Position numbers and translations under genes: made by a program
Source of the DNA: a virus
Taxonomy: Duplodnaviria; Caudoviricetes
IMG/VR virus record: IMGVR_UViG_3300037692_000179
Coordinates: 1-47,713 of that record
Strand: one strand, 5' to 3'
DNA: 47,713 nucleotides
The notes under the pieces: model-generated
What the model saw: the letters and a program-made list of their open reading frames with translations, nothing else
Told to the model about the DNA's origin: nothing
Databases searched by the model: none
Shown: piece after piece, positions 1 through 47,713 of the stretch
Numbering within the stretch: position 1 is the first letter of the stretch
Layout of the letters: every line of letters begins with the position of its first letter

Positions 1-1357
1 CAGCTACACAAGCGGCATAGGCGTTATACTCTGAAGTCTTCGCGCCGACCTCAGCCGTGAAAGCCTCAATCCTAGCACGGAACACTTCCAGCTTTTTAGC
101 ACTGATATTAGCCTTAAGCTCAGTACCCTGCAACTGTGTTTTGAAGATGTCCAGAAGACTGGTTATCGAGGACAGTCTCGCACTGTAGATTGAGACCAAG
201 GTCTTCTTTGCTTCCAGCCCAAGCGTGGCACCTTCAATTTGCGCCTTGTAATTTTCAAGCTTTACAAGCTCTGCCCTGGTCCGTGTTTCGAAGACACTCC
301 AAGTTGTCTTGTACGTTTCAAGCTCAAACTCGAGTTTCTTAACCAGTGCATTGAAGACAATAACTGCATACTCCGCAGTATACTTTGCGGCTTCAAAACT
401 ACGCTGTGCTACCTGACTCGTGTAATCCAGAAGATTCTTTTCCAGGTTTATCACGGAGGTAACAGTGAATTTTGTGTTCTCCTGCGCAAGGTCGAAGCTC
501 TTAATCATGACCTCGTTTGCGAGGAGATCTTCAGCACGCTTGATCTCGATAAGGATCTGTCGTATAGCCGCAGCGTGTGGACCGTGAGGGATATTCCATC
601 CCCTTGCACTATAGTAACCATCTACGTCATCAACGAGCTTCTGGTTAGACAGCTGGTTACGAGCCTTTGTCCTCGCGATAATTGCATCCTCGACTTCTTG
701 ACTCAGTCCAGTCCCACCATTCTCGATGTCGGTCTGTAGCTTCTGGATGGTCGCGGTAAGGAGGTCACTTCTATACTGCTCCTCATTCCAGATGAACACA
801 GTCCCAGGAGGCTCGAGGTCAAACACTGGAGCATCTGCACCAAGTGGTATCTCTTGCACAGTTGGTAGAATCGGCAGCTGCACTTCAGCGTCAAACTCCG
901 GGGCAGGAGGCAAAACAAAGTCCGGTGCGTCAGGTACCACAACGTCGTCAATATTCGGCTCGGTTGCTGTGAACTCCGGCCAAACATCAGATGGCCTCTC
1001 CGGGAAAGATAGCACCGGAGGAAGTTCTGTAAAGTCTGGGACTGCAACAGTTTCAAAGGTTGGATTCTGGAGCTGTAACAGTTGATTGACGTAGTTGATG
1101 TCAAGAAGCTGGTCATTAAAGGTTTCCCAAGACAGTGTCTGTGGAGCAGCAATATACTCCTTGTTCACTGCGTCCAGTGACAACTGACCAGGGACCTCAA
1201 TAGAGGGCACAGTGAGATTAGCCTCTTCAGTCAACTCCGATATAAGGGTCTGAGCACTGGATGCAAACTGGCTAGACATACCAGCCGCCATCTCAATGAT
1301 CTGCTCAGCCTTAGACATCGCTGCGGAGCCTGTTCCAAATGTTACAGTAGTTGCCAT
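1..1357 (-). CDS. Virion structural protein, N-terminal part (runs off the left edge; missed by the ORF track)
   Basis: Manual translation from ATG at 1357 (MATTVTFGTGSAAMSKAEQ...DIENGGTGLSQEVEDAII...YNAYAACVA) stays open for 452 codons to position 1. Pro-rich segment followed by coiled coil. Confidence 0.85.
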   Translation of the reverse strand, partial: MATTVTFGTGSAAMSKAEQIIEMAAGMSSQFASSAQTLISELTEEANLTVPSIEVPGQLSLDAVNKEYIAAPQTLSWETFNDQLLDINYVNQLLQLQNPTFETVAVPDFTELPPVLSFPERPSDVWPEFTATEPNIDDVVVPDAPDFVLPPAPEFDAEVQLPILPTVQEIPLGADAPVFDLEPPGTVFIWNEEQYRSDLLTATIQKLQTDIENGGTGLSQEVEDAIIARTKARNQLSNQKLVDDVDGYYSARGWNIPHGPHAAAIRQILIEIKRAEDLLANEVMIKSFDLAQENTKFTVTSVINLEKNLLDYTSQVAQRSFEAAKYTAEYAVIVFNALVKKLEFELETYKTTWSVFETRTRAELVKLENYKAQIEGATLGLEAKKTLVSIYSARLSSITSLLDIFKTQLQGTELKANISAKKLEVFRARIEAFTAEVGAKTSEYNAYAACVA

Positions 1358-1372
1358 CGCTGTCTCCAGACT

Positions 1373-2791
1373 TTACACTTCTTCTATAATTGAATGCTCT
1401 GTAATCTTTTCCAAAAGCCCTACGGTAATATACAAATATGGGTCTTCTGTCAACACCACCCCGTTGAGTAGTTCCTGATTCAAGTCATACCTGGTGGCAC
1501 GGGTTTCTGTCTCCGAGAAACCAACCAGATAAACATCGGTACCAAATCGAGCGCAACCCACAGCGGCACCAGGATACTTACGAACCATAGATGACGCTTC
1601 AAATAAAACTGTTCTGTCTGCTGCAGTAGCAATGCTTGTTATCAATCCACGGTTGTAGGTTAACAACTCACAAGGCAGGTTCAGTTGTGTCAGCGTTTTA
1701 GTCACGGTTCGGTTGGGGTCGGTAGAATAGAAAGCAATAGCCTCGGATGTTTTATCCTGGTTCACCCACCCTATAGCACGATCTATTGGAGCGACTAAAT
1801 TCTCATAGATCAAATTAGTATTCCAAGTATATGGGGTGCTTCCTGGATATGGATAATCGAAAATAGGTTCATATGGATAACCAATAAGTACCCATTCCGT
1901 AATGTAGTTATACTCGTATATATCATGCATCCTGGAGTCAAAGATAGCCACCTTGCTACCTGCTGGTGACCGAGCAAAAACAACTAGCTCACCAGTATCC
2001 GAGTTGTACTCATAGTATGGTGCTTCATAACCTCCTTCTGGAGCAGGTGGAGTGAAAATCGAGTTGTGCTGAAATGATGCGTCTACGTAATAAGGTTTTC
2101 TTTTCGTAAGTTGTGTAACAATTTGCTCGTTGATGTCATCATAAAAGGAGGGATCAAACTTTCCGTCACTTGCCTCCCAGCGAGGTGTACGCCACACAAC
2201 CTCGATTTTTTCTGTTGGTGATTTGGTTAAGACTTGTCTCACATCAGGTGGGAGGTACCCAATAAATGTAGCTCCAGACGGTAGTGCAGCTTTTGGATCG
2301 TCTTCATAAACGTAATCATCTATAGCCAGATACTCCCCGGAAGCAGATATCGCGAAAGGGAACCTGTCAAACCCCATTGGTTTGTAGATGGCTGTCGGCT
2401 TAGAGAAATCTGGACAATCACTTACCGGCGCAAAAAGCACTACTCCGTTAATTGTCTCTACAAATGGAATACACTCCTTTACCAAGCGTGTGTGCTCTTT
2501 GTATTTATTCGTGGTGCTAGACATGTATGGTACAAAGACATTAATTACCTCAACACCATTATTAGATGCAACATAAACAGTTGAATTGTCGGTAAGCGTA
2601 ACCTTATGATTAGCTATAGCAAGTTTTTGGAAAGTCATTAAATTACGTAGTTTTAGTATTTCATTCTTCCCTACTGTAGTGGCAAGTGTCCTTGCTTTGT
2701 CTTTATCCCCACTGAGAATGACTTTGGTAAGAAGAGGAGTCTTCCTATCATAAGGACCAAGAGGTCTATCATTCCAGTCTCGCTCAGTCAT
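1373..2791 (-). CDS. Hypothetical virion-associated protein (472 aa)
   Basis: Long ORF in the structural operon; start overlaps the upstream stop codon. Confidence 0.75.
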   Translation of the reverse strand: MTERDWNDRPLGPYDRKTPLLTKVILSGDKDKARTLATTVGKNEILKLRNLMTFQKLAIANHKVTLTDNSTVYVASNNGVEVINVFVPYMSSTTNKYKEHTRLVKECIPFVETINGVVLFAPVSDCPDFSKPTAIYKPMGFDRFPFAISASGEYLAIDDYVYEDDPKAALPSGATFIGYLPPDVRQVLTKSPTEKIEVVWRTPRWEASDGKFDPSFYDDINEQIVTQLTKRKPYYVDASFQHNSIFTPPAPEGGYEAPYYEYNSDTGELVVFARSPAGSKVAIFDSRMHDIYEYNYITEWVLIGYPYEPIFDYPYPGSTPYTWNTNLIYENLVAPIDRAIGWVNQDKTSEAIAFYSTDPNRTVTKTLTQLNLPCELLTYNRGLITSIATAADRTVLFEASSMVRKYPGAAVGCARFGTDVYLVGFSETETRATRYDLNQELLNGVVLTEDPYLYITVGLLEKITEHSIIEEV

Positions 2792-3258
2792 TACCGATCC
2801 CTACGGTTCATGAGGATTGGGAGGAGTTCAATGGAGCTTATGGAGAAGTCTGCCCCTGCGTGGTTTGCGACCTTTAAGGTAAAGTACCTTCCAAAGTCCT
2901 CCATGTTACCTACAACTCTGGCGTTGTGGTATCCTGGCTTTGACACGTCGTGGCGGAGGAGAGTGAAATCCCCATCGTCAAAGGCGACGTAGAAGTTGAC
3001 TGCACCTGCTCCAGACATACCAACAAAGAGGTTCCTTATGTGCTTGTCATGGGACAGACTGATGTCTGTTTTGACGAGCTCGAAGAACGCAGCTATGTCT
3101 GCACCGTTAAACTTATCTCCGTCGTCAAGCTGGAATACCCCGAGTTCGTTAGTTCCGAAGAGATTTCCGTTGATCTCAGTTATGGCGTTAAAGTCGTGAT
3201 CTGTAATCTGACCACAGAGAGCCGATGTAACATCTATTATTAAACCCAGCGTACTCAT
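2791..3258 (-). CDS. Virion structural protein (155 aa)
   Basis: Coupled ORF with beta-rich composition, in the tail/nozzle region. Confidence 0.7.
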   Translation of the reverse strand: MSTLGLIIDVTSALCGQITDHDFNAITEINGNLFGTNELGVFQLDDGDKFNGADIAAFFELVKTDISLSHDKHIRNLFVGMSGAGAVNFYVAFDDGDFTLLRHDVSKPGYHNARVVGNMEDFGRYFTLKVANHAGADFSISSIELLPILMNRRDR

Positions 3259-4631
3259 CGAATATACCTCATAACGTAGTCCTCGAAGTCTCCGTTGGAG
3301 ATCTTCGCTGATACTGTGCCGATGGTACCAGTTATATCGTCAAAATTTGACACGATGTCTGGGATAATGGACGCGGAGGTTCTCCCGAGTATCCCAGAAA
3401 TGTTGACTGTTATTGGGGTCAGGTCTATAATAAATGCGGATACACGTCCATTGAGTCCACTGGAAGATACGTTTACGTTAAGACCATTGTTGATAACCGC
3501 TGTCACCTGCCCGACAACACCAATGGCTGTTAACCTTGTTGCTGTGGATGACTTGATATCTGCGGAAACGGTACCAACCATTCCGCGCTGAGTAAAATAC
3601 AGAACATTGTTGGAGGATATGTCTGCCTGAACAACACCAGTGAAACCGCTGACACGGATGGCGGAGCCAAACCTTGCTTCAACTGACCCTGTCAATCCTT
3701 TGCTGGAGATGGAGACATGATACTCCGGCATGATTGTAGCTGAGACTTGTCCAAGTAACCCTTGTGGTATGGCAGCTGACCCTGTAAGAACAAATGCTTT
3801 ACCAAGGATACCTTTACTCGAGACATTTATTGCGTCGTTTCTTATAAAGGTATCAGTTTCACCTAAGATGCCTTCGCAAGCAACAATATGTCCTGTGTTT
3901 ATAAGAGACGACAATGTACCTTGAATACCAGTGGCATATACTTGCGTAGAGAACTCCGCGACCGCTGCTGCCTGTCCAAGAATACCAGAAACTGCTACAT
4001 TGATAGTCCTGTCAGATATTGTAGTCAGTGTATCGAAGTCAACGACAGTACCATTGTCATAACCTGTACCGATACCGAACCAGCCGGGTGTTGTAATCTT
4101 GGTACTATTGGTGTCTGTGTATGTTTGCCAAGCTGGTACAGTACCACCGTCAGGGTAAACCCTAGCAAAAAGGTCTACTGTACCAGCAATATTTGAATTT
4201 ACAGCTGCTTCAAATATATACCAGGTTGAAAGAGGAATTGTTGATATAGAGATATTTTTAAGGTTAACAAAACCTGCCATACCGTATCTGGTAAAGTCAA
4301 GGTACTTTCGAGTGTCCCTGATAGAGATACGATAACCTAGCTTATTTACATCATCGCCGGATGAACGCAGCCATAAAGTAAGGCTGTACACGTTAGAGCC
4401 AGTTACTACAGTATTGTATTTAAATTTTACTTTAATGATGCTGTCAAGGTGACCTTCACACTGCTCCCAAACAATCTGCTTGTGTCCAGCAGCAGCACTA
4501 ACCCCACGAAGAACACTACCACCAGTGGCCCCTGCATCAGCGATAATGGACCAGTCGGTAATATCAGCGCCATAGCGTTCAGTAAACTGGGCTAGTATAT
4601 CAGTTTCACTAAAGTTTAACGTCAGTGCCAT
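3255..4631 (-). CDS. Putative tail fibre/appendage protein: lectin-like N-terminal domain plus Gly-spaced repeats
   Basis: Beta-sandwich-like N-half (TWYIFEAAVN, PGWFGIG, VVDFD). C-half built from repeated GxxGxVxAxI units. Confidence 0.6.
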   Translation of the reverse strand: MALTLNFSETDILAQFTERYGADITDWSIIADAGATGGSVLRGVSAAAGHKQIVWEQCEGHLDSIIKVKFKYNTVVTGSNVYSLTLWLRSSGDDVNKLGYRISIRDTRKYLDFTRYGMAGFVNLKNISISTIPLSTWYIFEAAVNSNIAGTVDLFARVYPDGGTVPAWQTYTDTNSTKITTPGWFGIGTGYDNGTVVDFDTLTTISDRTINVAVSGILGQAAAVAEFSTQVYATGIQGTLSSLINTGHIVACEGILGETDTFIRNDAINVSSKGILGKAFVLTGSAAIPQGLLGQVSATIMPEYHVSISSKGLTGSVEARFGSAIRVSGFTGVVQADISSNNVLYFTQRGMVGTVSADIKSSTATRLTAIGVVGQVTAVINNGLNVNVSSSGLNGRVSAFIIDLTPITVNISGILGRTSASIIPDIVSNFDDITGTIGTVSAKISNGDFEDYVMRYIR

Positions 4632-4639
4632 AGGTCACC

Positions 4640-4667
4640 AAAGTAAAGGGGAGGACGAACCTCCCCT
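4640..4667 (-). terminator. Rho-independent terminator
   Basis: AGGGGAGG-acgaa-CCTCCCCT stem, followed by TTTACTTT on the minus strand, just after the 4672 stop. Confidence 0.6.
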
Positions 4668-4671
4668 GTTG

Positions 4672-5406
4672 TTATCCCTTGGGTTGAGTAAAGGTGAAGA
4701 TGTCGACAGTTTGGGTGGTACCTGCGACAATAGAAGTCGAGGACATGATTGCGTCTGCACCGGAGCCGGAGACGCCAACGGAGCCGTCGTAACGTAGTAC
4801 AGTGGTGCTTGCACCTTCAACTGCAGCGCCGCGTGGGTAAACCCTGAACCACACACCAGTCCCAGTAGCCGACGCAACACCACTCCAAATTTCACCAGAA
4901 GCCTTCGCCGATGCACCACCGGTTGGATCACCAAGGCTGAGTCCGTTCTCGCCAGTTGTGGAGTTGTACGTCCCAGAGGCAAGGGAGATTGTCACGAGTG
5001 GAGATACACCTTCAGTGTCATCCGCAGACGCGGGCCTGGGGGACGGGAAGATCTTCATTACACCGTTCTTGAAGATGTCCCGGATGGACGCACCGCCTTC
5101 GACAGTCGCAAGGATAACCTGGTCGCCGGCAGCCTCATCAGCAAGGACACCAGCAGCGACTTCGATTGCTCCGGCAACGACGGACAAGACCTCCGTCTCC
5201 ACGTTGTTGGAGGTGGAGCCAAGGACAGAGATCATGTCGCCAATGGCAAATCCTCCGAGGCCATCCCCGGAGTCGAGGATTTGATCTCGCCCGCCAGTAC
5301 CAGTTCCATCTCCGAAGGAGATCGTCGTGGCGGTGAGTGCGTGCTTTACTGTGGCTCTGCCGCCAGCAATCGCGTTGGCTAAGCCGGTGGAATATTTAAG
5401 TGCCAT
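4672..5406 (-). CDS. Virion structural protein (244 aa)
   Basis: Gly/Ala/Thr-rich; MALKYSTGL start; GGAGG RBS; TGTGVWFR...DGSVG pattern seen in phage tail-associated proteins. Confidence 0.75.
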   Translation of the reverse strand: MALKYSTGLANAIAGGRATVKHALTATTISFGDGTGTGGRDQILDSGDGLGGFAIGDMISVLGSTSNNVETEVLSVVAGAIEVAAGVLADEAAGDQVILATVEGGASIRDIFKNGVMKIFPSPRPASADDTEGVSPLVTISLASGTYNSTTGENGLSLGDPTGGASAKASGEIWSGVASATGTGVWFRVYPRGAAVEGASTTVLRYDGSVGVSGSGADAIMSSTSIVAGTTQTVDIFTFTQPKG

Positions 5407-5415
5407 TGAATCCTC

Positions 5416-6354
5416 CTACCTTTTAAGTAGTGTATAAAGCCTGTTTTTGTGGAGTGACATGGAGATACCTGAGCACCTTGGAAGCTCGATGCTGTCGTAG
5501 GTTAAGTTCGCGAAGACACCATCGTTTCCAAGGGCACATAGTCCAGACTGCGTCATCGCAAGAACCACTTTCCCGTACTGCTGAAACTTTCCTCGAAGGA
5601 TGTTTTGACCGAGTGTTTTTACAACGCAGTCCTCCTTAGCTGGGGAGTCAGATACTTGCCTGATAGCTAGGGACTGAATGTCCTCCCCGTGAAGGTAGAA
5701 GATACCTTTGTCTGATAGGACGTAGAAGCCCGAGTCAACAGCTGCAATACCAAGTACAGCCAGTCCCTGAAGAGATAGTGGTAAAACATCATCGGCTTTG
5801 TTGAACCAAGCAAAAGCCCTCGGCGCGGAAGCGTAGATGTCGTTGTCAACTGTAGCTCCGTAGATTCTACCGTTGTACAGCTCCATGTGCTTGAACAGCG
5901 GTGGTGGTTCGTAGGTACGAAGTGTTTCAGGGCCAATGTAATCTCCACTTGGGAGCCAGGAGTAGCTGGCACCACCGATTTGAACGGAGCCATTTTCAGC
6001 GGTGTTGCTGTAGTAAATCCTGTCGTTGACGTGGAGGTAGCGCATTTTCAGACCAGGGGTTAGTCCTGATCGAAGGCCTGTTCTGCTAAAGTCCACCGGG
6101 TTGAAGCGGTAGAGGGCAGAGACAGAGACAAGGAGGCAGTCGCCACCGGCTGCAAAGATGTCTTGGGAGGCTTCTTCGCGTCTTTTAGTATAACCACGGA
6201 TTCTTCTGGTAAGGCCAGTCATCTCCACTTCGACGTTGACAGATGCCTGGAAAGCGGCGACACCTGTCTCAGGATCGAACGGAAGTCGTTCAGGCGGGGA
6301 GACGTTGTTAAGTCCCAAGGCCTTGTTTAGCATTAAGACCACTGGCTTAGCCAT
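5416..6354 (-). CDS. Putative nozzle/DNA-stabilisation (beta-propeller-like) protein
   Basis: Lies after the adaptor; LGLNN...VNV N-terminus and repeated beta-strand blades. Confidence 0.55.
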   Translation of the reverse strand: MAKPVVLMLNKALGLNNVSPPERLPFDPETGVAAFQASVNVEVEMTGLTRRIRGYTKRREEASQDIFAAGGDCLLVSVSALYRFNPVDFSRTGLRSGLTPGLKMRYLHVNDRIYYSNTAENGSVQIGGASYSWLPSGDYIGPETLRTYEPPPLFKHMELYNGRIYGATVDNDIYASAPRAFAWFNKADDVLPLSLQGLAVLGIAAVDSGFYVLSDKGIFYLHGEDIQSLAIRQVSDSPAKEDCVVKTLGQNILRGKFQQYGKVVLAMTQSGLCALGNDGVFANLTYDSIELPRCSGISMSLHKNRLYTLLKR

Positions 6355-6989
6355 TAGGTCCTCCAGACGCTGTTGGCGTGGCTTCTGCGCCGACTTGCGA
6401 CGTGGGAGCGGAAGTCGTTTTTGTACTTCTCGTACATGCTGAGTTGGGAGAGCATGTTAGACTTCTCTCCCTCAAGTGCGTCCTCGATCTTGTCGAAGAT
6501 TATAGCCGCAGTCCTATGTGCGATAAGACCACGCTGGAGATGTAGCGGGATGTAAGCTGGGACAGTTGGGTTCTGGAGAGACAACGGTGTTGGACGGCTG
6601 TACAGGAGCACAGTTATGGCCGTCGGTGTTTCAGGAATCTTGTGGTAGTAAAGGACTGTCCCTTCCAAAGCCACTGACTCAATTTTCCCTACTTCAGCAA
6701 GGCCTGGGTAAATACGGAGAAGCTCTCGAACCCCACCTGGCTCTATGGAAATCTCCCCTTCAGCGTTACCCGCGTACAGAAGACGACCATCGAAACCAGG
6801 CGGCATATTTACCCAGGCCTGATCGACAACGGTGGTGACACTGGAGATTGACTTAAGCTCCGGGATTTCGACATCGTCAGTTATGGCAACCATAGCTTCG
6901 TTGATGAACGTCGGGAGGTTCCCGACAACGTAACTGCTGTTGTCTTTTACTGTTATCAAAATCTCGTCTTCGAGTTCAGACAGTGTCAT
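6354..6989 (-). CDS. Putative head-tail adaptor
   Basis: MTLSELEDEI...FINEAM start typical of podovirus adaptors; size about 210 aa; position after capsid-associated genes. Confidence 0.65.
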   Translation of the reverse strand: MTLSELEDEILITVKDNSSYVVGNLPTFINEAMVAITDDVEIPELKSISSVTTVVDQAWVNMPPGFDGRLLYAGNAEGEISIEPGGVRELLRIYPGLAEVGKIESVALEGTVLYYHKIPETPTAITVLLYSRPTPLSLQNPTVPAYIPLHLQRGLIAHRTAAIIFDKIEDALEGEKSNMLSQLSMYEKYKNDFRSHVASRRRSHANSVWRT

Positions 6990-7034
6990 GGCATCACCGT
7001 TAAGTTAAATGTTCAAAATTCGCAACAATGACTG

Positions 7035-7544
7035 TTACGGGACGCGGGACACCAGGAGATGGACGCGGGCCTTTCCAGCAGTAAGCGTGTCGGTGCTGGT
7101 AAGGGATGCGTACACGCAGGGGACCGTGGTGGCTGCCCCGGTGATAACGCGCGCAGTCGCCGGCATGGTGTTTGCGAGGATGGCGACGCCGAGGTCAGAT
7201 GCGATGGCAGGGTAGATGCCGATGGTACCCTCGGTGATGTCAGCAGCGGCGAAATAGTCGTCTGCGTCGACGATGGTGACGTCTCCGCCAGTGGTAACTG
7301 CATCGGTAGCCAGGGTCCCGGAGCCTACTACCAGTGCTGGGGTACCACCAGCAAAGGCAGTGATGACCTCAGTGATAGCGTTGTGGATGATGAAGCGTTC
7401 ATTCGCGTTCGGGAACGAGAAGAGGACAGCGCCCTTATCGTCACATTCGGGAGTGATTTCGGAAGACGTGATCCAGAACGGATTGGCCAGAGTGTTATCT
7501 CTCTGGTCATTCCGGCGGAGGTCTTTGATAGTCGCGGTAGCCAT
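7035..7544 (-). CDS. Capsid-associated (decoration-like) protein
   Basis: Directly downstream of the MCP; VITAFAGG...LVVG...TAGKARV pattern. Confidence 0.6.
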   Translation of the reverse strand: MATATIKDLRRNDQRDNTLANPFWITSSEITPECDDKGAVLFSFPNANERFIIHNAITEVITAFAGGTPALVVGSGTLATDAVTTGGDVTIVDADDYFAAADITEGTIGIYPAIASDLGVAILANTMPATARVITGAATTVPCVYASLTSTDTLTAGKARVHLLVSRVP

Positions 7545-7569
7545 AGGTCTTTATCTCCTTGAAAGATTG

Positions 7570-7968
7570 TTACGAGATTACTGTGATACGAGCCATGACG
7601 ACGTAAGTCCCCATAGCGTCTCCGCCGGCAGTGGCAGTCAGGGTGATCGCACCGGACTTGGTGTTGAACCACTTTCCTTCGGAAGCTGGCTGCCCATCGC
7701 TCTTGGACGAGGTAACCTTGACTGTACCGTCAGCGTCTGCTGCAGCGGTGTCCAAGAAGGCATCAACATCTGCCTCTTCGCCGTTGCCGACAAAGCCGAC
7801 GGAGATCGTAGCAGTTGTACCGCCTGCTGGGGAGACGCGGTGAATCCACACCTCCTCGACGAAGCCATTCCTCGGTACGAAGATGGCGTTGTGCGTTCCG
7901 TCTGCCGGGGCGGCGAAGATCTGGCTCCGGTAGAGGAACGAGTTGTCAGAAAGTCTTTCCTTAAACAT
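7570..7968 (-). CDS. Capsid-associated (decoration-like) protein
   Basis: First gene after the MCP; AGGAGG RBS; ATISVG..DVDAFLD pattern resembles the next gene. Confidence 0.6.
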   Translation of the reverse strand: MFKERLSDNSFLYRSQIFAAPADGTHNAIFVPRNGFVEEVWIHRVSPAGGTTATISVGFVGNGEEADVDAFLDTAAADADGTVKVTSSKSDGQPASEGKWFNTKSGAITLTATAGGDAMGTYVVMARITVIS

Positions 7969-7992
7969 AGTCTCCTCCTTTCAGGTCGTGGA

Positions 7993-9021
7993 TTACGACA
8001 GCTTCGTGGCGTAGGAGGAACCGGCGATAATCCCGAACTCGACGGAGTCAAACTTGACCTTCTTGATACCGAGGATACCTCCACCGCGAATCATGACGTA
8101 GCGGAGTGCGTCACGAGTGTACGGGACGAAAGACATGACGGTGGACTTGGAGTCGCCGGCTCCACCCCAACCCATGACAGCGGCCTGGGACCCGAGGAGA
8201 ATGTTCCGGTAGACACCAGTGGACGGGGAGTAGATGCGCTCTGATTTCGAGACGAGCATCCCGTTGTACTCGAACTCGACGTTCTCCACACCGAGCTTCT
8301 GCGCTGCGCGCTGGAGATCTCCCCACTGACCGGCGTTCAGGTTGGTGCGGAGCTGATCGAAGACGTAGGTGTGAAGGATGACGCGGTAGAACTTGCCTTT
8401 CTTGCGAAGCTTGTAGGTGTTCGCGTCAGTCGGCATTTCCGCAGCCTGCTTCATCCGGTCCAGGAAAGTCAAGTCGGCAACGTCGGTGGCACCGAGGGAG
8501 GCCTCAGCGGTGTCGTTGACAGTGAGGATACGGTTGGTTGCGAAGGCCTCGGGGACATCAGCAAAGATTTTGCTGTTGATGCGGAAGCCGGTGTTGCCGC
8601 AAAGGACTGCGAAGAGATAGGTGGACAGCCTCTGTCCCCACCACTCTTGCAGGGCCATCTTGCCTTCCTCGACCAGGTTGTACGGAACGCGCTGCTGCTC
8701 CATCTTGCCACCAGTGTCAACTGCGTGGTTGAGTTCCTGGATGGTAGCCTTGAAGTTCCGGAAGCGAAGCTTCTCTTCGTTCCCTTCGACAGTGTCGTCT
8801 CCGACAACGCCCTCGCCGGTGAGCGGCAGACGGATACCGAAGGTTACAGAGTCACCTTCGCCCTTGGCGAGGTCGAGCTTGCGCTGGACATGAGCGTTGG
8901 TGTCGGTGCCGATGAGGTCGTTGAACTCGACTTCCGGCAGCATTGCGCGAAAAAGCTCTTTCGCCCACTTCTTCCGGGTAAGGGCGTCATTCGTGAGAAA
9001 TTGTGTTTTGGGCTCTGGCAT
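7993..9021 (-). CDS. Major capsid protein, N4-gp56/DUF4043-like
   Basis: KKWAKELF, DLAKGEGDSVTF..L, EGNEEKL, YNGMLV and RNILLGSQA motifs; follows the scaffold gene. Confidence 0.9.
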   Translation of the reverse strand: MPEPKTQFLTNDALTRKKWAKELFRAMLPEVEFNDLIGTDTNAHVQRKLDLAKGEGDSVTFGIRLPLTGEGVVGDDTVEGNEEKLRFRNFKATIQELNHAVDTGGKMEQQRVPYNLVEEGKMALQEWWGQRLSTYLFAVLCGNTGFRINSKIFADVPEAFATNRILTVNDTAEASLGATDVADLTFLDRMKQAAEMPTDANTYKLRKKGKFYRVILHTYVFDQLRTNLNAGQWGDLQRAAQKLGVENVEFEYNGMLVSKSERIYSPSTGVYRNILLGSQAAVMGWGGAGDSKSTVMSFVPYTRDALRYVMIRGGGILGIKKVKFDSVEFGIIAGSSYATKLS

Positions 9022-9033
9022 GGTAGTGTCTCC

Positions 9034-9894
9034 TTACTTGAGCTCACCGCGTAGGTAAGCACTGTAGATTTTCGCAGGGATCTCTCCGAGTCTATCCTCA
9101 GGGAGATCGTCGATTGCTTTCGCTGTCCAGCCGGAGGAGCCGATGTCACCGGCAGGGAGGACACCGAGTGATGCTGGTGCTTCAGGTGTTTCGCGTTTCT
9201 TCGCATTGGGTTTCGTTTCGGCCTTAGGCTTTCCGCCACTCAGGATCTCCTCTGGAGTCGCTGCGGCTTTCTTGTAGGCTGGATGGACGTCCTTGATGCG
9301 GTCGTACATGAGCTTGTACGGGTTGTCTTGAGACCAGATGTACTGTTCGAGTTGGTCGATTGTCTCCATGATGTCGCCACCCTTCTCGTCTACGTAGTTC
9401 TTCGCGAGGAGATACACGGTTTCATCGAAGTTCTTTTGGGAGACAACTTCACGAACGTCCTCGTACTTGGGGTTAAGCTCCATGTAAGTAAGGACATTGG
9501 TGAGGTGATCAACGCGAGCGTTGGACTGGTCAGGTTTCTTAGTTTTACCTTCTTCGTCAGGGTCGGCAGTATCGAGAAGCTTGTTATCGGAAAGGCTCTT
9601 CTCGTGCTTCGAAACGGAGTTGCGAAGTTCCTGCAGAGCCTTGTGCTGGGAGCGGACGAGGGCGCGTAGGGAGAGGACTTCGTTTTCTTCCTCAGCCTTA
9701 GTCTCAACCTTGTCCTCTACTTTTTCATCCTTGGCCTCGGCGGCAGGTTCTTCGGTCTTTTCCTCAGAAGGCTCTTCTTCCTCCTCGACCTTTTCAGGTT
9801 CCGGGTGGAACTCATCACCAGGGATTTCCGTCGGATCAATGGGATCTGTGGTTTCAGTTTCAACCTCTTCAAATTCGTTATCCAGGTCAGCCAT
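9034..9894 (-). CDS. Capsid scaffolding protein
   Basis: Highly acidic, coiled-coil, located between portal and MCP. Confidence 0.75.
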   Translation of the reverse strand: MADLDNEFEEVETETTDPIDPTEIPGDEFHPEPEKVEEEEEPSEEKTEEPAAEAKDEKVEDKVETKAEEENEVLSLRALVRSQHKALQELRNSVSKHEKSLSDNKLLDTADPDEEGKTKKPDQSNARVDHLTNVLTYMELNPKYEDVREVVSQKNFDETVYLLAKNYVDEKGGDIMETIDQLEQYIWSQDNPYKLMYDRIKDVHPAYKKAAATPEEILSGGKPKAETKPNAKKRETPEAPASLGVLPAGDIGSSGWTAKAIDDLPEDRLGEIPAKIYSAYLRGELK

Positions 9895-11734
9895 CTTTGT
9901 TCTCCTTTTTGTTAGAGTTGTTTTGCTTCGAGGCGGATTTCACAGCGAGCTCTGCCGCAAAGCGGGCATCCTCACGTTCCATCATAAGGATTTGGTACTC
10001 CTTCACACGTTGTTTTACGGAGAAGGGTATATTTGCAAATTCAAGGAGGACATCAACGGGGATAGCACCTGGGTTGTTTAGCGCAAAGTCAGTCAACATA
10101 CGCATAGTCGCGAGGCGGGTTGTTACGTTTTCAGCCTCCTCGTCTATCTCCATGTCGAACTCACCAGTGGTAATGTCATTCCAGCCGGCTACCTGTGGAT
10201 TCAGCTGGGTATTAACGGAGATAAGTTGCATCCCATTTTCCCCTTCGATCCGGATTACAGTTTCATCCGGTACGAATTGCTGGATCAAGCCTAAGAGTAT
10301 CTTAGTACTGAGTCTACGGGACTCAGAAAAGTTCATATACAGGATATAAAGGACTGCTATGGAGCTCTCTTGTCTGAGAGACACGGAGGAAGTAGGCTCT
10401 CTGGAGGTCGTTTGGATACCAAGAAGTGGATCTTGCACTCCGGCTACGTCCTTCATACCCTGTTGGTTTGTGGCGTCGAGGTACTGGTAGATAGGAGAGA
10501 TCTGTGGTTGATCAGAAAACTTGATCTTCCCAGAAGATACCGCGCCTTGTGCAGTCTCCATGTGGTAAGTTGGGTCCGCTCCGCGCTCCTCGTAGTCCTC
10601 GACGTTGAGGATTGCTCCGACCTCGTGCATAAGGATACCACGTGGGGAGGTCTGGAGGAGGTGCTGGAGCTGTCGGCGCATGGTGTTAAGGCCACGCTGC
10701 GGGTCCTTCTGCATGGTGATTGCACTGAACCAGCGATTGTTTACGTCATCGAGGTAAGCTCCGTACTGTACTATCGGGAAAGAGTCGAAGCGGTACGGGG
10801 AGATGCCGTATTCGAGAAGCCTGTCGCCGGAAAAGATAGCGTAGTATATATTGTTCTTGTAGCTTTCATACGCCTGGACACCGTTGGGAAGCTGGAGGGT
10901 TTCCCCGTTGGGGAGGGAGATTCCTTCCATCAGTCCTTTGTTGTATGTCTTGAAGTCTTCTTCCCGAAGCCACTCTTCTTTCTGGGTGAGTGGGTTGATG
11001 AACCAGAAGACTTTCTCGAACTTACGGTACCAGCCCTCGACGACTCGGACGAGGCCGCTTTGAAGGTCGAAGAAGGTAAGGTTGACACCGTTGAAAGTGT
11101 TGGAGTAGTTGGATAGCTCCTGGATAGGGATGTCAGGCCAGTAGACCTTTGCCTCGTCTTCAGTGAGCCACTTGTGGAAGAAGAAGAACCGTGCGTCGGA
11201 GAGGTCGTACTCGGTGGACTTCGGATCCTTGAAACAGTCGTGACCATCGAGACGCATGGTCTTTATAGCTGGCTTGAATGGATTAGTAGCGTCGATGTAG
11301 TAGTACTGGTAGGAGCGCCCACTCTTTACCATGTGAGTGAAGCACTCGATCTCCCTGCGATGGAGGGAGAGTTTTCGGCGGAAGTGCTTTAGGACACCTT
11401 GGCAGAGTTCCGTGAGAGCTTCGTCCTCCATGCCGACAGGGACAAGGGTGGGCTCGGATTTCATCTGAGCGCCGATACCGACGAGGATGTCGATCTTGGG
11501 CTTGACTTCGTTCCAGGTGGTGCAGGGTCGTCGGAGGTTGGCGAGCTCAGCCTTGACGAACTCGGAGTCTTGGTCCCCGGCATAGAAGCGGTAGTCTTCC
11601 TCGGACTCTGTCCTCCAAAGAGATTCAGATCTAGAACCCTCGCAGATAGCAAGGGATTTGCAGAGGAAGTCAGTTGTTTCCTTTTGCTTTTCCTCTGAGA
11701 GGTTGAATCTTTTTCGAGTCTTTGGTGTGGGCAT
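9887..11734 (-). CDS. Portal protein, P22-like
   Basis: EDYRFYAGDQ, RPCTTWNEVKPKID and KDPQRGLN motifs; follows TerL. Confidence 0.9.
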   Translation of the reverse strand: MPTPKTRKRFNLSEEKQKETTDFLCKSLAICEGSRSESLWRTESEEDYRFYAGDQDSEFVKAELANLRRPCTTWNEVKPKIDILVGIGAQMKSEPTLVPVGMEDEALTELCQGVLKHFRRKLSLHRREIECFTHMVKSGRSYQYYYIDATNPFKPAIKTMRLDGHDCFKDPKSTEYDLSDARFFFFHKWLTEDEAKVYWPDIPIQELSNYSNTFNGVNLTFFDLQSGLVRVVEGWYRKFEKVFWFINPLTQKEEWLREEDFKTYNKGLMEGISLPNGETLQLPNGVQAYESYKNNIYYAIFSGDRLLEYGISPYRFDSFPIVQYGAYLDDVNNRWFSAITMQKDPQRGLNTMRRQLQHLLQTSPRGILMHEVGAILNVEDYEERGADPTYHMETAQGAVSSGKIKFSDQPQISPIYQYLDATNQQGMKDVAGVQDPLLGIQTTSREPTSSVSLRQESSIAVLYILYMNFSESRRLSTKILLGLIQQFVPDETVIRIEGENGMQLISVNTQLNPQVAGWNDITTGEFDMEIDEEAENVTTRLATMRMLTDFALNNPGAIPVDVLLEFANIPFSVKQRVKEYQILMMEREDARFAAELAVKSASKQNNSNKKENKDG

Positions 11735-11783
11735 CTGGAGGCCTCGTCAACTATATGTTCAAATTTTGTATCTTTGTCTGGCG

Positions 11784-13271
11784 TTACCGTACCATCCAAG
11801 CGTCGGAATTCGCTACCCCCTGGGAGTCATAGTGTCTGCGTCTTGTCTGGCGAAGACGCTGTGCCTTGGCTTCTGGGGAGAAGATCTTAAATGCGACGCT
11901 CTCGAAGTACTCTGTGAGACAAAGGGCGTCGGCGATGTTAGGGGAGGCTACGCCACGCTTCTTCATGTCCTTTTTGCTTTCGACCTTGTAGCCTCCGTGA
12001 GCGTTGAAGTCGTAGCGTGGAGCGGCGAGTTCTTCTGCAAGCTCCTGCCCCATAGGGATTCCGTCGACGGTGAGCTTTGTAGGGAAAGAGTAGAGGCCTT
12101 TCATACACTTCTCTCGGACACGGAGCCAAAGCTCGTCCCGGAGGCGGTCGTATTTAGCGAGGTCAGAAGCGGCAAGGGCTACGTTGACGCCAAAGATGTC
12201 TCGGAAGTTGTGCTTGTGGAGCCAGTCGACGACGCCAGCACCGATACCGATTTCGTCTATACCAGCGCCCTCTGCCTCGAGACTTTCGTAGGCGAGCTTG
12301 ACGTGGGAGGCCAGGGAGATGGTGTTCATCCCTCGGAATGTCTCCCACGGATCGACGATTAGGCCTTGGCGTGGGAGGATTATCGAAGCGTCGTCTCCGA
12401 AGCGGGCAACGTCAACGCCGAGGTAAAGAGGTTCTTCATCCGCGACTTCGATGGCGTTGCCGATGCACTGCATGGACCAGGCGAGTGGGATAAGGGTCTT
12501 TTCATCCTCAAGCGGCGGATCACCACAGACACGGATTCGGTAGACGTTGGAGTCTTCCCCATACTTCACCCTCATGTATTCGCAGTAAGATGGGTTTACG
12601 TTGGAACTCTTGCGGGAGTCCCAATGGAGTCTTTGCCACTGCTTCGAGTGCTCGACGTGGAAGTGAGTGTCGTAGAAGTAGCCGACGTTTTTAGTCATGT
12701 TCCCGATGAGGATTGCCCAGTTGTCCTCCTGGGTGAGGGCACCTTCCAGGGTTGTGTAGACTGGGTCGAGGACACCAGAGGCCTCGTCGACGATGACCAT
12801 GAAGTGGTCGCCGTGGAGACCAGCGAGGGTTTCTGCCTGTTCCTCTGGGTTGGAGGAGACACCTGGGGAGATGGTCCTGCACCACCAAGTGTCGGAGGCT
12901 CCCTTGTAAAACATCTTCTGTTTTTGCTTTTCAAAGAGGTCGCGGACTTCGGAGCGCTTTATCCACTTCCCTAGCTCGGACCATAGGATGTCTTGGAGCT
13001 GGCGAGCAGTGGGTGCGGTGCAGGCGATCTTTGCGTCTTCGCGGGTGGCCATGAACCAGAGGATAAGCCAGGAAACCCAGGCGTCTTTTCCAGTCCCGTG
13101 ACCGGATCGGACTGAGATTTTCCGTCCCTTGAATGTTCCGTCTCTGACAGCGATGAGACCTTCGAGCTGCTGGTTCGAAGGCTCCACGTCTACAACGTCC
13201 CGGACGAAGGCGACTGGGTCGTACCGCCAAGTGCGGAAGCGGGATAAGACGTTTCTGTCAAGAGAGGTCAT
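11784..13271 (-). CDS. terL: Terminase large subunit
   Basis: Walker A SGHGTGK, Walker B VIVDEASG, nuclease motifs LGVDVARFGDD and SPNIADAL. Confidence 0.95.
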   Translation of the reverse strand: MTSLDRNVLSRFRTWRYDPVAFVRDVVDVEPSNQQLEGLIAVRDGTFKGRKISVRSGHGTGKDAWVSWLILWFMATREDAKIACTAPTARQLQDILWSELGKWIKRSEVRDLFEKQKQKMFYKGASDTWWCRTISPGVSSNPEEQAETLAGLHGDHFMVIVDEASGVLDPVYTTLEGALTQEDNWAILIGNMTKNVGYFYDTHFHVEHSKQWQRLHWDSRKSSNVNPSYCEYMRVKYGEDSNVYRIRVCGDPPLEDEKTLIPLAWSMQCIGNAIEVADEEPLYLGVDVARFGDDASIILPRQGLIVDPWETFRGMNTISLASHVKLAYESLEAEGAGIDEIGIGAGVVDWLHKHNFRDIFGVNVALAASDLAKYDRLRDELWLRVREKCMKGLYSFPTKLTVDGIPMGQELAEELAAPRYDFNAHGGYKVESKKDMKKRGVASPNIADALCLTEYFESVAFKIFSPEAKAQRLRQTRRRHYDSQGVANSDAWMVR

Positions 13272-13735
13272 AGGTTTGGTAGCCCTGTTGGGGTGGAAGA
13301 TACAGGCTTGGAGAGAGGAGTTACGTCGATCTCCTGACCTTTTTCCTCAGCATCGAGTGCACGAAGGTATCCGACAATGCCGATCATTTCAGTGGGCTGT
13401 CCCTTCATAAGGAGCTCTTTTTCCTTCAGGGTCTTGTAAGCTCCGACGATGTCGCGGAGAGGAGCGTCGTGGATCTTCTGCTCGGTGACGGCGGCAAGGA
13501 GGCGGATCTGGATCTCTGTGAGTTGGTCAGCCTGGACCTTGCGGTAGTCGTCCATGAGGCCCTTGGTGGAGTCAAGTCGCGCGACTAAGGTTTGGATTTT
13601 GCTCGGCTCGACTTCCGTGGAGAGAATGGACTGTATCTCCGGGACGGTGTAGCCGGACTCAGCAAGGGCCTTGATCTCAGAGACAGAGATTGAATCTGGG
13701 AGGCCGAGTTTTCCTTTCAGTTCGTCTAGGTCCAC
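13268..13735 (-). CDS. Putative terminase small subunit (GTG start)
   Basis: Overlaps the TerL start; helical, with an HTH-like N-terminus; AAAGGA RBS before the GTG at 13735. Confidence 0.65.
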   Translation of the reverse strand: MDLDELKGKLGLPDSISVSEIKALAESGYTVPEIQSILSTEVEPSKIQTLVARLDSTKGLMDDYRKVQADQLTEIQIRLLAAVTEQKIHDAPLRDIVGAYKTLKEKELLMKGQPTEMIGIVGYLRALDAEEKGQEIDVTPLSKPVSSTPTGLPNL

Positions 13736-13910
13736 TGGGTAAGTCCTTTCACATCGTCTAGTACAATTTCGCACTTTTGCTTAAGCGTGTCAATAGAAAA
13801 AAGAAAGTTTACTTAAATATTTTGGTTAAGGGTTTAGCCGACACAAAAGGAACGAAGCCTCTTCTAAGACTTCTCTTTCTCCTCCAAGGAGACAGTGTGG
13901 CTGAAGAAAG

Positions 13911-13985
13911 AACTTTTGCGAAAGGTGCTTTTACGGGAGAACCTGAGTGTACTTGACAAACTTTTGCGAGCTTTTACGGGAGAAT
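13911..13985. repeat. Imperfect direct repeat AACTTTTGCGA..GCTTTTACGGGAGAA (2 copies)
   Basis: Copies at about 13911-13941 and 13959-13985, in the divergent intergenic region. Confidence 0.7.
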
Positions 13986-14384
13986 CCTCGACCCTTTCCG
14001 AGGTGACATGGCGCGGTGTGCCCAGGCAAAGGTTCAAATTTCGCCGCTTTTCCTGGCACACGCAATCTTTCCCAGAAGACACTTTTGAAATTCTTCTCGT
14101 GGAGAAAAAGGAGGTCATCTATCACGCAGAGGGGGGTGCCTGGTGCTCCGGGGGGTGCCCCTTGGATGGTTGGATGTGTGGAGGGTGGGTGGGCAGACGC
14201 GTGTGGCAGGAATGTGGTATACTGGTATTGAAAGATGAAGGTCGGTCGGACCCGGCGACCGTGTAAACTCGGGTTTTGCAAGATTCGGTCTTTGACAATT
14301 GAACGGGCAAAGTTGGAACGCCCGAAGCCATATTGCCTGAGAGAAAGCTTGGGCTAAGCATCCACGGATGCAGACGGCGAGAAG

Positions 14385-14954
14385 ATACCAGTAGTCTGCC
14401 ATGCCCAGCCGACTTGGGAGGCAAGGCCTCCGGAAAGGTAGGAGAAAATGGCAGACGTGAAACGGGCGAAGGTGACGTTGGACGATGAAAAGCTCGTGGT
14501 GGTGATTGAGGACGGGGGGAAGTCCAAGACCTACAGGCTGGATAAGGTGCCGGAAGGACTGCACGCGCGGTTTGCCCTACATGGGATGGCACAGAAACTT
14601 CGAGACGCAGTCGCCAGCAAGAGTGCCAAGGCGGGATATTCGGCTGGGGAAAGGTTCGAGGTGATGGATAAACTCTTCGAAGCCTTTTGCAAGGGGGAAT
14701 ATACCGTCCGAGGCGAAGGTGGCGGCGGTGGTGGGAGTCAGCTGGACGAGGCGGCTCGGAAGTTCCTGGCCGGGGAGCTCTCGGATGCGGAACAGAAGGT
14801 GTTGGATTCCGTTGGGCTTCTGGAGAAGATCAAAGCGCGGGCGCGGAAGTTGCAGGAAAAGGAACAGGAAGCCGCGCTGGAAGACGGAGAAGAAGAAGAA
14901 GAAGAAGAAAATAACTAACAAAAGCTTCGGCTGGGTGTGGCAGGCTACTGGTGT
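14385..14954 (+). promoter_or_regulatory. 28-bp inverted repeat (14385-14412 / 14927-14954) enclosing gene 14448-14918
   Basis: 24 Watson-Crick pairs plus 4 G-U wobbles on the + strand, with no true mismatches. Confidence 0.8.
14448..14918 (+). CDS. Early protein, paralogue of 22259-22690, with acidic tail
   Basis: AGGAG RBS; LHGMAQKLRDA...GEYTVR matches MHGAIQKLGDA...GNWTVR; poly-Glu C-terminus. Confidence 0.85.
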   Translation: MADVKRAKVTLDDEKLVVVIEDGGKSKTYRLDKVPEGLHARFALHGMAQKLRDAVASKSAKAGYSAGERFEVMDKLFEAFCKGEYTVRGEGGGGGGSQLDEAARKFLAGELSDAEQKVLDSVGLLEKIKARARKLQEKEQEAALEDGEEEEEEENN

Positions 14955-14997
14955 GGAAGACGGGAAAGACGCAGTCTTGAAGGAAAGGAGAAAAGAG

Positions 14998-15231
14998 ATG
15001 ACTGAAGTGGAAGTTTCGGCTGAGATGAGAGAGGTCGCCAAGCGGAAGATGGAACTGGAGAAAGAGCTATCGACCCTGGAGAAAAGGTTCCAGGAGTTGA
15101 AGGAGCTGAAGGTGAGGCTTTTCCAGAGGGTAGTCGTTGTCCCGGAAGGGGAGAGTGGGAAGAAAAGGGGTGGCCCAACGGGGCTGTCCCAGGTCCAGAA
15201 GGACGCCCTCCGGAAGCTCGGGCTGTTGTAG
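14998..15231 (+). CDS. Small coiled-coil hypothetical protein (77 aa)
   Basis: AAGGAG RBS; MTEVEVSAEM...QKDALRKLGLL. Confidence 0.7.
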   Translation: MTEVEVSAEMREVAKRKMELEKELSTLEKRFQELKELKVRLFQRVVVVPEGESGKKRGGPTGLSQVQKDALRKLGLL

Positions 15232-15272
15232 CCTGGGAGGGAAGGTTGCGGAACTGGGTCGAAGGGTGTGAT

Positions 15273-15754
15273 AGTTGTGTAAATGTGTATCGTGTATCGT
15301 GTGGCGTGTATCGTGTATCGTGTATCTTTCCGGTAAAAACCGGGTTTCAATGTGTGACACTTTGACTGCGTCTCTCCCATCCCAGTCTTTCCCATTCCCA
15401 GCTTCCCTTCCCACCCTACTGTATAGTTTTTTTTTTTTTTTTTTTTCTTATAAGGGAAGGGCAAAAACTGAGTGTCAAAATTTTGACGCGCTCGGAAAGT
15501 ACTAAGGGAAAGGTTCACACATTTGGATTCCCCAGTGAAAGCGTCAAACATTGACACTTTATCTGGGACATTGTCCTTCCAAGGCATTGTGTCAAACATC
15601 GTCTCTTTTCCTGGCCCGCGAAAACCCTGGGACGGGAAGTGTCCTTTCAGGGAAAGTGTCACACATTGGAAACGGGGATTATGGCAAAAGATACACGATA
15701 CAGGATACACGATACAGGATACAAATGCCACAAATGCCACGCATTTACGCAACT
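15273..15754. other. Putative replication origin / control region
   Basis: Inverted arms of about 90-100 bp (15273-15363, 15653-15754) containing 7-bp GATACAC repeats. T20 at 15427-15446, GTCAAA..TGAC sites, non-coding, at the skew switch. Confidence 0.6.
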
Positions 15755-15786
15755 GTCACAAATATACACAAACTGCAATTTCGTCA

Positions 15787-15814
15787 TTGCCAGGGCGTGT
15801 TTTCATGTTATAAT
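15787..15814 (+). promoter_or_regulatory. Sigma70-type promoter
   Basis: TTGCCA-16 nt-TATAAT with extended TGn -10, upstream of the early operon. Confidence 0.7.
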
Positions 15815-15884
15815 GGTATCATGAAAGTACGGACCTGGAACCACCAACCCAGGGAAAACCCTGGCAACCAAAGGAGGAAACAGC

Positions 15885-16277
15885 ATGAGCGAAAAGATCT
15901 TGACACTGGACGGAGTCCTCGCGAACGGGAAGAGCCTGGAGTGTACCCTGTACAAACTGGAGTCCCCTTTCAACACCTATCACCTCGAAGAGGCCAAGAA
16001 GAAAGGCATGGAGGGTTTCGACGAAGTCGCCATCATCGTCCCTGTAAACCCGGAGGACACAGGGGACACTTGCCTCGTCATCGCAGTCACCAGGGTGGAG
16101 GACGGGACAATCATCGAGCCGATCTCCGCTATCAACTTCGCAGCATTTGATTCCTTGGTCGAAATAGTCTCCATGGCGCGGGGACTTTTCGAGATCCTCC
16201 ATAAAGATGAGCGGGAGAAACTTGGAAGAGCGGCCTTGGAAGAAACCCACCGTAAAAGAGCGGAAAGGCTGCGCTGA
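15885..16277 (+). CDS. Hypothetical early protein (130 aa)
   Basis: AAGGAGG RBS; first gene after the promoter. Confidence 0.8.
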   Translation: MSEKILTLDGVLANGKSLECTLYKLESPFNTYHLEEAKKKGMEGFDEVAIIVPVNPEDTGDTCLVIAVTRVEDGTIIEPISAINFAAFDSLVEIVSMARGLFEILHKDEREKLGRAALEETHRKRAERLR

Positions 16278-16278
16278 G

Positions 16279-16527
16279 ATGCCACGGTTCTTCAAGCCGG
16301 AGCAAAGCTCCTACATGACGAGGTTTCTCCTAAAGCGGTGCAAGCACTATTCTGGAGCGACTTGGTCCCAGCGTCTCCCGAATGATGTTTGGTATTGTCG
16401 CTGTCCCAGCTGCGAAGCCCTCACCGGCGCGGCACCGGGGGAAAGCTTTGACTCCCACTTCGAGGTAGTCACAATAATGGCGACCTCCCTCCAGGAGGCA
16501 CTGGATAAGGCCTTGGTGCTTGGATAA
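16279..16527 (+). CDS. Hypothetical protein with a CxCxxC motif
   Basis: ATG immediately after the upstream stop; MPRFFKPE... Confidence 0.6.
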   Translation: MPRFFKPEQSSYMTRFLLKRCKHYSGATWSQRLPNDVWYCRCPSCEALTGAAPGESFDSHFEVVTIMATSLQEALDKALVLG

Positions 16528-16597
16528 CCCAAACTTGGGACTGAACATCCCAGACAAAACGTCAAAATTTGAAACAATAACTGGAAAGGACCACGAC

Positions 16598-16864
16598 ATG
16601 AAGTGCATTATAGATCTAGCCTGTGAACCCACACAAGAAATGTGTGGGGAACTCCTTGACGAACTCCGTCGCCAGGTTGATGGCCTGGATGAGGAAAACG
16701 TCCAAGTCGGAATCATCCAACCAGACAAACTCATCGTCACAGTCCCGGAAGATATCTTCGAAGACGACCTTGACCTTTGCTCAGAGGTTGAATGGTGTCT
16801 GGTTGAACTCGGCATCCCCTACCACGACATTCTTCCAGAAGAGGAGGCCACCGATGATCTCTAA
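16598..16864 (+). CDS. Acidic hypothetical protein
   Basis: AAAGGA RBS; MKCIIDLACEP... Confidence 0.7.
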   Translation: MKCIIDLACEPTQEMCGELLDELRRQVDGLDEENVQVGIIQPDKLIVTVPEDIFEDDLDLCSEVEWCLVELGIPYHDILPEEEATDDL

Positions 16865-17120
16865 CACCACCGAGGAAATCACATTATTTGGTCTTACCTT
16901 CACGGTAAACTACGACTATTTCCCTTTCTGTCCCGGCTCCCGCGAGAGCGGCACAGGCTTCCAGCTTGAACCGGATGAGCCCGAGTCCGTGGAAATCTGC
17001 GAAATCTTCACAGAAGAGGACATCCTCGAGGTCTTCGATCGCTTCCCTTCTCGTGAAGACCTCACCTCCGGACTCGCCGCCACCATCCTCGAAAAAAGCC
17101 GAGAAAGGGACGAAGAATGA
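16854..17120 (+). CDS. Acidic hypothetical protein
   Basis: GGAGG RBS; MISNTTEEI...LEPDEPESVEI. Confidence 0.7.
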   Translation: MISNTTEEITLFGLTFTVNYDYFPFCPGSRESGTGFQLEPDEPESVEICEIFTEEDILEVFDRFPSREDLTSGLAATILEKSRERDEE

Positions 17121-17452
17121 TCCTCAACGTCAAGCGCGGAATTGACCTCCGCCTGAAACTTTCCGAGAAACAGGACTACGCCAGGGCGAACACCCTCACT
17201 GTCCTCGTCAACAACTCCCACACAGTCGCCCACGGTGTTCTCCCAGAAGCTCCAGACATGCTTATCCGCCTCTCCCTCCCTGGCTTCCTCAAGGGTACCT
17301 CGGACAAGTTCCTCCACAACTACATCTACCGCAAGATAGAATGGCTCACCTATACCAAGGCCGCACCGTCTCTCGAACTCGAACCGAGGGAAGCAGACTT
17401 CCACTCTCCTCGGCGCTTCCGCTCATACGAGAAACGCCGTCGCCTTGGTTAA
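17117..17452 (+). CDS. Hypothetical protein
   Basis: ATGA overlap with the upstream gene. Confidence 0.65.
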   Translation: MILNVKRGIDLRLKLSEKQDYARANTLTVLVNNSHTVAHGVLPEAPDMLIRLSLPGFLKGTSDKFLHNYIYRKIEWLTYTKAAPSLELEPREADFHSPRRFRSYEKRRRLG

Positions 17453-17472
17453 GCCCACGGAGGCATCCCAAA

Positions 17473-17814
17473 ATGAACAAGAGCGAAGAAATGACAACTG
17501 TCCACCGTACCAAGCTAGAGCTTTACCTCAAGCGCACAGCGCGGGGCAAGATTTTCTCCGTAATCTTCATCAAGAAGGACAACACACTGCGCAAGATGCT
17601 CTGCCGCTTCGACGTAGTCAAGGGTGTAAAAGGCACAGGTTTCTCACCTTCCCACCTAGACAACCCATATCTTACTGTCTGGGACATGCAGAAAGGAGCC
17701 TTCCGCCTTATCAACCTCGAGACAGTCCTCGGAGGCAAGATGGTACATGAAACCTTCGTACTCCATGACGCCCAGGACATAATATCAGCCCACTTCGGAA
17801 AGGACCAACAATGA
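17473..17814 (+). CDS. SH3-fold / WYL-like (DUF2693-like) phage protein
   Basis: FSVIFIKKDNTLRKM...LTVWDMQKGAFRLINL signature. Confidence 0.75.
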   Translation: MNKSEEMTTVHRTKLELYLKRTARGKIFSVIFIKKDNTLRKMLCRFDVVKGVKGTGFSPSHLDNPYLTVWDMQKGAFRLINLETVLGGKMVHETFVLHDAQDIISAHFGKDQQ

Positions 17815-18206
17815 CAAGGGAAGAAATCCGCATCCTCTTTGACCGAGCACTGGAGCTCGGAGACGGGGAGCAAATCCGCATAAAGTGCTCCTCCAAGTCC
17901 CAGATGGAGACCGTGCGCACTTACCTCTACCAGCAGCGCCGGCGTTTCTCCGAGCTTTCCGAAGACCTCTCCATACGCATCTCCAGAGAGATATCCAAGG
18001 ACGGCTTCTTCGTCACCATTTCCAGAAACACCGAACCCTTCTCCAATGTCGAGATCATCCGAAAAGACGGAGTGGAAAGGATCGACCTTACCTCCACACC
18101 TGAAGAAACCCCAAACGAAGAACGCATCCGAGAACTCATGAAAAAGGACGGCTTCACTGACGAAGACATCGACATGCTTCTATCCGAAAAGGCCTCAGAG
18201 GGGTAA
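17811..18206 (+). CDS. Hypothetical protein, paralogue of 18778-19206
   Basis: Colinear similarity: ALELGDGEQ/ALSELAPGEQ, KDGVER/KDGISR, LMKKDGFTDEDI/LMISDDFSLEEI. Confidence 0.8.
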   Translation: MTREEIRILFDRALELGDGEQIRIKCSSKSQMETVRTYLYQQRRRFSELSEDLSIRISREISKDGFFVTISRNTEPFSNVEIIRKDGVERIDLTSTPEETPNEERIRELMKKDGFTDEDIDMLLSEKASEG

Positions 18207-18211
18207 CTGCT

Positions 18212-18616
18212 ATGAACATATCTAAGCTCGCAAAACAGGTCCACTCCATCTTGGACCCAGAAGAACGGGAGACCGCGAAGGCTCTCCTCGAGCAGCTTGG
18301 AATATCTATCCCTGAACCCAAGGACCTAACCCTGAAGAAAACACCCGGCATCTCTACCTTAAAATCTTACAACAACACAGTCACCATAACCTGCGAATGC
18401 TGCCGATCCATCCAGGTAAAGCGCTTTGTCTTAGAAAGCATCAAGACCAATGGCATCCCACACCTACAATCCACACCAGTCGATGCTTTCCCGGAGAAGC
18501 TCCACCACGTCGAGACCTCCTACAAAAAACCACTTTGCCCCAACTGCCGAGACTACCTCTCCTCCCTCTCAAAGGAGGACCTTATAAACCAGATCATTCT
18601 TCTCAGGCAACTATAG
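18212..18616 (+). CDS. Zn-ribbon hypothetical protein
   Basis: CECC and CPNC pairs. Confidence 0.7.
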   Translation: MNISKLAKQVHSILDPEERETAKALLEQLGISIPEPKDLTLKKTPGISTLKSYNNTVTITCECCRSIQVKRFVLESIKTNGIPHLQSTPVDAFPEKLHHVETSYKKPLCPNCRDYLSSLSKEDLINQIILLRQL

Positions 18617-18628
18617 GAGACCCACGAT

Positions 18629-18781
18629 ATGAAAAACTTTGTTCAAGAAGTCCTCCTCGGCCTTATCACCCTTGTCCTCGTCGCAGGCATCCTTTACGCC
18701 GTCTCCCTCTCCATGGACAAGATGCTATCTCTAACCGACAAACTCCAACAAGTCCAACTCACCGGAGGCTCCAAGCAATGA
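18629..18781 (+). CDS. Small single-pass membrane protein (50 aa; not in ORF track)
   Basis: AGGAG RBS; MKNFVQEVLLGLITLVLVAGILYAVSLSM...; ATGA overlap with the next gene. Confidence 0.7.
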   Translation: MKNFVQEVLLGLITLVLVAGILYAVSLSMDKMLSLTDKLQQVQLTGGSKQ

Positions 18782-19206
18782 CCCCTCCTCCAAGCCCAAC
18801 AACCATAGAGGAACTCTGGTTCTCCAAGGCCCTTTCCGAGCTCGCCCCTGGCGAGCAGTTCTTCATCCCGGTCGAGAACCAGCAAGAACAGTCTATGCTC
18901 TACAACAACATCTTAAAGATCCGTGACAGCCTCGCGAAGGAGAACCCTATCACAGCGAGCAAAATCACCATCTCCAAGGAACTCAAGGACGAACGCCTTT
19001 GGGTCATATTAGAGCGCCGCGCAACCTCACCTTTAATCGGCTACAAGAAGGGAAAAGACGGCATCTCCCGCACAGTCCTCCTCTACGACCCGGAGCGCTC
19101 TCGCAAAATCCAGCTCATGATTTCAGACGACTTTTCCCTGGAAGAAATTGAAAAACTCCTCGAAGTGCCACTAACCCAAGACGAGAAAGAAACCTACTTC
19201 TCCTGA
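18778..19206 (+). CDS. Hypothetical protein, paralogue of 17811-18206
   Basis: GGAGG RBS; true start at MTPPPSP, inside the tracked ORF 18397-19206. Confidence 0.8.
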   Translation: MTPPPSPTTIEELWFSKALSELAPGEQFFIPVENQQEQSMLYNNILKIRDSLAKENPITASKITISKELKDERLWVILERRATSPLIGYKKGKDGISRTVLLYDPERSRKIQLMISDDFSLEEIEKLLEVPLTQDEKETYFS

Positions 19207-19219
19207 AAGGACGAAAACG

Positions 19220-19768
19220 ATGCTACCTCTTGCCGACACTCTCGTAGTCTCCGGAACACTCCTCTGCACAGCAGCGCTTCTCTGCGAGGAACTCAAGATC
19301 CACCCTATCCGAGACGCCTTCAACCACTACACCGCGCCTCTCCAGCGCACCACCATAATCAAGGCCCTAAAGCGCGGCCTCGAACTCGAGCGCATCGAAA
19401 AGGAAACGCTCAAGGTGGAGGTCTACAAAAAGGAACTCCTAGAAATCCTTTCCCTCAACAAAATCCCAAATCGCCTTGTCTTCGGAGTCAACCCAATCAT
19501 AGTCTGGGTCCACGAGCGCGACCTCCACACCCTCCGAACTTTCTTCCGAAAGCACTTCGGTTCCTGGACAGACAAGATCGAGAGAACATCCTGCACATCC
19601 TCTATCCTCGATGTCCGCTACAGAGGGACTTCCAAGACCCCAACCTTAATCGAGATCGAAGTAGACTACGACATCGACAACCTTCCACCTGGACTCCTCA
19701 AGCCTGGCTGTCGCTTGGAGAAGGAGGTTGAAACTTATGAAAGCTGCTACATAGTCTGCGAATCATAG
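19220..19768 (+). CDS. Hypothetical protein (182 aa)
   Basis: AAGGA RBS; codon style matches neighbours. Confidence 0.75.
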   Translation: MLPLADTLVVSGTLLCTAALLCEELKIHPIRDAFNHYTAPLQRTTIIKALKRGLELERIEKETLKVEVYKKELLEILSLNKIPNRLVFGVNPIIVWVHERDLHTLRTFFRKHFGSWTDKIERTSCTSSILDVRYRGTSKTPTLIEIEVDYDIDNLPPGLLKPGCRLEKEVETYESCYIVCES

Positions 19769-19828
19769 CAGGGCCGGATTGTCCGGTGCTGGTTCAATCA
19801 ACCCCGTTGAAAAGTAGGGCTGTATTGT

Positions 19829-20320
19829 GTGTCCCCGGCAGCCAGCCCTAAATGCCTAACAGGGGGGAACCCAAAGAACAACAACTTCTTCACCTGGGAA
19901 GGCTTCGGCAAGCTCTGGGAGTGGGTACATAATCAGAAGTGGTGGGATAAGTTTAGAGTCTGTCCTCAAAGATATTATATTGATTGGTCAGACACTTATG
20001 TAAACCCAGAACGCTTCGCTACTGCTGTCTATAACTTCCTCAAAGAAAGGGGGATAAACACAATGAAATGTTTAGAGAACAAATATAGTTCAGCTGTGTG
20101 CAGTAAAGGCACAAAAGGCTGTCAGCAACCTCATATAGGACCTGGTGACTATGTCACATATCACAGCTTCAACAAAACCGAAAATGGAAGAGTGAAAGCA
20201 CTTCACCCTGATGGAACCTCAGCTTGGGTAGTATACCATTGTAATAACAACTGGGATAATTACAAAGACTACACTGGTGCTCTTACGTCTCTAGCAGATC
20301 TTACTAAAGGATGGGAATGA
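19829..20320 (+). CDS. Hypothetical protein, possibly a truncated fragment fused to a small gene starting at MKCLENK
   Basis: AT-richer patch; internal GGGGG-ATAAACA-ATG restart; true start uncertain. Confidence 0.45.
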   Translation: MSPAASPKCLTGGNPKNNNFFTWEGFGKLWEWVHNQKWWDKFRVCPQRYYIDWSDTYVNPERFATAVYNFLKERGINTMKCLENKYSSAVCSKGTKGCQQPHIGPGDYVTYHSFNKTENGRVKALHPDGTSAWVVYHCNNNWDNYKDYTGALTSLADLTKGWE

Positions 20321-20550
20321 TGACTCGCTCACAAAAACAAATTGATCAACGAGACTGGCGCCTACGCCGTGGTCAGATAGCTATGTGTCGTCAACTTATG
20401 TTTAACGTATCAGCAAAACTAAATGTACCATTTCCCATCAACTGGTTCGATGATCTACAAGAAGCAAACAACGCAGATGCTAGAAAAAAGGGACTCAAGA
20501 TAATGACCGAGGAAGAACGTAGACAGAAACTTGCAGACAAGGAGGACTAA
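20317..20550 (+). CDS. Hypothetical protein
   Basis: Overlaps the upstream stop; ends directly before the ligase. Confidence 0.6.
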   Translation: MMTRSQKQIDQRDWRLRRGQIAMCRQLMFNVSAKLNVPFPINWFDDLQEANNADARKKGLKIMTEEERRQKLADKED

Positions 20551-21414
20551 ATGCCCTGGCTTAAACGAGAAGGAGTAATGCTCTGCTACCCTGCCGAGCC
20601 ACACAAAGTCCAGTACCGCCTCGGTGAACTTTTCTTCACCCAACCAAAGCTCAACGGAGAACGCTGCCGAGTAGAGTGGTTCGCAGGACGCCCTGTCCTC
20701 ATGTCCTCTTACGCCAACCACTTCTCCTTCCTCCAGCACATCGAGGAAGAACTCATCCTCCTCGATGGAGGACGTCACCTTAAATACGACGGAGAACTCT
20801 ACGTCCACGGCTGGACTAGGGAGAAGATCCACTCCATTGTCTCCCGCGACACCAACCCTCACCCAGAAACAACCTGGATGGAGTTCCACATCTTCGATCT
20901 CCAAGAAGAATTCCTCCAATTCAAGCGCCTCGCTCTCCTCAAGGCCCTTTTCGAGGAAGGACCCACGACCAACTCCCTCAAGCTCGTCCCAACCTCTGTC
21001 GGCACACCAGAATCCTGGACCGCCGGCCTCGAGGACTACACATCCCAGGGATACGAAGGCATAATCCTCCGTCACATAAACGGAGTCCACGTCCCAAAGC
21101 GCACCTTCCACATCCTCAAGTACAAACCCACGGAGAAGGACGAATATGAAATCCTCGGAACGATGGAGGCGATATCTCAGGACGGTCTTCCAAAGGGCAT
21201 GGTCGGTGCGTTCCTTGTTTCCGGGGACGACGGAACCACCTTTGAAGTCGGAGCAGGGAAACTCAAGCACTGGCAACGCGCCGAACTCTGGGACCGCCGG
21301 GACGAACTCCCAGGCCTCACCCTCGTCGTCAAGCACGAGAAACTCAAGACCATAAACTCCGTCCCTGTCGCCGCCGTCGCTGTCGAAGTCCAGCACTTCC
21401 ACTACCACGGATAA
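20551..21414 (+). CDS. lig: ATP-dependent DNA ligase
   Basis: Motif I QPKLNGER; YDGELY, FHIFD, EGIILR and LKYK motifs; OB-fold C-terminus. Confidence 0.92.
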   Translation: MPWLKREGVMLCYPAEPHKVQYRLGELFFTQPKLNGERCRVEWFAGRPVLMSSYANHFSFLQHIEEELILLDGGRHLKYDGELYVHGWTREKIHSIVSRDTNPHPETTWMEFHIFDLQEEFLQFKRLALLKALFEEGPTTNSLKLVPTSVGTPESWTAGLEDYTSQGYEGIILRHINGVHVPKRTFHILKYKPTEKDEYEILGTMEAISQDGLPKGMVGAFLVSGDDGTTFEVGAGKLKHWQRAELWDRRDELPGLTLVVKHEKLKTINSVPVAAVAVEVQHFHYHG

Positions 21415-21460
21415 CAGCAAAAACGTCAAATTTTGACACAATCACTCGAAAGGACCAACC

Positions 21461-21640
21461 ATGCCAGTATACCGTATCAAGTGCCCCCACTGCACCAAGG
21501 ACATCTCTTCCAACGAGATCTCCAAGACCACAACCGAGTACATTTCTCACCTAGACACCTCTCACCGAGACAAGTTCAACAACATCGTCGCCAACGCCCT
21601 GCGCCAGCACGCCCTCAAAGTCCTCGAACCAGTAATCTAA
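21461..21640 (+). CDS. Small C2H2-like zinc-finger protein (59 aa; not in ORF track)
   Basis: AAGGA RBS; MPVYRIKCPHC...YISHLDTSH. Confidence 0.65.
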   Translation: MPVYRIKCPHCTKDISSNEISKTTTEYISHLDTSHRDKFNNIVANALRQHALKVLEPVI

Positions 21641-21651
21641 GGAGCCAACCC

Positions 21652-21993
21652 ATGCGTCTCTACAAACTTTCCCTTTCCTACGCCAACAACGAGCTCTCTT
21701 TCTCCAAGACCGAGATCTCCCTCAAGTCCGTCTCCCCTTCCAACTTCATCCCTGCCGAAGGCCCAGTCCGTCGCATCCCCAAGGACTCCCTCGACAAGCC
21801 CATCTTCCTCTCCCCTCTCCCCTCCGACATCCACCTTATAATCTACACCTTCGAGCCGGACAAATACCTCGAGGGCCGCACCAACACATCCATCCTCTTC
21901 CACCTTGAAGAGCACCTCTCAATCCAAAACGTCTCCATCGCCAAGATGCGTCTCGGGTACACCAAGGCCGCATTAAAAATGACACAAACTTGA
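21652..21993 (+). CDS. Hypothetical protein
   Basis: AAGGAG RBS; MRLYKLSLSY... Confidence 0.7.
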   Translation: MRLYKLSLSYANNELSFSKTEISLKSVSPSNFIPAEGPVRRIPKDSLDKPIFLSPLPSDIHLIIYTFEPDKYLEGRTNTSILFHLEEHLSIQNVSIAKMRLGYTKAALKMTQT

Positions 21994-22002
21994 TTTTTTA
22001 TG

Positions 22003-22031
22003 TTGACCAGCTCGGACGATCATGGTTTAAT
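22003..22031 (+). promoter_or_regulatory. Sigma70-type promoter
   Basis: TTGACC-17 nt-TTTAAT with TG extension. Followed by ATCATGAAA, as is the 15787 promoter. Confidence 0.65.
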
Positions 22032-22074
22032 GACATCATGAAAAACGAACGCTACCAAACCACCGGAGGACGAA

Positions 22075-22245
22075 ATGCCTGAGTTCCACATCATCCAAGC
22101 GAAGGTAGACCACGAACGCTACCGGAGGTTCCAGCTCCTCAAAACCGACCTTGAGATGACTTGGGACTCCCTTATCACCCACGCTCTTGACACCATGCTC
22201 GAGCGTTTCAACACCAGTGACGAAGAGTCACTACTAACCCCCTAA
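22075..22245 (+). CDS. Ribbon-helix-helix DNA-binding protein (56 aa; not in ORF track)
   Basis: GGAGG RBS; HIIQAKVDHERYRRFQLLKTDLEMTWDSLITHALDTML fits the strand-helix-helix pattern. Confidence 0.7.
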   Translation: MPEFHIIQAKVDHERYRRFQLLKTDLEMTWDSLITHALDTMLERFNTSDEESLLTP

Positions 22246-22258
22246 GGAGGAAAGAACA

Positions 22259-22690
22259 ATGGCAAAACCTGAAGCCCAAGCCCAAGAGCAAGCCCAAGAG
22301 CAAGCCCCGGCTACGGAGACCGAAGAGTCCAAGCGCACCAAGAAGCTCTCCAAAACCTACACCGGCTCCGTTGTCACCATCACTGAGTCCAGCACCGACA
22401 AAACCCTGGTCTTCGACATCTCCACCCTGTCGTCCGAGATTCAGGAAAACCTCAAGATGCACGGTGCGATCCAGAAGCTCGGCGACGCCGCCTCCGGCAA
22501 ATCCGGCCAAGACGCAGTCGACGCAATCCAGACTGTCTGGGACGGCCTGGTAGCCGGCAACTGGACCGTGCGCGCACCGGCGACTCCCAAGGTCACCAAG
22601 TCCGACATCAAGAACAACCTCGAGAACCTTTCCGCAGATGACAAGGCTGCCGCACAGGCCCTGCTCGAGAAGCTCGGCATCAAGCTGTAA
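22259..22690 (+). CDS. Probably highly expressed hypothetical protein, paralogue of 14448-14918
   Basis: TAAGGAGG RBS; own terminator; HGAIQKLGDAA motif. Confidence 0.85.
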   Translation: MAKPEAQAQEQAQEQAPATETEESKRTKKLSKTYTGSVVTITESSTDKTLVFDISTLSSEIQENLKMHGAIQKLGDAASGKSGQDAVDAIQTVWDGLVAGNWTVRAPATPKVTKSDIKNNLENLSADDKAAAQALLEKLGIKL

Positions 22691-22724
22691 CAGCTCAGTC
22701 CCAGTCCACAGCCACTTGCGCTTT

Positions 22725-22769
22725 GCTCCAGGGGTCACCAAGCATCTCTCCGGCCCCTGGAGCTTTTTT
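22725..22769 (+). terminator. Rho-independent terminator
   Basis: GCTCCAGGGG...CCCCTGGAGC-TTTTTT. Confidence 0.8.
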
Positions 22770-22830
22770 CAGAACGCCCCCAGCAACCTACCTGTTGGTG
22801 CCTTCTGGAAAGAGTCCACGGCAACACCAA

Positions 22831-22962
22831 GCCTAACGACAAGCTAACGGGCTTGCGGCCCAGGAGGTAGACAGATGCAACCATGGCAAAAAGACCCGCT
22901 TGGAATTGACAAGTCAAAAACCACAGATGGGAGCAAGTCCGCCGTTGAGCGACTTGTTAAGC
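22831..22962 (-). repeat. attC site 1
   Basis: Minus strand reads GCTTAAC-aagtc-GCTCAACG...CGTTAGC-ttgtc-GTTAGGC, with the canonical extra base in L''. Confidence 0.85.
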
Positions 22963-23162
22963 CGCTGACCCCCTGCAATGCCCAATATTATGCGATTTTG
23001 CGCGAAGCCGATGGAAACGAGGAGAGTATTACCCTGGAGCAAAACTTGGAAGCCCCCTGGGGGGACCATTACCGCGTGGATGTGTCGCTGATGCGGTGGC
23101 GCACAAAAGATAAGCTTGCTGCCTATCTCCGGCAGATCGCTGCCGTGATTGAGGCGGCTTAA
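22875..23162 (+). CDS. Cassette 1 ORF (95 aa); starts inside attC1
   Basis: AGGAGG RBS and ATG lie within the attC loop; the TAA stop is in the next core site. Confidence 0.7.
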   Translation: MQPWQKDPLGIDKSKTTDGSKSAVERLVKPLTPCNAQYYAILREADGNEESITLEQNLEAPWGDHYRVDVSLMRWRTKDKLAAYLRQIAAVIEAA

Positions 23163-23324
23163 CAGCCACTGATAACCGGTGACGGAATACAGAAAGGGGA
23201 TTGACGAAATGATGCCAGATGAAATTTGCGATAGGTGTGACGTTGGGACTTGCGGCGAATGTCCGTATTACGGTGACCGGGCATGCACTGCCGGTTCGCC
23301 ATCCGCTGCACTGGATGGTTAGAT
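23157..23324 (-). repeat. attC site 2 (long, degenerate)
   Basis: GCTTAAC...CCGCTGCAC-tggatg-GTTAGAT; arms are imperfectly matched. Confidence 0.6.
23209..23322 (+). CDS. 37-aa Cys-rich peptide encoded wholly within attC2
   Basis: AAAGGGGA RBS; MMPDEICDRCDVGTCGECPYYGDRACTAGSPSAALDG; TAG stop lies in GTTAG. Confidence 0.5.
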   Translation: MMPDEICDRCDVGTCGECPYYGDRACTAGSPSAALDG

Positions 23325-23348
23325 GGATATTTTTCGACGGAGGGCCGA

Positions 23349-23582
23349 ATGGTTGTTTATCACGTATGTTCATACAAAAAATTGCAACGATACCTGAAAA
23401 CCGGATCAATAACGCCGCCAGTAAGGGCATGGGAAAATATCGAACAGGCCGAGCGAATGAGTAAAAGTACAGGACGTAGACTTATCTTGCGACTGAAATT
23501 TCCCAATAATGCTGAAAAGCTTGAAGGGCATTTCAATCAGGCTCGCGTGTTGCACCAACCTTACAAAATGGATGCCATATAA
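23349..23582 (+). CDS. Cassette 2 ORF (77 aa)
   Basis: GGAGG RBS; MVVYHVCS...; TAA in core site. Confidence 0.7.
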   Translation: MVVYHVCSYKKLQRYLKTGSITPPVRAWENIEQAERMSKSTGRRLILRLKFPNNAEKLEGHFNQARVLHQPYKMDAI

Positions 23583-23682
23583 CGAATAGCGATCAGTGGC
23601 GGCGACGGGACCGCCCAACGAGTGGGCACATTTCGACCTAGCACCCATGTATCACCCGTCCGGGTTCATGCTGGTGTTAGCA
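23577..23682 (-). repeat. attC site 3
   Basis: ATATAAC...GACGGG/CCCGTC...GTTAGCA. Confidence 0.65.
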
Positions 23683-23695
23683 CGGTGAGGCAACT

Positions 23696-24019
23696 ATGGA
23701 TTACTGGAGAGAGTGTATTGAGATTGCCCTTGATGAATGCGGACTGAATGCCACCGACGAGCAGGTAACGTATCTCGTTGATGCCGTCAAAGGTGGACAC
23801 GAAAATTACGGGATGGCCCACGGATACGATTGCGTCCCTGAGCCATCAGAAACTCAAGCCAAGCGCGAGTTGGCCGAGATGAAACGGCAGGCAAGGCAGC
23901 GCGAAGAGTGGAAGCTCTCTACGAAGCCGTGCCGAGCCTGCACAACCACCGGCAGTGTGCGCGATGTATGGGGCCGGGATATGACGTGCCCTGATTGTAA
24001 CGGCAAGGGCCGCGTTTGA
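23696..24019 (+). CDS. Cassette 3 ORF: C-terminal DnaJ-type CxxCxGxG zinc finger
   Basis: CRACTTTG...CPDCNGKG; GAGG RBS. Confidence 0.75.
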   Translation: MDYWRECIEIALDECGLNATDEQVTYLVDAVKGGHENYGMAHGYDCVPEPSETQAKRELAEMKRQARQREEWKLSTKPCRACTTTGSVRDVWGRDMTCPDCNGKGRV

Positions 24020-24020
24020 G

Positions 24021-24126
24021 TGCTAACGTATCTAGCTAAACGGCGACGGGACGACAACACCGTTTAGCAGACTGCTTTCGAGAACCCTCGCTGTATGTTT
24101 CGTCCAATTTCAGCGTTTTGTTATGA
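24021..24126 (-). repeat. attC site 4
   Basis: TGCTAAC..GCTAAACGG...CAATTTCAGC-gtttt-GTTATGA. Confidence 0.7.
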
Positions 24127-24139
24127 GGCATAATCACTT

Positions 24140-24334
24140 ATGGCCGAGGACTACGGGATTGAATATTATCTGAGTGCAGAAGACGAGAGATACCCAACGC
24201 TAGTTTTGCAGAGCGATGATTTTGGAGTTGTTGGGTATTCACTTGATAAATCTACAGGACATCTTCGCAGGGTGTGTATTTGCTCTGCCCATTCTGAGGC
24301 TGAATGCTGCTGCGGCGCATGGGATGCCTTATAA
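24140..24334 (+). CDS. Cassette 4 ORF (64 aa, Cys-rich C-terminus)
   Basis: CICSAHSEAECCCG; TAA in core site. Confidence 0.65.
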   Translation: MAEDYGIEYYLSAEDERYPTLVLQSDDFGVVGYSLDKSTGHLRRVCICSAHSEAECCCGAWDAL

Positions 24335-24413
24335 CGACCAAGATAACCGGCTGCGCTGTGCATCTGGTAAGACAGCGGCTGTTTAACCAGTCCGGTTGAT
24401 TTTATGGTTAGGA
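24329..24413 (-). repeat. attC site 5
   Basis: ATAACCGGCTG pairs with CAGtCCGGTTgAT, leaving the canonical extrahelical G and T on the + strand. Confidence 0.85.
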
Positions 24414-24421
24414 GCAAACAG

Positions 24422-24613
24422 ATGCAGATACCTGTGAACATAGCAAAACTAGCCATTAAAGAGACGCGCCACCCAGGATGCGCTGGGTACGCGATTGACA
24501 CACCGAACGGCACAGAATACGACTGCGCCTATGACACGGTGATAACCTGCGACGAATGCAAATACTGCGTTGGGAGAAAAGACCCTTCCGCAAAACGCAA
24601 CAAGGCACCCTAA
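24422..24613 (+). CDS. Cassette 5 ORF (63 aa, Cys-rich)
   Basis: AGGAG RBS overlaps the GTTAGGA core; CDECKYC; TAA in core site. Confidence 0.7.
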   Translation: MQIPVNIAKLAIKETRHPGCAGYAIDTPNGTEYDCAYDTVITCDECKYCVGRKDPSAKRNKAP

Positions 24614-24709
24614 CGACCCATGGTCTGCGGGCAGGGGCTTTTGATTCGCGTTGCTGCCATTTTCCTAGCCGCTGCCGAGGTGGGCTGTCCGCTAACCCGA
24701 TTGTTATCT
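24608..24709 (-). repeat. attC site 6
   Basis: CCCTAAC..GGTCTGCGGGCAG / CTGTCCGCTAACC..GTTATCT. Confidence 0.7.
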
Positions 24710-24720
24710 CTGGGGGTGCT

Positions 24721-25014
24721 ATGTTTATTGAGGAAATAAAATTATTAAAAGACAAAGCCTTCAGACTAGAAGAAAAAATCAAATTTCTGGAGGAAGTGGA
24801 ATATTGTCTTCGATACGCAGGGCTGACTGGTGTGGTACATGGTGATGCGTCACTAGAGGACTGGAGAGGGTTTGACTTTGATTTATATGAAAAAGAAGTT
24901 GGTTATCCGCTCCAGTTGAAATGGGATAGGAGGTGGATTGGGTTCCCAGAATTATCAGAATATGACCACATGAAAGACAAAATACTGCCGCAATTTTATG
25001 ATTTTAAGAGATAA
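24721..25014 (+). CDS. Cassette 6 ORF (97 aa, AT-rich)
   Basis: GGGGGTG RBS; MFIEEIKLL...; TAA in core site. Confidence 0.7.
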   Translation: MFIEEIKLLKDKAFRLEEKIKFLEEVEYCLRYAGLTGVVHGDASLEDWRGFDFDLYEKEVGYPLQLKWDRRWIGFPELSEYDHMKDKILPQFYDFKR

Positions 25015-25082
25015 CCAAAGAATATGCCGACAGTGCAAGATCTAAAAATAATAATTTGCGCGCTTGCAGCGGTTGGTTAAAT
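25009..25082 (-). repeat. attC site 7 (short; L boxes mismatched)
   Basis: AGATAAC...GCTTGCAGC-ggttg-GTTAAAT. Confidence 0.6.
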
Positions 25083-25096
25083 TACGGAGGTCGAAA

Positions 25097-25288
25097 ATGG
25101 GATTTTTGAGTCGGAGCATCAAAACAGCCGTGAAACTTCCCTTTGCCATGGCGTGGGACTGTATCAGCCTCGGCAATATGGGAGAGGGCACAAGCACAGG
25201 GAAAGTGATTGCGGAGCACCAAGCCGAAAAACAGATAGACGACTGTTTGGAAGTGGTGAAAAAGCTGAAAGATGCTGGAGTAATTTAA
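25097..25288 (+). CDS. Cassette 7 ORF (63 aa)
   Basis: GGAGG RBS; MGFLSRSIK...; TAA in core site. Confidence 0.7.
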   Translation: MGFLSRSIKTAVKLPFAMAWDCISLGNMGEGTSTGKVIAEHQAEKQIDDCLEVVKKLKDAGVI

Positions 25289-25386
25289 CGTCGCCGGTCA
25301 GCGGTTGCACTGAGACGACCGAGAAGCACGGACCTTTTCGGCCTAGCACCGCTGTTGAACAGTCCGCTGGAGTGGTCTTGTTATGT
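25283..25386 (-). repeat. attC site 8
   Basis: GTCAGCGGTTG / CAGtCCGCTGgAG with extrahelical bases; ends GTTATGT. Confidence 0.8.
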
Positions 25387-25565
25387 CAAACTGTGGAGAC
25401 TGTGAGCATATCGGAAAACACGCTTGGGGTTTGCTTCATAACGAAAAAAGCTGCCTCAAAATAAGAGAAAGACAATCTGATTTTGATAGAGGCGCTAAAA
25501 TGTCACGTGCAGAAGCAACTGACATTTTTAGATTCAGGCCCACTGATGGGGTTTTCCCCATTTAG
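25383..25565 (+). CDS. Cassette 8 ORF (60 aa; possibly frameshifted)
   Basis: ATG lies inside the GTTATG core; GGAG RBS in the L box; CGDC motif. Confidence 0.5.
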   Translation: MSNCGDCEHIGKHAWGLLHNEKSCLKIRERQSDFDRGAKMSRAEATDIFRFRPTDGVFPI

Positions 25566-25664
25566 CGATGTTGAAAAGTGTCGGTATTTTTCAAAGGCAT
25601 AACATAGGGGTACCATGCTCCACCAACCCCACAGTCCGCGACTTAAAAAGGAGGACGTAACCAA

Positions 25665-26621
25665 ATGCCAGAACCCACCAGTACTTCTCCCACCGAGCTA
25701 CGGCTCGACAACACGAAGCGATCCTGCTTCAACACCTGCCGACGAAAGTTCTACTGGCAACACATCCGAGGCCTCAAGCCCGAGTTCGGCTCCACTGCAC
25801 TCCGCTTCGGAACCACCTGGCACGGTGCCCTCGAAGGCTTCTACTCCCACATCAAGGAACATGGCTGGTCCGAGGATGGTAAGGCAATCCATGCAGCCTG
25901 TGACCTCGCCAAGAAAGAGTGGGACAAGGAAACCTCGAAGCAAAACTTCGCGACTGACTACCGTACCTTCGAGCAGTGCATGACCATGTTCCTCCAATAC
26001 ACAAACCACTACGTTGGAGACAAAGGACTCCTCAAAGTTATCGAGACCGAACAAGTCTTCGCGTACAAGATGGAGCTCGACGAGTTCCTCCACGAAGACA
26101 TCCTCTTCCCATACCTCGTAGACACCAACCTCTTCTTCACCGGCAAGATCGACCTCCAAGTCATGTTGTCCGGAATCCGCTGGATGGTCGAGCACAAGAC
26201 AACCTCCCAAAGCCTTTCCACCCAGGTCCTTCGCCTGCACCGTACTCCGCAGATCAAGGGTTACTGCTGGGCCAGTGACAAAGTCCACGACTTCCCTGTC
26301 GAAGGTTGCCTAGTCTCCTTCGCCCATTGCACATCCAGGAAAAGTCCCAAGACAGACGAGTATGGTAAGGTAACAATGGACTTTGCTCGCACTCCACAGA
26401 TCTTCTCCGAAGCCGACCTCGAGCAGTGGCGCATTTCATTCCTCTCCACCGCAAACGAAGTCGCCCACGAGATGCAACGAAACCTCTGGCCCATGTGCGA
26501 AGACTCCTGCTACAACTACGGCCCCTGTGCTTACTCCATGCTGTGCGAGCAAAACGTCCCTATCGACAGCGTAAACACAGCTGGCTACATTTACGATCCT
26601 TGGGATGTGGAGGCGGAGTAA
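25665..26621 (+). CDS. PD-(D/E)XK exonuclease (Cas4/RecB-like, Fe-S Cys)
   Basis: FNTCRRKFY, FGTTWH, TGKID..VEHKT, Q..GY, and C-terminal C..C..C. Confidence 0.88.
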   Translation: MPEPTSTSPTELRLDNTKRSCFNTCRRKFYWQHIRGLKPEFGSTALRFGTTWHGALEGFYSHIKEHGWSEDGKAIHAACDLAKKEWDKETSKQNFATDYRTFEQCMTMFLQYTNHYVGDKGLLKVIETEQVFAYKMELDEFLHEDILFPYLVDTNLFFTGKIDLQVMLSGIRWMVEHKTTSQSLSTQVLRLHRTPQIKGYCWASDKVHDFPVEGCLVSFAHCTSRKSPKTDEYGKVTMDFARTPQIFSEADLEQWRISFLSTANEVAHEMQRNLWPMCEDSCYNYGPCAYSMLCEQNVPIDSVNTAGYIYDPWDVEAE

Positions 26622-27343
26622 TGACCAAGATATACTCCGCCAAAGATCCAGAATGTGTAAACCTCCGCATTGTCGAGACTGAAACAGGGAACGAACTTTT
26701 CTTCCCTTCCGCACTCTTCGCCAATGAGGATACCCAGGAATGCTACGTTGAAACTCGCGACAGTTACTCTACCACACCACGTCTTGGTAAACTTGGAGCA
26801 AAGTTCAAAATAGTCAACACACTAACAGGTACACACGGAAAACCAAGCATCAGTAACCTCTTTTCCACTGAAGAGAAAGTCCTTGTTATTGCAGGTGGTC
26901 CCAGTATTAAATCCGACCTTGCTATGCTAGACCTCTCCTCCTTCGGGAAGATAATCTCCATCAACCACCACGGGGCAGAGGTTACTGATGTAGACATTGT
27001 AGTAGCCAACGATACCCATACGTTAAGAAATTCCATAATAACGGACTCCCACATTATCATATCTCAATGGGGACATATCTCAGACTACGTCATAAACGGC
27101 AGGGAGTTTCATCCTTGGTGGCAACATTCTTCCCAAGCCCTTGCCCTTTGGCTTGCCGGCCATATGGCCAACACTGTGGTCCTAGCTGGCTTCGAGATGT
27201 ACGCTATGTCTGACAAAGAACTCCATGACGTTTTAGTTTTCCAGTGGTCAGTAGCAAAGAAATATCTCAACCAAAGTACAAAAATTTTAGTTTGCTCTGG
27301 TCCACTCCAGGAAATATTCAATCCAATTGAGGAGGTGATGTAA
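26621..27343 (+). CDS. Protein with a C-terminal Maf/DUF115 (glycosyltransferase-like) domain
   Basis: VLVIAGGPSI...IISIN...DIVVAND...VVLAGFEM; TAATG coupling. Confidence 0.65.
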   Translation: MTKIYSAKDPECVNLRIVETETGNELFFPSALFANEDTQECYVETRDSYSTTPRLGKLGAKFKIVNTLTGTHGKPSISNLFSTEEKVLVIAGGPSIKSDLAMLDLSSFGKIISINHHGAEVTDVDIVVANDTHTLRNSIITDSHIIISQWGHISDYVINGREFHPWWQHSSQALALWLAGHMANTVVLAGFEMYAMSDKELHDVLVFQWSVAKKYLNQSTKILVCSGPLQEIFNPIEEVM

Positions 27344-27666
27344 TGAAACAGGTCTGTGGAATTTGCGGAGACTACATCAACAGAAACGAAGTGTCCATCC
27401 GCGTGAAAGCCAAGCATGCTTTCGAAGTATACTGTATTGTCCACAAACAGTGTGTTCGAGAGAAGTTCAAATTCCGTGTTCTTCGTCGCAACGGTACTGT
27501 ACCAAAGAAAGACAACCCAGCAGTTACGTTCCTCCATGCACTTAAACCAACCTCTGGAGCAAGACGCCTCAAGGACAACACGAAGAACCAGCTCAATGTT
27601 TACCGCAAAAGACATCTTCCCAAATCCATCCGCTCCATGATGTCCCGCGTTGGAGGAATCATATGA
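27343..27666 (+). CDS. Basic Zn-finger hypothetical protein
   Basis: CGIC...HKQC; GAGGAGG RBS. Confidence 0.65.
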   Translation: MKQVCGICGDYINRNEVSIRVKAKHAFEVYCIVHKQCVREKFKFRVLRRNGTVPKKDNPAVTFLHALKPTSGARRLKDNTKNQLNVYRKRHLPKSIRSMMSRVGGII

Positions 27667-28058
27667 AAGTAATCTACGTAGCCGGACCATATCGCGCGAA
27701 GACCACACATGGAGTCCTCGAGAACATCCGAAGGGCAGAGCAAGTTGCAATCGAAGTCTGGAGAGCCGGACACATCGCTATCTGCCCGCATATGAACAGC
27801 GCCTTTTTCGACGGCCTTGTCCCAGACGAAGTCTTCCTCCACGGCACCATCGAGCTTCTTAAAAGAAGCGACGGCCTTGTCCTTGTCACAGGTTGGCATG
27901 AGTCAACCGGCACACTGGCCGAAATGCGTCACTGCCTCAACAACCGCATCCCAGTTTACTTCGACGCCTACGAACTTTCAAAGGGACAAAACCTAAGCTA
28001 CGAATCCTTAGAGACTCTCATCGGAGACGAAAGCCCCAGCCATCCCGTCAAATTTTGA
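27663..28058 (+). CDS. Nucleoside 2-deoxyribosyltransferase-like (DUF4406/DUF1937-type) protein
   Basis: IYVAGPY...CPH...LLKRSD...GWHESTGTLAE. Confidence 0.82.
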   Translation: MKVIYVAGPYRAKTTHGVLENIRRAEQVAIEVWRAGHIAICPHMNSAFFDGLVPDEVFLHGTIELLKRSDGLVLVTGWHESTGTLAEMRHCLNNRIPVYFDAYELSKGQNLSYESLETLIGDESPSHPVKF

Positions 28059-28069
28059 CACAATAACTG
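28046..28069 (+). repeat. Representative copy of the dispersed 24-bp motif CGTCAAATTTTGACACAATAACTG
   Basis: Other copies start at 3338, 7011, 11757, 14032, 15542, 15590, 16560, 21424, 32117, 35836, 41998 and 45310. Confidence 0.85.
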
Positions 28070-28089
28070 ATAACAAAAGGACACCAGAC

Positions 28090-28827
28090 ATGCCTAATGC
28101 AAAAGACATTTCCCCGGAACTTCAAGACTACAAAGTCTTCGTCTGTGGGGACTCCGGAACAGGAAAAAGCATCTTCGCTTCCACCTTCCCAACACCAGGT
28201 TTCGTCTTCGACTTCGACAAGGGGATCGACTCTTACCGCGGAAAAGACTTCGACTACGAGCAGTTCGACCTCTCACCTCAAGGCTGGGTCCAATTCGAGA
28301 AAACCCTTATGACCCTCGAAAAGGAGTTAAAGGAAGACTGCCGATACAAGACAATCATCATCGACTCCACCACAGTCATGACCGACCTTGCAATGGAACG
28401 CTCCATGCAGCTCGACCCAAAGCGCAGCGCAACCAACGGCCCTCTCTGGAATGTCCACTACCAGATGGTCAAGAACCTCGTCGAAGGGAAGCTCCGCAAG
28501 ATCATCAACCTCCCATGCAACATCGTAGTAATCGCACATCTCGAGAACATCACCAACCAGGAAACTGGTGCTCTCATAGGCATCGAACCGCTTCTCACCG
28601 GCAACCTCTCGAAGCGTGTTCCCGGCTACTTTTCGGAGGTCTACTATGCGAACGTAAAGCAGAAGGACGGCAAGAACCAATACCTCATGCAGACAGTCAA
28701 CAAGGGATTCTACAAAGCCCGCTCCAGAATGCGCGGTGTCGAGGACTACCTCGAAGACTACGTCCCGAATGACTACAACAAGATCATGGAAATGCTGGGA
28801 AAAAACATCAAGAAAGGAGGTAAATAA
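28090..28827 (+). CDS. Phage AAA NTP-binding protein (Sak4-like recombinase)
   Basis: GDSGTGKS, FDFDKG, TIIIDS, VVIAH. Confidence 0.85.
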   Translation: MPNAKDISPELQDYKVFVCGDSGTGKSIFASTFPTPGFVFDFDKGIDSYRGKDFDYEQFDLSPQGWVQFEKTLMTLEKELKEDCRYKTIIIDSTTVMTDLAMERSMQLDPKRSATNGPLWNVHYQMVKNLVEGKLRKIINLPCNIVVIAHLENITNQETGALIGIEPLLTGNLSKRVPGYFSEVYYANVKQKDGKNQYLMQTVNKGFYKARSRMRGVEDYLEDYVPNDYNKIMEMLGKNIKKGGK

Positions 28828-29121
28828 ATGAACAAGGTATACCCAGCAGTAGGCACGGATCAGATTAAAAAACAGGGTGAGATTTGCACCGCACTTGACC
28901 GGCATGAAACGGTGCTCAATACACTTGAGCGAATACTGCAAGAGCTAATCAACAAAATCAAACCTACCATTTCTGATTATGCTTGTGACCCGGACTTTAA
29001 AGAAGAAGAACCTCATCGCAGCTATAACACTGAGTTAGGTGTAAGAATCGCCAGGTGTACCGAGCAACTCAATATCATTAACTCTGTAATCCTCACAACA
29101 ACTGACAGAGTCGAACTTTAA
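28828..29121 (+). CDS. Coiled-coil hypothetical protein
   Basis: AAGGAGG RBS. Confidence 0.65.
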   Translation: MNKVYPAVGTDQIKKQGEICTALDRHETVLNTLERILQELINKIKPTISDYACDPDFKEEEPHRSYNTELGVRIARCTEQLNIINSVILTTTDRVEL

Positions 29122-29172
29122 CCCAGGGCCACCAATCGCCCAACTACAACCCACACAAAGGAGAACCGCACA

Positions 29173-29634
29173 ATGTCCGAATTCAACACTGACTTCAACC
29201 TCGAAGACGATTTCACCCCCGAGCCGCTCGTACCACAAGGCACCTACCGCGCCAACGTCACTGCCGTCTCCCACAACCCTGAGAAATACTGCATCCTGTG
29301 GCAGCTCACTCTCTCCGGCAACGACGGTGTCTGCAGCGACGGCGAAACTCCTGTTGACGGACAGACCGTTTTCTTCAACAACTGGCTTCCGAAGCCCGGC
29401 GACGGAATTGAAATGACCGCCAAGGGCAGCATGACCAAGCGCCAGTCCAAGATCAACCAGCTCAAGAAATTCGCTGACACGATGGACCTGGCCGACCAGT
29501 TCCGTACCCCGGCAGCAATCTCCGAGTTCCTGACCTCCGCTGAAGGCGTTGGCATCGAAGTCCTCATCGACATTAAGATCCGTGAGTACGAAGGAAACTT
29601 CTCCAACGAAGTCTCCAAGATGCGCCTCGCCTAA
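29173..29634 (+). CDS. ssDNA-binding protein (DUF669-like)
   Basis: PLVPQGTYRANV...IREYEG..NEV; follows the Sak4-like gene. Confidence 0.75.
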   Translation: MSEFNTDFNLEDDFTPEPLVPQGTYRANVTAVSHNPEKYCILWQLTLSGNDGVCSDGETPVDGQTVFFNNWLPKPGDGIEMTAKGSMTKRQSKINQLKKFADTMDLADQFRTPAAISEFLTSAEGVGIEVLIDIKIREYEGNFSNEVSKMRLA

Positions 29635-29649
29635 CCCAGCCTAACCCAC

Positions 29650-29682
29650 GGCGGAGGAGCTACCACAGTCCTCCGCCTTTTT
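29650..29682 (+). terminator. Rho-independent terminator
   Basis: GGCGGAGGA-loop-TCCTCCGCC-TTTTT. Confidence 0.85.
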
Positions 29683-29704
29683 CTGTCTTCAGTGGAGCTA
29701 AGAC

Positions 29705-29962
29705 ATGCGACTCCAAGACCTGTACACCAACTTCTCCAATCTCCCACCGACTGACCAAGAGAACTTCATAGTCTCCTACCGCGCCCGCAGAGCAAAAGAA
29801 TTCGAGCTCTTCGAACTCGAAGAAGCCACAAAGAAAAAAGTCTCCACCACGCGCCAGACGACCACGAAACTCTCCCCTGACGAGGAGAACCTTATCAAAC
29901 TCCTCGGCATCACCAAGAAACAATACCTCTCACTCAAGGCCTTAAAGGATGCAGAACAATGA
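29705..29962 (+). CDS. Hypothetical protein (85 aa)
   Basis: GGAG RBS; ATGA overlap with the next gene. Confidence 0.7.
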   Translation: MRLQDLYTNFSNLPPTDQENFIVSYRARRAKEFELFELEEATKKKVSTTRQTTTKLSPDEENLIKLLGITKKQYLSLKALKDAEQ

Positions 29963-30285
29963 AGATCTCCGACATCATGACTGAAGCCCACGAAACAGCT
30001 CTTGAAAAAGGCTGGTACGACCCGCCCAAAACACTTGGCGAAGCCGTCCTCCTCGTACACACAGAACTTTCCGAAGCAGTCGAGGAACTCCGCAAGGATG
30101 TCCCAATTGACTCCATCTACTTCCTCTCTGACAAACCCGAAGGCTTTGGTGTCGAACTCGCAGACGCAATCATCCGCATCTGCGACATTGCTCAATACCA
30201 CAGCATCGACCTCGAGGACGCCATCCGCCTCAAGCTCGAGTACAACAAGACTCGCCCGCGCCGCCACGGAGGGAAGAAACTATGA
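29959..30285 (+). CDS. MazG-like NTP pyrophosphohydrolase
   Basis: HTELSEAVEE...ELADAIIRICD...KLEYNKTR. Confidence 0.88.
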   Translation: MKISDIMTEAHETALEKGWYDPPKTLGEAVLLVHTELSEAVEELRKDVPIDSIYFLSDKPEGFGVELADAIIRICDIAQYHSIDLEDAIRLKLEYNKTRPRRHGGKKL

Positions 30286-30545
30286 CAGACAACGTCGACC
30301 TTGGCCCCTTCGACCTCGTCTGCACAGCACAGGCTAAAGTCGAATGGCTTTCCGACGAGGATGACCTCGACAAGCTCGCAATGCGTGAGATGTTCCAGGC
30401 CCACCTCGACAAACTCGCACGGCAGTTCCAGGTAATAATGGCCCACAAAATCAAGACTGCCCTAACCCAATCCCACCGCTGTGTCGAAGACTCCTCCTTC
30501 GGTGCACTCCACAAAGGAGCAAAAGATGGAATCCCAGACCTTTGA
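30282..30545 (+). CDS. Hypothetical protein
   Basis: GGAGG RBS; overlaps both neighbours. Confidence 0.6.
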   Translation: MTDNVDLGPFDLVCTAQAKVEWLSDEDDLDKLAMREMFQAHLDKLARQFQVIMAHKIKTALTQSHRCVEDSSFGALHKGAKDGIPDL

Positions 30546-31857
30546 AGACGACCTCCAGAGCAAGTGTCTCCTGATCGACCCAAGCAAAATCACGGTCCGG
30601 GATTCCCTTCCAAGGTACAGAAAAGACCTCGGCTCCCTTGAAGACCTCGCAAAGTCCATCCGCGAGAAGGGACAAATCCAGCCAGTCCTCATCAACAAAG
30701 ACTACGAACTCATCGCCGGAGGTCGCAGACTCGCCGCATGTCTCCTCGGCGGTCTCCAAGTCAAGGTTGTCTTCTCCGACTCCATCGACGACCTCACCAT
30801 GCGCGAGCTCGAAGTCGAAGAAAACGTCCAGCGTAAACCCTTCACACCAGCTGAGGAAGTCCTCGCAGTCGACGAGCTCCACAAGCTCAAGCAAGCCAAG
30901 TACGGGACATCCGCCCCAGGTAGAATCGGCGGCTGGGGCTTGGACAAAACCGCAGAGATTATCGGCAAAACACGATCCGCTGTCGTCGACGACATTAAGC
31001 TTGCCGAAGCAGTCCGCATGTTCCCGGAGCTCTCCGAGGCCAAGACAAAACAGGAAATCCGCAAAGCAGTCCGGACCATGGAGGACCTGAACAAGCGCTC
31101 CATCGCTTCAGTCGAATACGACAAGGTCATGGAGAAAACCAAGCTCCCAATCTCCTTCGACCTTTGCAAAGCCGAAGAACAAATGCCGCTCATCCCAGAC
31201 AACTCCATCGACATCCTCCTCACAGACCCACCTTACGGCATGGATGTCTTCAACAACTCCAGTACCTTCCTATCCAAGACTTTCGGCAACGCCGGATTCA
31301 AGTACGACGACGACAAAGACAAGGCCCTCGTCCTCTACCAACTCCTCGCCAAGGAAAGTTTTCGCTTCTGCAAAGAAACCTCCCACGCCTATGTCTTCTG
31401 TTGCCCTGAACACTTCGACCGCATCCGCTCCTACTTCCTTGCAGCCGGCTGGCTCTGCCATATCCGCCCCATGATCTGGATCAAAAAGTCCTCCGGTCAG
31501 AACAACGCACCTTTCCACTGGCCAAGTTCCTGCTACGAAATGATCCTCTACGCGAGGAGAAAAGACTCAGTCCTTATCAAACCAGGACTTGCCGACTGGG
31601 TCCAGCATCCTCCTGTCTCCGACACCGAGAGAGTCCACCAGGCACAAAAACCAGTCGTCCTTCTTCGGGACCTTATCTCCCGCAGCGTCTACCCCAACAG
31701 CATCCTCTACGATCCCTTCTGCGGTTCCGCAGCTACCCTCGAGGCCGGCCTTGAAGAACGCCTTGTAGTCAAGGGATGCGAGATGTTGAAGGAAGCCTAC
31801 GACGCTGGACGAACACAGATCATCAAATACCAGCAAAGAAAGGACGGGAAGGAATGA
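30526..31857 (+). CDS. ParB/Spo0J-like CTPase + HTH fused to a beta-class N6A/N4C DNA methyltransferase
   Basis: LAKSIREKGQIQPV, IAGGRRL, EENVQRK; HTH LDKTAEIIGKTRSAV; TDPPY; H..QKP; DPFCGS. Confidence 0.9.
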   Translation: MESQTFEDDLQSKCLLIDPSKITVRDSLPRYRKDLGSLEDLAKSIREKGQIQPVLINKDYELIAGGRRLAACLLGGLQVKVVFSDSIDDLTMRELEVEENVQRKPFTPAEEVLAVDELHKLKQAKYGTSAPGRIGGWGLDKTAEIIGKTRSAVVDDIKLAEAVRMFPELSEAKTKQEIRKAVRTMEDLNKRSIASVEYDKVMEKTKLPISFDLCKAEEQMPLIPDNSIDILLTDPPYGMDVFNNSSTFLSKTFGNAGFKYDDDKDKALVLYQLLAKESFRFCKETSHAYVFCCPEHFDRIRSYFLAAGWLCHIRPMIWIKKSSGQNNAPFHWPSSCYEMILYARRKDSVLIKPGLADWVQHPPVSDTERVHQAQKPVVLLRDLISRSVYPNSILYDPFCGSAATLEAGLEERLVVKGCEMLKEAYDAGRTQIIKYQQRKDGKE

Positions 31858-32117
31858 GCGCAAGCAAGCGTGTGTTAGACTGGGCAGACTTTTCCAGCGA
31901 GGTTGCCACCCATATCGAGGACTACACCGTCCCTCAATACGGCGACAAGGGAGAAGACATCGTAACCAACTGGACCGCCGAAGACTGCCTTCGCCAAGTC
32001 GACAAATACCTCAAACGCCGAGGACGCAACGCACGACCTGACCAAGACAGGCTCGATCTTATCAAAGCAGTACACTTTATCCAAATGGCTGTAGAGAAGA
32101 TCGACACCAGTCATTAA
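31854..32117 (+). CDS. DUF3310-like small helical protein (putative nucleotide kinase/hydrolase)
   Basis: KYLKRRG...DLIKAVHF pattern. Confidence 0.55.
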   Translation: MSASKRVLDWADFSSEVATHIEDYTVPQYGDKGEDIVTNWTAEDCLRQVDKYLKRRGRNARPDQDRLDLIKAVHFIQMAVEKIDTSH

Positions 32118-32154
32118 TTCAAATTTTGAACATTTCCCTGAAAAGGAGGCTGCA

Positions 32155-34608
32155 ATGCAGCTCAACACAGTTGGCCCGACAGGTGCCAAGATTATGCTCC
32201 TCGGAGAGTACCCCAGCCCAGACGACATGAGGGCCGGAGTTCCCTTCACCTCTTGGCAAGGGCGTCTTCTCGACGGTATCCTCCGCAACGCAGGCATCTC
32301 CCGCTACGAGTGCATCCAAAGCTTCGTCGCCAGAGAGTTCCCGCCCGGCGGTAACATCTCCCTCATGTTCAAGGACAAAGCCAGGACCCAGCCGAACGAT
32401 ACGCTACGCCTCTGGCTCTCCAATCTCAAAGCAGACATAGAGAAGTTCAAGCCAAACATCGTCGTCTGCATGGGGTCATTTGCTCTCTGGGCGATGAAGG
32501 GAACCTGGAGGATGAAGGACTACAGAGGGTATGTCGTCGAAAGCTCCATTGTCCCGGAGCAAAAGATCCTCACAACGGAGAGTATGTTTACTGTAAACAA
32601 AGACTACGAGCTCTCCTTCCCTGTCATCATGGACTTCAAGAAGGTACGAAAGCACTGTGAGTTCCGGGAAATCCCTGGAGATCAAAAGGTCATAGTCTCC
32701 GATGCCACCCTATCCGAGTTCCTTGACTACTGCGACTTCCTTTGCAACGACCCAGCCGTAGTCCACATCTCCGCTGACATTGAAACATCCCAGCCGAACA
32801 ACCATATAAACAGGATGGGGCTAAGCCATGATCCGACCTTCGGCCTTTCGTTCGAGTTCCTCCGTGGACATTTTCCAGCCCTTCCCCAGCGCGACGAAGT
32901 TGCTGCTTGGACTGCTCTTGCCAAAGTCCTTACATCCGAAAAAGGTAAGGTATTCCAAAATGCACCTTACGACGTCCCAGTCCTATGGCGTAACAATGGT
33001 ATCCTTACTCACCCGCTATGGATGGATACACTTATCGCAGCCCACTGCCTCTGGCCGGAGTCAAAGAGAGACCTCGGATTCCTCGCATCCATCTGCCTCG
33101 ACACCGAGCCGTGGAAGCACACATCCAGTGAGACACCTGGTTACTATAACGGGGCTGACGCAGCAAATACTTTGGCTATTGCTTATGTTCTCAATCAGGA
33201 AATTGACAAGTTCGGCGTCAGGGATATCTTCAACCACGAGATGAGGCAAATCCCTGCCGCAAGTTTCCTCCAACTTCAGGGTGTCAAGATCAACACGGAG
33301 ACACAGAAAAAGCTTATCGCAAAAAGTGCCTCCCTTGCAGCCGAGGCAAAGAAGTCCCTCGACTCCCTCATCGGCAAGGACGTAAACTACAACTCCACAA
33401 AGCAACTCGCACAGCTTCTCTACATCGACCTTGGACTCCCAACCCAATACAAGCGACGCAAGAAAGCCTCCGACCCACGCTCCGTAACTACCGATGCAGA
33501 AGCACTTAACAAACTCGCCAGAGAAAACCCACACCCAATCTTAGAACTCCTTTTATCTTACAGAAAATGGACGAAGCAAAGCCAAGCACTCGGAAAACCA
33601 GTCTCCCCTAAAGGCCGCTACCATACTTCTTACAACATCGCCTGGCGTCAGAAAGACGAGAAAGGTAAAATTGTCGAAGAAGAGAGCGGCACGGAAACCG
33701 GGCGCTGGTCAAGCTCTGCAAGCATAATAGAACCCTACGGCCCTGGGAACCTCCAGAACCAGAATAAGTTCGCCAGGGAGATGTACGAACCCGACGAAGG
33801 ATGTGTGTTGCTTCAAGCTGACTATGTCCAAGCCGAAGCTGTCGTCGTCGCGTATCTTACTGGGGATCGCAAGCTCAAAGACATCTTCAGAAACAAAGAA
33901 GACCTGCATTGCTACACAGCCTCCACGATGTTCGGAGTCCCTGTGGAATCCATCTCCAAGGAATCCCATGAGCGTCGTGTAGGAAAGACTCTCCGTCACG
34001 CAACGAACTACTCCGCCGGCCCAGCAGTCGTCGCCAAGGCCCTTGACATCCGTATCACCGAGGCAAAACGTCTCCTCGAGATGTACCTTTCCGTTAACCC
34101 TCTCCTCCTCGTCTGGCATAACAGGGTAAAGAGAAAGCTCGAGCAAGACAGAATCATCATAACTCCAATGGGACGCAAGCGTAAGTTCCTAGGTCGCTGG
34201 GATGACTCTCTTTTCCGCAGCGCCTACGCATTCGAGCCACAGTCTACTGTCGGAGACCTCCTCAACGCCTCCATGGTAGACCTCTACGAAAAGTACGGAG
34301 ACATCATCAACCTGTGGATGCAGCTCCACGATGCCATCTACACGACACCACAGGACAACCATGACTCAGTCAAATTCACAATGGAGAAAAAACTCGAGTG
34401 TATGATCCGGGAGCTTGATGTCGAGGGAGACAAGATGATTATTGATGTTGACTTCTCCGTCGGACGCAACTGGAAAGATATGTCAGATGCGAGACTAAAA
34501 GACGGTGTAGTAGAAGTAAAGACTAAGACCGGCACCAACGAAGACAACAAACCCATTTTTTCTTGGGTCCACTACGACCAGTGGTCCAGTGATACAAAAC
34601 TTAAATAG
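32155..34608 (+). CDS. polA: Family A DNA polymerase with an N-terminal UDG-like domain and 3'-5' exonuclease
   Basis: GP.GAKIMLLGE.P (UDG-like); ADIET, NAPYD, YNGAD (exonuclease); TGRWSS, NLQN, DYVQAE, R..K...NY, LHDA (polymerase). Confidence 0.93.
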   Translation: MQLNTVGPTGAKIMLLGEYPSPDDMRAGVPFTSWQGRLLDGILRNAGISRYECIQSFVAREFPPGGNISLMFKDKARTQPNDTLRLWLSNLKADIEKFKPNIVVCMGSFALWAMKGTWRMKDYRGYVVESSIVPEQKILTTESMFTVNKDYELSFPVIMDFKKVRKHCEFREIPGDQKVIVSDATLSEFLDYCDFLCNDPAVVHISADIETSQPNNHINRMGLSHDPTFGLSFEFLRGHFPALPQRDEVAAWTALAKVLTSEKGKVFQNAPYDVPVLWRNNGILTHPLWMDTLIAAHCLWPESKRDLGFLASICLDTEPWKHTSSETPGYYNGADAANTLAIAYVLNQEIDKFGVRDIFNHEMRQIPAASFLQLQGVKINTETQKKLIAKSASLAAEAKKSLDSLIGKDVNYNSTKQLAQLLYIDLGLPTQYKRRKKASDPRSVTTDAEALNKLARENPHPILELLLSYRKWTKQSQALGKPVSPKGRYHTSYNIAWRQKDEKGKIVEEESGTETGRWSSSASIIEPYGPGNLQNQNKFAREMYEPDEGCVLLQADYVQAEAVVVAYLTGDRKLKDIFRNKEDLHCYTASTMFGVPVESISKESHERRVGKTLRHATNYSAGPAVVAKALDIRITEAKRLLEMYLSVNPLLLVWHNRVKRKLEQDRIIITPMGRKRKFLGRWDDSLFRSAYAFEPQSTVGDLLNASMVDLYEKYGDIINLWMQLHDAIYTTPQDNHDSVKFTMEKKLECMIRELDVEGDKMIIDVDFSVGRNWKDMSDARLKDGVVEVKTKTGTNEDNKPIFSWVHYDQWSSDTKLK

Positions 34609-34617
34609 GAGGCCCGC

Positions 34618-35826
34618 ATGGCTGAGCGGGAAAATCCAGATTGGGTTCAAGCCTACCTAGACTACACAGAGAACACTGAGAGCGCGGATGTCTTCCACAA
34701 GTGGACAGCATATTCCATGATCTCAGCGGTCCTCCGCAAGAAAGTCAGACTTGAACTCGGGAGGATAAACGTCTACCCTAACATGTACATCGTCCTAGTC
34801 GCTGAACCAGGTGTCGCAAGGAAGAGCCAGGCAATCTCTTACGGCACCAAGTTCCTCGATAAACTACCAGATGTCTTCACCACAGCAGACAGTATCACCC
34901 GTGAAGCTCTTCTCGATGACCTTGAAAAATGTGCTGTTGACGAGCCACTCCCAGGAGGAGAAACAATGCGACACACCTCGATCTCCATCATCGCTAAGGA
35001 GTTCGAGATTTTCCTAGGACAAAAAGTTGAAAACACTAAGATGCTAGTCCTTCTCACTGACCTATTCGACGCACAGGAGGTTCCATGGAAGTACAGGACA
35101 AAATCCAGCGGGACGAACATAATCCCCTCAGTATACGTCAACTTATTGGGTGCCACTACTCCGGAGAGTCTTGCAAGTTGCCTCCCTCCGAGTGCCATTG
35201 GAGGGGGATTGACTTCCCGAATCCTCTTTGTATGGGCCAGCAAGAAGGGAAAGAAGATCCCGATACCAACGATCTCGGAGTCAGTAAAGACCCTGGGTGA
35301 GTCCATCCAAAGGGACCTGTTCAAGATATCCAAGATAGCAGGCATCTACCAGTTCAGCAAAGAGGCTGAAGAGTTCTGGTGTTCCTGGTACATGAGCTAC
35401 GACGAGGCAAGTTCTTCCCGCGTCTGCCTTGACAAAAGCTTCGACGGATGGTACAGTCGTAAGCCAATGTATATCTTGAAGATGACACAGGTACTAGCCG
35501 CATCTCAGAGTGACGACCTTTTAATCCAGCCGAAACATATTGAACGTGCCATCTCGGAAATAGAGAGCATAGAACATTACATGTCTCGAACATTCCGAGC
35601 AGTTGGTAGGAGTGAGATCACAGCGGATGTGGATGTTGTATCGGAGATTATTAAGGACCGCGGAGTTATCTCAGAGAAGAAGCTTATGCAGCTTGTATGG
35701 CGGGACATTGACGCAGGGAAATTCGACAACGTGATAAACACTGCGATCAAGACAGGAAGGGTGCAGAGGCTCTATCAGTTCCAGGGCACGAAGGGAATCT
35801 TTTATACCTGGAACAATGATGCGTAG
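34618..35826 (+). CDS. DUF3987-type P-loop ATPase (putative replicative helicase) with a C-terminal wHTH
   Basis: PNMYIVLVAEPGVARKS; LLGATTP; GGLTSRILFV; adjacent to polA. Confidence 0.75.
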   Translation: MAERENPDWVQAYLDYTENTESADVFHKWTAYSMISAVLRKKVRLELGRINVYPNMYIVLVAEPGVARKSQAISYGTKFLDKLPDVFTTADSITREALLDDLEKCAVDEPLPGGETMRHTSISIIAKEFEIFLGQKVENTKMLVLLTDLFDAQEVPWKYRTKSSGTNIIPSVYVNLLGATTPESLASCLPPSAIGGGLTSRILFVWASKKGKKIPIPTISESVKTLGESIQRDLFKISKIAGIYQFSKEAEEFWCSWYMSYDEASSSRVCLDKSFDGWYSRKPMYILKMTQVLAASQSDDLLIQPKHIERAISEIESIEHYMSRTFRAVGRSEITADVDVVSEIIKDRGVISEKKLMQLVWRDIDAGKFDNVINTAIKTGRVQRLYQFQGTKGIFYTWNNDA

Positions 35827-35860
35827 CAGTAAAAGATTCAAAATTTGACACAAAAGCTGA

Positions 35861-35890
35861 AAAGGGTGGGAGATTAAGTTCCCACCCTTT
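35861..35890. terminator. Bidirectional terminator between the convergent modules
   Basis: AAAGGGTGGGA-loop-TCCCACCCTTT. Confidence 0.8.
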
Positions 35891-35896
35891 CCTTTC

Positions 35897-36439
35897 TCAC
35901 AGGTCGTTAAAGTTAACTGTCTGTCCGGCCTTTCCAGCTGTATCAAAGACCCTCTCCACCACATCCCCGCAGGAAAGAAACAGAGTGTAAATACCACTGT
36001 CAGCAAACAACTCCAACGACGCATACCCAACACTGTTTGTTACAGTCTCTCCTGTCTTAAGGACACTTAAAATACCAGCTTTAGCAACCCTGTCATTGCT
36101 CTTAGCATAGAACTTCAGCCCACCTACCGCTTCCCCAAGGACATCGGAGCTCCAGATTTCCACAACAACTTTCCCTGGTACAGCCATAGGTCCGAGTGAA
36201 GCTGGCTGACTCTCTACAAGTTCCGACGACAGTAACGTCAGTCTATAATACTTAGTCCCATCAACTTCTGGTACATCCAGGATATAAAAATCCCCAGATA
36301 CCTCTAGCCCACTCAGTGCAGTATCCAAACCCACCTGAGTAAACTCACCTAGTGGATCAGCTGCCTCATACAATCTTGCGTACACGGCGGTAAGCTGATT
36401 GTCCCCAGCTTCAGGTACATAGAACAAAAACTTAGACAT
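35897..36439 (-). CDS. Hypothetical (Ig-like) virion accessory protein
   Basis: Last gene of the minus-strand operon; AAAGGA RBS; beta-rich. Confidence 0.65.
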   Translation of the reverse strand: MSKFLFYVPEAGDNQLTAVYARLYEAADPLGEFTQVGLDTALSGLEVSGDFYILDVPEVDGTKYYRLTLLSSELVESQPASLGPMAVPGKVVVEIWSSDVLGEAVGGLKFYAKSNDRVAKAGILSVLKTGETVTNSVGYASLELFADSGIYTLFLSCGDVVERVFDTAGKAGQTVNFNDL

Positions 36440-36644
36440 ACACAAGTCCTTTCGGTCTAACAGTAGTCATTGGTTGGACATACTGAAATGACAACGGAGA
36501 TACAGTGGAGTTACCAACAAGAAATGTGAAAGACTGCGGTGCATTTGGAGGAAATATATAACCAAAAACAAGAGCTTTAGTCGGCGGATGGAGCACTGTA
36601 CCATCACCAGAAGCTGTATAAAGCCAGTCAGGATATATACTCAT
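36432..36644 (-). CDS. Hypothetical protein (70 aa)
   Basis: Overlaps both neighbours. Confidence 0.55.
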   Translation of the reverse strand: MSIYPDWLYTASGDGTVLHPPTKALVFGYIFPPNAPQSFTFLVGNSTVSPLSFQYVQPMTTVRPKGLVYV

Positions 36645-37192
36645 TGCGGTGTCCTTGTCAGCTTATCAGCAGTAATATCGAACGATGCCAGCAACGTCAT
36701 ACCGTCGTCATCATAGATACTCACGCTCCGACCATCCCCGCTAATAACCGCTTTGTTGGTCTGCATCTTGCGACTCTTGCTGGCTTCAGTAGCTGCGGTC
36801 TGCAACAGCGCAGCCTGTGCCGAGTTGAGCCCATCCGAAGTTACAACGATGGTGGACGCCGCCGACTGGATCAGCAGCACCTGCACCCCGGCGCTGTAGG
36901 CCACTGGGTCACCAAGGATACCTCCGACCAGATTTCCACCAGCAATCTTGGCGATGTAGTTCCCAGCCCAGAACTTGATCTGCCATGGAGACAATAGGTT
37001 GACTGTCATTCCAGCAAACACACCATTGCCGAGATCTTCTTTGCCAGAGGCTGTAGCGATCTGGTCATACAAAATACCACGCTCGCTGGCCTCTTCCTCA
37101 CGGATGGTGTTGATCAGCGACTGGCAGTCAAGTGTATTCTGAGGACTTGTTATACTTATCAACTGAGTCGAGTGGTCAAATTCAATAGCCAT
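36641..37192 (-). CDS. Tail-appendage-associated protein
   Basis: GAGG RBS; C-terminal VSIYDDDG.TLL..FDI motif. Confidence 0.65.
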   Translation of the reverse strand: MAIEFDHSTQLISITSPQNTLDCQSLINTIREEEASERGILYDQIATASGKEDLGNGVFAGMTVNLLSPWQIKFWAGNYIAKIAGGNLVGGILGDPVAYSAGVQVLLIQSAASTIVVTSDGLNSAQAALLQTAATEASKSRKMQTNKAVISGDGRSVSIYDDDGMTLLASFDITADKLTRTPQ

Positions 37193-37442
37193 GCCCGTCC
37201 TCTGTCACAAAGTGCCTGTAAGGAGTTGTTGAAAACGTTTCACCTGTTGTCGTATCAGTCAACGTAACAGGATGATTAAGGCTGCGGAACTCCACGGCGC
37301 TGTAGTCGAATCGGCTACCGTAGATGCGCTGAGACAACCCAATAAACAGTTTCTGCGCCTCCACGCTGTCCATAGTCTCGCGAAATTCGCTAAGCTCAGG
37401 GCCAGTGCCCCAGAATTGTGAACCCGGCTGTTTAGGCGACAT
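37182..37442 (-). CDS. Small protein with a DUF723-like repeat
   Basis: FIGLSQRIYGSRFDYSAVEF...PVTL...FSTTPYRH. Confidence 0.5.
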   Translation of the reverse strand: MSPKQPGSQFWGTGPELSEFRETMDSVEAQKLFIGLSQRIYGSRFDYSAVEFRSLNHPVTLTDTTTGETFSTTPYRHFVTEDGHGY

Positions 37443-37830
37443 TATCTTGTACCTGCGCAATATACACCGTAATCCCACCTCTAGCAAGATATGCGTATGT
37501 AACATATGGTTGGTATTTAACTGGCTCACTCGCCTTTCTTACACGAATTTCGAGCAGCATTGGATTATCATAGGCAGGTATGCTTGGAACAGTAAACTTA
37601 GATGAGCCTGCAGTACCTGCGGCAAGTACATTAGTTAAGTCAGTAGCTTGTGCTATCCAATATCGTGATCCGGCTACGATATTCTGGATTATAACATCAG
37701 CAAAGAAGAATGGGTCAGTCGGAAGTCTTTGGTTATAATAAGTCCCTATTCCATACATACCAGGTGCAGAGAATGCGGAATCCATCCCACCTATACTGTG
37801 ACCTAAAGCCGGAAATGTGTGCACGCTCAT
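37432..37830 (-). CDS. Tail-appendage-associated protein
   Basis: NIVAGSR...IRVRK motif shared with the C-terminus of 39276-40646. Confidence 0.65.
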   Translation of the reverse strand: MSVHTFPALGHSIGGMDSAFSAPGMYGIGTYYNQRLPTDPFFFADVIIQNIVAGSRYWIAQATDLTNVLAAGTAGSSKFTVPSIPAYDNPMLLEIRVRKASEPVKYQPYVTYAYLARGGITVYIAQVQDNVA

Positions 37831-37839
37831 AACAACCCC

Positions 37840-39273
37840 TTAAGCTATTAAAACCGCAGGATCAATGAACAACATGTCTGAAGATGTTATCCTTGGAGTC
37901 CTCATAAACAAGTCTATATACACAGGTGTATTCTGTTTTATTGCTTCGGTAGTTTGAAGTGTTATCTTCCATGCTGCGTAGGCAGCCTCTGTATAAATAA
38001 CAGTGTAATTCCACAGAGGCGACCCACTCGATAGGTTATTTGGGCTTTCCTGATGTCCCATTCCTGACTCAACACGACTAATATCAGTATCATCCTGATA
38101 ACCGACGACTATATAAAAGTCTTTGTCAGTTGGAGTTCCATAGGCATTGGGCAGCAAGAACTCAAGTGTAATAGTTCTCTGGGCTGACGAACTTTTATAA
38201 AATTCTACAATAGTCGCCATCTTGGCAGGTATACCACGACCAACAGCACCACTCGGCTCGTACCGGTAAGACCAGCCATCCCCTGTTGGAAGGACTGCAT
38301 TAAGTGTTGGATAAACACCAGATATTCTCCATGAAGTTATACCATACATATCTACTGTGATTGTATCCAGTACATTACCGTTGTAACCCTGGATACGAAC
38401 TACGTTGGATGCGTCAAGAGTAAGATAGTTGTACGGGATAACATTCTGGAACTGCTGAACCTTAGCATTAAAAACCTTAGCACGGCCACCATTACCAAAA
38501 TTAGCAATATATGTTGTTTCCAGGCCACCTATAACAGTGAAGCCGTATATCTCTACATCGTTTGAGTAAGACGAAATATTAAAGATAACATGAGCAGTCA
38601 ATCTTGCAATAGTACAGTTCGTATAATCTATTGTAAGATTTACAAACTTTGCGTTGTTATAAGAACCACTAGTATGTGTCATTAGGCCATATAGGGCATT
38701 ACAATACATACCGTAAACGTCAATAGATATATTCTCATAGACACCAGATGCAAATCTAAATGCCGACTGGACGTTGTTGGTAGTATCTGCTGTTCTATGA
38801 CAGATGTTCTTGTGATAAGCGTTACCTAAAAATAAGAAATAGCCATTTCCCCCATTTGTCTGATAATTTGTATGAAAAATAATACCTTTCTCTATTGAAG
38901 ATATAACAGAAAAACCTGCTAAAATATCTACGGTGTACTCTGAGGTCGTTGGATTTGTGACTGTAAACACACCACTGTCTCCAACCCACTTCTCACCAAG
39001 ATTATCAATCATAAGTGTAATTGGTGATGCTGTCGTTCCAGCGCTGGAGCTAGTTAGTGAAGCTGACATAACAAAGGACAGGTTTACACTTGAGGCGCTG
39101 GTACGAACCCATATTACATCTCCAGCAGCTAGTGTAACACCCGATCGTGGAGTACCCGCAAACAATGTAGCGAAGTTATTAAAAGCTCCTTCCGCACCAT
39201 CAGAGGCGGCCTGAGTAGGTGCTAATCCATCCCCGTTATTGGATGCTGACACATCAAGATAGTATGTGGCCAT
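37840..39273 (-). CDS. Putative receptor-binding/tailspike protein (beta-helix-like, AT-rich)
   Basis: MATYYLDVSA..NGDG...AGDVIWVR start; Asn/Tyr/Ile-rich rungs. Confidence 0.65.
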   Translation of the reverse strand: MATYYLDVSASNNGDGLAPTQAASDGAEGAFNNFATLFAGTPRSGVTLAAGDVIWVRTSASSVNLSFVMSASLTSSSAGTTASPITLMIDNLGEKWVGDSGVFTVTNPTTSEYTVDILAGFSVISSIEKGIIFHTNYQTNGGNGYFLFLGNAYHKNICHRTADTTNNVQSAFRFASGVYENISIDVYGMYCNALYGLMTHTSGSYNNAKFVNLTIDYTNCTIARLTAHVIFNISSYSNDVEIYGFTVIGGLETTYIANFGNGGRAKVFNAKVQQFQNVIPYNYLTLDASNVVRIQGYNGNVLDTITVDMYGITSWRISGVYPTLNAVLPTGDGWSYRYEPSGAVGRGIPAKMATIVEFYKSSSAQRTITLEFLLPNAYGTPTDKDFYIVVGYQDDTDISRVESGMGHQESPNNLSSGSPLWNYTVIYTEAAYAAWKITLQTTEAIKQNTPVYIDLFMRTPRITSSDMLFIDPAVLIA

Positions 39274-39275
39274 AA

Positions 39276-40646
39276 TTAACTCACAATCCCGTCAGTAGTC
39301 CTGATAGCCGAGATAGTTAACCCGGCGCTGGTCACAGTCCCGGTATTCTCAAACGGCAGAATACCCTTTTTCCGCACCCTGGCAATGACATCGAAATCAG
39401 CCGAATAGATCATGGCCGGGGAAGCAATCGAAGTGCCCGACGCCAGGGCGTCGATCAGTGGAACGAAGAACCCGCCTGTCGAACCAGTGGGATCAGGCGA
39501 TACTCCAGTGAATGTACTGCCTGACACCCCAGTATAGGTGTACTGGGTATCACCGATGCGTATAGTGCCGGCAGTTGGGATATCACCGCCAATGGAGGTT
39601 GTTGCTACGATGGTGTTACTGGTCACACTGGAGATGGTGAACTGGCTTTTGTCGATGGTACCGGCTCCGTCGTCCCTGGCCACCAGCACGCGGTCACCGG
39701 CCACCACGCTGGACACTGTAACCGTGATAGATACGGGCGGGGTATGACTATCCCCAGCAGCGTCGATCAGTTCACGATTGTTGGGGTCAGAAATGTTCTC
39801 GACCCAGACGCCTCTGGCACCGAAGAACTTGCCACCGGCAAACGAGCCGAACGGCGCAGGTTTAACCAAGGCATAGGCTGCGTTGGCAGTCTGGTAGAAT
39901 CTGCCCTCGGTGGTGTTTTCGGGGGAATCAATAGCACTGGTGTTTTCGCGGCGGGTTAGGTACTTGAGACGGCGGTACACGTCGATGATAGCGTTACCGC
40001 CACCGTCGATCACTACGTCATAGTCGACCGCACCCTGGCCGTCGCCGATGTCTTTGCTGGCGGTTCCGAAGGCGATGGTGACTCCTGCGACAGAAGCTCC
40101 ACTTTCGTCGTCGTTGCTATCGCCCGCCGTGGCCAGAGGGACCGGGTTGCGACCGCCTGTTGCCGGAGCGGTCACCTCGAAATGATCGTAGAGGTCTCCA
40201 AGGTTGCGAATGTAGGCCGTCACCTTGCGGCTGTCGATGGCGCTACCGCCATCCACCACCTTGATGAGCTGGTCGCTGTGTCCCTGGGTGTAGGCAGGGT
40301 CGGAGGGCACCAGTGCCCCGTTCTGATACCAGTAGACCACCGAGTCAGCAACGATAGTGCCGATGGTGTAGAAGTCGGCCCAGACATCATTGTTGGTGGT
40401 ATCGACTACCGAGCCACCGTAGAGGTAGGAGAAACAGTTGTCCGACCCTAGTGCCCAGCCGTTGATCAGGCTGTACTCGGTCGGTGTCTGTGCGCTCATC
40501 GGCACCTGATCGTCCATCTGACCAGCATCATCGAACAGGTCCATCAGCCACGAGTAAAATTCATTAACAGTGTACCTAGTTGTACCACTGGTATGTGTGA
40601 TAGTCTTAGCGTTGTAATCTAATGTCCAATCACTTGCAATAGCCAT
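39276..40646 (-). CDS. Virion structural/tail appendage protein (456 aa)
   Basis: AAGGA RBS; Thr/Gly/Asp-rich beta protein. Confidence 0.75.
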   Translation of the reverse strand: MAIASDWTLDYNAKTITHTSGTTRYTVNEFYSWLMDLFDDAGQMDDQVPMSAQTPTEYSLINGWALGSDNCFSYLYGGSVVDTTNNDVWADFYTIGTIVADSVVYWYQNGALVPSDPAYTQGHSDQLIKVVDGGSAIDSRKVTAYIRNLGDLYDHFEVTAPATGGRNPVPLATAGDSNDDESGASVAGVTIAFGTASKDIGDGQGAVDYDVVIDGGGNAIIDVYRRLKYLTRRENTSAIDSPENTTEGRFYQTANAAYALVKPAPFGSFAGGKFFGARGVWVENISDPNNRELIDAAGDSHTPPVSITVTVSSVVAGDRVLVARDDGAGTIDKSQFTISSVTSNTIVATTSIGGDIPTAGTIRIGDTQYTYTGVSGSTFTGVSPDPTGSTGGFFVPLIDALASGTSIASPAMIYSADFDVIARVRKKGILPFENTGTVTSAGLTISAIRTTDGIVS

Positions 40647-40667
40647 AACGAAGTCCTTTAAATAGTG

Positions 40668-41207
40668 TTATCTGTTCTTCATACCAGGTGGTGAAAAAGC
40701 CCTATCTCCGAACCACCACACGCCAGATGTAGTAGCCGAGAATACAACTGAGTAAACAATATACTTAATCAACTCCAACGCTTCATCCGGAGACAGCACA
40801 TGAGCCAACACGCCATTGCGTCTTATGACATCCAGGAAGATAACGTAGCTCAGAACAAAGAGTCCAGCGGTCAACACAGGCCTGAACAAATCCTTCACTG
40901 CATTAACCCACTTGTAACTCTCCCCGGCTTTCCTCTCGTTGCCCACCGAGACATTTAATGCATCCCAGCTTCCGACACTCGAGGACAACGCAATAGCCTG
41001 CTCATTCTCCTCTTGTTTCGCCTGCATTTGCAGTCTCTGCAACTCCGTCTCATACGCCCAACGATCCTTCTCGAACTCATGCTCCTGCTTTGACTGCCTC
41101 ATCTTCATCCAGGCAGCAATCGCACTCCCAAGAAGACCGAACACTCCACCACCAGCGGCGGCCGCACCAGTGCCAAGAATAGTACTCAGAATATCAGCCC
41201 ATCCCAT
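40668..41207 (-). CDS. Membrane protein, putative holin
   Basis: Three hydrophobic segments; RPVLT and WWFGDR motifs; adjacent to the endolysin. Confidence 0.7.
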   Translation of the reverse strand: MGWADILSTILGTGAAAAGGGVFGLLGSAIAAWMKMRQSKQEHEFEKDRWAYETELQRLQMQAKQEENEQAIALSSSVGSWDALNVSVGNERKAGESYKWVNAVKDLFRPVLTAGLFVLSYVIFLDVIRRNGVLAHVLSPDEALELIKYIVYSVVFSATTSGVWWFGDRAFSPPGMKNR

Positions 41208-41596
41208 ACTTTTTCTCCTTTCTTAGACCACCACCGTCTCGGTATTCCAAGATCCACATGCAGGAAAGTGTCGTAATACCCGAAGCCAGAAAACCCAGCT
41301 TGCTTAAACGCAAGCAGCATTTCTACAAGGCTGTGTCCTTTTAAGGCCACATCGAATGCGATCTTCTTATGCATCGACAGCGGCGCACCACCAACCCTTG
41401 CATTATGCAGCGCACATCTATGACCAGAGTAAATCACCACAGGTTCATCCAGTATCATCCTCGCCAGTTGTAACTGATCAAATGACACTTCATCATAGTA
41501 AAACTCACCACAATGCTTACACGCAAGCTCATGCGGAGAAAAGTTTTCCCATCTTTTACTATCCCAGACTACTTCCCTGTAGTGTCTTATTATCAT
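41186..41596 (-). CDS. Endolysin, peptidase M15 family
   Basis: FSPHELAC, SGHRC..HN..VGGA..S.H, AFD, FLHVD. Confidence 0.9.
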   Translation of the reverse strand: MIIRHYREVVWDSKRWENFSPHELACKHCGEFYYDEVSFDQLQLARMILDEPVVIYSGHRCALHNARVGGAPLSMHKKIAFDVALKGHSLVEMLLAFKQAGFSGFGYYDTFLHVDLGIPRRWWSKKGEKVWDGLIF

Positions 41597-41732
41597 TTAT
41601 TACTCCTGGGCAGTCGAGTCTAACACACCTTTCGAGTGATCCTTTCCCGCAGCAGTATCCTGCTTTACTTCCGCTTGCGTGACAGAAGCCACCTGGGAGC
41701 GCACGCATCTCCCACAGCACTTTTTTCTCTTG

Positions 41733-41975
41733 TCATCCTCCATGAACCCTCCTAGATTGCACTACCTCGTTCACGCGGTACTCCAGTACAGCAATCCGCT
41801 CCCTTAGAAGTGCCAAGTCAGATTTAAGACTATCATTCATCTTAAGTGTAAGACCAATCTGAAAGAGTAACAAGACAACAGCCGTTCCAACAAGTCCAAG
41901 TAACGCCTTCAGTAAAACCCTTTGTGCTGAGTGCTCCGGACAGAAATCATCATGCGCTTGTGGTTGTTCTGTCAC
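41733..41975 (-). CDS. Single-pass membrane + coiled-coil protein (lysis cassette)
   Basis: LLGLVGTAVVLLLFQIGL transmembrane segment; GAGG RBS. Confidence 0.6.
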   Translation of the reverse strand: MTEQPQAHDDFCPEHSAQRVLLKALLGLVGTAVVLLLFQIGLTLKMNDSLKSDLALLRERIAVLEYRVNEVVQSRRVHGG

Positions 41976-42019
41976 CTCGTAACCTCCCCAGTAATTGGTT
42001 CAAATTTTGTCACAATGAC

Positions 42020-45000
42020 TTAATGCCCAGCACCTTCCGCAGGTACCGCAAAGATGTAGTTAAGTTCAGGATACCTTGCATCAAGATACATTTCAGGGAT
42101 GTCACCTTTACTCAACCTCGACATCTTCCTAAAGAGGGCTGGCGCAGCTCCAGTCCCACCGATGTAGTTCTGCACAATCTTCGAGAACAACCAGTCTTCA
42201 TCTCCTTCCTGCCGTTGGTTCCAGGCTCGCCACGACGCACTAGCCAGTGGGTTCAACCTAATCCCAGGTTGGTCCCCACCACTCTCTACAAATGGTTGAT
42301 GCAAGGCCAACGGTGCAAAGTCTGAATCCAAGAAAGCATGCCCTCCTCCAACCAGTGCCCCGACAAGAAGTATCTCTTTCATCAACACCTTAGTCGTCGG
42401 CACACCGAAGACATTTGACTCACTCTTCAGTGCATCCATAACAAGGCTTGCCTTGAATTCCAGCTCCCCTTCTTTCACATACTGGCGGATGTTCTTAGCA
42501 AGGTCCATTGCCTCTTGTGTCGCCTTGGTCAACGCCTTCCCGCTCTGCATCGCCAGCATCAATCTTCTTTCAAAGATCTTGAACGGTGTCCCCTGGAACA
42601 TCAAGAACGCCCTGGCCTTCGGGCTTTTCAGCCAACTCGGATTCTGCATCCCGCCGATAAAGTTGTCTTGGAGAATCATCTTAGTCGTCGCAAACAATGC
42701 CTGGTCCGGTGTCATCCCTTTCCTTGCGGCCATCTCAACGGAGGACAAGAATGTGTGTGCTCTGTCAAAGTTCTCAACAAGTCGAACCGGCAGAGACCCG
42801 TGTTTGTTCCAGGTTTCCACAGCATCATCAATCCACTTGGACGGAAGGTTAGACGCTTCAAACCCAGAGATGTTTTCCAGGAAATGATTCTGCTTAATAA
42901 ACCCATCCACGATTTCGTCTTCAAAAGACGGGTTTACTTTCAGTCCAGATTTTTTAAGATAATCTCTAGCAATCAGCCTCAGCGGTGCTTTACTACTCCT
43001 CGGCAATGCGGCCTGCGTCACAGGGAAGTCAATCGAGGACATCGTCGCTGTCACCTTCATCATGTGCTTAAATGCAACAGACGGACTCATCCAGAGAAGC
43101 CTTGCGACTTCCAGCCCGTGGTATCTCCTGGCCCATTCATCCAGTGTCCCACCTTCATGCGGGTCAAAGGACGCTTTCACATCCCGCCAGAACTGTGACA
43201 GCGCAGGACTATTCCTGATCGTCGCGGAGTTACTATGCTTCGCCCAGCCTGTGGGATTCTTCTTATCCCAGAATTGAATATACTGAAGTCTCTTATTCAC
43301 ATCAGGCAGATACCGAGACATAATGTACTCCGTATCCGGCATCATCTGCAGCGATCCCTCAGTCCTATGATGGAGCTTTGCAAGACGAAGGGCCTCATCT
43401 GCATTCCCACCTGCAAGCTTTTCAAAGAACTTCTTCGTCTCCCTAAAGTCTCTTTCAGGGTGCACAGCGTGGTGGATGTAAGGCTTTTCGGTAATAACCT
43501 TCTCTCCGACCTTAGTCAACTCCGCACCGTAGTCCTTCATCATGTCTTTGATTCTCGCAGTCGCCGCAAGCTCCTGCCTCGACATCATCCCCTTCAGCCA
43601 CGGATACGCAGCAAAGTCAGCAGTATCTTCCACAGCCAGTGCTATCCGAGTAGTCGGAAACTCTGCGGCGAGACTTCTAACCTTCGTCTGCCACTTGACC
43701 TTGTATTCTCCGAATTGCTTTTCCAACCCAGGAAGAGCCTCGGCGTGTTCTCTCAACTGCGACTCATACACAGCAATCTCAGCTTGAAGATCTTCCTTCA
43801 CACCCTTGCCCTTTTCAAGGCGACTCTTAACCCTCGCAATATCACGCTCGAGGAGATTCTTCTTAGCCGTCCTAAACCCCCTCTCATCCACGATGTTAGC
43901 GTAGGTAGAGTCGAGTTCTTTCATGGTGGTCTTAATAGTGGTAAAGGCCTTCTTGTTTCCAAGAACCTCCGGCACTTCTCGAAGAATGTTACCAAGAACC
44001 TCCATGCTATGGTCAGTGTTATTTATCGCCGCAACTGTCTTAGCGTGCAGCTCCACAAGTGGGTTCGTAAACTTGTCGTAGTACATTTCCGCTCTGGTAT
44101 GTGGACTCAGCCATCTATCCATAGCAACTGGGAGCCACGTCTTTCTCTTAATATTCTCCGCGGCTGGAGCCATCTTCGGAGTCTGCATGAAGCCCTGAAC
44201 TTTGAAGGGTTCCTTCGGATTCACCTTCGGAGGAGTCCATCCAGCCTTTTCCCACTCCTTAAGCAAACCTTCCCGGCTCCCTTTTCCAGCAGCCTTCGTC
44301 ATCTCGACAACACCCTTCGAGACTTTACCAAGAAACTCAGGTGGGATAATCGCCGCGTCTGAGTCGTTTGGTCCAACGACTGACAACAACGCACTGATAC
44401 CAGTAGCGACGCCTGCAACAGCCAACTTTTTCCCTACACCAGGACCTTTTTCAGCTCGACCAAGCAACTCCATGTCAACGGTATCAGCCCCAGCATCCTG
44501 AACCTTCGGAGCCCTCGGCTCAGCCTTCATCTCACCCCGGCCTTTACCACCTCGGAACTCAGCCGCCTTAACCTGTACCTCATTATAGAGTTTCTGCAGC
44601 TTCCCTGAAACGTCATCCCTTGCATGAAGACGCAAGAAGTCAAACTCAGTCCCAGCAAGTCCAGGAGTCTCATCCATCATCTTGACGTAATCCTCCACGT
44701 CAAGCTTCCCTTCCAAGACCTGTGTAAACGGAGGCGGGTTTTCGCGGCTGAAGGCTGCCCGGATATCCTTCACCTGTTTCTCCGGTGAGAGCCCATTCTC
44801 AATCGCCTTCGAGATCGTCCTCGTCTGCTCATCCTTAATGGACTCACCGAGACTCTGCCTCGCTGTAGATGAGACTGACTTTATAATCTTTTCCTGTTCA
44901 GACGCCGTGGCCTCTGCTACACTGGCGGCAGCCTTTTCCTCAGTCGCAAGGTTCTTCCTCGCAGACTCAACTATCTCTCCTCCAGGAGTCTTCTTCCTGA

Positions 45001-46522
45001 GTATAACAGGAGTCTTACCTACCGAGGCTGCAGCTTCTTTGTCCCACTTTGCCAGCGTGGAAGCAACGTCTTTAACAGTCGGCGTAACTAACCTTGCACC
45101 AACCTCTTGCCCGGCTTCTCTCACTGCCTCAGCCTGGGAACCTCTTACCGAGGAGTAGTACCTGTCGATGTCTCTTTGAGTCTTCGACGCAGCCTCTGCA
45201 GCTTGCAGTGCTTCCTCACCTTTCTCAACCCTGGCGATAACATCTTCGATCTCTTCAATCTTCGCCTTGCGCGCAAACGCGGCGAGCTTGGCATCCTTGT
45301 CAGCCATTGATTCAAATTTTGCATCAATAGCTCCCGCCATATCCTCACCAGGCTTTACCTTCCTTGGCTTCGCAGCTCCACGCTCAATGGGCCGCGCAAC
45401 AGGGAGGACTCTTTCAGGCTCCAGGAAAGACGTAGCTGCATCTACCTCAGCCTGTCTCTTACCCTCCGCACCTTTCAGTATCCCAAGGAGCTTCGAACGC
45501 GTTTCGTCTTCGACGAGTTTGTTAAACTCGGTCTCGTAAGCTCCACGCTTGATCTCGCGTTCCAGTGCTGCCTGCGACCGTTGCTCAGCAATGGCATCCA
45601 AGGTGTTCCTGGCGGATGGAAACCTTGCGAGTTGCTCAAGCACAGCCCTGTTCTTGACATCGTTTTCAGCGAGCTTTGTAACAACACGCTTTACAGCGGA
45701 GGCACCAGTTTTCTGCAGAGCCTTTTCCGCTGCAATAAACCCACCAAGATTAACGGCAAGCTCAGCTGCATCAGCCCTATCGAACTCCCCTGGAGTCTGC
45801 CGTGCCTTAGCCCACTCAGTACCAGCAACAGCCTCCGAAGCCTTCTCTGCCGCCCAGAACGTCGGCACTGCCATAAGACCTGCACCTACTATTTTAGCCA
45901 ATGGATGCGGGACAGCCATAGCAGTTCTGCCTATAATAGGAGCCGCAGCCCTAAGACCAATCATTGCAGCTTGGAACCCAGCACCAATGGCGAAGTTCTC
46001 AGGCGCATCATTCACAAGGTCTGCCTTCGACCCGAAGGTCTCAGCTTCACCTTCCGCAACTCTGGTACCTTCCAGCCACTGATCATACCCTTCCATCCTC
46101 CCAACCTTTTTACCAAGCATTGGGAGCGCAGTATCTTCACGCCGGATGAACTTATAGGTATCCTCAGCACGCTTGGATTTATGGAACTGCTCCGCGACCA
46201 TGAAGGCTTCATCCGGGTCAGCACCATTCTGCATCAGCAACCGCGTATCACGCTTCAGCTCAGTCCCCATGTTAGCCCTGGGATCGCCTTTCGGAAACGC
46301 AGCTTGCACCGCATCAGTCTTTGTCGGGAAGCGCTCGGTATTCCTAATCCTCGCCTCCGGGTGCAGTTGCTCACGCAAAGACTCTGCAACACGGGTGTCA
46401 AGTTTATTCGCATCGTTGAGCCATTTGAAACGCTCCTCTTCGGCGCGGCGCTCTTGTGTCGCAAGAGACTTATTTCCACCTCCGAAGACTTCATTGATTA
46501 GTGAATCTGTTAAGCGTCCCAT
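42020..46522 (-). CDS. Large internal virion / DNA-ejection protein (1500 aa)
   Basis: Size, helical Ala/Glu/Lys-rich composition, hydrophobic patches, position at the end of the virion operon. Confidence 0.75.
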   Translation of the reverse strand: MGRLTDSLINEVFGGGNKSLATQERRAEEERFKWLNDANKLDTRVAESLREQLHPEARIRNTERFPTKTDAVQAAFPKGDPRANMGTELKRDTRLLMQNGADPDEAFMVAEQFHKSKRAEDTYKFIRREDTALPMLGKKVGRMEGYDQWLEGTRVAEGEAETFGSKADLVNDAPENFAIGAGFQAAMIGLRAAAPIIGRTAMAVPHPLAKIVGAGLMAVPTFWAAEKASEAVAGTEWAKARQTPGEFDRADAAELAVNLGGFIAAEKALQKTGASAVKRVVTKLAENDVKNRAVLEQLARFPSARNTLDAIAEQRSQAALEREIKRGAYETEFNKLVEDETRSKLLGILKGAEGKRQAEVDAATSFLEPERVLPVARPIERGAAKPRKVKPGEDMAGAIDAKFESMADKDAKLAAFARKAKIEEIEDVIARVEKGEEALQAAEAASKTQRDIDRYYSSVRGSQAEAVREAGQEVGARLVTPTVKDVASTLAKWDKEAAASVGKTPVILRKKTPGGEIVESARKNLATEEKAAASVAEATASEQEKIIKSVSSTARQSLGESIKDEQTRTISKAIENGLSPEKQVKDIRAAFSRENPPPFTQVLEGKLDVEDYVKMMDETPGLAGTEFDFLRLHARDDVSGKLQKLYNEVQVKAAEFRGGKGRGEMKAEPRAPKVQDAGADTVDMELLGRAEKGPGVGKKLAVAGVATGISALLSVVGPNDSDAAIIPPEFLGKVSKGVVEMTKAAGKGSREGLLKEWEKAGWTPPKVNPKEPFKVQGFMQTPKMAPAAENIKRKTWLPVAMDRWLSPHTRAEMYYDKFTNPLVELHAKTVAAINNTDHSMEVLGNILREVPEVLGNKKAFTTIKTTMKELDSTYANIVDERGFRTAKKNLLERDIARVKSRLEKGKGVKEDLQAEIAVYESQLREHAEALPGLEKQFGEYKVKWQTKVRSLAAEFPTTRIALAVEDTADFAAYPWLKGMMSRQELAATARIKDMMKDYGAELTKVGEKVITEKPYIHHAVHPERDFRETKKFFEKLAGGNADEALRLAKLHHRTEGSLQMMPDTEYIMSRYLPDVNKRLQYIQFWDKKNPTGWAKHSNSATIRNSPALSQFWRDVKASFDPHEGGTLDEWARRYHGLEVARLLWMSPSVAFKHMMKVTATMSSIDFPVTQAALPRSSKAPLRLIARDYLKKSGLKVNPSFEDEIVDGFIKQNHFLENISGFEASNLPSKWIDDAVETWNKHGSLPVRLVENFDRAHTFLSSVEMAARKGMTPDQALFATTKMILQDNFIGGMQNPSWLKSPKARAFLMFQGTPFKIFERRLMLAMQSGKALTKATQEAMDLAKNIRQYVKEGELEFKASLVMDALKSESNVFGVPTTKVLMKEILLVGALVGGGHAFLDSDFAPLALHQPFVESGGDQPGIRLNPLASASWRAWNQRQEGDEDWLFSKIVQNYIGGTGAAPALFRKMSRLSKGDIPEMYLDARYPELNYIFAVPAEGAGH

Positions 46523-46535
46523 CTAAGCCTCCAGG

Positions 46536-47171
46536 CTATTTATTATTGCTCATAAGAAGCTGCATCATTTCTTCGTAAGACAGCTTTTCTTTTTCTTCTT
46601 TCTTAACACCCCGACGACCTTCAAGCTCCTGTAATGCCACGTTTGTCAGCGTGTTCTCGCGGGCGTTCTCCCCGAGAAGTGCAATGGCTCCGGCCTTAGC
46701 ATTCTGTGCATATCCTTCTTTGCTCTCGCTTTCCTTAGCCTTAAACGCATTGTCGAAGGACATTCCAAGTATTGCCTCGGCAGGTGAAGCAAATTCTTGG
46801 TCACTCTTCTTGAAGTCAATGTAGGTCTTGTCCTTCCCACGAATGACCTCCATCAGATCGCCACCTGATGGAGAATTGAAACGCTTTTCAAATTCAGCGT
46901 TTGCATTCTGAACCCTGTCAAAGAAACCAGTTGCATTTCCATTGCTGGATGGCTGTTTAAAGACTGTGGTTGCAGGAGACTGTGTTTGTTGTTGCGTCTG
47001 TCTCTGCACAGGACTCTGTACACCAGCGTCCACGAATCTCGACGGAGTAAGATCATTCACGCCAGTAGTACCACCAGACTTAGTAGACCCACCAAGCACA
47101 GCTGCCATGGAGGCAGCACCGCCAAGTCTGGTCATCTTCCTTAACTGTTCAGGTGTAAACTTCGGTGCCAT
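46536..47171 (-). CDS. Putative internal virion protein (211 aa)
   Basis: GGAGG RBS; precedes the 1500-aa gene. Confidence 0.65.
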   Translation of the reverse strand: MAPKFTPEQLRKMTRLGGAASMAAVLGGSTKSGGTTGVNDLTPSRFVDAGVQSPVQRQTQQQTQSPATTVFKQPSSNGNATGFFDRVQNANAEFEKRFNSPSGGDLMEVIRGKDKTYIDFKKSDQEFASPAEAILGMSFDNAFKAKESESKEGYAQNAKAGAIALLGENARENTLTNVALQELEGRRGVKKEEKEKLSYEEMMQLLMSNNK

Positions 47172-47179
47172 GAAACCTC

Positions 47180-47713
47180 CTAGGTATTCTCGTTATAGTA
47201 ATGGATATACTCGTGTACTGATTTAGTAAGGTCAGATGACGAGGAATGTGATTCTGACAGCTGCTGACTATCGTTTGTAGACGCGCTGTATCCAAGTGAC
47301 GCAGACGTCTGAAGCATCGACATTGCACCAGCTGAAAGTTGCGAAGACGCATTGGTTGCACCCCTGAGAGCTTCAACAGCCACGTTCTTCGCCGCGACAA
47401 TAAGATCTCCCTGTGCTTTAGCTGCGGCAACAACAGCGTTAGAGTGACCTGTGTACGCATCTGTCTTCGCTACCAGTTCTTTCACAGCAGTATCCATCCT
47501 CGTTGCCGCCGCAGTCACGTTGGCGTTGAAGATCTCAGCTGCAACGGCATTGCTTTTCGCCTTTGTCTCCTCGACAATCGCGTATCGCTTTATAATCGAC
47601 TCGTTGTTAGCAATGACCGACTCAAGCGCCTTGAGCTTTTGCTCGTCAGTCCTCAGTATTGACTCCACCCTGGTAGACTCGATATCCGCTTTAACCTTTG
47701 CAGCATCCAACCT
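47180..47713 (-). CDS. C-terminal part of a virion protein (runs off the right edge)
   Basis: Frame is open to 47713; Ala-rich coiled coil that continues the character of ORF 1-1357. Confidence 0.8.
   Translation of the reverse strand, partial: RLDAAKVKADIESTRVESILRTDEQKLKALESVIANNESIIKRYAIVEETKAKSNAVAAEIFNANVTAAATRMDTAVKELVAKTDAYTGHSNAVVAAAKAQGDLIVAAKNVAVEALRGATNASSQLSAGAMSMLQTSASLGYSASTNDSQQLSESHSSSSDLTKSVHEYIHYYNENT

Follow-up and report, generated by a model that had tools for sequence, protein, structure and literature searches.

Clusters of attC sites without an integron integrase gene (CALINs) have been published from phages, i.e., TJE1, PH101, P12002L, ctTUS972, and 13 others (Qi et al. 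2023, PMC9892861), and the text of that study reports that the integrase IntI1 recombined five of the six phage attC sites tested. Integron integrases also insert cassettes at a bare GWT outside integrons, which may seed small CALINs (bioRxiv 10.1101/2022.09.11.507474); the demonstrated cases of such attG insertions (SALINs) concern single cassettes in bacterial chromosomes. Here, we analyzed a window of 47,713 nucleotides (IMG/VR record IMGVR_UViG_3300037692_000179; Caudoviricetes), the genome of a sediment phage that is rated 100% complete and closes as a circle in run X1. Like the phage CALINs of Qi et al., it carries an attC cluster without intI among small hypothetical ORFs. Unlike those CALINs, for which the listed cases have two to four sites, the present array has eight sites, cargo traced to cassette-free phage genes, and an insertion placed via synteny. 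It shares its attC anatomy (R'', a 5-nt spacer, L'' with an extra base, L', and R') with bacterial CALINs and sedentary integrons (Cury et al. 2016, PMC4889954; Loot et al. 2017, PMC5371416), from which it differs in reversed ORF polarity, short cassettes, and ORFs that may start within attC.

An array of eight integron-type cassettes

The array and its neighbors comprise the following features, from left to right.

22259..22690, plus: core phage gene (143 aa; function unassigned), left neighbor of the array; in 78 distinct relative loci, homologues directly precede the nuclease
22725..22769, plus: terminator-like hairpin upstream of the array, read from the sequence (10-bp stem, then six T)
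22831..22962, minus: attC1, in integron terms the final site (34 bits; predicted crossover 22836/22837)
22875..23162, plus: ORF c1 (95 aa); it stops at the next core's TAA
23157..23324, minus: attC2, long and degenerate (6.8 bits; arm score 12.1 minus versus 10.2 plus)
23209-23322, plus: Cys-rich 37-aa ORF in the attC2 loop (from translation)
23349..23582, plus: ORF c2 (77 aa), predicted minimal ADP-ribosyltransferase-like fold (pLDDT 89.5) of an ordinary phage family (563 homologues)
23577..23682, minus: attC3, degenerate (8.4 bits; arm score 7.8 minus versus 3.9 plus)
23696..24019, plus: ORF c3 (107 aa), phrog_22300 (E 2.7e-20), with C-terminal CxxC pairs
24021..24126, minus: attC4 (29.9 bits)
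24140..24334, plus: ORF c4 (64 aa), phrog_10039 (E 2e-5); its stop is the core's TAA
24329..24413, minus: attC5, nearest to bacterial sites (51.1 bits minus versus 8.0 plus)
24422..24613, plus: ORF c5 (63 aa), Cys-rich, no family in family searches
24608..24709, minus: attC6, degenerate (no full-length model match; arm score 5.4 on either strand)
24721..25014, plus: ORF c6 (97 aa), no family in family searches
25009..25082, minus: attC7, degenerate (no model match; L'' motif on minus, arms pair poorly)
25097..25288, plus: ORF c7 (63 aa), no family in family searches
25283..25386, minus: attC8 (24.8 bits); interior common to other contigs from the same sediments
25383..25565, plus: ORF c8 (60 aa), from the ORF list, beginning inside the R'' box; gene assignment tentative
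25483-25602, plus: alternative 39-aa frame to c8, from the ORF list, ending at the terminal core
25597..25664, minus: bare core without hairpin, the attI-equivalent end (no GTTA partner, no model match; predicted crossover 25602/25603)
25665..26621, plus: core PD-(D/E)XK nuclease gene (PF12705, E 1e-16), right neighbor of the array

A terminator scan lists a site at 22748-22762, yet it found five sites where 4.7 were expected, which is chance level, as are the four promoter-like sites of a promoter scan (3.3 expected).

The eight inverted repeats bounded by TAAC...GTTA reported in a preliminary description of this sequence all begin where it had placed them and alternate with small ORFs; a ninth core, a lone TAAC, lies at 25600. 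That description had also pointed to extended complementarity between the cores around each ORF, and this proved far beyond chance: the ORF-flanking pairs match at 35 of 48 positions across the 6 nt past GTTA, a value attained by random re-pairing in 2 of 200,000 permutations. Each core matches the partner it faces inside the array at only 11 of 48 positions, and the 95 GTTA/TAAC pairs found elsewhere in the genome at 150- to 450-nt spacing have a mean of 1.6 matches out of 6. The complementarity is compatible with either attC polarity. The block lacks the strong C-skew of its flanks, as had been described (GC skew of +0.10 to +0.17 over 23001-25500 versus -0.16 to -0.33), and C at third positions is at 0.12-0.40 in the eight cassette ORFs versus 0.32-0.52 in nine core genes. 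The attC sites' own GC skew is mixed (-0.04 to +0.20) and was set aside as evidence.

The R'' and R' cores are inverted repeats at all eight sites, and an L'' box with an extra base, 5-6 nt after R'' and complementary to L', is present, weakly so at attC6 and attC7. The covariance-model check suggested earlier was run with a model of our own, built from 48 bacterial attC sites only (i.e., not that of IntegronFinder). It bore out half of the sites: attC1, attC4, attC5, and attC8 matched at 24.8-51.1 bits, the other four fell below 10 bits (attC2 and attC3 weak, attC6 and attC7 with no full-length match), and no match above 12.8 bits occurred in the rest of the 47.7-kb genome. All four matches lie on the minus strand, which gives the at least two same-strand attC sites within 4 kb that mark a CALIN. 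The array of eight integron-type cassettes is thus genuine.

The absence of an integrase, also claimed earlier, was confirmed. A six-frame PF00589 search of the phage genome gave no candidate (the control was positive in 14/14 genomes), a Pfam and PHROGs scan found no tyrosine recombinase among the 70 ORFs, and tblastn with phage IntI reached a best E of 7.7 against the genome. The intI gene of a complete integron is therefore missing, and with the model matches this makes the element a phage CALIN, i.e., an attC cassette cluster that lacks intI, as previously proposed.

Cassette genes are reversed compared with bacterial cassettes

The earlier layout assigned no polarity to the attC sites, which prove to be minus oriented. 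In addition to the four model matches, the L'' signature occurs seven times on minus and never on plus within the array, and arm scores favor minus at six of the eight sites (attC1-5 and attC8) and do not separate the strands at attC6 and attC7. As expected for minus polarity, the array opens on the left with a full attC and closes on the right with a bare core. Its insertion end is the hairpin-less site near 25600 (fold z -0.35 and +1.07), and the nuclease leader follows that site on plus. A canonical cassette has its ORF on the top strand of attC, ahead of that ORF's own R''; here, the main ORFs are on plus and the attC sites on minus. The cassette genes consequently run backwards relative to bacterial ones, with minus polarity resolved at six to seven of the eight sites. 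Given this arrangement, each cassette would consist, on the coding strand, of an attC followed by its ORF, the coding (plus) strand would be the recombinogenic "bottom" strand, and IntI would cut between TAA and C, right past the stop codon.

Canonical cassette ORFs often stop in the core's TAA. Six ORFs of the array do so, and this, together with a core complementarity that fits either polarity, would suit plus-strand cassettes (ORF, then its own attC) captured via a host integrase. That account is hardly credible, because the model matches, arm scores, and L'' motif favor minus and contradict the plus-strand reading of the sites, the end structure (full attC left, bare core right) agrees with them, and intI-bearing phage arrays end, on the downstream side, with intI on the ORF strand.

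The array lies between two normally adjacent core genes

The flanking genes are near neighbors in 77/78 relatives, where the gap between them is 0-677 bp (median, about 160; one exception of 2257 bp) compared with 2974 bp here. Excising the block at both predicted crossovers leaves 208 bp, inside the relatives' range, and both the composition shift and the two outermost cores fall at the block ends. These comparisons indicate that the array is inserted between two normally adjacent core genes. The attC model matched nothing in the flanking-gene gap across 97 relative loci, by which a family-wide array at this locus was ruled out; the only relative with an array (L081) carries it elsewhere in its genome. 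A search for an empty allele of the exact locus found none. By blastn, the array gave two short chance-level matches against 50,697 phage records and none against the loci collected; an attC1 arm scan of viral sequences gave none either, and single-protein locus searches with the nuclease and with c3 returned one locus each.

Folding and mobility

In the array, attC1, attC5, and attC8 do not fold better than shuffled sequences (z of -0.3 to -1.2 on the plus strand), and the best in-array structure leaves their R boxes without a partner. At the predicted circle junctions, the R boxes are paired in 8/8 cases, and 7/8 fold better on the plus strand. Cassette circles, which had been suggested as a check in read data, did not appear: the contigs of eight runs, a form of data that drops rare variants, contained no excision or circle joint. 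Neither this result nor the in-array folding speaks for the current shuffling proposed earlier. Run X1 contains one variant junction at 23337, away from any crossover; the variant has 23337-24022 in common with the array. Within this class of arrays, mobility is suggested by an ORF shared by L306 and L347 (85% identical), which loses similarity 4 nt past the crossover. In addition, attC sites that are 93-95% identical precede unrelated ORFs. Since attC2, attC3, attC6, and attC7 are degenerate and folding is weak, the data suggest slow turnover.

Cassette cargo derives in part from ordinary phage genes

The c2 product is predicted to adopt an ADP-ribosyltransferase-like fold with putative NAD-dependent transfer activity. 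It has no significant sequence match in Pfam or the PDB; its model matches KptA (best Z 7.0, rmsd 2.6 over 72 residues) and CC0527 (TM 0.72, E 0.2), its Atlas lead is Arr-ms (0.91), and the majority of the 50 structure matches listed are ART, PARP, or Tpt1 folds. Although similar in predicted fold to Tpt1/KptA, CC0527, Arr, and other ADP-ribosyltransferase folds, c2 has only 77 aa, and its Z stays below 8. Its homologues, of the same length, lack attC in 38/38 viral loci, which suggests that ordinary phage genes are the raw material of cassettes. In L347, a homologue of c3 sits in a reversed cassette, and in L427 one occurs with no attC; at least two cargo genes come from ordinary phage gene families. 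PADLOC matched none of the 10 cassette ORFs, c6 had no usable Atlas match, and the exact 60-aa c8 sequence was absent from the protein collection searched.

The reversed layout dominates viral arrays

Reversed layout is dominant in viral arrays and not in bacterial ones. By a longest-ORF heuristic, and among loci found via patterns resembling the present array, the 109 viral intervals (in 43/144 loci) comprise 60 reversed, 10 canonical, and 39 unclear cases, and the 22 intervals from prokaryote genomes (in 14/122 loci) comprise 2, 13, and 7, respectively. The median interval is 235 nt in reversed viral and 469 nt in canonical bacterial cases. Reversed layout occurs together with intI in five viral contig groups (L164/L300, L297/L298, L299, L169, and L329), where intI is on the ORF strand, opposite attC; L297, L299, and L300 bear terminase, portal, or baseplate genes. 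The inverted-integrase integrons of Treponema and others (Cury et al. 2016) likewise have intI on the cassette-ORF strand, but there intI shares its strand with attC. The phage arrays keep the arrangement of normal integrons, with intI opposite attC, and it is their ORFs that are flipped.

Two of the three published phage CALINs orientable here are reversed (PH101 and ctTUS972), and TJE1 is canonical; our model matched nothing in P12002L, H188, or phage 3/49. In PH101, attC2 reads plus and the annotated genes minus, and according to the text of PMC9892861 this site was recombined by IntI1, with top strands at lower frequencies. ORFs opposite attC go unremarked in the text of PMC9892861, and the available portions of PMC13323075, PMC13676570, and bioRxiv 10.1101/2022.02.06.479319 make no mention of reversed ORFs.

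Origin of the array

The builder of the array is most likely an integron integrase acting in trans. This part of the preliminary description stands; the proposed host origin of the enzyme is only one possibility, because same-layout phages with their own intI exist. A search with attC1 at E 1e-6 gave no match in the 301 genomes of the phylum to which genome G007 belongs, and G007 itself yielded arm matches of 23-31 nt only. We consider it likely that this integrase-less phage received its eight cassettes, genes reversed, between the two core genes by IntI action at a secondary GTT site. Either the host or a co-infecting intI-bearing phage could supply the enzyme, the cassettes may have arrived one by one or as a single multi-cassette circle, and the reversal would leave the cargo pointing in the same direction as the phage early operon. 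The end site fits GWT and has no hairpin, which would be compatible with an attG insertion, but GWT is so short that it has little diagnostic value; on visual inspection, the right half of the site does not contain the hot-spot CRGM motif.

Alternatively, IntI may have made the array elsewhere (e.g., in an intI-bearing phage), with capture of the whole by homologous or illegitimate recombination leaving a now inert remnant. Weak in-array folding, the four degenerate sites, the variant junction off the crossover, and a Sak4-like annealing-protein gene in this phage (28090-28827) speak for this, as does the end site, which lacks attI-like repeats (i.e., the repeated cores that precede intI in four phage loci). 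It is nevertheless unlikely, given that the terminal cores and the composition change match the block ends, that removal of the block restores a gap of normal size, and that low-folding attC sites also occur in sedentary integrons, as stated in the text of PMC5371416. A different reading takes the sites as attC-derived translation or expression modules (RBS, start, leader peptide, or RNA hairpin) swapped by homology and not by IntI. The attC1 loop contains GGAGG and the ATG of c1, whose residues 1-28 are encoded within the site; P0174 has the same leader and then diverges, its remainder matching weakly. The mini-ORF in attC2, the c8 start in R'', and the near-identical attC sites before unrelated ORFs point the same way. 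However, extra bases that serve IntI binding only are retained along with the cores at six to seven of the eight sites, and other phages carry such arrays together with intI, which makes swapping without IntI highly improbable.

The reversed polarity suggests that phages use integron integrases for accessory genes of their own, in a pool apart from the bacterial one. More tentatively, this reverse-polarity pool might be run by phages and fed by their ordinary genes. A gene would be joined to an upstream attC module (often with RBS and start), its TAA plus C would form the crossover, its final bases, copied in inverted orientation, would complete the site, and the reversal would act as a firewall. 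If so, bacterial cassettes, many of them anti-phage, would be antisense and silent in a phage array, and a bacterial Pc would likewise leave phage cassettes silent. Cassette creation is described as largely unknown in the text of PMC5371416; because c2 has attC-free homologues of the same length, it permits a before-and-after comparison of this step. Surveys that assign to each attC the ORF upstream of it would misassign reversed cassettes. PH101, a cultured phage whose IntI1-validated sites share this polarity, opens the idea to laboratory tests.

An attC array in a complete phage genome

The phage carrying the array, represented in full by a 47,713-bp record (the window), is rated 100% complete, and one contig from the metagenome run X1 closes its genome into a circle. 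Besides the terminase, major capsid, and P22-like portal, its genes specify a ligase and a family A DNA polymerase, a PD-(D/E)XK nuclease, and a Sak4-like annealing protein; the phage is present in sediment and soil metagenome runs (at least half of the sampled words in four runs). A six-frame search of the window for tyrosine recombinases (PF00589; control positive in 14/14 genomes) returned no candidates, and tblastn with a phage IntI query gave a best E of 7.7. The main features are as follows:

22259..22690: 143-aa core gene, left flank
22725-22769: terminator-like hairpin, directly upstream of the array
22831..25603: array of eight attC-like sites (attC1 to attC8), each with its ORF (c1 to c8)
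23349-23582, plus strand: c2, 77 aa
25600: lone ninth TAAC core
25665..26621: PD-(D/E)XK nuclease, right flank

The preliminary description had proposed eight integron-type cassettes whose core sites are complementary across each ORF, in a block lacking the C skew of its flanks. All eight elements lie at the positions claimed. Cores across each ORF agree at 35/48 positions beyond GTTA, a value attained by 2 of 200,000 random pairings, compared with 11/48 for partner cores within the array and a mean of 1.6 of 6 positions for 95 background GTTA/TAAC pairs outside it. The flanking C skew is in fact reversed within the block, and C-ending codons are rarer in cassette ORFs than in core genes. A covariance model built from 48 prokaryote-genome attC sites, picked out of 86 candidates by a heuristic scorer and including no window sequence, matched sites 5, 1, 4, and 8 at 51, 34, 30, and 25 bits, respectively; sites 2 and 3 scored <10 bits, sites 6 and 7 gave no match to this model, and no match exceeded 12.8 bits in the rest of the genome. 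By these tests the array is a CALIN (an attC cluster without intI), yet it is not a canonical cassette array: the observation and the CALIN assignment stood, but the reading as canonical cassettes, with ORF and attC sharing one strand, did not.

Reversed polarity of the cassettes

All four covariance-model matches are on the minus strand (site 5: 51 bits versus 8 bits on the plus strand), whereas the main ORFs of the array are all on the plus strand. The L'' signature (TAAC, 5 to 6 nt, then an L'' box with an extra base) occurs seven times on the minus strand and never on the plus strand within the array, versus two minus and four plus occurrences in the remaining 44.9 kb. The array ends, a complete attC at the left and a bare, hairpin-less core at the right, agree with minus polarity. 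Forced arm pairing preferred the minus strand at sites 1 to 5 and 8, tied at site 6, and slightly favored the plus strand at site 7, and on this balance a canonical plus-strand reading is extremely unlikely. Since integron recombination uses the bottom strand (stated in an excerpt of PMC8946536), the recombinogenic strand would here be the coding strand, with crossover at TAA|C. Each cassette, 274 to 444 bp in length, would thus be an attC followed by its ORF. The ORF stop is the crossover TAA in six of eight cassettes; that of c3 lies 5 nt before it, and c8 is ambiguous. The c1 start lies within attC1, after GGAGG, and the c8 start within R''. The attC2 site wholly encloses a 37-aa Cys-rich ORF (23209-23322) with a ribosome-binding site and a stop in the R'' box.

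Reversed layouts in other viral and prokaryote loci

Pattern scans yielded 15 plus at least 125 viral loci and at least 122 prokaryote-genome loci; with four intI loci added, 144 viral loci were examined. By a longest-ORF heuristic, applied to loci retrieved with motifs resembling those of the window array, 109 distinct viral intervals between same-strand attC sites (43 of the 144 loci listed) comprised 60 reversed, 10 canonical, and 39 unclear cases, versus 2, 13, and 7 among 22 prokaryote-genome intervals (14 loci among those listed), or 2, 16, and 18 with longer gaps permitted among the loci listed. The reversed layout is therefore a class rather than a peculiarity of this phage. Among the 98 listed viral intervals with a long reversed-strand ORF, 50 ORFs end at the core TAA and 23 earlier, while the core is read through with AAC in frame in 23 and in other frames in 2.

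In five viral locus groups, intI lies on the ORF strand, opposite attC. One such protein (L164) scored 317 bits against a TIGR02249 cut-off of 265, and L297, L299, and L300 contain genes for a terminase, portal, or baseplate. Directly before intI, L164 (3100-3190), L297 (2420-2485), L298, and L299 (930-995) share an attI-like site bearing repeated TAAC cores; the window array has no such site. In L169 (3475-4493), a phage intI is broken into two reading frames of 83 and 278 aa, and the last cassette has a 10-nt core pair identical to that of window cassette 1. In three viral contigs (L160, L172, and L173), sites of this attC family adjoin DNA methyltransferase genes and have canonical polarity, so both polarities exist in viral records.

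Qi et al. 2023 (PMC9892861, in the sections available) described 17 phage CALINs, of which IntI1 recombined 5/6 sites tested. By the covariance model, TJE1 is canonical, unlike the window array, whereas PH101 and ctTUS972, like it, carry attC sites opposite in strand to the annotated genes; the top strand tested for PH101 attC2 is the + strand of the record. These sections of the text do not remark on the reversal, which figures or Dryad annotation files may show. Inverted-integrase integrons (Cury et al. 2016, in part) are a different arrangement, and no paper on reversed phage cassettes was found in open PubMed Central and bioRxiv.

Insertion, cargo, and mobility

In relatives, the two flanking genes adjoin each other (nuclease identity, 35 to 56%). 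Their gap is 0 to 677 bp (median, about 160) in 77 of 78 distinct loci with both genes and 2257 bp in the other, versus 2974 bp in the window; with the array cut out at the predicted crossovers, 208 bp remain. The model detected no attC in this gap among 97 relative loci, and no exact empty allele was found among those compared. A close relative, L081 (54% nuclease identity), has its own reversed array (11300-12271), which lies downstream of the nuclease by about 4 kb, so the loci at which arrays are gained differ within this phage group. A tRNA-like sequence, recognized by eye in the same gap of another relative (L087:179-352), suggests an insertion-tolerant locus.

The c2 family is viral and very conserved (563 homologues; the best 120 of 563 mostly 77 to 79 aa, 74 to 96% identity) and had no Pfam or PHROG match. 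Across 38 viral loci, comprising 31 distinct c2 homologues, no attC accompanies the gene, and only one of the 31 genes ends in TAA-C. A c3 homologue is a cassette in L347 and an ordinary operon gene in L427, and the database protein P0174 shares the attC1-encoded c1 leader, the remainder matching weakly. The traceable cargo therefore consists of phage genes, not bacterial ones. The c2 structure model (pLDDT 89.5) shows similarity, with modest scores, to CC0527 and Tpt1/KptA among other ADP-ribosyltransferase folds, a lead toward a predicted minimal fold of this type. PADLOC matched no cassette ORF.

Most likely, IntI supplied in trans by the host or another phage inserted the cassettes, singly or as a multi-cassette circle, into a bare GTT within the intergenic region, as at attG sites, where IntI insertion has been shown (bioRxiv 10.1101/2022.09.11.507474, in part). 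Mobility within the reversed class is suggested by L306 and L347, which share an 85% identical ORF and lose similarity 4 nt beyond the crossover, and by unrelated ORFs that follow attC sites of 93 to 95% identity. Of the alternatives, exchange of the sites as expression modules by homology is very unlikely. A frozen block captured through other recombination is improbable, though less so. Within the array, attC1, attC5, and attC8 fold no better than shuffles, and no excision joints were seen among contigs of eight runs. At predicted circle junctions, R boxes are paired in 8/8 cases, the plus strand being more stable in 7/8. Run X1 also contains a separate contig for 23337-24022 (depth 21 versus 17) with alternative neighbors on both sides; these diverge inside the core on the right (24023-24028) and off the crossover on the left (23337, 14 nt beyond the R'' end), most simply a second genome sharing c2-attC3-c3. 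With in-array evidence of mobility this thin, the proposal that the phage acquires and shuffles genes is better supported for capture than for ongoing shuffling.

Through the reversal, the cargo and any accompanying intI would stay codirectional with the phage operon. Bacterial cassettes, of which many are anti-phage (bioRxiv 10.1101/2024.07.02.601686 and 10.1101/2024.07.02.601719, in excerpts), might also be silenced by it on entering a phage array. A separate, phage-made cassette pool set apart by polarity is a tentative possibility.

Additional observations

The family A DNA polymerase of the window (32155-34608) bears a uracil-DNA-glycosylase-like domain at its N terminus (Pfam UDG, E 6.5e-12), and an N6/N4 DNA methyltransferase is fused with a ParB-like domain (30481-31857). 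The same nuclease, along with several of the cassette proteins, is encoded on a 51,845-bp contig (proteins P0001/P0172), which could represent a longer assembly or else a variant carrying additional DNA. Internal repeats in attC4 (24030-24070) and attC2 (23170-23300) can pair with the L' arm in place of L'' and might be vestiges of sites that were nested or chimeric. The interiors of attC1 (22842-22961) and attC8 (25321-25374) recur, between different arms and neighbors, in other contigs from these sediment runs, one of which has a depth of 61.

Follow-up and report, generated by a model that had tools for sequence, protein, structure and literature searches.

Putative integron-type cassettes with genes inverted relative to their attC sites in a complete phage genome

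Array organization and cargo genes

The window, which is the whole stretch of DNA analysed (47,713 nucleotides), represents a complete phage record of 47.7 kb in which no integrase genes were detected (TIGR02249, 0 matches; PF00589, 0 matches). It holds an array of eight attC sites and a lone ninth core at 25597-25603, with AAC and GTT cores in the inverted arrangement xxxTAAC...GTTAxxx in 8/8 sites. The first-pass annotation had recognized the eight sites and given the array the range 22831..25386; the sites stand, but the end point does not, as the ninth core lies beyond it. The strand given for a site in the following list is that of its top strand.

22831..22962, minus (top strand): attC site 1; 34.9 bits with the model on minus, 4.0 on plus
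22875..23162, plus: ORF1, 95 aa; start within site 1, stop on the TAA of site 2
23157..23324, minus: attC-like site 2, 168 bp; mismatched arms
23209-23322, plus: mini-ORF of 37 codons within site 2
23349..23582, plus: ORF2, 77 aa; widespread phage gene with 681 homologs
23577..23682, minus: attC-like site 3; mismatched arms; 7.6 bits, not significant
23696..24019, plus: ORF3, 107 aa; phrog_22300; C-terminal CxxC...CxxC
24021..24126, minus: attC site 4; left arm with a 7-nt spacer; competing local hairpins
24140..24334, plus: ORF4, 64 aa; phrog_10039, E 2e-5; stop on the TAA of site 5
24329..24413, minus: attC site 5; best-formed, 51.7 bits; AGGAG of ORF5 in overlap with the right core
24422..24613, plus: ORF5, 63 aa; stop on the TAA of site 6
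24608..24709, minus: attC site 6; extrahelical base not clear; 19.1 bits, E 0.036
24721..25014, plus: ORF6, 97 aa; stop on the TAA of site 7
25009..25082, minus: attC-like site 7; left arm irregular; polarity call the weakest of the eight (log-odds -3.5); not matched by the model
25097..25288, plus: ORF7, 63 aa; stop on the TAA of site 8
25283..25386, minus: attC site 8; right core holds the ATG of ORF8
25383..25565, plus: ORF8, 60 aa
25597..25603, minus: ninth core, closing cassette 8; partly complementary to the site 8 right core

Site lengths are 74-132 bp in 7/8 sites, site 2 being the longer one, and the available portion of PMC5027507 gives 57-141 bp for attC sites. In regard to integron hallmarks, the array has the make-up of a CALIN, with at least two co-oriented attC sites close by and no intI, and the intI gene of a complete integron is absent from the phage record. 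As to the attI site and Pc promoter that a complete integron has upstream of its first cassette, the only candidate is the lone 7-bp core at 25597-25603, and promoter-like matches are at chance level; promoter and terminator scans gave chance-level results only, and Rfam gave no matches in the window. A terminator-like hairpin at 22748-22762 immediately precedes the array and counts against the reading preferred below, although such sites occur at chance level. Canonical cassettes have the ORF upstream of and co-oriented with their own attC, while here the ORFs lie on the bottom strand.

Cores are complementary across the cargo, as in a circular form: the right core of one site and the left core of the next match at 28/32 positions, versus 14/32 for a right core and its own left core. 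A lone partner core follows cassette 8, and none lies within 1 kb before site 1. This ninth core and the site 8 right core are complementary at 3/4 positions, GC skew is back at backbone values past it, and it is likely a remnant of the original target site (attG- or attI-like). Searches for relatives of the locus gave one weak match with the flanking exonuclease and none with the upstream gene, and a comparison of the array with 50,697 phage records turned up nothing meaningful, so that no empty allele of the locus was found there.

The cargo is partly recognizable as phage genes. For ORF2, the earlier assignment of the stop to the core TAA held, while the start is revised, most likely to 23349 (77 aa), as in homologs. 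Its predicted fold may resemble minimal ADP-ribosyltransferase/Tpt1-like domains, which is a lead only, as no structure reached E <= 0.001 in the fold search. Among 99 ORF2 homolog loci, none had an attC model match, and an ORF3 family member (locus L002) is likewise a phage gene without attC. The family search with ORF5 found no match, the homolog search with ORF6 returned only itself, and ORF7 fell with unnamed, mostly viral clusters at 0.91, again a lead. In the ORF8 region, it is a second frame, 25483-25602, that has its end on the ninth core, and ORF8 may therefore be broken. Site 8 itself is 81% alike to a site carrying other cargo in another phage, and 89% alike over 37 nt to a bacterial site.

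Site polarity

The spacer profile, trained on bacterial sites, called minus as the top strand in 8/8 sites; with spacers only, its leave-one-locus-out check was correct in 178/178 cases. A covariance model (R1) was built in this analysis from 53 bacterial top strands and is distinct from the IntegronFinder model. It matched sites 1, 4, 5, 6 and 8 in full length on minus and none significantly on plus. All five model matches with E < 1 in the 47.7 kb sit inside the array, which argues against a chance origin of the sites. The coding strand is plus, as given by the ORF2 homologs, the PHROG matches of ORF3 and ORF4, and the lack of matches among 13 minus-strand ORFs (0/13). The initial reading, in which minus is the canonical top strand and the ORFs are on plus, is thus borne out by the profile in all eight sites and by the model in five of them.

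Folding gave a more graded picture. L boxes paired with an extrahelical base in sites 1, 4, 5 and 8, so the unpaired base originally described in the right arm of the plus strand for sites 1, 5 and 8 was found there and in site 4 too. Sites 2, 3, 6 and 7 showed no clean L-box pairing, and their extrahelical base therefore cannot be assigned from folding. The constrained hairpin was stabler on plus than on minus in 7/8 sites, and the accessible text of PMC5027507 reports greater stability for attC bottom strands. The core-paired hairpin was the lowest-energy fold in site 7 only, half of the sites (4/8) are irregular, and competing hairpins occur in sites 4 and 8. Neither unconstrained folding nor strand skew told plus and minus apart, and core complementarity, being expected under either reading, was dropped as a test of polarity. 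Of the two refuting outcomes named at the outset, minus as the bottom strand and model hits in the plus orientation, neither emerged from these sequence-based analyses.

Gene starts, stops and leaders within sites

The unit C[attC]-ORF-TAA, as first described, was recovered: ORFs 1, 2, 4, 5, 6 and 7 have the TAA of the following left core as their stop codon, while the stops of ORF3 and ORF8 fall 7 nt and 37 nt short of it. Start signals were likewise located in attC for cassettes 1, 5 and 8, as had been stated. In cassette 1, AGGAGG and ATG are both within site 1, in cassette 5 the core and AGGAG overlap, and in cassette 8 GGAG is in the arm and ATG in the core. On plus, the loop of site 1 holds the ribosome-binding site, the ATG and the first 28 codons of ORF1. 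This 28-codon leader is conserved and is joined to other cargo in another phage; one ORF1 homolog is 88% alike over the full length, and another matches in the attC-encoded leader only. Differences in the attC1 loop ORF fall at third codon positions in 12 of 18 cases (p 0.004). These observations support a reading of the sequence in which attC would serve the ORFs as leader and stop.

In the survey described below, 102 of 221 viral cassettes stop on the core TAA, and those reading past the core have AAC in frame in 53/56 cases. Canonical bacterial cassettes also stop on the core TAA (38/90). GTT is in frame with the ORF in 5/8 cassettes here and in 94/221 in the survey (p 0.004), which is a bias and not a rule.

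Exchange boundaries between phage arrays

In phage-phage comparisons, homology breaks directly after AAC, and exchange points were also seen at the GTT core. Judged from sequence, a unit thus begins with the C of an AAC and extends up to the AA of the following one, a boundary that comparison of other phage arrays bears out. The site stays with the downstream gene in 15/41 pairs and with the upstream gene in 0/14. The gene-start side is conserved with a site less than 80% alike in the remaining 26/41 pairs; site and gene are therefore not firmly coupled.

Orientation in viral and bacterial cassettes

Orientation was compared in a pattern survey of one attC subfamily, with partial scans and an ORF rule devised in this analysis. 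The 311 viral cassettes comprised 123 inverted, 25 canonical, 98 ambiguous and 65 without ORF, and the 154 bacterial ones 15, 90, 18 and 31, respectively. Among called clusters, 65 of 80 viral ones were inverted-led (11 canonical, 4 ties), as opposed to 3 of 41 bacterial ones (37 canonical, 1 tie; Fisher p 5e-17). Inverted polarity thus dominates the viral and is rare in the bacterial clusters sampled in this survey, a check proposed at the outset. The suggested distinct phage class holds as a phage association, but as an exclusive or universal trait it fails on the 11/80 canonical viral and the 3/41 inverted bacterial clusters.

Among the 98 ambiguous viral cassettes, a Shine-Dalgarno motif precedes 84 bottom ORFs versus 10 top ORFs, and PHROG hits fell on 10 bottom ORFs and 1 top ORF in the 40 examined. 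Of the three bacterial loci called inverted, L195 adjoins endolysin and spanin genes and is prophage-like, L207 looks like a shadow-ORF miscall, and L146 is mixed, with one canonical cassette beside inverted ones.

Discussion

We hold with good confidence that the locus consists of eight integron-type cassettes with genes on the strand of the attC bottom-strand features. A host's integron integrase, working in trans, likely built and shuffled the array. Its units have the form C[attC]-leader-ORF-TAA, with the boundaries given above. From the known IntI chemistry and the tested inverted sites of phage PH101, we predict that the hairpin cut by the integrase between AA and C is formed by the coding strand. 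Since this cut would fall directly after a TAA stop or in an in-frame AAC, insertion or loss should spare the upstream gene, and the incoming site could supply a ribosome-binding site or a translated leader to its own gene. Inverted polarity would likely be favoured because it offers neutral targets in a gene-dense phage operon, with expression by read-through from that operon. Decay or a hybrid nature is probable for sites 2, 3, 6 and 7. The inversion is not explained by co-orientation with phage transcription alone, because a canonical cassette can reach that state simply by inserting in reverse, of which phage TJE1 is an example.

Phages likely keep a cassette pool of their own, with predicted shuffling by host integrase. 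Regarding its origin, one tentative scenario, which we rate at somewhat under even chances, is a cassette factory. Host IntI would insert sites at the C following TAA stops and at in-frame AAC, and two such insertions would bracket a phage gene, giving an excisable cassette whose coding strand is necessarily the attC bottom strand. Units and attC-encoded leaders would then be traded via host integrase, as a parallel pool that occasionally leaks into bacterial arrays. The origin of cassettes is described as largely unknown (PMC5371416), and ordinary phage genes that exist with and without sites, with the same end codon, make cassette genesis testable.

Among other explanations, the array could be a once-mobile inverted one that is now largely fossil, its sites kept as translation signals or leaders and most no longer recombining. 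The irregular sites 2, 3, 6 and 7, the competing hairpins of sites 4 and 8, the possibly broken ORF8 and a genome devoid of integrase all fit such decay. We nevertheless consider it improbable, as the cores are still complementary across each cargo, sites 1, 5 and 8 score well in the covariance model, and relatives have clean exchange points after AAC. Somewhat less probable still is that bacterial cassettes were flipped, with top-strand recombination or core-core inversion turning the gene against its site and phage selection keeping the result. Top-strand recombination with inverted insertion is known from the consulted part of PMC5027507, exchange points occur at the GTT core too, site 8 is close to a bacterial site, and L146 holds a canonical cassette beside inverted ones. 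However, in top-strand insertion gene and site flip as one, so that neither changes polarity with respect to the other, and the tested cargo (ORF2 at its homolog loci, ORF3 in L002) consists of phage genes without attC and not of canonical bacterial cassettes.

It is very improbable that polarity was misread, with plus as the functional top strand, crossover at the right-hand GTT by a different recombinase or relaxed strand choice, and canonical ORF-then-attC units. ORF-TAAC...GTT does resemble the canonical form at the core level, core complementarity alone cannot separate the two readings, and strand choice is not absolute. Yet spacer profile and covariance model give minus as top, the lone core sits on the wrong side, no pair out of 14 keeps the site with the upstream gene, and ORF1 starts in the upstream site, its leader being conserved.

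Integrons are viewed as bacterial tools and, recently, as anti-phage defence stores. If phages own a cassette class shuffled via host integrase, this would add a further route to phage mosaicism. An inverted cassette in a bacterial integron would presumably be silent from Pc, and by this silence both pools could share sites and enzyme while keeping their expression apart.

Phage attC clusters without integrase (CALINs) are themselves known, from TJE1, PH101, P12002L and MW202573 (Qi et al. 2023, PMC9892861); what appears to be new here is inverted polarity as a phage-associated cassette class. The sections of that paper available to us do not analyse gene-versus-site polarity and term TJE1 and PH101 typical, and our literature search found no description of genes inverted against attC in phage. 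As re-read from the records, TJE1 is canonical, and PH101, P12002L attC1 and MW202573 are inverted. The bottom strands of PH101 attC1 and attC2, which recombined better than the top strands (PMC9892861, same sections), are the annotated ORF strand. P12002L_attC1, for which those sections give no verified recombinant, is on the ORF strand and has a 7-nt spacer like site 4. The present array resembles these clusters in its several attC sites without intI, small phage-type cargo and site anatomy; relative to those covered there, it is longer (8 units), with six stops on the core and a translated leader inside a site.

With class 1 and sedentary chromosomal integrons it shares R''/L''...L'/R' boxes, an extrahelical base in sites 1, 4, 5 and 8, spacers of 5-6 nt, core complementarity across the cargo and the tandem array. 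Unlike in canonical cassettes, genes occupy the bottom strand and begin within their own site or past it, and unlike canonical integrons, the array lacks intI and any clear attI or Pc, begins at the gene-distal end and carries phage genes. Outside integrons, IntI can also place cassettes at double-stranded genomic sites, termed attG (Loot et al., bioRxiv 10.1101/2022.09.11.507474). A target of this kind would account for the lone ninth core, although the available parts of that preprint demonstrate attG insertion for canonical cassettes in the E. coli chromosome and not for phage genomes or inverted cargo.

Single reverse-oriented cassettes occur in bacterial arrays, for instance toxin-antitoxin cassettes with their own promoter. 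They share with the phage units a gene antisense to attC, but they are isolated and have own promoters, whereas here all units are inverted and the site gives start or stop signals.

Organization of the array and its mobile unit

All eight sites (8/8) start with xxxTAAC and finish with GTTAxxx, each preceding a + strand cargo gene, and a lone ninth core is located after cassette 8:

22831-22962, site 1 (attC or attC-like, as are all sites below), before ORF1
23157-23324, site 2, before ORF2
23209-23322, mini-ORF inside site 2 (37 codons, cysteine-rich, GGGG ribosome-binding-like run, stop TAG in the right core)
23577-23682, site 3, before ORF3
24021-24126, site 4, before ORF4
24329-24413, site 5, before ORF5
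24608-24709, site 6, before ORF6
25009-25082, site 7, before ORF7
25283-25386, site 8, before ORF8
25597-25603, ninth core, no hairpin

With the invariant A (one position in four) included, each right core agrees with the following site's left core at 28/32 positions, and with its own left core at 14/32. Since the cores match across the cargo, the inter-site stretch moves as a unit together with both cores; this matching is expected under both readings of polarity and says nothing on it. Polarity is indicated by the lone core following cassette 8 while no partner core for site 1 is present within 1 kb upstream (best 1/4), which fits C[attC]-ORF-TAA units of 274-444 bp, the layout proposed by the first-pass annotation.

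Pairing is stronger between sites 2 and 3 than within either: left arm 2 reaches -9.6 kcal/mol against right arm 3 (-3.0 against its own), and left arm 3 reaches -6.6 against right arm 2 and -9.6 against right arm 1 (-2.4 against its own). Cassette 2 may have arrived through exchange inside the loops. Sites 4 and 8 hold an internal second arm-complement copy that forms a competing local hairpin, which could damp recombination or act in mRNA.

Polarity of the sites

An unpaired L-box base was found in the right arm of the + strand at sites 1, 5 and 8, where it had been noticed before, and at site 4 too. According to the accessible part of PMC5027507, the extrahelical base sits opposite the AAC triplet on the attC bottom strand; the + strand is therefore the bottom strand. 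The claim that minus is the top strand held in two models. A spacer profile trained on bacterial sites and using only the five bases adjoining each core, positions left free by the search pattern, was correct in 178/178 cases (leave-one-locus-out) and placed the top strand on minus at 8/8 window sites (log-odds -3.5 to -20.4). A covariance model built from 53 bacterial top strands, each with a co-oriented ORF upstream (53/54 picked), matched sites 5, 1, 8, 4 and 6 full-length on minus (E 2e-9 to 0.036) and nothing further in the window below E 1; site 1 scored 34.9 bits on minus vs 4.0 on plus, and minus scores were weak at sites 2 and 3 and absent at site 7. With cores constrained to pair, the + strand hairpin was the more stable one at 7/8 sites, and in unconstrained folding a core-paired hairpin was formed by site 7 only. 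A canonical cassette array was rejected, as the ORFs lie on the attC bottom strand.

Cargo genes and the translated leader

The earlier count of ORFs stopping on the core TAA was reproduced (6/8). The coding strand is shown for four ORFs: ORF1 has a full-length homolog (88%), ORF2 (77 aa, start 23349) has 681 homologs, and ORF3 and ORF4 have PHROG matches. ORF7 has an Atlas match only, a lead; no homology support was found for ORF5, ORF6 and ORF8, and 0/13 minus-strand ORFs had a PHROG match. The predicted structure of ORF2 (23349-23582; pLDDT 88) resembles CC0527 (TM 0.72, probability 0.99, E 0.2) and also Tpt1 domains, while Atlas gives an Arr-type ADP-ribosyltransferase cluster at 0.91; ORF2 may thus represent a phage family of minimal enzymes that use NAD. 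In cassette 8 (25383-25602) two partial frames overlap: the first begins at the core ATG and the second stops on the ninth core. The gene of this cassette may be broken or mis-sequenced.

ORF1 starts 81 nt ahead of the right core of site 1, placing its ATG inside attC as first claimed. The same site occurs in an inverted array of another phage contig (L538), where homology stops at GTTA and other cargo is fused in frame. Over 28 common codons, 12/18 differences fall at third positions (p 0.004), and of the codons that differ 6 are synonymous and 7 non-synonymous; this single sequence pair suggests selection on the leader peptide.

Genome context

The record is rated 100% complete and carries terminase, portal, capsid, DNA polymerase, primase, ligase, exonuclease and Sak4-like genes. 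The integron-integrase family and Pfam tyrosine recombinases gave 0 matches each in the whole 47,713-base window, and a complete integron was rejected, the integrase being absent. The neighbours of the array are + strand DNA-metabolism genes, a position from which the region is presumed early. GC skew is positive over ~23.0-25.6 kb and negative on either flank, a switch that sets the array apart from the phage backbone as foreign DNA. The stretch 14577-15740, between the packaging and early modules, is G-rich with repeated short motifs and a sign flip in GC skew, a possible origin or packaging region.

Viral and bacterial cassettes

The orientation survey suggested by the first-pass annotation was run with one strand-specific attC pattern on viral contigs in three length classes (at least 121 stretches from 38/64 parts scanned, at least 130 from 16/64 parts, and 27) and bacterial genomes in one (at least 137, 4/64 parts), with full flanks for the first 80 loci per scan. 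Among pattern sites with a 400-nt flank, ORFs of at least 60 aa ending on the core TAA numbered 89 bottom vs 39 top in viruses (n=185), and 14 vs 44 in bacteria (n=111). Between two profile-detected sites, viral cassettes (n=311) were inverted in 123, canonical in 25, ambiguous in 98 and without an ORF in 65 cases, vs 15, 90, 18 and 31 in bacteria (n=154). Because a bacterial tandem of ~10 near-identical 296-bp cassettes (L134) inflates per-cassette numbers, overlapping loci were merged into clusters: 65 of the 80 viral clusters called (120 in total) were inverted, 11 canonical and 4 ties, vs 3, 37 and 1 of 41 bacterial ones (49 in total), where ORFs were called by a longest-ORF rule devised here and the lineages sampled are not independent of one another. 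The 98 ambiguous viral cassettes lean towards inverted, with a Shine-Dalgarno motif on 84 bottom vs 10 top ORFs and, for 40 of them, PHROG matches to 10 bottom vs 1 top ORF. A 2.8-kb Rhodanobacteraceae MAG contig (L146, 258-2264) carries four sites in the same orientation; one of its cassettes (255 aa) is canonical and others are inverted. One cargo is 68% alike to viral locus L062, and phage cassettes may have leaked into a bacterial array here.

Across 527 viral sites, where at least 80% likeness counted as kept, the site was kept in 15/41 pairs alike on the gene-start side only and in 0/14 alike on the gene-end side only; homology breaks directly after AAC in the junctions displayed. When whole cargo was in common (n=8), the own site was at least 93% alike and the other at most 52% in 3 pairs, the reverse in 0. 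A lone core with perfect complementarity is present at 84/121 array ends on the gene-downstream side (control 13) and at 31/110 ends on the opposite side (control 5). Against a fixed site-gene pairing, the site differs in 26/41 gene-start pairs and sites 8 and 1 occur elsewhere beside other cargo, so exchange must also occur close to GTT, or else through homologous recombination within the loop.

Mechanism and origin

Beyond the anatomy, the polarity features and the exchange point in relatives, which are observed, a host IntI would act in trans, with the folded coding strand as its substrate. Co-orientation with transcription is insufficient to account for inverted polarity, because it is also present in TJE1, a phage with an attC cluster lacking integrase (CALIN; PMC9892861) whose cassettes were located here as canonical. 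A cut between AA and C, behind a TAA stop or within an AAC codon, would leave the upstream gene unharmed; among the 221 viral cassettes called inverted or ambiguous, the ORF stops on the core in 102, and AAC is in frame in 53/56 of those reading past it.

IntI inserts at genomic attG sites, as reported in the available part of 10.1101/2022.09.11.507474. ORF2 homologs are plain phage genes, and 0/99 of their loci (111 fetched) matched the covariance model, which may miss AT-rich sites; C directly follows the TAA stop in 4/90 distinct flanks, with no site detected at those 4. Since most homologs are equally long, ORF2's own last codon and stop make up the left core of site 3. ORF3 has no site in comparison locus L002 and is an inverted cassette in phage record G002 (complete, 35.9 kb), in a 12-site array (L539, 388-5179); no integrase match was found in that record. 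As far as sequence comparison goes, this fits phage genes captured in place as cassettes. No intermediate was seen among the loci compared, and complementary cores (344/369 in viral inverted cassettes) would require later selection under such capture.

Comparison with published phage sites

The feature is real, a variant of CALIN/gene cassette; no description of inverted phage cassettes as a class was found in the literature searched, mostly outside subscription journals. According to the accessible text of PMC9892861, phage attC recombined with IntI1, bottom strands outperforming top. We located the bottom strands of PH101 attC1 and attC2 on the annotated ORF strand; tested inverted sites therefore exist, and that text carries no remark on their orientation. 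The ORFs there are hypothetical and their stops are not on the core. P12002L attC1 likewise has its bottom strand on the ORF strand, with no verified recombinant in the same text, and all 4 covariance-model matches in MW202573 are inverted. In PH101 (L128, 25920-27990), attC2 is present twice, each site being duplicated with its downstream sequence, and an additional site-like hairpin lies near 27380-27310.
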